DNA of 63,656 nucleotides, filler included, from Rhabdomonas costata (Eukaryota), in assembly GCA_019059605.1 (NCBI GenBank). It is 40 parts of 40 records of this genome, joined end to end, with 100 filler letters (N's around TTAATTAATTAA, not from the genome) between each part and the next. Parts side by side here need not be neighbours in the genome. Positions count along the whole stretch, not along the records: positions 33,483 to 34,976 come from JAHMHO010014553.1; 39 more parts are not named here. The stretch is one strand, 5' to 3'. The position numbers and the translations under genes were made by a program. Below are positions 1-63,656 of the stretch, piece by piece. The notes below the pieces were generated by a model that worked only from the letters and a program-made list of their open reading frames with translations, searched no databases and was not told the DNA's origin. Every line of letters starts with the position of its first letter. The stretch's first letter is position 1.

Positions 1-1495
1 GTGGTGTGGTGATTAAGCACCGCGCAAGTGGCATTGACAGTTCGGTTAGCCTGGAGAAGACCACAATTCCCATCCACACGCCTGGGCAGTCCACGGAACA
101 TAGCCTTGGTAGTACATTCTCTCCGAGGGAGTGTAGCGCAGTCCCCACACTGAAGTCGTCGGGGCAGGCGCATAGTATCCCAAGCCCTAACAACGGAAGT
201 GATATTCACCCATGTGTAATGTGTAGTGAAGAGAACGAGACCGCTAAAAAAGACGGCAACCAAATCACAAGAAGATTGGATGGGCCAAAACGACGGCAGC
301 GACAAAAACCATGAAACCCCCCTGAAAAAATTGGAGAAACTGTGTCTGCATCGGTGTGTGTTCGGACAGCATCTGTCTCTTTCCTCTTTGACCCCCCACT
401 CCCCAACCCGTTTGGTTTGTCATGCGTCACACACTCTGGCCATTTCCATGATGTCTGAGTCGAAATAATGGAAAAAAAAATCAACACGATGACACCCGTC
501 CTACGTTCGTCCAAAGCACATTTCCGATATCGCTGTGTCTTCATTCATTGCAACTTCATTGCTTCATAGAAATTGCGCACACCCCAGGAACATTGGAGTT
601 ACCCATTCTGCGGAGTACCACGGATTCCCAAAAAAAGCCAAGCAAGGTACAATAAGAGACGATAAAAGAGCGCTTCTCTGCGCAATGCGTAAGATGGAGA
701 GGAGGCAAAAAAAAACCGACAGCCAATCCACCAACATAAAATTAGAACGCCGAAGGACCCGAATGAACACCACACGTCCTTCACATTTCTGTAGGTTGGC
801 TTGGATTTTAGGTAAAGGGAGTGCCCATGCAACCAATAAAGAGCTTAGTGAGAATCGGGGGCATCACTCTGAACAAAGCGCACCTCGTACACCCGAGAAG
901 GCCATGACACCAACAGCCCGTTTCAGCAGAGAGCGATACCCATCCACATAAAATTAGAGTCAAGGATTGTTCGACTTTTCCGTACGACAATGAGTCTGGA
1001 TATTAGCGACCATCTCTAAATGATTGTGCGCAAGCCTTTTCGGCTCGCTTGAAAGACTCGAATCATGACGAAGAGGGAAACACTTGCAGGCCTGCATCTC
1101 AAAATCTCGCCTTGTTTTGCGACATGGAAAAAGAATCTTGCTTCCGCTGATTGGACACCGAGTTTTCCGAGGATTTGGCTGCCCGTTAGGCGTACCAACA
1201 GACCAAGAGTTCGGGTGCCGTTTTGCTTAAAATCGATCGTTCACACGCGATTTTTTGTGGCGATATAAAAACAGCACCATTGTTTAACGAAATGCCCCAA
1301 GCAAAGCGGGGTGTGGGTCATCAAACCCAAAATCGGTCAGTATTCGCCCAGAGCAATCCCTTCATCACTTTCCAATGACTACAACATACCAAGACCACCG
1401 CTTTCACCACTGAATAACAGACACAAAGGAGCGCAGATGCCTGCGCGCAGTCACCGAAAAGAGCGCGTGGGGCACTCCCAAAAAAAAGGAAACGA

Positions 1496-1595
1496 NNNNN
1501 NNNNNNNNNNNNNNNNNNNNNNNNNNNNNNNNNNNNNNNTTAATTAATTAANNNNNNNNNNNNNNNNNNNNNNNNNNNNNNNNNNNNNNNNNNNN
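1496..1595. other. Artificial contig spacer (first of 39): N44-TTAATTAATTAA-N44
   Basis: An identical 100-nt spacer with stops in all six frames recurs about every 1594 nt. Contigs are all about 1491-1498 nt, consistent with a length-sorted concatenation. Confidence 0.99.
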
Positions 1596-1832
1596 GGTTG
1601 TGTTGGTTGTCTGTACATCTTTCACTCCCCATTTGCCAGCCATCTTTTCCCTCTGATTCTTGACACTCACGCAAAATGCATTGTTCATACGCCTCTTCAC
1701 CCCGACATCACCTTGCCACCTCTCCCGCTCTTAGCTCCCCATGTGGTACCAGTCTCCCTCTCCTCTCTCTCTCACCCAGGTCTGCCGTACTTTTTTTGTG
1801 GGACATTATTCACCACACACTTGTACCCCTAG

Positions 1833-2901
1833 GTTGCTGTGGTCTCTGCGCTGATGACGTTCCCCTTTGAGCCCTTTCTCCGTGAAACCCACACTGAGGC
1901 CATCAACCACCTGTTCCACTCCCAGTGCCCCGCAGGTCCAGTGCACACCCAACACCTGCTCATCGCACCTCACGAGCATTTCCTATCCAATCCCACTCTT
2001 TTAGCTATGGCTTGTTGCACGGAAATATCCCGCGCATTCGGTTTAGTGCTGGTTTGATGCCTGTTCTCCCCATTCGTCGCCATTTCTAACCCCGCCTCTG
2101 CAACGGTACTAAGTTTCCAGATGCTCTTTAAACACCTGCGAAGTCTTTGATCGGATACCAAGAGGGCACTTGCATCTGGGAAGGGGTTCACATAACACTG
2201 GGGAGGAGAGAGTCGCCAATCCTTGCTGTTTTTATCAATATTTTCGACTCCAGTAATTATCAATAGCAATCCAGTGGTCAAAAGAACCTGTCTTGTGGCA
2301 TTATTCCATGGCATAAAATCGACCACTGTCTGTGTTTTTTATCCTGTGTGGTAGAGTGCTCCGTACGGCGGTGTACGGACTCTCTGCCGGAGGGGTGGTA
2401 CCGCCCCAGCCTGGTGGCCAACCTGGCAGTGTTTGTGGGGGTGCGGTTCTGCCTCACCGTGGCCTGCCTGGTGCTGCCGCTGCCCTGCGGGCTGTTCACC
2501 CCGGTGTTCGTGCTGGGTGCAGGTGTGGGGCGGCTGGTGGGGGAGGCCATTGGAGCGGCCTACCCAGAGCTGGACATCACCCAGGGGGGCTACGCCGTCG
2601 TCGGTGTGTCTGGGGATTTCCGGTGTTGGGCGGAGGTGGCAGGCGATTGAGTTTTTCTGTGGGGCTGTCGATGTTTATCGTTTCTTGTTGCGGATGACCA
2701 GCGCTGCAAACTTTTTTGGCGTTTGTGGAGAAGTGGAGATTCCGTTCTATTTCCTTAGGCGCTGCGGCCCTGGCCAGCGGGGTGACACGCACCCTCTCGA
2801 CGGCGGTGATCGTGTTTGAGCTGACCGGGCAGCTGCAGCACATGCTTCCCGTGCTGCTGGGAGTGGTGATCAGCACAGCCATTGGGAACATGTTTAACAA
2901 G
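1833..2901 (+). CDS. CLC-family chloride channel/antiporter, internal fragment (exons 1833-1935, 2355-2603, 2759-2901)
   Basis: Phase-consistent GT-AG splicing gives [24 protein letters not shown]...[38 protein letters not shown], the CLC GxFxP and VIVFELTG motifs. Confidence 0.95.
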
Positions 2902-5001
2902 GTCCCACTCTGCGCCAGCTCATCCCCCTGTGGTCTTCACCCGCGGCACGCATCACTGTGCCGGCTTTCGCTTTGATTTTGGGCGGAAGCTGCAGAATCC
3001 CGTCATTCTTTGGGGTTTACAAATGAGGTAAACAGGCGGCCCCTGCACACTCACAGGCTTTTTAATTACCCCCACATCCTAATGTTGCTTNNNNNNNNNN
3101 NNNNNNNNNNNNNNNNNNNNNNNNNNNNNNNNNNTTAATTAATTAANNNNNNNNNNNNNNNNNNNNNNNNNNNNNNNNNNNNNNNNNNNNGGGGGTTTTG
3201 CACAAGACGGGGAAGAAGCGGGAAGGGAAAGCTGAAAAATACCAGAGAGAAGGTCACACGGGGGCAGCCCACTGCAGGGCGACAGTGGCCTCCGGGGTGG
3301 GCCCAGCGAATCCATACCATGGCTTGCCTGTGAAAAACCAATCATGGCAAACCAGTCAGCTAATGGCACACTTGGCCCGCGTACCCAGCTACCCAGACTC
3401 CAAAAGTCGCACAAAGGTGCAAAAATGACCCTAAAGCGACCAAAGCTCTTTCCTCAGGTGTTACGTGAGTCCGGTCGAAAACTTAGGCTCAGTGCAGGGC
3501 CCTGCAAGGCCCAAAAGATGCAAAGGATGTATTGCATCCCGTAGTGATGGAAAAAGAAATCGCAAACCTCATTACGGTGGAACGCACGGCACGGAATGCA
3601 CTCAACCTTAGGGTCTTCTGAGGACTCTGCTCGGATTTTATCGTGTCGCTGGTCCAGTGGAGTTGAGGCAGTCGTCGGGTGATTTATGAAGCGAGCGGGG
3701 AGGGAGGGATGCTGTGCACGAGCATACGCTGCTTTTTTTTGCACGAGCATACACTGCTACATTTCCATTTTCGCCTTGGCCTGTTGAGAATACACTACCA
3801 TGAGGGCACATTACCGTTTTAAAACGACATATCTTTGGCGTGCTTTTCCCCTGAAAACGTTTGCCTTACTTTGGGAGTTTAAAGAATGGCGCTTCTTGGG
3901 GCAGCTCTGCCTTGTGCGTTTCGGTTTTCCCCAACAGATTCCCCATCAAGGTATATTTTCCCCTAAACACTTCCTTTCGCCTTTCCTCTCCACACCCAAA
4001 GACGATGCTGAGGCGCACAATGGCTAGGGCCCTTCTGCGATTCGGGGGTTAGAGGGTGCTGCAGATGTCCTGTGGGATTCCAATAAAAGCTTTCGCCGTG
4101 TGTTAATTTGCGGTGTACATTCCCCCCTGGGATTCGAATACGAGGGGCTTCTGTACCGGCCCCCTCGGGAGGGAACCCCCACCCAGCTGGCGCCCCTCCT
4201 TCCGCCTGACCTGCTCCAGTCCCAGTGCTGTGCAACACCCCAGTGTTATCTACTACAGGTACTCCATTACCGCATTCGTGGAGGGTATGGCAATGACCAC
4301 TACCTTAAGAAGACCTACAGCACACTTGCGTATAGAGCCCTTGATACAGAGGACGTATCTAGCAAAGCTTGCACAGCCCCACACCCGCATCATTGCACAC
4401 CCCGCCCGCGCTTGTGGGGTGGTCCCACCCAAAGCTAGGCAACGGGGCCCAGAGGGGTTCCGAGTATAGGGGTACCCTGGAACACTGTGCAGCCGGACTA
4501 TGGGACTGGTCCATAGGGCCTACGACATTCACAGACCCGGCGAGAGCATAGGGAAAGGCACATACACATACACATAGAGACAGAGAGAGACATGACGTAC
4601 CGGACGCGGAAACCGACGCCCGGGAGTGATAACTATATCCGCCCCACCACAGCTCACCACAGGGCTGCTGCTTCCCCCACCAAAANNNNNNNNNNNNNNN
4701 NNNNNNNNNNNNNNNNNNNNNNNNNNNNNTTAATTAATTAANNNNNNNNNNNNNNNNNNNNNNNNNNNNNNNNNNNNNNNNNNNNGCGGACTCCTGGTCT
4801 GGTGGGGGGGGGGACAAAGTGGAAGCTCCTGAGGTGGAGCCAGGTGGATACTGATGCCGCTGCTCCATTTGCTTGATTGGACGATAATAGGGTAATTCAT
4901 CTCGCGCTGAAGTGCAGATACCTAGCAATATACCAGAATTGTTTTTTATCGGTTTCCAGGTTTCCACATCAGGACACTCACTGCACACTGTCGTATCACA
5001 G

Positions 5002-6191
5002 GGGTGGTGCAAGTTCTATGAGTTCAGCCAAGCTGACCTGCGAAGTGCCTGCGATATCGTTGTGGCGCAGTGCCGGGCCCAGGGTGGGCTTCCGGACTGG
5101 CCCACTGTGTACGGGTTGTTCGAGAACGCTATTTATGGCGGAAGAATGGACAACGATGCCGATATCCGCATTCTCAAGACCTATCTCCTTGCGTACGTGC
5201 CTCCCTTCCTTCTCGACTGTGGTTCCCGTGGCAATGCGATTGGAGGTTCTATAGGATTCAAAAGCCTCCATCGTTTTGAGTGTTCCCACCGAGAAGGGAA
5301 GCGAACGAGAGTTTCATTCCTGTCGCCGAGTTCCCTTTACATAATGGCATAATGGCGCTCAGGCAACCCCTGTTTTTGGCTGAAGCTGTTGAAGGCCGCG
5401 GTTGAAACCCTTGTTTCCGTATGTCCAGAAAGAACAAGGGAGTGTTTCTGTCGAGAGATATTTCTGTCCGTTTGGGGTCTACTAACGTCCTGTTTCCTTG
5501 CATTGCTGCACTACTTTCGCAGCTATTTCAACAACGAGATGCTTGGAGTGGACCCAAAGAACCCCAAAGCCCAGAGCCCTGCTGCGAAGCGCACCGCGCA
5601 GCTCTTCAAGGGGGTGCTGATCCCCACGACCAATGCCCACACGGAGTACATGCAGGTGCGCAGCGTGCGAAAATGCCTTTTCAAATCCTATTTCCTATGT
5701 TACAAACCGGCCGATGGAGAGCCTCCCTTATCTCTCGTTCTTTGAGGAATTTGATTTTATGTCCATTATGTGCACCGATAAGCGTTGCGAGAGTCCTTCT
5801 CGGTAATTTGTCCGGATTCCGACGACTCCCATGTGAACAGAAGTGGTTTTGGAAGTATGAAATTGGTCCCTCGAGTCCCTCGAGAGAGAAAGCAGAAGGT
5901 GATCGGTGTCGGCGACATGTGAGTTTTCAGGATGTTGCGTCGTGGCCAAGCGCTTCTGAGGTTGGCTGCTACTAGCTAGCGCTGTCTATTAGTGCGTGTT
6001 CGTGATTTTAGGTGATCGCGAAGCTTCCCGAGGCGGACGCCCCGCAGCACTTTAGCCTCCCCGCCAACGCGGACCGTCTGGTGCAGCGCAACATCGCCGC
6101 CAAGCTGGTGCAGACCCTGGGCCGCCTGCGTGCGGCCCACGGCACGACTGCCGTGTTCAACCGTGAGCAATGGGCCAAGCAGCTGCAGCCG
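5002..6191 (+). CDS. DYNC2H1: Cytoplasmic dynein 2 (IFT dynein) heavy chain, AAA6/C-terminal fragment (exons 5002-5192, 5523-5655, 6012-6191)
   Basis: GWCKFYEFSQADLR...VYGLFENAIYGGRMDNDADIRILKTYL...FSLPAN...FNREQWAKQLQP matches the dynein-2-specific GWxKFYEFS and ENAIYGGR signatures. GT-AG phases agree. Confidence 0.9.
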
Positions 6192-6474
6192 GTACCCCAA
6201 GAATCCCCCCCCCTTTACTCCCATGAAAAAACCGCGTGCTTCCCCGGCGAAAAACATATCCGTCAGGTCCCCACACCCCNNNNNNNNNNNNNNNNNNNNN
6301 NNNNNNNNNNNNNNNNNNNNNNNTTAATTAATTAANNNNNNNNNNNNNNNNNNNNNNNNNNNNNNNNNNNNNNNNNNNNTGTTTCGTTTTCGTTCAAAAG
6401 TTCAAGCATGCGATCCGACGGGAAAAATGTTGGCCGGGATGCGTTGATGTGAGTTGGATGGGAATGCCCTTTAG

Positions 6475-7421
6475 GTGGTACACCAACTACTGCGGCAGTG
6501 AGTACACGAAGTACATCTCCCCCTCGGACAGGCCCCGAAAGCTCTACAACGACTTCATCAAGGCCTACAGCATAAGTACGTTTCTACCACCCTCCACGGG
6601 ACTCCTCTTTCTCTCTTCTTCGTTGTCTCATTTTACCTTTACACCGGACCGAAAATCTATGCGTATAAACACTTCACAAGATTGTGGTGATAAGCGTCTG
6701 CTTGGAGACAGTGCACCCGGGGTGACTTGACAGAGTGGTGGTGAAGGTTATTATAGTGTGTGTGTGTGTGTGTGTGTGTGTGAGTTCGCTTGGAGTCTGG
6801 GATTTGCTTTGCCATTTCCATACATGGGCCGTGAGTAGATCTTTAAACGTGCCAGTGGGAGTTTCGGGTCCACTTGTTCGGGAGTCACGTGGGGAATGCC
6901 AACTCTGCGTGACAAGAGAAGAGAGGGACAAGGTGCCCACTGAGGGGAAGCTGACCTCACGTCCTCCCCAGAAAAAATCACCCTTGTTGAGTGCTTAAAG
7001 TGCCTGTGTGTGAGAATTCCAGAAACGGACCAACCCCCCCCCCAAAAAAAAACTTTGAGTTGTATCGTCTTCCTCTTATAACGATCAGTGGTAGGGCTGT
7101 GCTAAGCCCCTGCCCTTCGCAAACGAAAAAGTATCAGAATATTGACGGACCAGCGCCAAAAAATCCTCCATGTGTGTCCATTTTCCTAATTCCGACTGTC
7201 CAATTTTGGGTGCTAACTTCTCACCACACTTCGCAGACATGGCGATGTTCTCCCCTGCGGACTACATGAAGTACAACAGTACCAATGAGCTGTTCACGCG
7301 GAAGCTCAACCTGAGCATCCCGTGGCGCCCGATTGACTACGACGCCGGGAACTTCGTGTCGCCCTGCGACTGCCGCGTTCTTGCGTACCCCAACTTGCCC
7401 ACAGCGAAGATCTGGATCAAG
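6475..7421 (+). CDS. Phosphatidylserine decarboxylase (PSD2-type) fragment (exons 6475-6575, 7237-7421)
   Basis: FIKAYSI|NMAMF...YNSTNELFTRKL...RPID...VSPCDCRV...WIK resembles the PSD motifs FNEFFxRKL, RPI, SPADxR and WIKG. Confidence 0.85.
6756..6782. repeat. (GT)n microsatellite in PSD intron
   Basis: Direct read of about 13 GT units. Confidence 0.9.
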
Positions 7422-7977
7422 GTTTGTAGTGCGTACGCCTTGATCTTTCTACCAAAGAAGTTTTGCAAAAAAAATTTGGAAAAGAAATTTATTTTATAAA
7501 GAAGCTGACCTGGCTCCAACTTTTGGATGACTGAGCTCCGACTTTTGATTGTGGCATTGCTTTCGAATTACTCACCGGTTGCATTGGATCTTGCTCCTGG
7601 CCTCTGGCTGCAAGCTCCTTCGCGGGCGAGAGTACTGCGGTAACTACAGGATCCAGCCAGGTTGGCTACCGGGCAGCAGTTTGCAGAATTCAGTTTTATC
7701 TGTTTTCATTGATTTGGTCTCCCCAGCTGCACCCTTTTGTGCTTGTCATTTTGTGTCATGTAAGATGTTATTAGTTCTTGAAATGTGTCGCGAGCATTGA
7801 TGTACATTAAGGTACCGCATTGGTGTACATTAAATTACTATTTTCACTTATAAAAGTTCTTTACAAAACATGCCAGCNNNNNNNNNNNNNNNNNNNNNNN
7901 NNNNNNNNNNNNNNNNNNNNNTTAATTAATTAANNNNNNNNNNNNNNNNNNNNNNNNNNNNNNNNNNNNNNNNNNNN

Positions 7978-8597
7978 TTTGTGGGGTCCTGCTGAGGTTG
8001 CTGGGAAGATCCAGGCCCACCCGTAGGTCTTCCTCCGTACCTGGCCGTAGGGTTCACGGCCTGAGGGGGCGCGCCAGAGCGGACCGCTGGGCCCCTTGAC
8101 GAAACCTCTCGCCTGGCACCGTACTCTCGGCCAGCCTGCTGCGGAGTGGGCCTAGCCATTCCTGGGCCAGACGTGATATGCAGATTTGGAAAAGAGGACC
8201 GGTCCTGCGTGGCACGAATCAGCATCTCGGAAGGGTTCCTGCTGGAATCCGCAGTGGCCACCCTCTCCAACAGGGCGGCGGGGAACTTCGGGGCGTCTGC
8301 CGAGCTGACCTGCTGCTGCTGCTCAGGATACCCATATGATCCCAGGGTGGGCTGAGATAAACTCGCAGCGGTGCTCGCAGCGGAACCTCCAGCATGACCA
8401 TAATAAGGGTAACCTGCAGAGGTGCCTGCACCCCTAGCCAAAGGAGGAGAAGCTGCGGCCTGCGCAGATTGCGGCTGTTGAGCAGCTGCACCGCGATTCG
8501 CCAGCGCCCACTGTGCATAATACTGCGCATAAAGCTGCTGCTGTTGCTGCGTCATCTGAGCCTGCGACTGTTGTTGCGACTGTTGTTGCGACTGTTG

Positions 8598-8633
<36 letters not shown>

Positions 8634-9242
8634 TGGTGGTGGTGGTGGTGGTGGTGGTTGCGGAGTTGAGTGGCTCGAGGAATAGACTTGGGGGTGGCCG
8701 TAAACGGAGGGAAGCTGAGGGTGCTGAGCCGCCACAGCTGCAGGTGTGCTGGAAGTCGGCAAAGGAGTGGCGAACCTGAAAAAATGAAGTGGTGTTGGGT
8801 GTCGTGGCTCGTCAGTCCAAAAAACCAATTCGAACGAACGCCAACTGGCAACATGCCCGTATTGCTTGTTTGTTGTGTACTGGGAAGCCGGCTGCTGGGG
8901 CAGGGCGCTGCGCAAAGCACCGGCCTGCTGGGCGGCACCTTGAACACTTCCGAAGGACAGCTGAGAGCCAGAAACCTGTGCAAACCAGCATAAGAAGTAG
9001 AAAGAGAAGTTTGCACGTACGAAGGCGGAGGAAAGGGAGGGAAGGCGAGAGAGAGAGAGAGAAAAAACGTGCCACGCTCACCTGTGCATACGGCTGGGCT
9101 TGGGCAGAGTTGGAATACGTTTGCGTGAAAGGTGCTGGAGACTGTTGTTGAGAAGCGTACAGCAACTGCTGAGAATAATTTGCAGACGGGAGATGAGGCG
9201 TCGCCCCCGCTGAAGAGAGACTTGCCCCTGGAGAACTGTAAA

Positions 9243-9273
<31 letters not shown>

Positions 9274-9460
9274 AAGGGCTTGACGGAGATGCAATGGATT
9301 TGCGTTGCCTGCTGCATTTCGGGCGCCGTTGCCAACCAAGGCAGTTAAGCCCGGTGTTTCGGCCGAGGGACGTGCAACCCCAGGAACAAAGGCAGCGGCC
9401 GAGCCGGCGTTAGCGGGGGAGGCACCGTAACCCACGCCGGCGTAACCGGTCTCGACGGAG
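7978..9460 (-). CDS. Q/P/A/S/Y-rich low-complexity (prion-like/IDR) protein fragment (exons ~9460-9082, 8975-~8857, 8775-7978)
   Basis: Open frames carry polyQ and polyP tracts (PPPPPPPPQQQQ..., QQQQLYAQYYAQW). There is a clear gtgagc donor and tttgcacag / ttttcag acceptors. No family recognised. Confidence 0.7.
8535..8660. repeat. Compound coding trinucleotide repeats (CAG/CAA/CCA on - strand)
   Basis: Runs of tgc, tgt and tgg on +, plus a 12-nt unit (gcgactgttgtt) encoding QQQS. Confidence 0.9.
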
Positions 9461-9917
9461 CTACAAAAACAANNNNNNNNNNNNNNNNNNNNNNNNNNNN
9501 NNNNNNNNNNNNNNNNTTAATTAATTAANNNNNNNNNNNNNNNNNNNNNNNNNNNNNNNNNNNNNNNNNNNNAGAAAAGTCGAAGACAGGGAGGACGTTG
9601 GGATCCGTTTTCACTTCAGTTACCCGCAAAATTTCGCCCGGATAATCGCTAAGAAAGAAGAGCGCGCGAAGTAATGGTCCCTTGAAGTGAAAAAAATTTT
9701 TGCTCTGGCGACTGCTTCACAGGATGGGTGTTCGCGTTCCAAGGAATTTGCCCTCCCCCCCTCGGCACTGAAGAGGAGGGTCAATATTGTGCCTGTAGTT
9801 GCCTGTAACTTCTAGGACGGAGAGGCAGCTTGTTTCGTGGGAGGGTGGGTTCGGTGAGGGGTTCTCGGGCCTTCCTTTGGTCTGCCCGATGGGCCGATAT
9901 CAGGCGTCTGCCTCCAT

Positions 9918-10133
9918 ATGCCCTCCATCTTTTTTTATGCCCTTTTGCTCTTGTGCACCTGTGCACTCTCTGCCGTTTCCCTGTACGTGTCCCTGCTGCG
10001 TGTGACGTATCGTCCAATGTGCCCGCGGTTGCCCTTCGGTCTGGATGCTTTCCCCCCCACGCTCCCAAATGTGTCTTCGCGTTTTGATTGTGATAACCGG
10101 CTGGAGGTGTACCACCGCGTCCCGCTGTGGGAG
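9918..10133 (+). CDS. Possible first exon of a signal-anchor/secreted protein
   Basis: MPSIFFYALLLLCTCALSAVSLYVSLL is a hydrophobic N-terminus, and the frame ends at gag|gtgagg. No homology recognised. Confidence 0.3.
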
Positions 10134-11338
10134 GTGAGGTCTTTTTTCTGGAAAGGAGGGGAGCTTGTGCGCAACTGCTCGTTTGCGAAATTCAGGGCTC
10201 TTGAATTATTTGACCGCACAGTGATCCCACCACACGATTCATTTGAAAGGTTAGCATGCAGTCACACCACGGGCCAAGGCTCGACAACCCCCCCCTGCTG
10301 CTTGCGTTTCAGGATGAGCACGCCCTCCCCCAAAGAAATTTCATCTTTCCACAGTGCTAATTGTTCGCGAAGAGTGGCGGTCGCTCGTCTGCAGCGCTGC
10401 GGCATAAAGTGGTGGGTAAGCAGTGGCTTTTTTTTGAACTCAGGACGTGCTCCTTCCCCCCTGCTGCCCCGTTTCCCCTGTCGGAGTGTGTTGGTTTGTG
10501 CAATTTGCCATTTGCGATTCTTCGGGTCCCTCTTCCCGCTCAGTCCTCTTCCCCCACAAGCCCTGTAATTACCCGCTTTCTTGCAATCGACCTTGCTCTA
10601 TTTATCGCTATTTGTCTCAGGTTAAAACCTAATGTAGGACTCTGGACTCAGGCAGCGGTGTTGTTGCTGCAGGACTCAGGACTGGGATTAGCCTGAGTGC
10701 CATAAGTTTTCCGGAATAGGAGTGCTTGACTGTATTGTAGCCCACGTGGCTCTAGGCCTCGCTCGCAGTCGAATCTAACCCTCATTCACCGGGCACAATT
10801 CCGGTTCCCTGGCACCTGGCAGAATAAAGTGTCAAGGGCACATCGGATGGCTGAAAGCACCACTTATTCTCCAGAAAGCATCGGGTGATGTATAAGTCAC
10901 AAGCAATTAATTTCAGGGCGGATGCACCTCTTCTCATCCTCCTCCACCCCATCCCGCCACTATCCCCGAACCCTCTTTGGAGTTCCCCTTTGTCTCCTAT
11001 GCCCCGCTGGTGCCTCACCACACTGCTCGCCGGAGGTCTTCCCCCCCCCAACCCAAACACACCCACNNNNNNNNNNNNNNNNNNNNNNNNNNNNNNNNNN
11101 NNNNNNNNNNTTAATTAATTAANNNNNNNNNNNNNNNNNNNNNNNNNNNNNNNNNNNNNNNNNNNNAAAAAACGGTTGTGGTGGGGAAAGGAGGAGGGAG
11201 TAAAAGACTCGAAGAGTGAGAAAAAATTGAACTGTCATTAACACCATATACACTGTACAACTTGATGCAGCGGCTGCAGGTTTTGCGAGGAAAGCAGACA
11301 AAGGTGAGGGTGAACTGCAGTTGGTGAGGAGGCAGACT

Positions 11339-12602
11339 TCAGCGGGCGCGGGGGCGAGCCCGCTGCGCGGCCCGAGCGGGAACGTGTGGCGGGAACGTTG
11401 TCTGGAGGGAGTGGTTATGCGCCCCCCAAAAGCGACACAAGAAAGGGGTTTTCTGGGGCCGAGCCCCACCAACACAGTTTTCAACCCTATCGTTTAACAC
11501 TGTAACCATTGAACTCCAACCACCACCACCCCCTTCTTTGCCACATGACACCTGGAGAAGGAGGTCTCCGTATGTCTTGCCTGGATCAACAAAATCCTGG
11601 AACAAGCAAGAAGTAGAAGCGCGAAACAGGCACCAAAAACGCTCATGACTTCCTACAAGTTTAAACCCACTTAATCTCAGTGACAATACACGCCCAAATT
11701 TGTACACAAATATATACGTGCAATTTGGAAACAATCAAGCCTAAGGGCCAAATCGCACAAATCTGCATAAACCAATTTTGCAGACAATGTGCATCTGCCA
11801 GAATTGCTGTGCTGCAGCAGTGCTCTTTTCACAAAAAAGATGTTGAGCGTGTCGGTTGGGGGGGGGGGGCAAAGCCATACCATATGCAGCATCAAATTCT
11901 GATGACGCCCGGGGTTCACCCCGCCTAGAGTTGCAAATCCTCTTCTGGCCTGAAAGGACATAGAGACGTTAGCAAGGGTCGTGAAGAGGATTTAAAAGAA
12001 GGGCTTGTTTTCGCCATTATTACCACAGCGGTATGCCCGGAGTGCCAACAGAGGGCCATACCATCACGGGGTGGTAGACGACAAGCTGAGCTTCGCCCTT
12101 CTGGGGGGGCCCACTTCATCCTTTGCGGAGCTGCCAGACTCTCACAGCCCAGCTCCCCCCATGCCCTCAGGCAGTTCGCCCTGCCCGTTACAGCGGGATC
12201 CCAACGCGCGGTGGGCGGGGAGTAAACGTTTCCTTGGAGAGTGTTCTTCGCTGTGGCTGACCTTGCGTGAACCCGGACAAAGAGACCGTCTTCGGTCCTC
12301 CCCTTCTCAAAAGCTGGCTGGCAGGAGGCTCGTGCTTTGCGGCTCGTACCCCCACAACCCCTACCTCTCCCTATGTAAACCTGGGGTACTATCGCCCCAA
12401 CCTCAGCACTGGCGAAAACAAATGAAAAAATAGAGCGACCCGGAGGGAGACGCCACCCCAATGATGGCCATTTTGAGGGAAAAAAAAAGAGGGATCAAAC
12501 CAGATGGTTTTTGAACAACAAACCAAACAAGCAATGCCGAGCCCCTTTCGGCGTGGGTGGTTCGTTGTAAAGTACGTTGTGGGTGCTGTCGTAAACCCTC
12601 CG
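11339..12602 (-). CDS. Unknown protein, 3' part with five small exons (12602-12538, 12261-12192, 11949-11920, 11596-11552, 11401-11339)
   Basis: All junctions are phase-consistent: RRVYDSTHNVLYNEPPTPKGARSATAKNTLQGNVYSPPTARWDPAARRGFATLGGDFVDPGKTYGDLLLQTTFPPHVPARAAQRARPRAR*. The model rests on splice signals only. Confidence 0.4.
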
Positions 12603-14519
12603 CTGCGTGGGGCAAGAAGCGGCGCAAAAGGGTTACGAAAGAGCCGCCAAGGGGCACCGTCNNNNNNNNNNNNNNNNNNNNNNNNNNNNNNNNNNNNNNN
12701 NNNNNTTAATTAATTAANNNNNNNNNNNNNNNNNNNNNNNNNNNNNNNNNNNNNNNNNNNNGTTTTGTTGGTCTTTGCATTGTCCAAAACGCACTGAACA
12801 ATTGACATGTGGTCGCAGAAAAATGCTGAAAAATGGATCCACTTCACTCATATACTCTCACCTTCCCTTCTACCCACTTCTGTACACTCCGATACATCAA
12901 CTACTATCCCATCCATTCACTTCATCTCCTGACTATCGGCACACTCACTGTTCTTTAGTAAACATTTTTCTTACAACTTTCATTGTAATTTAGTTGCCTG
13001 ACTTGCTTTGACTCTGTACCGTCCCTCTGATTACAAAGTGCTTGAGTAACTGAGTAACGTCCGTAAATGTTTTCGTCCTTATTTCCTTCCACAATGAACA
13101 AAACCACAAGGTCTCAAAAAATTTCTGTTGTCACAAATATGCGCACAGATGTCCACTGTCCAGCTATCTGGCTCTAATACCGCATGGACGGAAATGATTT
13201 TAATGATATCAAAACGCAGAAAGATCAAAAGAGTGGAGACCAAAAGAGTTCTTAGAAACAGGCAAACCCATGACTTCTACCAGGTGAGCAAACGGTCCAC
13301 TTTTTCGAGCACATGGAGGACTGCAACGGACTATTTAAATAAATTTTCTGACAAATACAATCGATAGTCATCATTTATATACCACCTTTCCCACTGGTTA
13401 ATATTATTATCAAACCAAAGGCTAACAGCACGTTTTTGTGGGTTCACTGAGCTCATTTCATATGTTTTTGCGTTATTGTCATGTATCATTCAAACTCACT
13501 TGCTTGGCAAAATCTAGTATGCTTTCAAAGAACTAACTCTTCGAAGATGCGTTAGATTTTATGAGATAAACGTCCAGTTTAATTCTTCTATTACGTCTTT
13601 GTTTTGCATACAACCAATCATCAGTGGTATTGGATAGAAAAATTACTTTTTGACTTCAACTTTATGTCGCAGTATGTGCCGTTTTGATAACATGTTGGAA
13701 ACTGCTAGGAACACAATTCTTTTGATCCTAAAATCCACCTGAATTACGTCTATTCTTCTCAAATGTGGCCACCGGTGTCTAAATCTGCGCCTCCTTTTAT
13801 TTTTGTGTAGCATCAGTCTCTCTCTTTTACATTTAGCAATACGAATTTCCACCCTGCCATGTATGCGGCACCAATGTTGAGTGAATGCTTAAAATGTTCT
13901 AGGACGCGCAACTCCACATCATCTCCCATATCCTCCATATATCTGGTATAAAATACTGCTGTTTTTGTTATTTGCGCATATTTTAAAATCACTGGTGCTT
14001 TTCGTTTCATTTCATTGTATGATTGAGAGCACTCCATTCACCAACAAACCAAAATGCACACTTAGTTTTCCTACATTTTTGCTATTTTTGGACTTAACTT
14101 ACACAACGCGCTACATTTCTAACTGTAAAATTATACAGTTGCATACATCTTTTGTCTTGTTTTTATCCCACTTCTCATAATTGTTTTTGCTACTCATTTT
14201 TATTGGTTTCACAGTGTAACAACAGCACTGTTCCATTGAGTGCATTGCTTCTATGTANNNNNNNNNNNNNNNNNNNNNNNNNNNNNNNNNNNNNNNNNNN
14301 NTTAATTAATTAANNNNNNNNNNNNNNNNNNNNNNNNNNNNNNNNNNNNNNNNNNNNGTGGTGGGGTATCTAGCTGGCGTTAGGGTTGACCTTTTCCGCA
14401 TCCGAATTGGAATGTCCCTCCATGAAGGTCAATCTGGACCTATCCCTGATTTAAACTGCAAAACGGACAACACACCAACTGAGAAAAAGTGGAAGAAGGA
14501 AGACAAGAGAAGTTGCGCA

Positions 14520-15046
14520 CAGCGTTCGAAGTCGGCTCGCTCTTCCTCTAGCCAGACCTCCAACTGAGTCATCACCCTTGCGTGGTCCCTGCCCATGCTG
14601 AAGAGAGAGAAAGAGAGAGGGAGGGAGTGTGAGAGAGACACAGGCCTCCGCAGTTCACCACAAACATTGATTCTCATTGTTTCGCAACCATTTTTCGTTT
14701 TCCACGCTTTCTTCCAAAACGGCTGCCCCAAGGACCCTCAGACTGGAAGCGAAGAACAAAATCAACTCCCAGCAGAAAGGCATACTAGAGAAATTCTGAA
14801 GGAATGGCCAGCGGTCTCTCCTTGAAAGGGGAGTTTTGAGAACGCGACAGGCTGACAACGGTGGCCAACTCGTTGAGAAGTTGCTGCCGTGCCGTCTCCA
14901 TCACCCTGAACACAGATATTAACAATGGAGTGGGTTTGCAAGCAAGCGCAAATGAAAAGGAGCAGAAAGAAAACAGCATGCCCGTTGTTAATAGGGGGCA
15001 GGAAGCCTGGAGACTCAGCTTCCACCAAGGGAAGCTGGGGCTTGCC
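14520..15046 (-). CDS. Unknown multi-exon protein fragment
   Basis: Exon VMETARQQLLNELATVV...PSEFL splices through ta|gtatgc ... ttcag|c to give YMGRDHARVMTQLEVWLEEERADFER in phase. The frame of the upstream exon is ambiguous. Confidence 0.5.
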
Positions 15047-16099
15047 CTGCAAAAGAGAACCAAAGCAAACCTGCTCACCTTGAGCTTAAACACTTGTGTG
15101 TGCAGTTGCAGGGTTCCAAAAGAGCTGATTTTACAGGAACCGTCTGCGGTAGCTTCTGATCACACTTGAAACCACGACGGCTACGACATTTTGTCTGGTC
15201 CCTGTTGTATTTCTAAACGAATGAGAACACATTAAACGCGCAATCCGCGGATCTTGTGTCAAAAAAGTGAGCTGAAATAACTCAAGACGACTTGTTGGTG
15301 GATTGTTTTACAATATTTTATGCTAATATAATCTAAAATTCTGCCGTTTTATGACTGTCGATTCTGACTATCCCTTGGAGTGCCTTTAGGAACAGGCAGA
15401 GCGGATAGAACCAAATTATTTGCAAGCGGTGAAGGGACTCCGTAGGAGCACGCGGGAAGTTGCCTGAAACAAGTCTAATCAGGAACGCAAAGTTTCCTGA
15501 CTTATCAAACTGAAGAAAAAAGCAGGAAATACCTGAAAATACTCCATCTGTACAACAAATGGCCAAGTCTTACGTCATAACGAAACACCTACAAAGGTTG
15601 CGGTTCTTCACATCCGGAATTGCAAGACCAATGCAAAAGGTTTGTAATTTGTGTGATGTTTCGTTTCCTTTCTACATTTTTATTTTTAATTATGAATTTT
15701 TACTCATATCTCTTGTGTACAGTGTAAATTTGAGTATTTCTGATTTACCAGTTCCGCGGTGCAAAAGACAGCAGGCAAATAAATCCGAAATACTCAAATT
15801 TACACTGTACACAAGAGATATGAGTAAAAATTCATAATTAAAAAAAAAAACNNNNNNNNNNNNNNNNNNNNNNNNNNNNNNNNNNNNNNNNNNNNTTAAT
15901 TAATTAANNNNNNNNNNNNNNNNNNNNNNNNNNNNNNNNNNNNNNNNNNNNCAAGTGCGGTTCGTGCTGTCCTGGGACCACCCCGTCGCCCGGTGTGCCT
16001 TCCTCGCCCTCGCATTGCAGTGTGGACCCCTTCCTGTATGGCCATGGTAAGTTGGTGCATTCTTTGCCTTTCACAGGCGCTTGCGAATGGTGGTGGCAT

Positions 16100-16969
16100 T
16101 CGCAGACGATGTGAAAGATGCAAAACGAGGAGCTCCATTCTAGCTGTGAACGCACTGCGGCGAACAACCCAACGAAATCGGACAGGGTTGTCAGTTCTTT
16201 CCAATCGTAAATGGACGCACAAAACTGAGAAAAAGTTGTCTAAAAAAGATGGAGATGGTTTAAGAGACGCCAAAAAAATGAAAACAGGAAAAAGATGGCT
16301 TAATGAATTGAAAAATCGCATTGAAAGAGGCCATAATTCAGGGGGTAGGAAAATGGAACTTGGTTGGACCAACCTCGCGATGCACAAAAAAATACAAGAA
16401 AGTGCAAAAACATGCGTTTCAACCCAAAGCTTCGCTCGGGTCCTTTTATTCTCGGCCGGTTTGTGCTCATGGGTGGGTCATTTCGCCTTTTTTTTTGCGT
16501 CTTTCTCGATGCGTCATATGATGCGTTTGATCTCATCTGATGTTGTTGCGGATCTCATGCCTTTCTCAGGTTTGGGCATGGGGCGGCATACAAACGACGG
16601 TACACCCAGTTTGTGAACCCTCCTCCGTCCATAGCAGCGCTGGAGCTGGCGACGATCGCCTTGCAAAGCCACACAGAGTGGACGGACGAGATCGAAAAAT
16701 GGCAGGACCCAATCATCAAGAATCCAAGCCTTCCCAGCTGGTGTTCCGCCTCACACAGCATTGCAACCTCTGTTTTTCCCTCGGCAAAGTTCGCGCAGCA
16801 AATTCCGAAAAATTCTGTGGTCCCGTTTCTGTTTGGACCAAAGGAAAAACGCGAGAAAAAACATTTGATTGAGTTTCTGGTCACTGGCACGCTGCCATCC
16901 TTCATTTATTGGATGGTGTTCAACCCCTCTCGTTCCGCGAATGAGCCCCCGACTCTCAAAATCCAATGA
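16100..16969 (+). mobile_element. Probable decayed non-LTR retrotransposon ORF2 C-terminus
   Basis: Frame-shifted intronless coding-like DNA. AFLRFGH (16559-16579) resembles the LRxGH motif preceding the LINE zinc knuckle. LFGP...LIEFLVTGTL near the stop resembles the FLxxTG terminus of I/Tad1/R1-type ORF2. The CCHC knuckle is not intact. Confidence 0.35.
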
Positions 16970-17240
16970 ATGCCATATCGAATCCCCTCTCCCTCCAGCG
17001 GCATCTCTGTTATGCTCTTCTCAGCTCCCCTCTTCCGAGAGGCCATTTGTCTCCTCTCCCTCCTCCCTCACTTGTTAGTGTTGTGCCCGCAGTCTTTTGC
17101 ACTCTGCACTGCACTGCCATTTGGCATCAAAGCGGTGTGTGTCCCTCACGTTTTCCGTTATGTCGGTTAGCATGGTTCCCTTCCCTGCCCGCTGTGCCAT
17201 TCGCTGGTTGCCCTGCCTGTTGTGTTGCTCTGTAATTTAT

Positions 17241-17438
17241 TGGTTCCTTTTTGTACTGCGCTTCTTGATTGCTGGTTGTAATGCTGTTTTATTATGCTTA
17301 ATTAGCCTTAACTGGGTGACGCAACCCTGAAAGATAATTCTGTTTTTTTCAGGGTTGCGTCACCCAGTTAAGGCTAATTAAGCATAATAAAACAGCATTA
17401 CAACCAGCAATCAAGAAGCGCAGTACAAAAAGGAACCA
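17241..17438. repeat. Perfect 92-bp inverted repeat (fold-back) at contig end
   Basis: Arms 17241-17332 and 17347-17438 are exact reverse complements, with a 14-nt loop. Confidence 0.95.
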
Positions 17439-18079
17439 CCAAAANNNNNNNNNNNNNNNNNNNNNNNNNNNNNNNNNNNNNNNNNNNNTTAATTAATTAA
17501 NNNNNNNNNNNNNNNNNNNNNNNNNNNNNNNNNNNNNNNNNNNNGTTGTTGGGTTTCAACATTTTTGTGCGCTTACTTGGTCTTGACGGGCATTTGTATT
17601 CAGACGCTACCTCCATGACCATGACACCGTGCGCGCCGAAGGTGCCTCTCGCGAGAACCCTCGGCCGCCAGTGCGTGTGCCAAAATCCCAACGATTTGAG
17701 TGAATAGCGAGTGGGCCTGACGTGAGGTTCGAGGGATATTTTGGCCCTCTGGTCCAGGCACCCTTTGTTTCAGTTGGTCAGTTGAGTTTCAAGTTCCTTG
17801 TCCGCTGGCAAAGCCGTGGCGGGCACCTTTCAAGGCCTGTATACCGAGTGAGCACTGCACCCTTCAGCTTTCATTTCTTTTTTTTCTCCTTTCAGGTCAA
17901 GCTGGACAACCCCATCGCTGATATGGGCAAGCCATAAGAGCTGTGGGAGGAGGGAGGTTGGGCAATTCAATTACTGCAGCAGAATATCACTTCGCTGCTG
18001 CCTCATTTATCTACGCGCGAGGCTTTTGTGTTCGTCGCCCGCGGGTATGCCCCCGCGTGCCTACTTGCCGGTCGAACGC

Positions 18080-18499
18080 GTATAACAGCTTTATGCGACT
18101 CCCTCAACGCATTCCCCCCCCCCGCCTTGAACAAAAAGATTTGGTCTGGAATAAGGAACCTTTTGCAGGTCGGCCATCTCTCAGCAAGTAAAAATTGGGT
18201 TTCTGGTTCCAATAGGCAGAGGTGAGGGAGAGAAAGGAGACACGGGACCCCGCCACTGGGCACTGTTGTGGTTGCGTAAATGCAGTTGTTCAACAAAAAT
18301 ATGGAGTGATTTACAAGAGGCGGAAGAGAAACGAGTTTGGGGTGAAAAGGATTGTGTTGCATATGGCGATCTACCGGGTCCAATCGATTGGAGGGTTTTG
18401 AACATTGTAAGGACATTATTTGGACAGGAAAAGTACAGTATGCGTGCAACATGGTTGAAAATAATTCAAGCGGAAGGGAAGGGAACGAGGAGCAGATGA
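18080..18499 (+). mobile_element. Possible decayed L1/Tx1-like LINE fragment (zf-RVT and downstream region)
   Basis: IWSGIRNLLQVG, then after a frameshift C..KIWSDL...VAYGDL...WRVLNIVR, resembles the post-zinc-finger segment of Tx1-type ORF2. Recognised from motif memory only. Confidence 0.3.
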
Positions 18500-19398
18500 A
18501 AAGGGGTTGGGATTGTTAGAGTGATGTCAGCCTGGTCATTTCGTAGGCTCACTCGCGGTGGTGGTCGCATAGTGCACTTCTGAACAGTGCTGAGTTTTGT
18601 TGGGAGTACCACACACGCCGGACACATTTGTTGCATAGCCTTCTCATCTGCCGTGTTTTGTTTGGGAGCACCACTGGATGCGGGCTCACCTTGGAGTACC
18701 CTCTGGTGTGGTGTTTGGAGACGTCTGGGTCTTCATCGTTGTTTCTGCCCATTTGTGGAAGAGATGTGGTGAACGTCAGCGGTGGGCACGCGGTGCCGTG
18801 CAAAAGTGGGAATCGGGTTCCTGACTGTTGGTTTGATGCCTTTGGGATATTTTGCGCAGTCACGTCCGATTCGCGATTAGTACCTCTGAGTGAAAGTATG
18901 TGGGCGTTATGATGAAAGCGCTTGGGGAACTATGATGCTTGGCTTTAAAGCCAAAACAAAAAAGGCCCCTATTTTTCTGAATGGTTTTCTTAGATGTGCA
19001 GCCCCTCCCGTTGTACCCACCTCTCAATACCCCACAACNNNNNNNNNNNNNNNNNNNNNNNNNNNNNNNNNNNNNNNNNNNNTTAATTAATTAANNNNNN
19101 NNNNNNNNNNNNNNNNNNNNNNNNNNNNNNNNNNNNNNGGTTGGGTTGTTCCCAGCCACGGCTCAAGGTTGGTGCCCCATCTTTTCAAGCCCTGAATTAG
19201 GACTTTCTCTGTATATTTTGAAATGGATTTGGATTCCGTTGTCATCCTCTCTGATTGCTGTTCGCTGGGAATCGGGTGGCGCGTCACCGCTTTTTCCGAG
19301 GGTCGATTTTTATATTGCAGGCTACGTCAGGCTACAGCGTAAGTCGAGAGTTTACAACCTTGCGCATTCACGAAGAGACAGCATATGCTTCTTCCCAG

Positions 19399-19847
19399 GC
19401 CCAGCGGCATTCAGTTCGAAAGGTTGGGGACTAAGTTCTCAATTTCGGGGTGTAACCAGGCTTTTATTTTGTCAATTCTGACATTGTCAGCGAGGGTGGA
19501 AATAGCGCCTGAGAACTCATCTGTCATCGCTTCCCTTTCTCGCGGTCTTCTTGCTTGCAAAAGGGCCATCCTCTCCGGAGCAGTTCCGGAGGGCTTACCA
19601 CGAGGTCACAGGCACCGACCCTACCTATCAAGCCGCAAGCGCCCTGGCCTCGATGTACATTGTGCAGCTCGTGCTAATGCTTGGCGAGCCCTCCAACCCC
19701 GATATAATGCGGACCCAAATCGCGGGAATGCTTGTGTACGGGATCAGGACCTTCTACGGGCTGCTTTCGCTGGACCCAGTCTCCGGAATGCTCTCCACGG
19801 CGGACCACTTCGCGCTGTTGCAGTACAACAGCACGGGTGACGCGAAG
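19399..19847 (+). CDS. Type I periplasmic-binding-protein-like (LivJ/LivK, Venus-flytrap) domain fragment (exons 19399-19449, 19564-19847)
   Basis: EQFRRAYHEVTGTDPTYQAASALASMYIVQ...NPDIMR...RTFYGLLSLDPVSG...LLQY follows the C-lobe pattern F...Y...G..P.Y.AA....TFYG.I.FD..G....Q. The exon is bounded by ag and gt. Confidence 0.7.
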
Positions 19848-21149
19848 GTGGCATTCCAGACATCCTTTTTTTTTTTTGTCTTTCTTGGATAACCGGATGG
19901 GATACCTGCTATGCCTTTTCTCCCCCCAAAACCGCGGGTTGAATGTAAGTGTCGATCTGCCTACCTGCCGTCTGGGTACCTCTAATCACCATTATGAGCC
20001 TTATCGGCGAGTGCGAGCCCTACACACCTGTGGGGAAGGCGGTGAGGATGGAGGGAAAGGTGTTCTTCCCTCTGGTACTAAACCACTGATGAAGATGACA
20101 ATATCTGATATGTGCAGGAGATTGGAACCCGTACTGAGTGGCGTTTTAGTGATACTCTGTAGCGCGCTGTTTACAAATGAAATGAATTTATTTGGGTTAC
20201 ACCATTGGATTTCACCTTTATTCATCGCCGCTCTCTGCCCTAGCCGAAGAAAATGCCGACCCCATTCTTCATGGAAGCGGAAGGTTCAGGACAGGGATTG
20301 CCCAGACTTTTGAGACCTCCTATTCCACGTTCCTTGTAGAGTTGCACAGTGGGTGCCAGGGAAGCCTCCTGGGAAGGCCGTTTTACTCCACACGCGCATG
20401 CTACGATCAACGTAGATCAACGTAGCGAGTGGCCTCGAGCTACCCCGGAGCCTGACGTCGTCACCGGCTGTGATTAGATCCTTCTTTCGAATTGATGGTC
20501 AATCGCCAAAGGGACTGAAGTTTCCCTCTTTGCTGCCGCTCTTTCCCGGGGGATCGTGGGACTCCCTTTGGTAGGTTGTGTACCCCGTGCTTTGGGCCAC
20601 GGCGGAGGCGGATTACCCCGCGCCGACCTTTGNNNNNNNNNNNNNNNNNNNNNNNNNNNNNNNNNNNNNNNNNNNNTTAATTAATTAANNNNNNNNNNNN
20701 NNNNNNNNNNNNNNNNNNNNNNNNNNNNNNNNTGTGGTGGGTGTGGTTGGTGTTTTTGGTACAAACATGGGTGCTCCCCCAACTTTTCAGGTTAGCAGTC
20801 AACAGTTGTTGTGGGATCCCATTCTCCACTGCCTCTTCCTTCTCCTCCTTGCAGGGCCTTCGCCTTTTTGAAGAAGAAGAAAACGGAACATAACTAACAC
20901 TGTCTATAAGAACTTTCAACCCACTCAGCCCTCCACACCTGCATTTGAGATGGCGCAGTTATAATTCGCCAACGCCTCACGTATCCCTTATGTATCACCT
21001 TCTGCCGCAGGATGACTCGGCTCGGTTTCATCTCGGACCTCTCTCAACAAGTCCTTCCAAAAATTCGGCCAATTTCTAGATTTTACTGGCCGAGTGTCGT
21101 GCTACACCTTGGAAGCACCGAAAAGGCAAACGGGTTTCATCGCACTTGT

Positions 21150-21506
21150 CGAGGCTTCCGAGGGAAGCTCCAGGGCATCCCCAGGCACAAACGTCGCCCT
21201 GGGGATCCCTCGAGCAGTGGCCAGCGCAAGCATGTCAGGAGCAGGCTCCACCCCCAGCAGGGACCGGAACCCCAGGGACGACAGGTATGCGCTGAAGTGG
21301 CCCGCCCCACTGCCAATCTGAAGCACGGTAAGGGGTTCCAGCGGATAAAGGGATTGCAGGGCACCACGTAGAGTAAGGCAGCGGAGGCGGTGGGTGAGGG
21401 CGGTCCGAGGGTCACTGAACGAGCGGTCGTAGGCCGAGGCAATAGACGAGCTGAAAAATGGGTTGGTGGGGGAGTCAGATGGGGAGGACGTCGAGATGGA
21501 GGACAT
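21150..21506 (-). CDS. Class I SAM-dependent methyltransferase, N-terminal exon
   Basis: AYDRSF...VLQIGSGAGHFSAYL (motif I)...LLGVEPAPDMLALA (post-I acidic residue)...FVPGDALELP (motif II). The 3' exon boundary and start codon are uncertain. Confidence 0.85.
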
Positions 21507-24500
21507 CCCCACGAAGGATCGGGCAAGGGAGCGTTTGGGGGAGAGTCGCCAGCACTGCACGGGGACGACCATGCGTCAGAACACCAAAACGTTGTTCACA
21601 CTTTCTCAATCACTCAGTCAGTCACGGTGGCGAAAATTAAATGGAAAGGTCAACCCACCGCAAATGTCTTGGGAAGCAATGCACTCCTGTGCTCAAAGCC
21701 AACTGAAAAGAACATCCAAGGCACGCACGGGAACATATACAATCCCTTCCCTGGCACAAAGACTTTGCATGTTTGTGCTCAAACAGTGTGGGAGCAAGCT
21801 GTGGTTGGACCACATACCGCATGCTTTTTCGCCATCCATGTGAATCATCCAAGCAACTCTATCAAGTGTTGAGAGAAACCAGCGTGCAAGCTGCACGTGG
21901 AACTTCCATCCAGCGATTCCGTCCCATTGGCTTGATCGAAAGAAGTCGGCAATCCCCTCCCTTCTCCCTTAGGGAGACTCACACAAAGCACGAGCACCGC
22001 TGGTAATTTCCACTGTAATTTAAAACCGTTTTCGCAGAGGCACAACAGAGTCACACTATATTTACAGGACAAGGCACGTCACATTCAAAGCAGAGAGGGA
22101 ACAAAAAAGCACAACGCACGCGGGCGTCTGTCCCCGTTCATGGGATTGAAGAAAAGGACACAGAGGTCGACTCTAACGCACAGGGGGTAACTTCACATAA
22201 CAAAAACACCCAAACACACCCACACNNNNNNNNNNNNNNNNNNNNNNNNNNNNNNNNNNNNNNNNNNNNTTAATTAATTAANNNNNNNNNNNNNNNNNNN
22301 NNNNNNNNNNNNNNNNNNNNNNNNNGTGTTGGGTGTGGTTGGGGTTTGTTTGCCTTTGTTCAAAAAATTGTACTGATCCATCAATAATATGACTGTTGGG
22401 TGAGCTCTCCTCAGAGCCACATGCAAGGTCCCCAATATGAGCCGCGTGAAGGGCAGGCACTACTCCTGCGGCGCCTCAGCGTTCATGCTCGTCGTCAGCC
22501 TGGAGTCGCACAAGAGGCAGAACATCATTGTGCAATTGTGCACATTGGCGAGACCTAATATGTGATGAACAAAAGCAAAAAAACATCTAAAAAGATGCAC
22601 AAGTCCATATTGGGTATATCCGGTCCCGCAAGTGCACGATGCGTGCCTCCACCGAAGTAATGACTCAGTGACCCACGCGCCCGTTCAGGTTTTTCGCTGT
22701 GCACGATCACGAGCGGCGAACTGCACTCTTTGAATAGTGTTGGAACCGAAAGAGCGTCAACCTTGGGAAAATCATGAACTCTGCATTTGGAATTATGTGA
22801 TATCAGTACAGTATTTTCTATGCGAGGACCGTGGGATACTGTTGTGGGACGCTGTGTGTGAGTCAAAGGCGGGGTAAAGTCAATTTGGGGTATAATAATA
22901 ACTTTTTGTGATCAAGCAAGAACTGCGTAAAAACTAGACACGTTCTAAACAAGCATTTCCGGTGCTCCTTCGGCGCTGTTGGTGTTTCGGCGTAGTACTA
23001 TGAGAAGGAAGTTATTAACAACGTCATGCAATGTTTGGATTGGTTTGATTCTCTTATTTCTTGCTTTTTTTGATTTTTAGCTGTTATGTTGTTTCTGTTA
23101 TTATAGGAAATTTTTTTAACTTTTAGAGCTTGTCGATTGGTCAACCTTTATGGGGAGATAGCCTGTACAATTGCCGGAATATTACGGGAAGATGCCTGGA
23201 TCGCGTCACTTGCTTTCATTTCTGGGGTGTGAATTCAAGCTTGCCGTAGTGCAGTGAAAGAGTAGGATGGGGCATTCCCAGCTCAACTGAGCCCCCACCT
23301 CCGGCAAGGGCTGCCGTTTAGTGGCGTACAGCTGGCGGCCGTTACGGAGCAGTGCTGGGAGCGCCTTTGACGGGGTTCTGAAGCTGGTGGCGGGGGGTTG
23401 GGTGCAGGGCGTGCTCGCGTGTCTGCTTCCCATCAGCGAGCTGGCCCTCGTCAACGGTGGCAGCCAGCGCCAAGAGACTCCGCGGCCATCCTGTGTGGGG
23501 CCTCAGCGAGTTTTTCTCGTTCCCAGCGCAGTGACGTTCGGCATCTGGCCCTCCACTCTGCCGTCGTCCCCCACCCAACGTTTTTTCAGAGACCGATTTA
23601 TCGCAGTTTCAATGGGTTTCATTGGGTTGTAGGTCGTAGAGTTTCCATTATTTTCCGTTTTGTGTGCTATTTTGTGTGCAATTGGCTCAATTCAACAGAA
23701 GAAGCCCAGCTTAATGGGGACAATCCAGTTCCTTGGATGATTTTTTATTACAAAATTAGACACTAAAATTTTTTATACAGTATTTGCATCTTATATTTCA
23801 TCAATTTATCAAAAACAAANNNNNNNNNNNNNNNNNNNNNNNNNNNNNNNNNNNNNNNNNNNNTTAATTAATTAANNNNNNNNNNNNNNNNNNNNNNNNN
23901 NNNNNNNNNNNNNNNNNNNGGGGGGTGGCAATCATGCTAGTCACAAAAGTCTGGGAAATTGCAAGACAGATCCAAAATAGGGTGAGGATGGCATTCCCAA
24001 ATAATACTGGTAGCGGTACCCGGCCCCACGCTGGAGTATCCTTGTAGAGGCGTCCTTTGCTCTGGGGGTGTAAGTAGAAGGTTGGGAGAGGGGAGGAGGG
24101 GTGGGGAGGACCAGCGGGGCCCCCGTTGCTGGCGGACAAGGCAGCCGTATCGTTGCGGACGAGCACCCACCGGGCAGCTCGAATGGAGGCCACGGAGGAG
24201 ATCCGCAGACCAATCGGGATGCCGAAGAGCTTGGGATGCTTTTTGTTCATCATCGTTTGGGATGGGTCGGGTCATGGACATAAACTAACAAAACAAGGCG
24301 CTATTGCATCGGATGAGGGAGGGAGTGTTAAACGTTTGACGCCATTAAACAGTCCAAAACTTTCCAAACAACAGGTCAAAAACTTCCTCTGCAGATACTG
24401 GCACAGTTAGAAATGACAATCTTGATCACTTGACAGTGCAAACTTTTACCACCGTATCCCCCACCCAATGAGACGACCCCACATCCCAACAATCCGACCA

Positions 24501-25517
24501 CTACCGTTCGCCCCTCAGCGAACTACGAAAACGTTACTTTAACTCTACCGCCCCCTCAAAAAGTACAACTGGTTCAAAAAAAGGCACACCCAAGTGTGAT
24601 TTTGTTGTGTAGTTACTTCGCGGGGTGCCTAGGGTGAGCACACACACAAACTCACACAGACAGTGTCGTTTCCAGCCGTTATTTTCTTCTTTTGCAATTC
24701 TGATCCCCAGGGCACGCGCACACATGGCTCAAAATGCATTCATGCTGCGTCCAAACATGCAAACACACGCGCATGCACCGGGGAAATGGGATTCTCCGCA
24801 AACCACGCCAGCAGAGCGGGGTGGTTCAGCACGGCAAAGCATAACGGGGAGGAGCACACTGGCATGTCCCGGTGGTGGGTTACCAGCACAAACGGCTGAG
24901 TGTAGCCCTATTTCGGGGAAATAAGAAGCCCACGAGAGCAAAGGCCCAAAAGCACTTCGCAAAACTTCACACACACTTCCCAACCAACGCCACCAGAAAG
25001 GCCCATTCTGTCTGCAAAAAAATGAGAACGAAAACGAGGTGCCCGAACGGCAGGACGGTTCGAAGTGCAAAAAGGTCCCTTTCGGAAGGAAACTGCTGTT
25101 TGTTCCCCCCCACTCATTCCACCCACCAGATTCTCTCGTTCGTTCGTGGCCACGAACTCTTGCTTAAGAATTACACTGGCAAACAGCTACTCCCAACAGA
25201 CATGAAACGCGTCCAAAAGGCAAGCTTCGTGGGCTCCATCACTGTACGTACATGTCAACCCCATCACAAAACAGAAAAGTGGCTGCCTCCACACACTTAG
25301 TCATTGTGAGGCAAATTCCTTGAAGAACGAGGGTTAAACAACACGCGTTAAGTGGCTTCTTACTTCGCACAGCCGCAGCGTTATCGGGCGTTTTACCAGG
25401 AAACAAAACACCNNNNNNNNNNNNNNNNNNNNNNNNNNNNNNNNNNNNNNNNNNNNTTAATTAATTAANNNNNNNNNNNNNNNNNNNNNNNNNNNNNNNN
25501 NNNNNNNNNNNNTGTGG

Positions 25518-25576
25518 ACAGCCGAAAAAAGTGATCATATTCAGTAATAATGAATATGATCACTTTTTTCGGCTGT
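25518..25576. repeat. Perfect 26-bp inverted repeat at contig start
   Basis: acagccgaaaaaagtgatcatattca-gtaataa-tgaatatgatcacttttttcggctgt. Confidence 0.95.
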
Positions 25577-25821
25577 GCACTCGACCAGTCCGTCTTTGAT
25601 CTTTTGTTGTTCCCCTTGTTTTGTTTTTGGGAAGACTACAGCAGTGTGCGCGTTGGGGGACAGCTGCAGAAACTGGAGTTGGGTAGGGAGACCGGAAGGC
25701 ACCTATCTGTCAATGTGCGTGCTTTCTGACAATAAAATGTGGAGTCAGGGTCAAGATCAGCATCCGGAGGTGTGTCTGAGACTCATGTGTGAGACTCATG
25801 TGGGTTTGGTGCGGGACGTAC

Positions 25822-26950
25822 GGGTGTTGCCGCCGAGGCTCTGCTCCGCGACGATGGTGGCGAGCTGGGCCAGGCCAAGGTGGGGCAGGTGGGTGCCCCC
25901 GCAGAATTCCACGCTGTAGTCCCACAGCTTCTCCTCCCGCGGGCTCTGCAGCATCGTGCCCACCTCCATCCCCACGGAGACCACCCGGACCTTCGGCGGG
26001 TACTTCTCCCCGAACACCTGCGGCACGTGGGCACGTGCGTGGCAACAGCTTCGCTCACAGAGAATGCACAGCGAAACGGAGAGGACGGTGGCGTGGTGGT
26101 TAGGGAAGGGCGTGGGGAGGAACCGAGCGCAGCGAGACGATGCTGAGGGCCTGCTCCTGGGCGCACTCCTGAGTGTACACCTTGAGGTCCTTCGAGATCT
26201 GCTCGTTGACGATCTTCTCCACCCGCTCCAGCTGCTCCTGTGAGCCCCCAAAAGGGAAAGTCGGGTCTAATGCTCAAGCTTTTCTCAACACTCTGCATTG
26301 TTGGGTGCAGGTCGTCTGGGTACAGTTGCCGGCACGTTGGGGGGGGGGGGCGCAGCCTGCAGGAAAGACCACCTCCTTCCAGAGGTCGACAAAGGTCACA
26401 AAGGTCATTCCCGAAAACGTCCGAAAAAATCCTCTGAGACAGCAACCGAGTGGATCCACTCCAAAACCACTGCCAGATGCAAAACAGGTAAACTCCAAAT
26501 CCACCAAGAATGGCCTCATCACACCCGAGTCAGGTCTTCTGGTCCGGCATCGGGGCACACCCTGCCAATCTGAGAGGTCACCCAGTGCATAACTAGATTG
26601 AGTGGCGCCGGGGACCCATGACGGTTGGTCAACAGGTCTGGAGGCCACCAGTGGACGACACCTTCCAGAATGACAAAGGAGAAGGGAGGAGGGAAACTGG
26701 TGGACGGGTTGAGGGGAGGGTGCCAGCGCACGTCGGTGAGCTTCTCGTCCCATGAGAAGTCGAACCGTAGGATCTTGTCATCGACCAGGGAGCCCTTCTG
26801 GTCAATCTGGTTGAACTCGTTGCTGGGGTTCTCGCGCACCAGGACCTGCCGCAGCGCGAAGTTCAGCACGTGCGTCGTGGTGTGGTTCGAGGCCACCGCC
26901 AGTCGGCGGTCGTAGTCCACTCGGCAGGTCACCTTGTCCCCAACACTGAT
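25822..26950 (-). CDS. AARS: Alanyl-tRNA synthetase, editing-domain region (exons 26950-26732, 26237-26124, 26017-25822)
   Basis: VDYDRR...[13 protein letters not shown] (HxxxH), QKGSLV..LRFDF, LRS|VFGEKYP..VRVVS and SVEFCGGTH (CxxxH). GT-AG introns are in phase. Confidence 0.97.
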
Positions 26951-29190
26951 CTGAGCACGTCACCCCCCAAAAAACGCAAAAAATGCAACGGGAATCTGCC
27001 AGAAGTNNNNNNNNNNNNNNNNNNNNNNNNNNNNNNNNNNNNNNNNNNNNTTAATTAATTAANNNNNNNNNNNNNNNNNNNNNNNNNNNNNNNNNNNNNN
27101 NNNNNNGGTTTTTGGGGCGTTTTAAAACGTCAGCACCGCTGTGCTCTCAGTTAAGCATTTTCGGCTTCAGCGGATCTTTGGTGTTGTTGTTGTTGTTGCT
27201 GTTGCTGTGCTTTAGCAGACAAATATTTTTGAGGCGCGGAGCGGGCGGCAGGGTTGGGACGTTCCATAGGAGACGACACTCCGTTAGAATTATTAACCGT
27301 AGCACGTACACCATGTACGAGTCGGATGCGGGCCCACCATTCTCGCTCCGAGAGGTGAAGCGGTTGTTGAAGGAAGTTCCCAGTTGTCATAGTGCGTATA
27401 CGCAGCGTTTCCCTATGCTGTCTGCTCCCTCTTGGTGGATGGTTGCAGTGTGTGTGTGTGTGTCTGTCTAGATGTGATATACACCAGGCCAGCAAACGAT
27501 TTACTTCTGTTGTTGGAAAGTAATTTGGAATAGTTGAGCTCTAGTAAAGACCCCCGCAAATCACTTTTGTCACATATCTTCTTACCTCCTGCACAAAGAT
27601 GTCGAAATGTCCTTTAGACAAGCCATCTTGTAGATGAAAAAGTATGGAAGATCTGAAATTTGTACATTTGATGATAAGTATGTTTAGTCGGCTGGAATTG
27701 CAGTATAAATCGAGCACAAAATTGTTCTTGCGCTTGTGAAAAGTCTGCATATTTCAGAATTTTTGCCTAGTAAAGAATCATGCGACAATAGAGCGTTTCC
27801 TGTGGTCACTGGACAAAATCTGGAGCAGTGATGAGTACATGAAATGCAGAAGAAGGACCCGGGGTTTTGGAAGTTTGACGGAAACATTGCAATCTTTTTG
27901 CATGGGCTGATCACTTTCAATGATATTAAATATGCTTAACGACTCCGGACCTGTGCAGCACTTGGAGGTTTTCAGAAAAATTGTAGATCCATGTGGAAAT
28001 TTAGCTTGTTAGGAAAATTTTGTTGGACTTATAAAGCAACTTTTGTTCCCACAGACCTGAGACAAAAATTTAGTGATTGAAACTGCATAATTACACCGCT
28101 GCTCAAACGGATGGCGTCACAATTAACAGAAGCTTGAAGTCCTAGTGCCATCGTGTCCTAGGGTCCTAGTGTCCGTTTTCATTTAGACATTGAAAAGCTG
28201 AAGCGCCAACAATACAAGCTTTACACCTGAAGGAATGGTTGACTTTCGTCAGCATGTTGCTGCGGCATTACCATATGGAAGTACGGTACCGCATATTCAC
28301 ACAATCATTATTTTGACAGGACGTGGTTCTGTCTCGAGAACTCAGTAGAGCTGCTACAGTTTGACACAGTGTTTCTATGTGTTACAGTCTTTCTTTTCCT
28401 GTGATGGTTTGCTGGGTGATAATTAATTGAGGGTTTGGTCGCAAGCTTCACGTGCGTATTCTTTTTCTTTGCTCCAAGGTGTCTTTTTGGAAATACGGTA
28501 AGTTCCAATGAGCCAACTGCACAAATGCGCCCATTTCCTGCCTCACAAAATGGACACACATAAACTTTTGTTTTTCCGCGAATAATTTGTGCATTACCAA
28601 NNNNNNNNNNNNNNNNNNNNNNNNNNNNNNNNNNNNNNNNNNNNTTAATTAATTAANNNNNNNNNNNNNNNNNNNNNNNNNNNNNNNNNNNNNNNNNNNN
28701 CATTATGTCCTGAAGCATAACCCCATCCCCCGCTATGTCTCCGGGTAAACTTCCTAGGATCTTGGGCCGCGGAGCGGCCGCTCCGCGGCTCAAGACATTT
28801 TGAAAATCTTTCAATATAGGGTACATCGCCACAAATGTCTCAAGACATATTTGGCGGATAAAGTGCTTGGATTCCTGTGAGGAGGGGTCAAGTTGCAATG
28901 CCTTTCTCTTTCTGTGTTCCCTTTTCACAGCTAGATAATTTCCCCCGTCAACATTCAGCGTCCCTGTTTTCTTGTTTCCTTTCACACTGAAAATTCCTCT
29001 TCTCCCACGGTTCTTCATCGATCTCCTTGTCCTTCATATCAGGCGCAGAGAATGCCTCGTTTGGACATTTTGGGTATTCAAGATCGCCCTTGTCCACGCG
29101 TTTTGTGATGTGGTTGGTGGGCACTTGAAGTTGCTGCACAGTGTCACTTGCTGGGTGCCCTTCTGCGGATGCCTCACATTACGCACACAG

Positions 29191-29999
29191 GAAGAAATGC
29201 TTAAGACAGTTCACGCCTGCCGGCTCAACCTCTCACTGTGTTACCTAAAGCTGCATTCGCATCGGAAGTGCGCCCAGCAGTGCTCCAAGGTGCTGCACAA
29301 GGATCCGAACAACGTGAAGGCACTGTACAGGTGCCGTGAGCTACTTCTCTCCCAAGTTTTCCGGTGCTTGCTGCTGTTGCTGTTGTCGTTGCATATCGTT
29401 TTCGCTTTTTGTTTTTCCAAGATTGGCGAACACCGTTTTTCTGCCACCCAGGCCTGAGCTCAGGGCGCAGATTTTCTTGAATGCGTATTTGCTCCCTATA
29501 ATTGCTCAGACCAAGTCGCGGCAAAAGTGCCGGAAGTTGAAGGACGGCCAGAATTACGTCCAGCCGCTGTCATTTTCTCGTGTCGTCTGCAAAAACCCTG
29601 CAGGTCATGCGAGAAAACCAGGGAGAAAGCAATCGTGACAACCCTTGGATGCACCCAGCAAAGCCCGGAGTACCGCATCTTATACGCACTCTACCCTTTC
29701 AAGTGCACCGCTCTTCTTGACGTCTCGAAACCAGCACTCCCTCAGTTTTTGTGGATGAATGAAGCCATGGGCTAGCCGATGTTGAAGAACTTTGTTTTGC
29801 TGCGCACTTCTCTCTCCGCAGACGTGCGTGCTCGCTGATGGAACTGGGCGAACATTCTTCTGCTCGGCAGGACTTGGTGGCCTGTTTGGCCCACGACCCA
29901 AACAGTGCCGAGGCTAAGGGAAAGCTGACTTCCGTAGAAGCAGTCCTGGCACAGCAGAGGCGCCGGGAGAAGCAGCTCTTTTCGGGGATGTTCCAGTGA
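29191..29999 (+). CDS. TPR protein of FKBP51/52/Cyp40 co-chaperone type, last two exons (29191-29330, 29822-29999)
   Basis: CRLNLSLCYLKL...CSKVL..DPNNVKALYR|RA...ARQDL...DPNS...REKQLFSGMFQ* gives TPR2-3 plus the EKxxYxxMF-like tail. A PPIase domain is not in the contig. Confidence 0.88.
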
Positions 30000-30301
30000 G
30001 AGGGGCTGGGGTGCAGTTTGTACTTTTTTGGTTCACGACTCGTGGTCGCTGGTCGCACCGCAAATTCGTCCCTGTGATTGCTCAACTTGTATTACATGGA
30101 CGCACAGATTCCAACAAACGCCTGGAAAGCGTTCTCTTTCCTGCTCTTTGAAAAGCGGTCGTAGGGCGTCATTTTCGGCCAAAAAAAACCCCCGNNNNNN
30201 NNNNNNNNNNNNNNNNNNNNNNNNNNNNNNNNNNNNNNTTAATTAATTAANNNNNNNNNNNNNNNNNNNNNNNNNNNNNNNNNNNNNNNNNNNNTGTTGT
30301 G

Positions 30302-30774
30302 GACTACTGGCCTATCCTTCCCCTGTCTTCAGTGCTCTTCTGTGCAGGTCAGCTGCTGTGTGCAAACCCAGCTGCATTTTGGCTTTTATTGTGAGGTGCG
30401 TGTGCCTTAGTTGGTCGCCAAACCCTCTTTGCCGAGTCGTTCAAATCGGAAGCGGTAGGTGCTGTAGGATTGGTTGACCGCGGACCCTCAAGCACTGAGT
30501 GCGCATGTGAGCTCTGTAACGTGACCGTTGTGCCCCTCCGGGCAATTATTTCTCTCTCGTACTAGCACACGATGCCCTACTTGTGGAAGTACGCGCTTCA
30601 AGGCGCTGCGTGTTCTGCAGTTCACTAGCTTTTAATTTACCTTTTGTAGACTACTGGCCTACCCTTCCCTTGTCTTCAGTGCACTTTTGTTTTCAGTGCC
30701 CTTCTGTGCGGGTCAGCTGCTGTGTGCAATCCAGCTGCATATTGGCTTTCAAATAAAAAATTAATGTGAGGTGC
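30302..30774. repeat. Imperfect ~90-120 bp direct repeat pair (30302-30399, 30649-30774)
   Basis: Both copies read gactactggcctaYccttccc.tgtcttcagtgc...ggtcagctgctgtgtgcaa..ccagctgcat...ggcttt...gtgaggtgc. Confidence 0.9.
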
Positions 30775-31963
30775 CTGTGGTGCTGTAGCCTCAATGCGTG
30801 CCACGGCACCCTGTTTATGTAAAGAAAGACTCTGCCTAACCCTTTGCCGTCTGTCGTTTGTGGTTTGTGGCTGCGTACATGTGTCCTTCCAGCAGTGAAA
30901 GGTGATACCGATTTTAATGGGTGCACAGCAACACGGAACACGTTCGAAACCTCATCGGAGGCTGACTAGTCTGCAGAACAGCAATGCCTCGTACACGGTG
31001 TGAGTTACGAGGTATGAGATTGGCTGGTGTTCCATTGAGCATTTCTTATAACGGTTTCTTGTATTGGGTGCTTCATTGTTCCGGTTAGTTTTTTCCTCGT
31101 TCCTCGTTTTTCCTCTGAAGCTTTTTGTAATCGGTGCTTTCTTCCGGTCAGGGTAGTGGTAAGGGTAGGATTGTGAACGCGCTTCTTGGTTTGTGCAACA
31201 ATCGTCTCTCCATAGAAAATTCTTCCTCATATGCGAGCTTGCCTCAGCCTCTATGAACCGGAATGAGATGACCGGAACGGTGGAGAGAGTTGTGTTAGGG
31301 AAAGGAGGTAATGAGCGACCGGACCCCCCGCATTTGCATGCCGGGACCCCGGTCACCAGACATCACCCCCGCCTCGGCTTCCTTGAGAGCTTTGCAAACG
31401 GGCCGGTAGAGCGACCAGGGGGGATAGAGGGGTCGAAACCCCACCAGAGCCTCTGGGAGAACAACTCTACACCTTGCCTTGCAGGAAATCAACTCAAACC
31501 GGTGGGTAACGGGCTACAGGGGATTGCCTGACCCCAGCCCCCCAGGGCCTCCCCTTGCGGAGGGGTCTGGGGTCCAATGCGAGCAGAGGCACCCCCGCCG
31601 CGCAGCAGAGGGCTCCACGCGGCAGGAGGCGGTACTCGGTGGAAAGGCTGTGCGGCACTGCAGATTCCCGTCCCCGACTCACTTCAGCGAGTGAGTGAAG
31701 TGTCACTGATAGTAGTGGTTTCTCATCGTCGGAATCCTTCTGGTGAAAGCTCCAAGGGAGACACGAGGTCCCCCACCCTGGAAACACANNNNNNNNNNNN
31801 NNNNNNNNNNNNNNNNNNNNNNNNNNNNNNNNTTAATTAATTAANNNNNNNNNNNNNNNNNNNNNNNNNNNNNNNNNNNNNNNNNNNNTGTTGGGTGTTT
31901 CGCAATGCTTTCTTGATCCTTTTTATGTGCGGATGAATGGGGAGAGGGGGGCGTATCTGACAG

Positions 31964-33323
31964 ACGGCGTTCTTCCACATCACTGACCTCAACACGGTGT
32001 ACTCCGCAGGCACGGACAACGTGGTCAAGTGTGTGACCCTTCCCCTCTTTCTCTTCGAGCCCGTACCACCAACTCAACGGAAAGCGGTCGTTCGTCTGCA
32101 GTGGTAATCGGTTTTACGGCTACATCAGTTCATATCCATTCAGGACTGAAAGGTAAAGGTCTCGCGGTTATAGGTAGGCAATGGAGGGCGGGAGATATTT
32201 CAGAGCACCATGCCGACCCGTGGGTTTTCTTAACCCCCTGACCCGGAACCAGGGACATAACCAAAAACCACACCTCCGCATTTTGTCCGTCAACGTCTGT
32301 TCAGCATCTAGAAAGAAACCACGGCCTTGGAACTTCAGTGAATGGGCACTGTTGGTATGGGTTAAAGCAAATATATGCTTCAGGAAGTGGGGTATGTTTC
32401 TGGTTTCTGGTTATTCCTGTATGATGTTGCATTTGCTCGTGGGTCGGGGATATGTCCGCAGGAAGTGGGATCTGCGCACCCCGGAGCAGCCGGTGAACAC
32501 TACGGAGATCGCGGACCTGACCGGGATGGAGTACAGCCGGGACTGCGACATCTTGATTGTCGCCTCGAAGCTGGCCGTGACCTTCCACAACACCGCCGAG
32601 TATGCTGTCACTTCCTTGCTACAATCTGCCATTGAGCAACAGCAGCCGCTAGGGTAATTGGGTGGGTGAGGGTGGGTTGGAGGGCTCATTCTGTGGCTGT
32701 GGGCGCAGTTTAGTCAGTTGTCGGGCGCCCAGATGCGCCTGAGGCAATGCCACGACACGATGTTGTGTGAATCGTCGGGTGGTTGTTCTTTAAGAACACT
32801 TTCATTCGTGGGTAGAGTGCATTTTGTGAGAAACATGAAAATATTCGGAGAATATTCAGAAACGGGCCAGTGCGTTCGAGTTCGTCGTTCATGACCTCTT
32901 ACTTTTACCTTATAAGCACACTTTGATCGCTCTCGCAAAAAATCGTGGTTGCAATTTTGTTCTAGCCGAATAGCAGCTATCTTCGGGTGTTGCTTGCTTC
33001 AGAGCATTGCACCGGGAAGGTACAATGATGTTAAACTGTGGGGGTCTGTCTGCATTGGGATTAAACAAGTTGCTAATGTGCTCATCCAAACTCTTGTTGA
33101 GTGATCCGTATTTGCTCGTGACAATGTTGAAATGTTGATGGCTTCGTTCCCACGGCTCGCCTCACCCTTCTCTATTTTTGCCCCAACAGTATCTCCATTG
33201 TGAGGCAGTTCCCGGCCACCGAGGAGATCGAGTGCGCCGCGCTGTCCCCCTCTGGCGAGGTTTATGCTGTGGGCAGTAAGCTCAAGGTGAAGGAGTACGA
33301 CCGTGCCTCCGGAACGGAGCTAC
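31964..33323 (+). CDS. STRAP: WD40 protein STRAP/UNRIP fragment (exons 31964-32028, 32462-32599, 33190-33323)
   Basis: SAGTDNVVKKWDLRT...MEYSRDCDILIVA...VTFH...IECAALSPSGEVYAVGSKLKVKEYDRASGTEL is collinear with STRAP (MEY...ILV...IAFH...SASLHP...YDYNSGEEL). Phases agree. Confidence 0.8.
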
Positions 33324-33484
33324 GTATGGCAAAACACTAGCCCGCCACCACCTCCCCATACACCGGTTTCTCCAACCACAACNNNNNNNNNNNNNNNNNN
33401 NNNNNNNNNNNNNNNNNNNNNNNNNNTTAATTAATTAANNNNNNNNNNNNNNNNNNNNNNNNNNNNNNNNNNNNNNNNNNNNAG

Positions 33485-34576
33485 CTAGCGCACCTGTTAC
33501 CGCATAGCACCTACTGCTCCCTTTGGTACAGTCCAGTTGCGAAGGCAATTCTGGGTCAACCTGAAGCAGATGGCCTGAAGCTTGTTTTTGGCGTGCTCAA
33601 AACAGGGGAAGCCGATTCTACTGAAGAGATTTCTGGTTCGGAAGGACGAAAAAAACGGAAGGTAATTCGAACGCCAAACACGGGGCTGAAGTTTACTGCG
33701 GTGAACCGTATTTGCCTTCCTACGCAAAAGTACCTTGATTTGAAACCCACCGTCCTCATAGTGCCCGTTCTTTCCCCTGACGACGTGAAGTCGTGGAAGT
33801 CCGAAAGAGAGTACGATGTGCTTGTAGTTTGCCGAAGCTCGGCCGCCGCCGCCACCGCCAGCGAAGCCTATGCGAATTGTCGCATGATTGGTGCATACCC
33901 CTGCTGCTCGAACTCCGCAGACCTGGTGCTGGCAACGAACACCCTGCAATGGTTCATCAAAGGGCTGGCAGCTTTAATACGGTCGGACGACTTCCGCAAG
34001 CTGCTTTGCTCTGTGAAGAAAACCCTGCTAAGTTCCCAAGAAGGTGCAGATTCTCCCCCAGCTTGCTGCTCCAGCAGTGCTTCAGCTGAGCCTTCTTCCT
34101 CATCGCCCTGTGGCTGCCAACCTTTGGGAGATCTGAGTCTCCACCAGAATGCAGAGCTTATGAAAGGCTACGAGAGCATTTGTGAAGTGCTCGGAAAATT
34201 GAAGTCGAACGTCGTTCATGTGCCAGTGCTAAATGGAAACATTGACTTAAACCAGAAGCGAGTCATCCAGGTGTCCCTGGGGAAAGTGCACCTCCCAGAG
34301 AACACAATCCACCCAGCCCCTGACCCCATGCTGCTGCTGCTCCGGGCTGCGTTGGTCTTCAGCCGGCAGTCCTATGGCATTTCGCTGCTGCCTGCATGTG
34401 GCCCTCCCCCTGAAGACGAGGAGGAAGTCCCTTCCTGGTTGGAGCCTCTGCTAACCCTTCCCACAGCTCCCGTCGAGAAGCAGCAGGCGGACGTGAAGGC
34501 CGTGCCGCCCGAGACTGCCATTAAGGAGTGGCTCAACAACGTCACCTCAAGTGTATCCCCTTCGCTTGATTTGTAA
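33485..34576 (+). CDS. Intronless, 5'-truncated HNH_2-like (Crinkler/RHS-effector-type) endonuclease domain protein, at least 363 aa
   Basis: The frame is open from the contig edge, upstream of the listed ORF start: LAHLLPHSTYCSLWY...TGLKFTAVNRICLPTQKYLDLKPTVLIVPV...HPAPDPMLLLLRAAL. This follows the AHxxP...N...L....FD...IVP...PDPxLL pattern. Confidence 0.65.
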   Translation, partial: LAHLLPHSTYCSLWYSPVAKAILGQPEADGLKLVFGVLKTGEADSTEEISGSEGRKKRKVIRTPNTGLKFTAVNRICLPTQKYLDLKPTVLIVPVLSPDDVKSWKSEREYDVLVVCRSSAAAATASEAYANCRMIGAYPCCSNSADLVLATNTLQWFIKGLAALIRSDDFRKLLCSVKKTLLSSQEGADSPPACCSSSASAEPSSSSPCGCQPLGDLSLHQNAELMKGYESICEVLGKLKSNVVHVPVLNGNIDLNQKRVIQVSLGKVHLPENTIHPAPDPMLLLLRAALVFSRQSYGISLLPACGPPPEDEEEVPSWLEPLLTLPTAPVEKQQADVKAVPPETAIKEWLNNVTSSVSPSLDL

Positions 34577-35092
34577 AAAGCCGTGCCCCCCGGTACAAGA
34601 GAGGTTTCTTCGATTCTGGCACCCGGCACTTGTGATTTCGTTCCGGTTGGGCGCAGGCAGACTGTCTCGTTGCACCTTTTTTTTTCGGGCACAGCTCTCG
34701 TTCCTGTTTTAGCACTTCGAGATTCACCTTATGGATTATTGTTATTGCCAATGGCTGATTTTTGATGCAACGAGGCAGGTAAGAGGGCGTCGGAGGTGGG
34801 GCAGCTCGAAAGCAACCAAAACTGTTTGGCACCGCAAAACACGTCCAAACCTGAAATCCCTGACCAGGCACGGCTCCCTTTCGTGTTCTTTGTCAGCGCT
34901 GCAAACGTGCGCAGACAGGATCTTTGGAGAGGTATGCTTTGCTGGATCTTGCACCGTGTTGCACCGTATTGCTCCANNNNNNNNNNNNNNNNNNNNNNNN
35001 NNNNNNNNNNNNNNNNNNNNTTAATTAATTAANNNNNNNNNNNNNNNNNNNNNNNNNNNNNNNNNNNNNNNNNNNNGTGTTGGGTGTGGTTT

Positions 35093-35348
35093 GTTTTGTG
35101 TCTTTCATGTGCGAAACGAAAGTTTGCGCAGCAAACTGAAGTTTCGCACGTTCCTCTCCTTTTCCACCACAGTCACACATTTATATCTCTCATTCCCTGT
35201 GTTCCGGAACCCACCCCACCCCTCCCCTCCCCTCGAAGTAATGCAGATGTATTCTGCCACGGCACTGTGCTGATCGACGACCGGGTCACTGGTCACGTGA
35301 AGAGTTTTGTGTCTTTCATGTGCGAAACGAAAGTTTGCGCAGCAAACT
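35093..35348. repeat. Exact 45-bp direct repeat (35093-35137, 35304-35348) with terminal hairpin
   Basis: gttttgtgtctttcatgtgcgaaacgaaagtttgcgcagcaaact occurs twice. It ends in agtttgc-gca-gcaaact, a 7-bp stem. Confidence 0.93.
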
Positions 35349-38300
35349 AGAGTTAAAAGCTGTGGTAAAAACTTCCGTTTAGGTATAAAAAAGAAAGTGA
35401 GAAATAAAGATGAGCTGCTATCTTTTAATCACTTCTTTTTTACCCTCGTTTGCGATCGTGGGTCAAGTACGAGTGGGTGGACACACGCAATATTCCCATT
35501 ACTTACTGGCACTAAAAGCATTTTTGTGAGTTTTGGTTGACTGGAACTAGGGCCTTCTGCTGGGGAAAATTAAGATAAGCGGCCCAGCTTTTTACCATCT
35601 CTTTTCTCATCCCTTGTTTTTTTTTCGAACGGTTGCAGGAAATCCTCACTTTTCAGCAACGCCCAAAACTGTCTGTAAGAACAAAGCATCCCGAAAAGGC
35701 CAGCAGTGGTGCAAGCCACTCCAATCCCACTGTGAAACACTACTGGGCCTCGCCGTTAGGTGTGCTGAGCAAGTCCCAGCAGACGGCCGTAGTTGCGCCC
35801 ACATCTGACCTGTCCTCTCGGTATCGGTGGGAATGGTGGGACTTCGGGATAAAGCTTAGGAAGCCTCGGGTGTGGCACTCTGAAGGGACTTGGCCGCTTT
35901 GGAGAGAAATGTTTCCTAATAGCCGTGTCTTTGGAACGCTTTGTCGTTTGACGAAAACTCCTTGGAGTGACTTGGGCTTAGTTTTTCGCTTTTCGCCCGG
36001 GTCGGGGACGGCGCTTGCCTGCTTGCAAGTAACCGCTCTTTGATTATCGGCTTCACCTTGCCCTGGGGCGCAGTTGGCTTTGTTTGCTTGGTATTGCTGG
36101 TGTACCATTCACTGAACTGTGGTGGCGCAGTAACTTGCAGTTCTCAAAAAGAAAAAATCAAAGTATTTTGTATTCGACTGGTGAAACCGCGTTTTGGTGG
36201 CTATCGATAATGGATGCCTCTGTGAGTCACGGTAATTGGTCACTGGAAACGAGGGTAATAGCACCAGCACCACCACCACCAGCGTCGCTCACGGAAAACC
36301 GGAAAAAGCACAAAGCAACGTTTCCTTCCTCTGCTGATGAACGTGCGTGGAACCACCCCACCAACCCCCGGGCAACGTCTCGGTCTCAGCGGACTGGCCT
36401 CCGCGGCCTATGGTCCGCAGTGGCCTTCGCTCCCCTTTTGTACCCTTTTTGTATTGCAATCCTGGGAACCGTTACCGTTCAGCGCCCGCTTGGGGGATAG
36501 TAAACGCTCTCTTTGTCACGATGGATGGAGAGATGGAGGGAGAGGCCAAAACCCCATAATCCGGCGCAATNNNNNNNNNNNNNNNNNNNNNNNNNNNNNN
36601 NNNNNNNNNNNNNNTTAATTAATTAANNNNNNNNNNNNNNNNNNNNNNNNNNNNNNNNNNNNNNNNNNNNGTGGTGTTGGAGTCAGTGGGGTGGTAGTCA
36701 GGGGACGAGGGGTCGGCATCCTCACAGGATCCCCCTGCTCCACAAGTCCGAGAACGAAGATCAAGGACTTCTGCAGGAGCGGTGGACGAGGAGGCAAACC
36801 TGTGGGTGAGAGAAACCAGGTGTGTTTTTCGGCAGCCGCTGCACTTGCCGGTGGCGGGGGAGGGGTTAATTTTTCTTAATTCGGCATGTACACGTTGTCT
36901 GTGGCCTGGGACCTGTTGTATGAAGAATCGGTGCATTTTGGCTCAACAACGTTATGGAAAGCTCCGTGAGAGCAGTATGCTGGGACATCTTTTCTTTAAG
37001 TTCGAATTTCGGGTCGACGCTTTCTGTCTTTGTTCTCCCAGCCCTCTCTTTGTCCCCCAAAATCCAAATTATATATTCGGGAAGTGTCTTACATTTAAAT
37101 TTTCCACTGTAATACTTTCACGGTCGGGTGTGTGTTACGTTGTAAGATATTCTGAAACTGCCGGGAGATAATACGGCAGGTGAAGTTCGTAGGCTGGGCA
37201 CCACCTGCTAGCCTCTCTTGCCTGAAAGATTCCGGTGCACACAGATTCTGGGTGCACATTAAAGCGACCTGAAAGATTTTGCACTTTTTTAAAAAGTGTT
37301 TGCTATTGCAAAAAAAGGCCCCACGAGGTCTTGAGAGTACAGTGGAATGTCAAACACATCCCCAAACTGAAAGACAACCTCAAGCAATTGCGAGAGAGAG
37401 AGAGAGAGGCATCTTACACTCACAGAGAGACCTCACGGCGGTGGCAGTGGTAGTGCAGCCTGTGGGGTGGCAGGGCGGAAGCAGTCCGGCTTTTCCCGCG
37501 GGGGTGGTCAACCGCTGCGGAGCGGGCACGGGCCGACCCCCCGAGGAGACCAAAACACGCCCCGCCGCTGAGGAAAAAAAGAAGCAGTAGTTGCCAAGGG
37601 CTTTCGAACGCAACCGTCCTTACTCGCTTTTTTTGCAACCCACATGGCAGTCCGAAAAGATGGCAGCCACCTTAAAAATAAGAGTTTTTGATATGTACTC
37701 TACAGGAGGTGTTTCCACACCACAGGCGATACTTGGAGTTAGAAAAAAGACTCCAAGTGGATCCTGTGGAAATGCATTTGAACAGCCTTTTTCGGACATT
37801 AAAGCGACTTTTTGAGCGTCATTAAGTCTCCACTTCTGATGTTCCATGACCAGTCTTCGCAAAATTATCGTTTCAGCTGTAATTCTCACTTTCAACTAAG
37901 GACTTTGTATTCAAAAATCAAAATCATACTGGAGCATTTTATTGAAACACTGTGAACTCAGGCAATTGGTCAAGGTCAAAGTCAAAGTTGCAACCCGCTG
38001 AGCCTGGCGGCAGTGAAATAGATAGCCGTTACACTCTCTCAGAGATATGCGGAGGGCATAAAGCATTTTGTAATGTTAATGAAACTTTTTGGCTGTTGTG
38101 AACCACTGGAGTTGTTGTTGCACAGCTTTGCTATTCGTATGGGAGCGGGGTGGTCCACAACAACNNNNNNNNNNNNNNNNNNNNNNNNNNNNNNNNNNNN
38201 NNNNNNNNTTAATTAATTAANNNNNNNNNNNNNNNNNNNNNNNNNNNNNNNNNNNNNNNNNNNNGAAGGAGCGCACTGAGCTCACCGAGGAGCACACGGG

Positions 38301-40298
38301 GGACCCCGGCCTGCCCTGCGCAGGCGAGGGGGACACGGCTGAGACAGGACTGAGGACCTCTGCACCAGTGCCCGGCTCACGCTGGTTAGGGCTACTCACA
38401 GAAGTGACAGGGGAAGGGTTAGCAAGGTTGGGTTCACTGGAGAGATCGGAGGGGAAGAAGGCGCTGGAGGGGCTTGAGGGAGGACGAATCTTCTGCACCA
38501 GCCGGCGCAGGGGATAGTTCGGGGTGAAGCCCGTGGGAGTCACGGAAAAGGAGTTCATGGGACTCGCACAAAACCTCTCCTGGACTTGCTTTGTGGGGAA
38601 GTCGCGGGAGAACAACGTTGCAGAGAACAGAAGGATTCCACAGGTGAAGGGACAAGAGGTAGGAAGACAACAAAACAAGATCGGCTTTCCTGAACAAGCG
38701 GAATTTGATAAGAACAAGATATCATCCAAAGGGGCTGTGCAGACCCCAAAAACCACGAAAATCTTGTGGAGGTTTACAGGAATGGGACTACAGGAACCAG
38801 GCTGCGCAAATCCTGCCTGCATGCAATGACATTATATCGAGGTGGCAATTGCTAAAACGTAGAAAAGACCCACCCAGTTGTCGGAAGAGCATTGACTAGA
38901 CGCATCCACGGCATCTATGTAGCGTCAAACCGCTTGCAAAGCACTCCTAGGCACCTTTTAACACAACAAAGGCACCTAAAGTGAAAAGTTCAGACGCAAC
39001 CGTCTGCCGCAACGTACATCTTTAATACTCTGCGAGTCGTTCAGTTCAGTCGGTGTTGTCCTCTCCAAAGCTAACAGGATGAAAAAATGAACAGACAGAG
39101 CAATTTCACCACAGTCGAACGAGGGGGCCGCGTTCGGGTGGTGGGGGGCGGGGGTATGCGCGCAGGTATGACCCTCCACTCGCGGCGGCAGTGGCCGGTG
39201 AAGGGAGAGGCATGGAAGAAATTCGAAGGTGGCCACCGCGGCGGAGAGGCCACCAGACGCCGGCGATGGAGCATCGTAGGCGACATTCGAGAAGACAGAG
39301 AGAGAACGCGAATGAAGAGAATGGGTAACGGTGACAATGGGACAAGAACGTGAAAAAACTGCACGGGCCCCGGGACGATGCGGTGTCCGTGCAGAGAGGC
39401 ACTTCCATTCATGCCATTCCAAGCCTCCCTCTCATTCACGCGTCAGGGCTCCCACGGTGGGAACGTCGGGCTTGGTCTCCTCGTCAAAGTCAGTATCCAA
39501 CCTGCGAGCGCAGAAGTGGATGAAGGGCCAGAAGCTCTGAACGGGAAACGTGGTTGCTTCCCGATACCCAGCAGCAATTGTCTCGCGGAGGCAGCAAAAT
39601 GATGACCATTTACGGTGAAGGCCAACGTTCCGGCTACGGCTGAGCGCCTACGCACTCCATGTAATTTGTCCATTTTCGCGGCCATGTTCCAGTTGCAGAC
39701 CGTACACTGGACCAGAGAGAAACTTGAAAATGCGTGGATAGAGCATGACAACACCACANNNNNNNNNNNNNNNNNNNNNNNNNNNNNNNNNNNNNNNNNN
39801 NNTTAATTAATTAANNNNNNNNNNNNNNNNNNNNNNNNNNNNNNNNNNNNNNNNNNNNGGTTGGTTGTCTGCCATTGGGCAGATTTGCTCAATGGCACTA
39901 AATGGTTATGAAAAACTCGCTTCATCTTTGAATATTGTATCGTCAATAATGGGTTAATAATGGCTGAACTTTGACGCTAACGCAGTGAATTTAATACTTT
40001 TATGGTACGTGGCTAAGGATAAGGAGGCTGTGCACCAAGTTCCTTGACGTGCAAAAAGTTCTTTGCATATTCAAACATTCACATTGCAAACCAAGGGGTG
40101 TCGTTCAGATCGGATCTCGCCGTACTCAGCTTCACTTTTGACATACTTTTGCGCTTGGGAAATGCATAGGTCTCAATGGTCTAAATCGCCAATTGGCAAC
40201 TTTGACAATTCCCAATAGGAGTTTTGCAATGAAGGTTGCCTTTTCCTTCTGTTCTATTGGGACCACTTTTGGAACCTCTTCCTTTGGTGGGGTTTCAG

Positions 40299-41326
40299 GC
40301 TTATCTACACGGAAATCTTCGGCAAGTACCTGCTTGAGATTGAGACGTACATCATCGCTCACCTGAAACCAAAGGTGCCCAGCTTTGACCTGGAAGAGTT
40401 CATGGAGATCCTTGAGGAGCGTCATTTGGAGGTCAGCGTGGTCCTCCTTCCGTGGCTCCCGTCGTGGTGTGAGGTAGCTTGGCAATCGATGTGCATGACC
40501 CAAACCAGCCAGTGCGCATGACGACCCATGTTCTTCTTAACCTCAAAATGAGGGCTGTAGTATATTAGACGCCCTCCCACCCGTTCCTCACTTTTGCGTG
40601 GCGACGTTACTCCCATTGTGTATGTATGTGTATTGTGTATGGCGATCGCCTTGCCTGGATAGTGTTGCAACTCATTTTTTACGTAGCGATTTCAAAAGTG
40701 TTGTGGCTGGCTTGCGGGTGATGCAGCTGGGATTCTTATGGAATCTTTTGCAGATGTTTAGGGGAGGCGTTGCACGTGTCCCCTGGGATTTCGTTGGGTT
40801 TCTCCAGGATGCTCCGCTGCGCTTTGCGGCCGAAGATCCTAGGTACTACTATACTTCTGGATCCGGCATCCCTATTGTTCGCTAAGCACTTTCGGAACTG
40901 TGGGGACGGCACCGCACTTTTAAAACTGAAGAGAGACAAAACCGTACCCAAAGCGCCCATAGGGGATTGTAGGAGGTTTTCTTCAATTGTCTCCTGATTC
41001 AGGTCAGCAGCGATGTGCTGGATGTTCTGGCCAGCATGAGTGACTTTGAGGCTTTCAAAGCCCTCATCTTGGCTGTCCGCCATGAGGAGGACGACCTGGA
41101 TGAGCGCCTCGAGGAGGCTTTGCTGAACTTTTACTCCGCGGACCCCATTGTGCCGGACGCGGCTGGCAGTAGCAGCAGCAGTGACAGCAGTGGCAGCGGC
41201 AGCTCTTCCGCATCCTCTTCCAGTTCCTCGTCAACCGTGTTGTCAGCACAGTCAGCGTCTACTTCGGATGGCGCTGGTGCGGGGTCTCGGGGCGGGGCAA
41301 GCGCTGCCCGAGGACCTCCTAGATGA
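40299..41326 (+). CDS. ARL2BP: ARL2-binding protein (BART domain), last two exons (40299-40431, 41003-41326), with Ser-rich tail
   Basis: LIYTEIFGKYLLEIETYIIAHL..KVPSFDLEEF...E|VSSDVLDVLASMSDFEAFKALIL is collinear with BART (LIYTPIFNEY..VEKYI...IPEFNM...DIFDMLLTFTDFLAFK). Confidence 0.88.
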
Positions 41327-41863
41327 TTCCAATGTACACAAAAAGGCTGCAGNNNNNNNNNNNNNNNNNNNNNNNNNNNNNNNNNNNNNNNNNNNNTTAA
41401 TTAATTAANNNNNNNNNNNNNNNNNNNNNNNNNNNNNNNNNNNNNNNNNNNNGTGGGGTTGGGAAAGGAGCTACCGGGTCATGGCAGCACGGCTTTGTCT
41501 TGCAGAACTTTTGGATTTTGATTTTTTGCAGTATGTTTAACTTTTTTAGTTTAGGAAAGGATTTCGAATGATCCAATGGGGGTCACTGACGTTGGTTAGC
41601 AATACATCAATGATCTCTCAGAGAAAGTTCCCTGGCCGAGCAACAGAGCATCTAAAAGGGAATCCGCCGGAGCGGAGGAGTTGGGACGCCGAAACCCCCC
41701 ACTTGACATTATCCGGAACCTGCTTTGGGCGTGCGGGAAGTATAGGAACGTCAGCTATCAATTTATGATGGCGATCATTGCCGTTGTCATGTCGCTGCCA
41801 TTGTAAAGTGTGGTGCTTTTTTGGGGTAGGGGGGGGGGGGGTGATGGCTGCTCCTTCCATACT

Positions 41864-42104
41864 CTGGGCGGAGGTCCTTGGGAAACCTCACTGGCGCATT
41901 GGAACCGCGGTTGATAGGCGTCTAACCTTGTGCACTCGCCCAACACGTCAGCTTCACACACTACGTGCACAGGGCATTGTTTTGGTGGTCTTTTTTTTCT
42001 TTTTCTGCCTCCAGCGGGATTTCAAATGCTCTCCCGCAGCCTGGCCGCTTCTCGGTACGGATCACCCCTCTGCTGCTGGGCGGAGGTTCTCGGGAAACCT
42101 CAGC

Positions 42105-42143
<39 letters not shown>

Positions 42144-42210
42144 CGTACACAAGGAGTTTGCTATGGTGGAGGTCTTTCTCCCTCTAGCGGGCTTGCAATT
42201 CTCTCCGCGT
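41864..42210. repeat. Diverged tandem duplication containing (CA)17 microsatellite (42107-42140)
   Basis: ctgggcggaggt...gggaaacctca at 41864 and 42076 is followed by shared gcttca(ca)n-ctacgt and cct.agcggg blocks. Confidence 0.85.
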
Positions 42211-43358
42211 GCCTTGCTGCTTCTCACACCTCACGCGTGCACATGAACAGACGAGGTTCTGGGCCTTAATCGGACTTAACGATTCGACGGCCACGGACAA
42301 AACATTTAATCAGATCAGCACGATAGACCTGAATCTCGATACGGCGCTCTGGAAGGCTGCTCAGTAACACAAGGTGGGGGAGTGCAAAAACAGGGGTTTT
42401 GGAATCAGAGGGTGTAGCACCGAGTAGCTCCTCAAGCTTGCTTCAGTACTACACCAGCCAAGCTAAAAAAGCGAGTGGAGTCACGGAGACGAACATTTGA
42501 ACACTAAACCTGGAAAGGAACTCCGAGGCCGCGCATGAGCTGAGATTACACAGCCCCGAGAGCCTTACCGCATCTCATGTGAGTGGAAAATGGGCTGAGG
42601 GGAGAGCAATAAGACAGAAAAAAACAAAGAATGAAAAAAAGAAGAAGAGGCCGGGCTGAGCAGAAAAGGAAAAAGTATGACATAAGAGAAGATAGCGAGC
42701 TCAAACAAGCGAAGTGAAAGCTTGTAGAGCCGCGGGAAACATAAGCTGATTCGTTTCCGCCGAAGTGGCTAACTCTGCTCGGACAGACCGACAACAAAAA
42801 ACCAAGGTCCCGCCTTGAACTCATTGAGCCAAAATACTGACCACTGTCACACCGTGACCATGCCACCAACATGAAACACGGTGACTCCAGCGAACAAACG
42901 AGGGTCGGGACGGTAACAGATAAAGAGATTCCTGGATAACACCACACANNNNNNNNNNNNNNNNNNNNNNNNNNNNNNNNNNNNNNNNNNNNTTAATTAA
43001 TTAANNNNNNNNNNNNNNNNNNNNNNNNNNNNNNNNNNNNNNNNNNNNGGGTTTGTGTGTGTACGTTCAGCAAACCCCGCCTTATCGACCACCGTTAGTT
43101 TCTCGCAAGTGTCCTTGTGCTCTAGAATTCTTTCCCAGCGCACAGGCTATGCGCTTGAGGAGAAAATTTCACCTTCCGTCTTCTGCTCTGCTTCGCTTTT
43201 GGAGGTTGCCCTGATATTTTGACTTCGGAAAGGTAAATTATCACATGGTAAAGCTGCACAGGATATTCCCCTCACCTAAAAGTTCAGCAAAGTCATGCTT
43301 GGAAAAAGTGGATTGTTTTCCCATGAGGCTGAGATTGTCGTTGCGGTTGGTCGTTCAG

Positions 43359-44213
43359 GTGATGGCCTGCCGCGATGACGGCAGCACTCCGCTTTACCTC
43401 GCCTCGCTGAACGGTCACCTGCGGGTGGTGCAGTTCCTCTTCCCCTTAGTTGGCCAGGTGTCGCTTGGTTTCATCGTCTTTTTTTGTTCTTCTCGCAAAT
43501 CTTAACCCCTCCTCCAGTGAGGTCACCACCGAGTCTTGTCACATATATTCCATGTCAACTTTGCGTTGGCATCGCATATGGCCACCGTTTATTTCTTGTC
43601 TTTATTAATTCCTTAACATCCTCCTCCGCATTAAAAGTACTCATTGAACTCAGTATTAGGGACCAGGTGCACTTTTTTGCGAATGCACTTAAGAGCACGA
43701 GTATTATTTTTACGCCGTGGAAAAAAGGCAAACCTGGGGTTGGCATATTTGGAGCTCCCCGTTTCAATTCCTCTTCATTGCGCAATTTTTGACCACAAAA
43801 AAGGTGTGTCTTTCCCTCACAAATCCGCTTATGGCTGCAAAAAAAAATGCGCGTCTCGGCATGATGGTTGTACGTTTTGGGTGAGCCACGGTACCGATCA
43901 GGTTTTGAAGACTCTTTTGCTTTCATGGAGCACCTTTGTGCACGCCGAACCCCGCTCTAAGCAAGGAATCTGGGGCATTCACCCCCCCCCCCTTTTTTTT
44001 TCTGAACCTGGCTTCTGAATATAACCGCCTCGGAGCCGAGGGAGGGTGTGGTATCCGGTGTTGTCCGGTTTGCTTGCCTTCATAATGATTTTGGTGAAAA
44101 GGAGAATGTGTGAATGAGAATGCTCAGAGTGGTTTCTTTGGGATGTCGTCATTCAGGACTCTCCCCACATCGCGCTGGCGGTGTATATTGCGGCACACAA
44201 TGGCCACACGGAG
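43359..44213 (+). CDS. Ankyrin-repeat protein fragment (exons 43359-43457, 44157-44213)
   Basis: DGSTPLYLASLNGHLRVVQFL and AVYIAAHNGHTE match the ankyrin consensus. Phase-0 GT-AG junctions. Confidence 0.9.
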
Positions 44214-45230
44214 GTATTTGGTTTGCTCTCATCTCTCTGGTTTATGCGCACTCCTGACCCAGTGGCCAGAAGGACTGTTATTGGTCCCTTGCCCTGGCAT
44301 GTGGCTCTATTTCTGAAGATCGGTCGAAAGCAATTGCATTGATCACCCGAAGCATGGAAGCATAGAAAATAGCCGCATCGGTTTAAATGTCACCCGTATG
44401 CTTGGTTGATGGCGTTACCCACAATGCGAACTTTTTCGTCGCTGCGACAGCTCAAATCTCACGATCACTGTATTCTCATAATTATGATGTGCACATTTCT
44501 CTTCTTGGCTATTTTTGGGTGAGTGGCCTGCCCACCCCCACCNNNNNNNNNNNNNNNNNNNNNNNNNNNNNNNNNNNNNNNNNNNNTTAATTAATTAANN
44601 NNNNNNNNNNNNNNNNNNNNNNNNNNNNNNNNNNNNNNNNNNGGGTGGTGGGGGCAACGCCACCACGGGTTGGGCGCTCACCTTCGTTACCGACAATCCG
44701 ACAGTGCCACCTGTCAGCTGGACCGGTGCCGCATGCGTGCTTGCATGTGCAGCCCTGCTGCTGTGTTTTTGTGGTTGTGTAGTTTTAAGCGGGTTTTTTT
44801 TTACACCAGTCACTGATGTGTATGGCCTTCCTATAGAATTATGGGAGTAAGGACAAACCGGGCCCGAACACAAGGGCCAAGCGGCCGCATCGCCACTGAT
44901 CGCGCCGATCTCTTTTTGTGGTAGCTTAGTGTGGCAGAAGCTAACCACATCAATCAAAAGTGCTTCACATATTGCGCTGCATACCCCTCAGCGGCTCTCA
45001 CTGCCACTTTCCCCATTCAGTGACCGGGCAAATATGCCAAAACCGATATGTTCATGTTTTCGAATCATGTCGTTGATGCGTTAATTTTCCTGCCACATGG
45101 CCTGCTATTTCCGAGGGAGTGTGATTTTGTCTGCGAAGGTTGTTGACGAATCTGAAAAAGGAAAGAGTGCAAACGTATAAAATGGCTGGATAGTGCCTTT
45201 TCTTTCACAGAGAGGCTGACTGCGCTGCAG

Positions 45231-45339
45231 GTCACGGGCTACATCTGCTTATCCGCGCAAGCCCTGTACGTCGTCCCGGGCGCGCTGTATGTGGCTGGGG
45301 TGATGTTGGCCTCCGACTTCAGCGACTACGGCGTCGCAG
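45231..45339 (+). CDS. Exon of unknown beta-rich (possibly extracellular) protein
   Basis: ctgcag| VTGYICLSAQALYVVPGALYVAGVMLASDFSDYGVA |gtacgt, with strong splice sites and high GC3. Confidence 0.5.
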
Positions 45340-46464
45340 GTACGTGTATGTGTGTGCATATTGGTTCAGGTTCACCATTGCATATCAGGCCCCCGCCTCG
45401 AGGACTGGGCGACCCTCGTTCTCCCCAGCAGTCCTCCCCAGAACCAAATTCACCTTTTAAAGTGCACAAAATGTGTGTGCTTGAGTTTCTATTTTTGTCC
45501 TTCGTTGTGTGTCGGGGGGGGGCTTTCCTTCCTGGGTGAATTCCGAGTTGAGCCCCCTGGAACCGGAGCCGGAGCCCGACCGAACCGGAGGACCTGACAG
45601 GGGGCACGATGACTTCAACCACTTTTGCCAGCTGAGGTCCATAAATGGGAGAGGGTATTCTCCTGGGTTTTGTATACTGGCACCTTCCCAGAGACATGGC
45701 TGCATCCTACGTCCAGTTATGGGATGTTGAAAGGTCCATTGTGGACCTTTCAAGGCCTTTTCGATTTAATGATTGATACGTACCAACAACCGACGAGAAG
45801 ACTACAAAATAGCTGTTGGCACAATCGGGGCACCGGAGGTGTACCAATTGACTTGAAACAGGCAGTCAAACCCGAAAGGAAGAAATAGCAGCATTCCGGC
45901 CCTCTCCCATGCCAGCCTGATGTTGCTTTCTCTTTGGAAGCACCAAAAGCCGCATCTTGTCGCAAGTCACAGTCTCACCTCCGTGAGCGAAGTAAAACAG
46001 GATTTTTCCTCCTCCAGCGTGGGTAGGAACGGGAGGCGTGCAAGACTCTCCCCATCGCGTATCTGCCTGTATGACCCGCCGCCACAGTTGCCCGGCTGTC
46101 TCTGACGGACCCCACAACCAACCACACCCAACACCNNNNNNNNNNNNNNNNNNNNNNNNNNNNNNNNNNNNNNNNNNNNTTAATTAATTAANNNNNNNNN
46201 NNNNNNNNNNNNNNNNNNNNNNNNNNNNNNNNNNNGTTGGTTGTTTGGCTTGTCCCCGCGGGTACTGTAAACGGGCGCTCTTGGGCTGTGTTGGGGAATG
46301 AGATTGCTAATGATTGGTATGGGTATTTTTGTGGGAGGGGGAGGTATTGGTTCAGCAGTTCATACCGCTCATTTCGTTTACATATCTCATGCTACAAAGC
46401 ACTGGTACGAGGGTGATTGCATCGTACCGTGCAGTATAACAATAGCACTGCTTTTCCTTGTAAG

Positions 46465-46584
46465 GTGTGGTTTCAAGCTGCGGTGGCCTCAACCGACACC
46501 GTCACCCCTGTGGCGATCTTCACCGAAGTTGTTCCGGATCAGGGTGCGTGGAGAACTGTGCTGGTCGCCCCTATTGTGGCGCCG
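46465..46584 (+). CDS. Probable exon of unknown protein
   Basis: ccttgtaag| VWFQAAVASTDTVTPVAIFTEVVPDQGAWRTVLVAPIVAP |gtgcgc, 120 nt, phase 0. Confidence 0.4.
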
Positions 46585-49081
46585 GTGCGCCGGCCTGGTG
46601 ACGCAGCGCCCTTTGCGGTCGCGGCGATGTTCTTCGATCTGCAGCGAGTGGACCTTATGCTGAAAATGGTTGCCCGAGATTTGCTTTCTTCAATTTTTGT
46701 GCGGGGAGGGGGGGGGGGTATTAGGGTTTGTTAGCTCCCTTTTTCTGCTCATAGCCCAAAGCAGAAAAGCAGCAGAAAAGCAGAAAATGCTCAAAGAAGA
46801 ACTCAAAACCACCGGGACCTGACTTCTGGGTGAGAATGTTGACTTTGCCTGCCACACTGAACGGGAAGCTTTCGCGGATGAGGTTTAGGTATTGAACATG
46901 GTTTTAGTATGACTGTGTTCAAGGAAATTTGGGGCTGTTACCCCTACTAACCGGTCCCGCGCCCGATTTCTTACCGTGTGTGAGGGTGGAATGTAATTCA
47001 GCTGTTGTTGTGGAAGTTTGTGATACGCTATGATATGCTGCGGGGGGGGATACACTGTCCCAGTCAGTGGGCAAGGGTACCGCAGGTCGGCACACCAGAG
47101 GTGTTGGGCGTGAGATGTGTATCTCGAACAAAGCTGTTCTGAGTGTTCTGGGTGATGTTGTTGATGTTATGTGCGGCTGTGCACAGGTGAATGTGCTGGG
47201 ACATCGGTTTGTACGTAGTGGTTGTGGGGTTGACTGTCTGCAATACTTTGGTGCCAGATGTGATGTTACAAACCACCGTAACGAAACCCACTTTTGAAAT
47301 GCTGTCGTTGTCTGCGCCGCACTGTGAACCCTGGACAATGGATTCACTAGTGCGGTGACACCGGAGGGATTTTGTTGTGTGCATCTGTTTCCATCACATT
47401 TTTGAAGTCGCGGTTCTGTAGAATCGCCACGGAGAAGTCCGGTTGGCGCTGCTAATCGCCTAAATTTTAGCAAGGGCTATGGATGGTTGTGAGTGCCTAT
47501 GAAATCGTTCGCTCGGGCGACCCTGAGTTCATCACTTCAAGGTTGGTTGTGTTCGGTGCGAGCCGTGGCTGTGGTGACGCGCTGATCTCAAAGTTAAACT
47601 TTCGGGCTGTTGTCACACCGTCACACTCTTGTCACACCGTTAAACGTTTAATGCCCAAATCTTTTGTGCTATCAGCTCAGTGACCCCCTTCTGGGTACGG
47701 TAATTTTTCTGGTCGACGCCATCACGGGNNNNNNNNNNNNNNNNNNNNNNNNNNNNNNNNNNNNNNNNNNNNTTAATTAATTAANNNNNNNNNNNNNNNN
47801 NNNNNNNNNNNNNNNNNNNNNNNNNNNNGCAGAGGAAAGCAGAAGAAAGGGGGGCTTTAAGCGAAGTTCAAAACAGTGCCACAGTCAGGAAGCCGCGAAG
47901 TTATGCCCAAAAAGTTTCCATTTTTTGGCGTCTGGTTATAAGGAATTATCAAGATCCAGGAGGGGTGGTACCCTTTGTTGGTTTTTCTTTTCCAGTGCAA
48001 CCCTTCAACAATATGGAAGGAAAGAACCCATTAAACTCCCCACCCCCCCTCGAAAAAGCCACCAAAATATCATAGATCCTGGTATGAGGACTCCTTCGAA
48101 TTCGGAGTGGCGTCAAAAGCGCTGTATGTGTGGAAACTTTTTGTGTAGGAATAATCTTTATATGTATCCACCGCGTCACCCCTTCAGATGAGTGGAAAAG
48201 CTTTTCAGCGCACCAGATTTTCGGTGTTTTCCGCCTCAATGTGACGTGTGATACAGAGATGGTTGCAAAGACTTTGTAGATAAGGATGCACGGGTTACTG
48301 CTTGCCTTCTCTTAGTCTTATACCTTAGCATTCATCTGCAGTGTTGGAGTTGTCTTCTGTGAAGCGTGCGTGGCATGCTTCCCGTGCCTTTCTGGGCAAC
48401 CTTTGACTCACATCCCTTACCCTTTTAAGGTGGAATCACCACCGTTTCTGGTCGGAACGTTGCTTTTTGTTGGTCAATCGAACTGCACTCTTTGACATTG
48501 GCTTTGGGGGCAGAGCCGTGATTATTCAGTTGCCTCTGAGATGCAAGTGCCATTGGGCCCCCCGGCAGCTGATGGCGCCGTGTCCAGGTTTGTTGTTTTT
48601 GATGTCATGATGTTGGTCTTGAAAGGTAGGTTTCGAATTTCACCGCCGGTGTCCTTTATATCGAATCTTGGTTTGCCCGCGCAAGTCGCAAAAAAAGCTT
48701 CTGCCGAATTTCATCGTTGACTTGCAATCGAGAAGGCTTGAGCAGCAGACATAGATATTGGTAAGATTATCAAAGCTCAGTCAGTAGTTGCACACACCAA
48801 TCCGGCATCTTTGCCGAGTTAGATGTGGAATCCATTTGATGCTATTTGAGGTTTATTATCGAAGCCTTGTGTGGACATTGTATGGGAGTTCTAGGTGAAG
48901 GTCACTTTGAGCTGCTGCTTTCGGTTGAGTTTGCCTTAACTGGATGAAGTACCCCTTCAGTTGTGGCGGGTTGGGTTGTACCAGCAGCAGCAGCCAATTT
49001 GCATTCCACCAAACGAATGTTTCACCAAGTAGTCTTTGTTTTTCTGTTTTCTGTTTTCTTGTTTTGGTGGCGTCTTGCGGC

Positions 49082-49321
49082 ATGGCGGCCTCTTCGTTTG
49101 AGTTTCAGTGTACCCACACCCCATTTAAGCCCGTGATTGACATCCAAGAGCTTCTCCAAACCGCACGCACCGGAGACCTTTTGCTATTGTCGGGCAAGGA
49201 CCCAAAACACATCATTATTCAAGTTTTCACCCTTTCCCGCTGGACACACCTCGGCATGATCGTCCGGGACCCCGACCCCGAGTTGCTGCAGAAGTACGGC
49301 TGGACGGGGAAACCCAACACC
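49082..49321 (+). CDS. Permuted papain-like NlpC/P60 amidase (YiiX/YebB-like) N-terminus
   Basis: ARTGDLLLLSG...IIQVFTLSRWTHLGMIVRDP matches GDLLLF.G...I...T.S.W(S/T)H(V/L)G, with the catalytic His preceding the Cys. Truncated by the contig end. Confidence 0.8.
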
Positions 49322-52070
49322 NNNNNNNNNNNNNNNNNNNNNNNNNNNNNNNNNNNNNNNNNNNNTTAATTAATTAANNNNNNNNNNNNNNNNNNNNNNN
49401 NNNNNNNNNNNNNNNNNNNNNACATTGCCTCCCTTCATGGTATGTGAAGTAGATCACACTACGAATTGTCCAGGCTGGAGGGAACGAAAAACAATGCCGT
49501 GTGTAGATGTTGAAGTCCATTCGAGATTTTGTAGGATGAGCGCTTGGAGTTTGAAAGCAAATCCATAGCATTAAAAACGTTTGAATTTCCGGTGTAGGTT
49601 TAACGTATGAAATGCCTGTTTTCCGGAGCACATCACGAAGCAGAATACTGAGCAGGGCTCCAGGTGCACAGCGCCCTGGGTGATCCCCAGTGCGCGTGCA
49701 CATTGCCTTTGTATGCTGGTCCGAGTACGCTCCCTCTTAGTAGGCGGTCCCAAAGCATTTGTCAGTCCGTGTGAGAGTCCGAGGCTTGCCCCCTGAAAGT
49801 TTGGTTTTTGCGCGTGGTCGTCTTTTCCCTTCAGTGTGGACTGAGGAGCCTGGATGAGTTTCAGCTGAATGGGGGGGGGGGTTCCCAACACGGGATTGTG
49901 CAGTTTCCCTCCGAGCGTCCTCCCACCCTTCCCACTGCATCTTATCTTAAATGCAAAAGTGACCACGGCAGAATAGGAAAAGTCGACCACAAAATCTGGA
50001 AGGCTCGAAATCTGCACGCAGATGAGAAGGGACCGAACTTCCAAGGAGGAATGTTGGAGTGTGTATGAACTAGCGCCCCCATAAGGATAGGGAGACGAGG
50101 AATCCCTAAGTTCTCGCTATGACCACAACAAACCCAATCGCAGGTGCAGCAGGCATGAGGGTGGGGGGTAACGGTTGTAGTTGGTAACGGTTACTAGTCG
50201 TAGTAATCTTTACATGGGCAATGTATGCTTGGGCAAATAGGCAATATACATATCTCTATATCAGTAAAGGCCCCGCAGATCACGTTCACGCCCCGCTGCA
50301 GCTGCCCGCTCCAGTTGCAACGCGGACTGGTTTACAGCGCTAAACAATTGTTGTCCTACTTGCCCGCCCATATCCCAGCCATGGGTTAGGATTTGATGTG
50401 CGAACTAAGAACAACTCATCTTGGGAACACTGGAGCAGGTCATACAACCCCCTAACACAAATAAAGGCACGTTGAGGGTGCTGCATTAGCTTTGTAACCT
50501 TTTGCCAGTTAAAATAAGAACAAGGTTTAATAATTTTTCTGTGACCGCTTGGACGACGTTAGGCGCAGCTCTTGGAGGCGGGAAACATCCTGGCAGCCTT
50601 GTATTCTTTCCCCGGCAGTCATAATAAGGGCGGGATACCGAGGCGCTTGCTGTTTTGGGTATCACGTCCTGCCATTTGTTTATTCTTTCATTCTTTCATT
50701 CTTTCAGACTCATCATAACCTTTTTGCAGTCTCGCCAGGGGGTTGTTTTATTCGACGTTTTTTTCTGGCTCTGGTTTTCTCTCTTGGCCTGTTCCCCTTT
50801 GTCGCTTCGGACTCGTTGCTGTTGTCCTTCCTGCCGCCCTTGTCCTTCCTGCTTCCCCTGTAGAACGAACTTTCCAGTTTTCCGGTTGAACACCACCTCT
50901 GCCCCCCCCCACNNNNNNNNNNNNNNNNNNNNNNNNNNNNNNNNNNNNNNNNNNNNTTAATTAATTAANNNNNNNNNNNNNNNNNNNNNNNNNNNNNNNN
51001 NNNNNNNNNNNNGTGGAGCAGGGGTGCCAAAAGCATGCACCGCACCCCGACAAGGGTTCTGGCGTCGGTTTGGGAGGACACAGAGTTTTTGTACATAAGC
51101 CTGGGACCCGTGGGGCTGGCGGAGAGTCTTGGCCTGTGTCTGGTACCGTACTGTTGACCGGCACCCCACGTCTGACAACAGAGCTATAGAACCCAGGCTG
51201 CGCGCGTCTTAGGTTAGGGGCAGCTTTTCTTTTCTTTCCATCTTCGCTCTCCTTAACATGTGTGTGCGTGTTTCTCTTCTGTCTGTACATCGCACAAACA
51301 TACACAAACACTAACAAACAGACACAACTGTCCCTAAATCAAAGAAGAGAACCAACAAGCGCCCGCAACGGCGTATTGTGGTAAACTCCGCAACCATGCA
51401 ACTTTTTTTTCCACTTTTTTGGGGGTTGCAAATACCAAGTTCTCAGTTCAAGTAAGTGCGAGATCTTCGTGTTGCAGGAGTTGTTGGAGCAGCTGGAAGG
51501 GAAAAAGCAACTTGCCCCCTTTCGGGTTCATTTTTACTACAAGGTCCCTCCAAGGGCTGAAGTGAATTTGCCTCTCAAGAGCGGGCTAATGCGTTAGTAC
51601 TCTTAATCAAAACCGCTTTTTGTGGAGGTTATTCAAGGTGGGTGGGGCGTCTGCACAACCCTGCCCCCAACCCTGTTTTTGTGTTTTTAAGATTGCGGAT
51701 GTCGGCTGATGAAATTTCAAGCTTGGATTCTAACACCTGGACATCTGGACTAAAGCCTGGGATCACCAGTAATCACCAGGCTCTTGAAAATTCCCCTCAC
51801 CCAAGTTGATCAAAATTTCAACCGAACGAGAAAGTTGGCAAGGCCGCTGAGCGAAAGTACCAACCAAGAGATGTTAAATGATATGAATGAGGGCTAAGAG
51901 CAGGCCTGGGGTCTTTTGTACGTATGTACATTGAGCGAGCGGAAACACCACCACCCTTGACCCACCCCCATGGAAGAATGCCTAACCATTTTCGAAAAAC
52001 GTATGAAATCGCGATTTAAATTTCAATTGATGTGTCGCTTGTGTGACAGCTTTTCTCATCTTTTTGCATC

Positions 52071-52197
52071 ATGGGCCGCACACGGCAGAAGGGACCAGAA
52101 AGCAAGCCAGTGGTGAGCAAGCTCGTTGAATCGGAGGATGAATCTATCCGTTCCACGTTGGAAATCTCCCCAACTCAAGCGGCTGATCGGAAGCGCC
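52071..52197 (+). CDS. Probable first exon of unknown protein (MGRTRQKGPESKPV...)
   Basis: The ATG follows a pyrimidine-rich tract, and the open hydrophilic frame ends at a gtatgc donor. Confidence 0.35.
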
Positions 52198-52606
52198 GTA
52201 TGCCTTTTGGACGCTGTTTTTTTGGTTTGCCCTTTCGTTGGCAAAAACTCTTTGCGTAGCAGCATTTTCTGGCTTGAGTAAAATTTGAAAATTAAGCATA
52301 AAGTACTCACTTTCAGGAACCCAGGAAGCGAGCTTTCAAAAGAAAAAACAAGCCCCTACAAAAAACCCTGAACACGAAATTTAACCACTAAAACTGCTCA
52401 ACACCAGGCCGTCTGGGAGTCTGAAGCATTCCGTTCCCAAAACTCTCGTTTCGGGCTACACACACCTGCTTCCGGATTTGAGGTGGTAAATGACCTGGAC
52501 GAGCGCNNNNNNNNNNNNNNNNNNNNNNNNNNNNNNNNNNNNNNNNNNNNTTAATTAATTAANNNNNNNNNNNNNNNNNNNNNNNNNNNNNNNNNNNNNN
52601 NNNNNN

Positions 52607-54099
52607 CACGCGATACACCGAGGGGTTCTCGTAGACCCGCTTCATCAGGTCCTTCCACTGCTTGTCCACTGTGCTGAAGGTCTTGGTGTCCTGGGCGGCC
52701 GGAGGGAAGGCGGGAGCAAGTCCAGGAAGGTTGAACAGGGGAATATCCTCCAGTGTCCGCGATAATCTTCGCCAATCTCCGCCAAAGATCAACACCAACC
52801 GTTGTGAGCGGAAACAATCCTTCACATCCCGGGTATATTCTCGGGCGTTTTTTTCAGAGATGTAGTAACTAAAAGTTGCGTCCACAAAACAGGAATGGTT
52901 CGCTGCTCTTGGTATGGATCGTTTTGACATCCGCAAAGGGCTCTAGGTTGACGACTGTATGCACACGAGCTGCAAATGGTAACCGGGTCATTGCAGAGTT
53001 AGGTAATTGAGCCTGGAATAATTTCACCGCATCTGCATCAGACTTTGGGTTGAGGGGGATCATCACTGACCAGTTTCTTGTTTCAGCGCACCTTCCAGAA
53101 CCAAAGAGCGCACTTTCGAATAAGATATGCACAGCACACAAACAAGGAAAAGGCTCCTTTTGGGCTGTTGGCAGCGAAAAGGCGCTGTTTTATATACTTA
53201 GCCGCTCCAAAAGTTCGAATAATAAACTTCAATGTGAGGTAGATTACACCGTAAACTTAGAACTCTGGTGGTGCCCTTGGGAGCTCGGGGAAGCCCGCAG
53301 ATACTCGGCCCACTCGTTGCTTGACCGTAACACTCTGTCTTGGCCCCATGACTCTCTGTACATGTGGCTGACCTGAGGCCACTGCCGAGCGATCTGGTTT
53401 TGGGTGAAGATCGACTCCAGGTACATCCAGTTGCGCTGGAACTCCAGCCACTTGTCCAGGGCCCCGCCGATGTATCGCAGGTCTTCCTCCCACTTCTCCA
53501 CCCTCGTCCGCAGGCCCCCCGTGCAGTACCGCGAGGTCACAATGCTGGACACAGTGACCAGGCAGTCCTCCAGCACCGCTGTAATGTCATCCACGCTGCC
53601 CAGGATGAAGACGTCCTACAAAGACGAAAATAAAAAAGAAGGTCAGCGGAAGAGGGCGTATGTGGGCCACCGAACCGATCCCGCCAGTGATTCCGATCTT
53701 CCCCCTGGCGGCTTTTGCGCAAAGGCCAGCAACAACAAGGCCCACACACGCAGGGCGTTTTTCCTGGTCGGATGTCGTGTACTGGGGTCATCTATAGCAC
53801 TGCTTTGGATGTGGGTGGGCGTCTTCCAACTTCTGCTTCAGCTATCTCCCCATAAGCCCAACTGCGGTTCGTCCCCCCCTCCCAACACACGAACACACGA
53901 ACACACTGTGTAACTGTGGTGGTTTCACTATATGCCAACATATGCCCAGCTCGAGTCCCTGTGGTCCCAGTTCCCAAACCAGTACGCAGACAGGGATATT
54001 TTGAGTGCAGATTCATGCGGTCGCCATTACGCAACCAAACATTCGCATCCACTGGGTCTTCTCCCACCTTGTGATCCTTGTACAACTGCACTACGAACT
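52607..54099 (-). CDS. Axonemal inner-arm dynein heavy chain (DNAH6-like), linker/DHC_N2 region (exons 54099-54068, 53615-53373, 52690-52607)
   Basis: YKDHK|DVFILGSVDDITAVLED...SRY...RVEKWE...WLEFQRNWMYLESIF...IARQWPQ|DTKTFSTVDKQWKDLMKR. Confidence 0.93.
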
Positions 54100-54276
54100 N
54101 NNNNNNNNNNNNNNNNNNNNNNNNNNNNNNNNNNNNNNNNNNNTTAATTAATTAANNNNNNNNNNNNNNNNNNNNNNNNNNNNNNNNNNNNNNNNNNNNG
54201 TGTGGTTGTGAACTGTGATCGTTCTGTCAGATAGCCGAGCAAGGTTGTCCGCGTTCACCGCGTTTTTTGTTGGCAG

Positions 54277-55290
54277 GTGAACCGGCCCAAGTTCAAGACC
54301 ACTGCCCATCTTCTGCGGTGTCTCTTCACGGGAGGGGACCTTCTAATGCGGGACAAGAAGTACAAGACCTACCACGTGCGCAACCCCACGGCCCCTCAAG
54401 TGGTGCTGCGTCACCCCCAAAGGTTCTACAATAGCACCATGTTTATCTGAACTGAACTCACTTTTTGAGGCCCAATGGAACTTGGGGGGGGGGGTAACAG
54501 AAACTGGCTTAATACTTTTTCTAAATTTAGTTAAAAACGGTCAGATAAGACATGCCAGCACTCGAAATGACATTATTTTTGAGTTAGGAGGACGTTGGGG
54601 GTGCCCCCTAATCAAAAGTTAAGTGCTTTTGCTCGGAAGCTGAAGACTACTGCTCGTTGAGCACTAACCAATAGCTTGGATATGGCCGCACGGTAGGACA
54701 GCATAGGACAGTTTGGGGCGAAGGATAAAGGCCAGTTCGCGGGAATATGACATGGGGGGCCTTTAACGACTTTTTTAAATATGCTCACAAGAAAAAATTG
54801 TTTCCACTGGTAATGGTTACCAGTGGTAACCGGTACCCCCCTCCCAAAAAAAAACCACAGAGCACCCCTTTATATGGTAGATGCTGTTGGTTCTTTTTTT
54901 GCAGTAGTAGTCTACTTACAGGTCATCTTTTGGGCGATTTTGCTTTTGTGCTATTTCAGCGAGAAGGCCTTCCAGACATCACTCAAAGAGCAAGCATTGA
55001 GCAGAACATCAGAGCTCACCGCTCATGTCCGTGTCTTGGACCGAACCCATCGGTGGTGATGCGTCGTTTGTCTTGGTGACGCGATTTCTGACGCGACAAA
55101 TCCTGTTAAGTTCCGTGTTTCTGGGTTAGGGTGTGTTTGATTTGGCCATCCTTGTATGATGAGCATGGCTCGGTTGTTGTGTGCGGTGTCGGCTGCTGTG
55201 TTTGTGCCAGGTATCTCTTCTTGCTGAACCGCCGGGAGTGGTGGGCCTCTCTGAGGCGCGGCAACTCCACTTCTCGGGATGGAATGGCGG
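54277..55290 (+). CDS. Unknown three-exon protein fragment
   Basis: Three GT-AG-bounded segments (from 54277, 54960, 55211) join in phase 0: VNRPKFKTTAHLLRCLFTGGDLLMRDKKYKTYH|REGLPDI...|VSLLAEP.... Alternative frames exist. Confidence 0.4.
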
Positions 55291-55632
55291 TGAGCTCGTC
55301 CAGGTAACGACGGGCGCAGCCGTTTATTCTCCCGTCCATTGCTGTGCGCAAGAGTCCGCTGTTTTGCGGCTGAGCAGCGCCCGGCTTAACGGTCGCACCG
55401 CACTTCTGCTTCGCTTCTCATAGGGAGTGCCGCTCCCCGGGGGCGAACAGCTGTGCTTAACGCACGTATTGGCAGCGCAGGCGGACCCAGCTTTTCCAAA
55501 CTTAGACCTGGGTCATTCCCTTCACGTTCGCGTGTGAAGAGGGTTGGTATGTGAAGGGTTGGTGTGTGAGTCATCAGCTGGAACTTCCTAACTACCATGC
55601 ATTGGAGCCTTTTATTGGTTTTATTTTCTTTG

Positions 55633-55684
55633 TGTAAAATTCATTCAATTAACGGGTATTCCGGTTAATTGAATGAATTTTACA
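55633..55684. repeat. Perfect 21-bp inverted repeat at contig end
   Basis: tgtaaaattcattcaattaac-(10 nt)-gttaattgaatgaattttaca. Confidence 0.92.
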
Positions 55685-57888
55685 AAAAAAANNNNNNNNN
55701 NNNNNNNNNNNNNNNNNNNNNNNNNNNNNNNNNNNTTAATTAATTAANNNNNNNNNNNNNNNNNNNNNNNNNNNNNNNNNNNNNNNNNNNNGGGTCACTG
55801 CTGCTTGGCCTAGATGTGGCATGGTTGGTGCTAGGTAGTGCATCGTGGTGTGTGGTCTGCTTCATGCTGGCTTGTGTTGTGTTGGGTCTGCTTGGGCTGT
55901 GTTGGTACTCTTTTTGTTTGCGCTTGAGTTGTGTGGGCTGGGTGGTGCGTTGGGTGAACCATTGCGAGATCTTGTAGATTACGGTAGTTTATTTCGACAG
56001 GCGCTGGGCCTGCGAAACATACCGTCTTGGACAAGAAACGCACACAGACACACACAAACATGTGGTAAGCGATTGACACAGCAATCACACTCCTTCATGC
56101 ATTCTAAGTTGTTTGATGCGCTGGTTTACCAGTAGTGGTAGGACCGGTGTCGCTGCTGTTACCGACACCGGTCAACCCGAACCACAACGTCATATGGTAA
56201 TAGGGTTGGTAGATGTTTGTACGTTAACGTATGCTGGGACAGTGGGGCATACTACCTTTTCGGCTTCGATATGTAAAATCCTCGTTCGGCAAACTCGTAA
56301 GTCCAAATCAAATGCTGCACTTGCGGCCATAAGGTAAAGATCTCCTTCTGAACCCATACCAGGGATTGATGCATGAAGTGGTGGTTGCAAATTACTAGGA
56401 ACGAATGGGACCTAGCAAAGTGTTGGTTTTGTGGGCGGTGCGAAAAACACAATTACTTCTTCCATCGCTGCGCACGCAACTCCTCCTACCCACTCGCTAG
56501 GCACATGACGTGACTCCAACTCAGAAATGCCACTATTACCATGTCCGTACAGGAATTGACCAGGTTGTCACTTGATGCCAAGCCCGACAACTCACACGCA
56601 AAGTAATGTAGAAAATTAACACTCCGCATTACCCCGTGCAAATTCACAAGTTACCCTCACCACGACCACAAAAATGAAATCCCCCAACTCAAACCGGACC
56701 AAGAGCACCGAAATACAGCAACAGAAAACCTGATTTTAGTTCAAGGTCGAAGTCAAAAAGGAAGGCCGACTTACAAACAGGAGAGCAAAAACAAACGACA
56801 TGACAAAAATTTGCGATGCAGATACAAGGTTCGGTTTCTGTTGTACTAGCAACCGTACCAGGAAATGTTGTAACGCGATTACTTTGCTAGTTGCGCATAA
56901 GGCCCTGGAAAAACAGCAATGTCATCGCAATCCTTTGTTATCCAGGTTGCCCGTTACCGGCCGGTTTCTGGCAGCATCCACACCTGGAGTTTAAGCAGGA
57001 GCTTTGCCCAAGGATGACCGCACCAAATCCCGGTGGGATACACAAAAGATGGAAATGGCACCTCTTTCCCAGCGCCGCTCCCCCTTTTTCTTCGGTTGGC
57101 TTTTTTCCTCGCCCTTCTCCTCTCTCGGATTGATCTTTCTTGATCTCCTTGGTTTCCTTGCTTTTGGGCGGTCTTGTTCTTGGGCTTTCTTCTTCTCCCT
57201 GGCCTCCGGTCGACCACGGATCCAGCCAAAAACGAATTTGGAAAAAATTTTACCCGCACCACAACCACCAAACACACCCACCACNNNNNNNNNNNNNNNN
57301 NNNNNNNNNNNNNNNNNNNNNNNNNNNNTTAATTAATTAANNNNNNNNNNNNNNNNNNNNNNNNNNNNNNNNNNNNNNNNNNNNGTGGGGGTGGTGCAGA
57401 GCAATTTGTTTAAAAAGGCCCGGTTCTTTTCTTCGCGTAAGTTTGTATTGGGTGGACTTTCTTCAAAAAGAAAGGGGGACTTGACATGGTTTTTTTGTGC
57501 TTGTCCTCAATTATTGGGCCCTCTTAGCTGGTTTTCATAAAAGGTTCCTTGCTTAGATGAACTGCCATACAATGAGCACCGTAATCGTGTCTGCGTTGGT
57601 ACATGGGACGGCTTTTGCTTGACGTGGCGTGCCTTACCCTCGCCTAAGCTTCTGCCTTCTTTCGATGGACCAGAATGACTCGCGGGAGGGTGAGCAGCGG
57701 CTTTTCCTCTTGGTGTGAGTAATGCCTCTTGACCTGTGTCGCCGTGTATGATTTCGGTGATTTCTGGGTGGACCGTAAAATTCCACCTCCTAACGATTCC
57801 CGTTTTCCTCCACTCTCCTCCCTCCTGTCTCCCCTGTTCCTCCTTTGTGCGCTTGTTGGGTTAATTATGTGCATCGCATCGCTCATAG

Positions 57889-58046
57889 CCAAACCTACGT
57901 GCGGCAGCAGCGGGTACGCCTGCGCCGTGGTGTACGCCCCACTCTCAGCCAGCACGACCTGCGCCTCGCTGAACTGCTCTCAGGAGGACTGCTGCGACAC
58001 CGCGCTGTCCTCCACCAGTTCAGCCGCCCTGACGCTGACCCTCAAC
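57889..58046 (+). CDS. Exon encoding a six-cysteine extracellular module
   Basis: KPTCGSSGYACAVVYAPLSASTTCASLNCSQEDCCDT (C-C-C-C-CC). This frame has high GC3 and is bounded by catag and gtggtt. Confidence 0.6.
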
Positions 58047-59042
58047 GTGGTTCTATGCAACTCCCTTTTTCTTTCTTTCTTGCATGGGTGCGGCAGGGCA
58101 ACCTCTTACCAAGGAGCGTATCATGCACAAGGACGCGCACACTGATGGGGCGCTTTCGACATGGGACGGAGGGAACGGTTATCTGTGAAAGTCAATTTTG
58201 TTTCCAGCAGACCGGTTAGAACCGGTTAGAAAGCAAACATTGAGGCAACGAGTACCGTGCACTAGGACTAGGGGAGTAACATGGTGACGTCGAGAGAATT
58301 TTTAGAAGTTGAGACCGATGAACGGCGAACAAAGACAACTGATTATGAGAGTGAGAAGGGGGGGGCGATCTTAGTTGCGCAGTTCCCACTGTACTCCCCG
58401 CAATAAAATTAATCAGTTTTCGAGGGTATGTCGGATTTCCTCTCGGTTCAGGGCGGCTGAACTGGTTGAGACATTACTGAGTGTAATCATTTTTTTCGAT
58501 GACAGGGTACTTTTGCCTTGGGACCCTCCTGCAACCCAAACCCAAATTCCCGGTTTTCCTTTGTTTGCCACACCCTATTTGTGATCGTGTCTTTGATACA
58601 ATCACATCCTTGTTCTCTGCGAGCCGCGCCCATCTCTCACCCTACCCCTACACCATCACCCCGGCGTCCCACCGGGATCGTCACGCCAGAGAAAGACCTG
58701 CCTTTCGCATAAACTCGAAACAAACACCATCGGCTCAGGTGCCCTCAGCAGCGCCACAGCCACCTCGCGCGTCATCAGGAGCCAGTCGCTGGACTCCGCC
58801 GCTCTGACAAGTGCCAGCAGTCTCCTCCCCTCACCTGCTGAGATTTGCGATGGCTCATGGGAGACAATACAGTTTGTNNNNNNNNNNNNNNNNNNNNNNN
58901 NNNNNNNNNNNNNNNNNNNNNTTAATTAATTAANNNNNNNNNNNNNNNNNNNNNNNNNNNNNNNNNNNNNNNNNNNNTGTGGTTTACTGTAACTTCTGTT
59001 TTTGCCTCCACTTTGGGGGGTTTTTGCTTGTACCTGCTGCAG

Positions 59043-60465
59043 GTTCGGTGGGAGCGGCAAATACTGGACCTTGGAGGGCCCAACTATCTCGCTCGGGCAA
59101 AAAAGGATGTCCAGTTCGAGGGTCAGGAGGCCCAGGGTTTGCTTTCTTCCTCCTCCTTCTTTGGTTTCTTCTTTTCATATGTCTTCAAACATCTGTCCTC
59201 AGACTGATGGCGGGTGAGAGGCAAAGAAGAAAACTAAACGGGAAGAAGAAGGGTAACGCTTGCAAATGCGATGGACTTCCAGATCTGTCACTGCCTCCGA
59301 GCTGTTTGCTTTCCTCTTCCAAGAAAAAGGTAAGCTGCCGTTGGGTTGGGCCCCGAGCCCAAGTTGGGCACAAGCAACTCTCGCATGCCTTTGTTGGCCT
59401 TGTATTACCAGCAGCGACAGCTGACAAGTTGAATTCCATTGTCAGGCGCAACTTCTGCCAACTTCTAGCTGGGCCAATTTGATGCTCCAAGTTTGCTGAA
59501 ACCCGTGCTGCCTGCCGCTGCGGTCACCTCACCTCAGGTTCCAGGGGGTACAAGTACTTCGGAGCTGCGAAGGATTTGCCGGGGGTGCGGGAGCTTTTCG
59601 AGAAGCCCGTCAGTGGGCCAGCCAAGCGCACGCGGTACGAGATGCACCGTGGGGTGACCCCGGACTACTACGGCTACCGGGACGATGACGACGGGGTTCT
59701 GGAGAAGTTTGAGCGCCGCGCAGAGCAGAGAATACGCAAGAAGGTGCCTCCTCCAGGGCTTCTCGCGCCGCTTGTGCTATGCTCTATGTAATCATGTTGT
59801 GCTGAGTGCGGAGCTTTCGATACTTTTCACCGCCCGTGTTGCGCACTGGCAGCACGTCGGTGACGTCAACCTCATGCAATCGATCAGTTGGATGAAAATC
59901 AGCATTTAAAGCGGTAGTACACTATGAGATAGATAGTCTACTTCGTCCTTTGGTGTGCTGGTGAGTAATGTTTCGTTGCCTTCATTTCTGGCTGTCATTT
60001 TTTGGCCGTCCTTCAAACAGAAAACCAAAAATACAACAGACAGGTTTCCTCGCATGGGGCTCTCCGCTCGATTGCGGAGTTAACTGGCAGCAGACATGCA
60101 TTCATGCATTCATTTCCACCCAGGTCATCGAGGAGTGGAAGTTGGCACAGCAGAAGAAGCTAGAAGGCTCGACAGAGGGGGCTCTCCCTGCGGACGACGG
60201 CGGGGAGCTCCTGCCCTCCTCCGTCCCAGAGATCACCACAGCGGAGGAAAAGGCAGGGTACTCCAGCCTGGTCACGGTGCCTTCACAGACTCAGGTTGCC
60301 GGCTCCCTCATTGAAGCCAAGAAGCGCCGCCTGCTGCACCGCCTGGGCATCACCACGGGAGCCCCGGGGGGCAGCCGCAAGGATGGGCGCAGTGGGGAAG
60401 GGGACAGCGCAGAGGCAGAGGACGTGGTGGATGAGGACAGTGAGTCAGACTCTGCGCTGTCCCCC
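59043..60465 (+). CDS. ISY1: Pre-mRNA splicing factor ISY1 (NTC/Prp19 complex) fragment (exons 59043-59136, 59538-59743, 60124-contig end)
   Basis: WERQILDLGGPNY...G|SRGYKYFGAAKDLPGVRELFEK...KRTR...DYYGYRDDDDGVL...VPSQTQV...KKRRLL are ISY1 signature motifs. Confidence 0.97.
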
Positions 60466-61138
60466 ACAACNNNNNNNNNNNNNNNNNNNNNNNNNNNNNN
60501 NNNNNNNNNNNNNNTTAATTAATTAANNNNNNNNNNNNNNNNNNNNNNNNNNNNNNNNNNNNNNNNNNNNGTTGGTTGGTAAGAGAAAGGGCTTGCAAAG
60601 GGAGAGGAGGTAAGGGCTTGCAAATAGGGTAAGGACATTCACAACACATTCCAATACTTCCGTAGGAAGTGGCGTATACCACTGATAGGGTGAATGCGTA
60701 ACGCAGGTATACATATCACGCCTCATTCATGTCACTCGGAACAGCTGACAACCCAAATTTCTCGGAGCCCAAAGCTTCTTAAACAAAATCGTTTTCCCTG
60801 CACCACGGTTACGTCTACGTCTACGTCCAACTGGCCATGATGGCCTGTTGTCTGGTGAGCCGGCACCCCACGCCTGACAACAGAGCTATAATCCTTTAGG
60901 TCGGAAACCCCTCTGGACTTGTGGACGGGTATTTAAAGCAAAAAGCAAAATTTCTGTTTCCATCTTTTCACTAACGCCGAAATCCATCCTCTTTATGCCC
61001 TCTGTTTCCCAAGTCAAAAAGGTAGGAAAAGGGCCTGAGCCTATCCACGAGCTGCGAGAAAAAGCTTCCATGATGAAACAACGAGCGTATTAACCATTAG
61101 AGATTTCGCGCTGAAAATTTGGGGGAGAGTGAGGATGC

Positions 61139-61901
61139 CTTTTGCCATAGATTCCCCGAGCGACTGCCCAACACTTCACGATCTGCGCCACTGTGGTGAA
61201 AGGCTCAGGCTCTGGGACATTCTTCAGCACATTAGACGCAATCCAACAACCAGTGATGGCCCTGTGGCGAAAGGAAAAGAAAGGAAAAGGAAAGGTCATC
61301 GCGGGGCCGGGAGGGGGGCCAGGACAACATTGCAGCCTCCTCGCTATCATGAATATACTCGCGAGGAAGAAGTGGTTCACGATGGCACTCACCAACAAAT
61401 AAAAACGATGAAAGAAACAACGGAATGCTGGCATTCCCAAAATCCACCACCTCCCCAAATTTTTTTTCGGTTATCGTCAAGTAGAGCATGAAAAGTCTGT
61501 GATTTCTGTGCGTCTCAATGCCTCCGCTGCGAAATGAAATGGCCAAGTGGAATTTGTTATTCTTTCTACCGTTCCCAACCACCCTCCTGCAGCTAAACGG
61601 ATACGATACGATAGCTACTGAAAAAAAGAGGGGGAAGGGAAAGAACGAGGGAAAGGGGAAAGGGATGCGAGTAAGGTGTCTTGGGTAAGCGCCACTATCA
61701 AAAGCAAAGCCGTTGGCAGGGTAAAATTGTTGTTCCTTTTCACGGGAAGAGCAAAAAGTACTTTACGGAGCCTTCGCCGTCGCAAAACTTCACGCCCTTG
61801 TTGGAGTCCGCCACCCCCCTCACATCCGCCCTCTTCAGCCGGCACAGCTTGAGATCGACAGCGACCTCATACATCGTGCACTTCACAATCGGCACCTGAG
61901 C
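61139..61901 (-). CDS. Poly(A) polymerase-like nucleotidyltransferase fragment (exons 61901-61762, 61261-~61139)
   Basis: AQVPIVKCTMYEVAVDLKLCRL...SVK|AITGCWIASNVLKNVP...FTTVAQIVKCWAVARGIYG is collinear with canonical PAP (AFVPVIK...IDILFARL...SLNGCRV...VP...F...IKLWAK..IY). Confidence 0.85.
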
Positions 61902-62399
61902 CTGAGCAAACACCCGAGCACACCTGAAACCCGTTGGTTGAAACCCGTCGGACCCGTTGGAGCAGAAACCTTGCGAAAGCTGATAGTAACCCTGATAATA
62001 AACCTTAATAATAATAAAATAATAATAAACCTTATAAACCCTATAAAAATAATGATAACAAACNNNNNNNNNNNNNNNNNNNNNNNNNNNNNNNNNNNNN
62101 NNNNNNNTTAATTAATTAANNNNNNNNNNNNNNNNNNNNNNNNNNNNNNNNNNNNNNNNNNNNGGTGGGGGTGAGAAATATATTCTTGCTTGAGTAGGTG
62201 GGTGTGGGCGTGCCTGTAATCTCAGAGAGTCTCGAGCTGAACCTCCGACCCCCACTCCGTGCGTAAATTCAGCTTGGGATTTGCACATCATAGCAAACTC
62301 GAAGCGTGCAACGTCCACTAACCGGAAGCATGGTTGCTACGGGCGGGGGGGGGTGGGTCGGGCGCCCAGCCATCCCCCGAACGTGCATCGCCTGCCTAA

Positions 62400-63656
62400 C
62401 CCCATGGATTCTTCTCTGCAGGAGTGCTATTGAATGTGCGCTGCCTTCCCAGCTCACCCATAGTGCCGCGACCCGCTCGTTCGCCTCGTTTCTGTGCCTC
62501 GCTCTGTGGTGGAAACTTGTCGATCTACGCCCCTCGTCCTCCCTGCTGGAACCCGAAAGCCCGCCTTCAAGCGGCCCTCAACGCCTTGGTAGGGCTTGCA
62601 GGTGGTTTGGTCGTCTCGCCCGAATTCACGCTTGTCTGCGGTCCTGAATAAAGCAGGGATCGCAGCGAAGGCTGACAATAACACCACAACCCTTTCTCAG
62701 CAGAGCAACAGAGGTCAGACGTAACGACCCCGGAGTTCGCCAAAAGCGGGATTGGCAAATGGTGGTCAACGTCTGCGGCAAGACTCGCTTCTTTCCAATT
62801 ATGCTTCTACTGTGCCAAGAAGAGAGATGTGCTTTTGCCCTTCAAGGACAGATCTTGGATCAGGAAATGCCCACCACGAATCCCATAAGAGAACAGGACC
62901 AGTCAATGTGTCGTTGGGCGGGGGCCCCCTGGTAACTCATATGAAATTAGCCAGCACCCAAATGAACGAGTTGCACTGGTCATGCGGCAATGTGCTTGCA
63001 CTCCACTTCCTGAGCCAGACCTGTTTGAAGAGATGAAGGAGTGGGTTGAAAGTGACTTCCACCAACCACCTGCTCCCGGACTGCTCTTGGAATAAATTAC
63101 AGACACCGGGGTCGGAGATCAGAAGGCTACGTTCCAGGAATGGACGGTCACTTCTTTTGGTACTCGGAGCGCCAACAAAAACGCCTGAGACAAGTTACAA
63201 AAAACTACAGCCACCAATAATTGAGAGGCTGTGAGGTATCAAGTGCTTCATGAAGGCAGAGAAGCTGCTGACCCATCCTATGCGCCACAAGTTATCAGCT
63301 CGTTCAGGCCAGAGCCCAACATGCTAGTCGGACCTATGGTTGCCCAGTGGCAACACGACTTCCACTCACTGGCGAAGAAGCCCGCGGAAAAGTGCGGAAT
63401 ACCTTCTTCCATGCCGGCATGAGCGCGGAGACACTCGGAGACACTCGGGCAGAGGTCCAGCCCATTTGTTGAGCACACCGGTTGGCTCTTTTGGACTCAA
63501 CTCAGTCCGAGCACACGCGGCTACTTGAGAAAGCCTTTGCGATCCCCTATTTGCCGGATTCTACAAGCAGCAGGGCAGCGCCAGCCAGGGAAAGACGTGA
63601 CATGGATGGAGCTTTCAAGAGAATTGAGCCATGAAATCTGGTTCACCCACCACCCC
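62400..63656 (+). mobile_element. Decayed L1/Tx1-like LINE ORF2, APE endonuclease to start of RT
   Basis: LSIYAP (~62520) is followed by a degenerate GDFN-position segment (LVVSPEFTLV...RDRS), then HFFWYSERQQK (~63150), then QPGKDVTWMEL (~63585, SPGxDGxxxE-like). The spacing of about 355 codons fits ORF2. Multiple stops and frameshifts, no introns. Confidence 0.5.

Follow-up and report, generated by a model that had tools for sequence, protein, structure and literature searches.

Toxin-like domains of the HNH type in free-living eukaryotes are, as a general idea, already known. Among the described systems, the CR-HNH/HNH_2 proteins (PF13391; AeCRN13 and BdCRN13; His-Me finger group 38) come closest to the gene presented here and are likewise eukaryotic. 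In PMC5289972, an HNH-like motif is what allows CRN13 proteins to bind DNA and to cause damage. The His-Me finger superfamily is defined (PMC5714182) by a catalytic His on the first strand and, within the omega loop, an Asn. A His or Asn in the helix's first turn serves as metal ligand, and a further polar ligand is found either ahead of the catalytic His or at helix position +4 or +8. VcaM4I, which is kept in check by an added helix (PMC7897488), and Cap5, whose N-terminal domain is HNH (10.1101/2021.08.31.458341), serve in bacterial defence and carry an EVE or SAVED domain as sensor. KpnI is an active HNH enzyme in which Gln175 serves as the helix metal ligand (PMC3834813). Two further systems are of interest by analogy only: Spok of Podospora, with a variable coiled-coil repeat before the nuclease, copy turnover and pseudogenes (PMC6660238), and AACRNL of fish, which stands for Crinkler-like genes with selfish behaviour in free-living eukaryotes (PMC12957317). 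Their catalytic folds are different ones, PD-(D/E)XK plus kinase in the former and an ADP-ribosyltransferase in the latter, and no homology is claimed.

The gene from Rhabdomonas costata shares with CR-HNH/HNH_2 the motif A-H-x-x-P, an Asn, a helix ligand and an Asp in the same order, as well as the trailing strands and a P-D-x-x-L helix, and one relative has a header in common with them. In contrast to HNH_2, its family is characterized by lack of a Pfam match, an omega loop of about 63 residues, a 115-residue helical insertion, a conserved N-terminal G-x-Y-Y...W...R...Y region, a Gln in the helix and no Cys knuckle. Unlike CR-HNH effectors, the Rhabdomonas gene has a putative coiled-coil N-terminus. 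Most likely, it belongs to a large, strongly diverged HNH_2/CR-HNH-like nuclease family of single-celled eukaryotes. No description of this family was seen in the literature listings searched; members may be listed in Zhang et al. 2016 or in the PMC5714182 supplementary dataset, both of which lay outside the comparison.

The reading frame and its copies in the genome

The window analysed here is a stretch of 63,656 nt composed of 40 contigs of approximately 1.5 kb each, chained by 39 spacers of 100 nt, from a very fragmented assembly of 97 Mb. Since the window consists of joined contigs, its neighbouring sequences say nothing on the genomic context of the nuclease-like gene. The contig of interest (G000:C14553, 1,494 nt) corresponds to positions 33483-34976 and is preceded by one of the artificial, non-biological spacers (33383..33482). 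Translation of positions 33485-34576 on the plus strand results in 363 residues followed by a stop codon (P0001). The preliminary description had claimed an uninterrupted frame of at least 1.09 kb and had quoted several motifs in it. Both claims hold: the chance of a 363-codon frame at one place, calculated from the composition of the contig, is about 5e-7, and LAHLLPHSTYCSLWY, RKKRK, GLKFTAVNRICLPTQKYLD, VLIVP and HPAPDPMLLLLRAAL are all present in the translation. The additional claim that the frame is open upstream needs a correction: the frame starts at the contig edge, so that it is open only as far as the contig end, and the upstream N-run is the artificial spacer. Based on the open frame and on collinearity with its relatives, the gene appears to be intronless. 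Stop-free frames of more than 300 codons were found in two of the 40 window contigs. The second one is of low complexity and belongs to the contig at 7978-9472, which has long Gln/Pro/Ala-rich minus-strand frames. In the unlinked contig just before that of the nuclease-like gene, short exon-like stretches (32476-33324) by eye read as WD40-like.

The paralogue count proposed in the preliminary description yielded eight matches on seven contigs when P0001 was searched against its own genome, comprising two apparently intact copies and decayed ones. Contigs were chained by overlaps of 127 nt, two of which are exact while two contain one difference. Copy 1 consists of L005, whose 127-nt overlap with the window contig is exact, the window contig itself and L011. 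Its 5’ 135 codons are located on L005 and its 3’ 363 codons plus stop at 33485..34576 (+); the sum 176+363-41 gives a length of about 498 codons for the uninterrupted gene. Copy 2 consists of L004 and L003 and, across gaps, probably of L002, L009 and L010, an assignment made from shared differences.

The start of copy 1 on L005 comprises a Met codon and a 7-residue repeat, while copy 2 starts with a 14-residue repeat on L004. Repeat unit and repeat number differ between the copies; by composition, both N-termini look like coiled coils. A hydrophobic signal stretch is absent from both (best 12-residue hydropathy -0.54 and -0.36). The Crinkler/RHS-effector type suggested in the preliminary description found no support for this gene, since the gene start recovered by 5’ extension is the coiled-coil-like repeat without a ubiquitin-like header, and since RHS/YD repeats are present neither in P0001, P0154 and P0155 nor in the other proteins scanned with Pfam. 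Because it lacks a ubiquitin-like Crinkler header or an RHS header and does not pass the PF13391 cut-off (see below), we did not file the gene as a Crinkler effector.

Between the two copies, identity in the coding region is about 96%. A comparison of 428 codons yielded 20.5 synonymous against 31.5 non-synonymous changes, corresponding to a pN/pS of 0.49 (Fisher p 0.02); all length changes in these codons are in-frame, with no frameshift. Six of the seven residues at positions 269-275, just before the HPAPDPxLL motif, differ. The similarity extends to approximately 120 nt 5’ of the start and 516 nt 3’ of the stop codon and is lost beyond, which defines a common unit of about 2.1 kb with sharp bounds and unrelated flanks. 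In the window, positions 34577..34976 (+) belong to the 3’ non-coding part common to both copies, which ends on L011 and L010, respectively. Of the assembly bubbles downstream of copy 1, one shows no difference in 251 bases besides a 24-nt indel, and the other shows two differences in 221 bases. Since this is far less than the difference between the copies, we consider them more likely paralogues than alleles. Allelism was rejected as the flanks differ and the bubble divergence is far below the approximately 4% between the copies. Further, L006 holds a copy which is old and contains stops as well as a frame change, and L007 is a broken fragment of the gene. The gene is real, of nuclear type and recently duplicated. 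In L070:1-620 (G000:C21820), the 5’ flank and the first 20 codons of copy 2 are joined to the copy-2 3’ flank; this may be a real deletion version of the locus or a chimera of amplification or assembly.

Such a sharply bounded unit with unrelated flanks would be in line with an endonuclease of a mobile element, either of the homing type or as transposon cargo, which drives its own copying. An imperfect palindrome of 36 nt located at the 3’ edge of copy 2 (L010:307-342; 13 bases of it are missing in copy 1 on L011), a 9-nt direct repeat on either side of copy 2 and the unrelated genes next to the relatives would also fit. However, the edges show neither terminal inverted repeats nor poly(A), the 9-nt repeat is missing from the copy 1 flanks and its left context mismatches the apparent empty site, the eight matches in the genome correspond to a low copy number, and the 110 proteins scanned contain no fusion to a transposase, helicase or RT. 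The 9-nt repeat was considered as a target-site duplication and not accepted. The element termini which the preliminary description had proposed to look for were not recovered at the unit edges, with flanks known for a few hundred bases. Given the lack of termini and the low copy number, autonomous mobility is less probable, and we consider the mobile-element explanation very improbable.

In an assembly of 104,289 contigs, it also has to be considered that the contig could be bacterial, viral or prey DNA, the more so as the single relative with an organism name is from a diatom and as one relative is present in a GTDB bin. This relative (L037:217-1620) was the only one confirmed among 65 pattern matches of the prokaryotic scan. 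It is located on a contig of 2,981 nt in a Planctomycetaceae bin, is alone in one of 151 genomes of its phylum, and its 468-aa frame is identical to a frame on the metagenome contig L024. L037 probably represents stray eukaryotic DNA contaminating the bin. Four viral scans, which were pattern-based and insensitive, revealed no relative. The GC content of the gene’s contig (54%) is in line with that of the window, P0001 forms a long branch in the family tree, decayed copies are present on further contigs, and copy 2 continues on its 3’ side into a family of sequences, with GT donors, which recurs at approximately 75% identity on at least four other contigs. With this host-family flank, the decayed copies and the outcome of the viral scans, a stray bacterial or viral contig was not upheld, and contamination in general, which the preliminary description had named as an objection to its own proposal, appears hardly credible.

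In the flank family, we read by eye a first exon resembling a signal peptide, followed by the GT donor. This multigene family was found on L072, L073, L074 and L075, with a Cys/Gly/Ser-rich downstream frame in L073:186-1270, and probably encodes secreted or surface proteins.

Sequence motifs and predicted fold of the HNH-like domain

The translated region on the plus strand can be divided as follows. The predicted first strand with A-H-L-L-P (33488..33502) contains His3, the putative general base; this assignment is based on models and on 115 of 126 relatives. It is followed by an enlarged omega loop of 70 residues (33503..33703; family median 63), in which the models contain helices and which includes RKKRK at 33647-33661. 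Positions 33704..33739 harbour Asn74, the second strand and the core helix with the putative metal ligands Gln81 (33725-33727) and Asp85 (33737-33739). Two further strands, VLIVP and YDVLVVC (33752..33832), are collinear with the post-helix strands of HNH_2 in a by-eye comparison. Next come about 115 helical residues (33857..34201), an insertion peculiar to the family which includes a low-confidence Ser/Cys/Pro-rich loop and for which there was no clear structural match, and finally HPAPDPxLL with a C-terminal helix (34310..34363; residues 281-297 in the model). Directly before His3 there is an Ala and thus no acidic ligand. At the positions that define the superfamily, P0001 has Gln at the first-turn ligand site and Asp85 at +4.

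In the predicted model of P0001 (pLDDT 79, pTM 0.79), residues 2-3 form one strand, residues 75-76 another and residues 81-83 a short helix. A second model was calculated for the 123-residue core of the relative L018, a domain which is 29% identical to P0001 and was picked after the motifs had been seen. In this model (pLDDT 91), strands at 19-21 and 79-81 and a helix at 85-91 were predicted, with the His on strand 1, the Asn right before strand 2, and a helix that begins with Gln and holds the Asp. In both models, pairing of the predicted strands would result in a beta-beta-alpha core.

A structure search with the L018 domain resulted in 15 of 48,161 chains with a Z score of at least 2. Rank 1 was VcaM4I (PDB 6yex; Z 2.8, rmsd 2.8, 66 aligned, residues 201-271), rank 2 Cap5 (PDB 7rwk; Z 2.6, rmsd 3.2, 64 aligned) and rank 3 IscB (Z 2.6, rmsd 2.9, 55 aligned), with a second IscB at rank 9; for this search tool, single Z values are weak, and values under 8 may reflect just a common arrangement. 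The aligned IscB ranges are presumably the HNH domain of this protein. The alignments to VcaM4I, Cap5 and IscB cover nearly the whole L018 model, while most of the others comprise only the loop helices; in four of the 15 cases, HMG-box chains weakly match the helices of the omega loop. If 1% of the library were HNH-bearing, which is an assumed fraction, four HNH chains among 15 would be expected about once in 100,000 cases. T5 SciA (rank 10) was considered as an additional HNH enzyme but left out of this count, since its identity is unconfirmed.

The HNH domains of VcaM4I and Cap5 are thus the best structural matches of the L018 domain model, at an identity of 12-17% and Z scores of 2.6-2.8. 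In VcaM4I, H224, N241, D250 and D254 are all located inside the aligned range (residue numbers from PMC7897488). Like VcaM4I, the Rhabdomonas protein has no ligand before the His and two helix residues four apart, here Gln81 and Asp85. With KpnI it shares the Gln at the place of the helix metal ligand; the likeness concerns this residue alone, and KpnI differs by an Asp ligand before its His.

Other comparisons gave little or no signal. With the whole P0001 model, the best 50 matches listed by VIA-align were free of HNH chains and consisted of helical bundles, with a best Z of 4.2; second-look structure runs on this model added nothing. Foldseek searches of PDB and BFVD stayed without a match at E 0.001, whichever of the two models served as query. 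In respect to the fold check by HHpred or Foldseek proposed in the preliminary description, this means that Foldseek remained empty whereas the domain-only search was led by HNH nucleases. A sequence search of the PDB with the family profile yielded three sequences up to E 10, which we consider TPR-like or coiled-coil noise. Pfam detected nothing in P0001 and no HNH or Crinkler match in 110 family proteins. None of these reached the PF13391 cut-off (0/1 for P0001 and 0/110 for the family), while the control P0157 of the same genome passed with 29.6 bits. Profile-profile comparison to HNH_2 resulted in non-significant probabilities of 0.3 to 4%. When insertions were removed post hoc, the values were 6 to 12%, with the Asn misplaced and one of 40 block-shuffled controls reaching the same level. 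Several of the best local profile alignments are located on the A-H-x-x-P or on the Asn-to-Asp motif. A language model places eukaryotic HNH_2 clusters next to the relative P0003 (score 0.80), which we take as a lead only.

The divergent HNH-like fold postulated in the preliminary description is supported by the motif order, by the predicted beta-beta-alpha core and by the HNH nucleases that lead the structure search with the domain alone. We consider the HNH ancestry of the family highly probable.

Conservation and spread of the family

A phmmer search of 1.84 billion representatives resulted in 206 proteins (50%-identity clusters) at E 0.001 or better; the following counts are based on the 150 of these matches that were listed and on two proteins from a word-based homologue search, which found only two proteins each time. 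The 150 listed relatives are 139 to 649 aa long. The Atlas search with P0001 gave no usable match, and in a metagenome scan 24 of 179 pattern matches were confirmed as relatives. Organism names were looked up for 30 relatives and found for one, which is from the diatom Cylindrotheca fusiformis. Thus, occurrence of the family in diatoms, mentioned in the preliminary description, is backed by one named member, but the claimed expansion in this group is not.

The relatives that share the conserved residues are only 21-35% identical to P0001. His3 is present in 115 of the 126 relatives with a residue at this position, Asn74 in 144/146, Asp85 in 133/150 and the Asp of the PDP motif in 142/144. At the position of Gln81, 115 of 146 relatives contain Gln and 22 contain His. 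The spacing between Gln81 and Asp85 is 4 in P0001 and mostly 5 in the relatives. In a FastTree phylogeny of 137 sequences of at least 300 aa, the helix His is kept in a clade of 15 (support 0.95). P0001 falls into a group of weak support to which the diatom protein also belongs. As the tree is midpoint-rooted and without taxon labels, no claim on horizontal transfer is made. Indeed, as stated in the preliminary description, the second metal-binding His is replaced, namely by Gln in this gene, while one clade retains it. The NLS-like RKKRK is present in P0001 but is not family-wide in that form; a loop with at least four K/R in six residues was found in 46 of 125 relatives.

The Gln in 115 of 146 relatives could also mean that the protein is derived from an HNH enzyme but is catalytically silent and acts in DNA binding or as a scaffold, with the helix Gln conserved for structural reasons. 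The missing acidic residue before the first His, the loss of this His in 11 of 126 relatives and the large added domains are compatible with this. On the other hand, His, Asn and Asp were kept across highly divergent proteins, Gln is a metal ligand in the active KpnI (PMC3834813), and VcaM4I is active with a Ser before the His and two Asp residues in the helix (PMC7897488). Since VcaM4I works without a ligand before the His and KpnI uses Gln175, the Gln substitution need not inactivate the enzyme. We regard a silent protein as unlikely and consider it, with less assurance than for the HNH ancestry, more probable than not that the nuclease activity is retained.

The N-termini of the relatives vary; in 61 of 84, the final stretch has a high content of E, K, R, Q, A and L. 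Seven proteins (P0053, P0062, P0066, P0069, P0098, P0139 and P0150) have in common a short helical header which is not a plain coiled coil and possibly belongs to the helical CR headers. In two of 152 relatives a header was judged by eye, without Pfam support, to be presumably Crinkler-like, in view of the motif of the LxLFLAK...HVLVVVP type. One of the two headers, that of P0017, matches the header of the PF13391 protein P0161 (pairwise E 2e-8). Of 14 hand-chosen neighbouring frames of relatives, six gave Pfam matches (WD40, TPR, DEP with IDO, UTP15_C and two weak ones), and none was common between loci. The frames L013:3058-3918 and L014:1880-2947, located beside two relatives, have no Pfam match at E 0.001 and by eye resemble retroelement proteins in their motifs.

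Proposed mechanism and a possible role in genetic conflict

Our main reading, to which we assign a probability of roughly 60%, is that the gene product is an intracellular DNA nuclease of the His-Me finger (HNH) type, which stems from the HNH_2/CR-HNH lineage and has been strongly remodelled; it would serve in genetic conflict, and the gene would be duplicated as a 2.1-kb unit. In the proposed mechanism, His3 would activate water as general base, Asn74 would brace the loop, and Gln81 and Asp85 would hold one Mg ion in a manner comparable to Asp250/Asp254 of VcaM4I and to Gln175 of KpnI. More tentatively, the basic helical omega loop and the 115-residue insertion could bind DNA or restrain the enzyme, and the coiled-coil repeat could bring chains together. 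The copy turnover, the dispersed positions, the exchangeable N-termini and the kinship to CR-HNH suggest a role in intracellular genetic conflict and not in housekeeping; the nuclease might attack DNA that invades the cell or bring about cell suicide. The gene would spread by occasional duplication of the unit and not as an autonomous transposon.

A more specific possibility is a selfish element made of one gene, similar to Spok, in which a variable coiled-coil repeat and the nuclease are combined with an extra domain that protects the carrier. The same N-terminal layout is found in Spok (PMC6660238), the repeat differs in unit and number between the two copies, amino-acid changes are clustered, decayed copies exist, L070 resembles a version of the copy-2 locus without the gene, and no partner gene was common to the 14 neighbouring frames scanned. 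However, L070 may be a chimera, the Spok nuclease has a different fold, and Pfam detected no kinase or other known resistance domain in P0001 and the 110 family proteins, so that this possibility seems decidedly unlikely to us. It is tempting to speculate further that the whole family comprises widespread one-gene selfish nucleases of protists, with a Gln-type HNH poison, self-restraining insertions, an HMG-box-like loop gripping DNA, duplication and transfer between diatoms and unrelated flagellates, and presence/absence alleles. If true, this would be an HNH counterpart of the fungal Spok drivers outside fungi, but we consider it a long shot.

The remodelled HNH_2/CR-HNH-lineage nuclease that we prefer is of importance for several reasons. 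At least 206 clusters share the domain, for which Pfam has no annotation in any of those scanned, and thus many hypothetical genes of algae and protists gain a testable function with named catalytic residues. Judged from the alignments, the occurrence of Gln and His versions together would widen the range of active sites among eukaryotic HNH proteins. If the family is selfish or defensive, it would provide diatom and flagellate genetics with a first handle on nuclease-based conflict. The same genome also harbours a canonical PF13391 HNH_2 frame at L012:721-1437 (G000:C15936), in which the helix His is changed to Glu. Six relatives of this frame were found, one of them with a Crinkler-like header.
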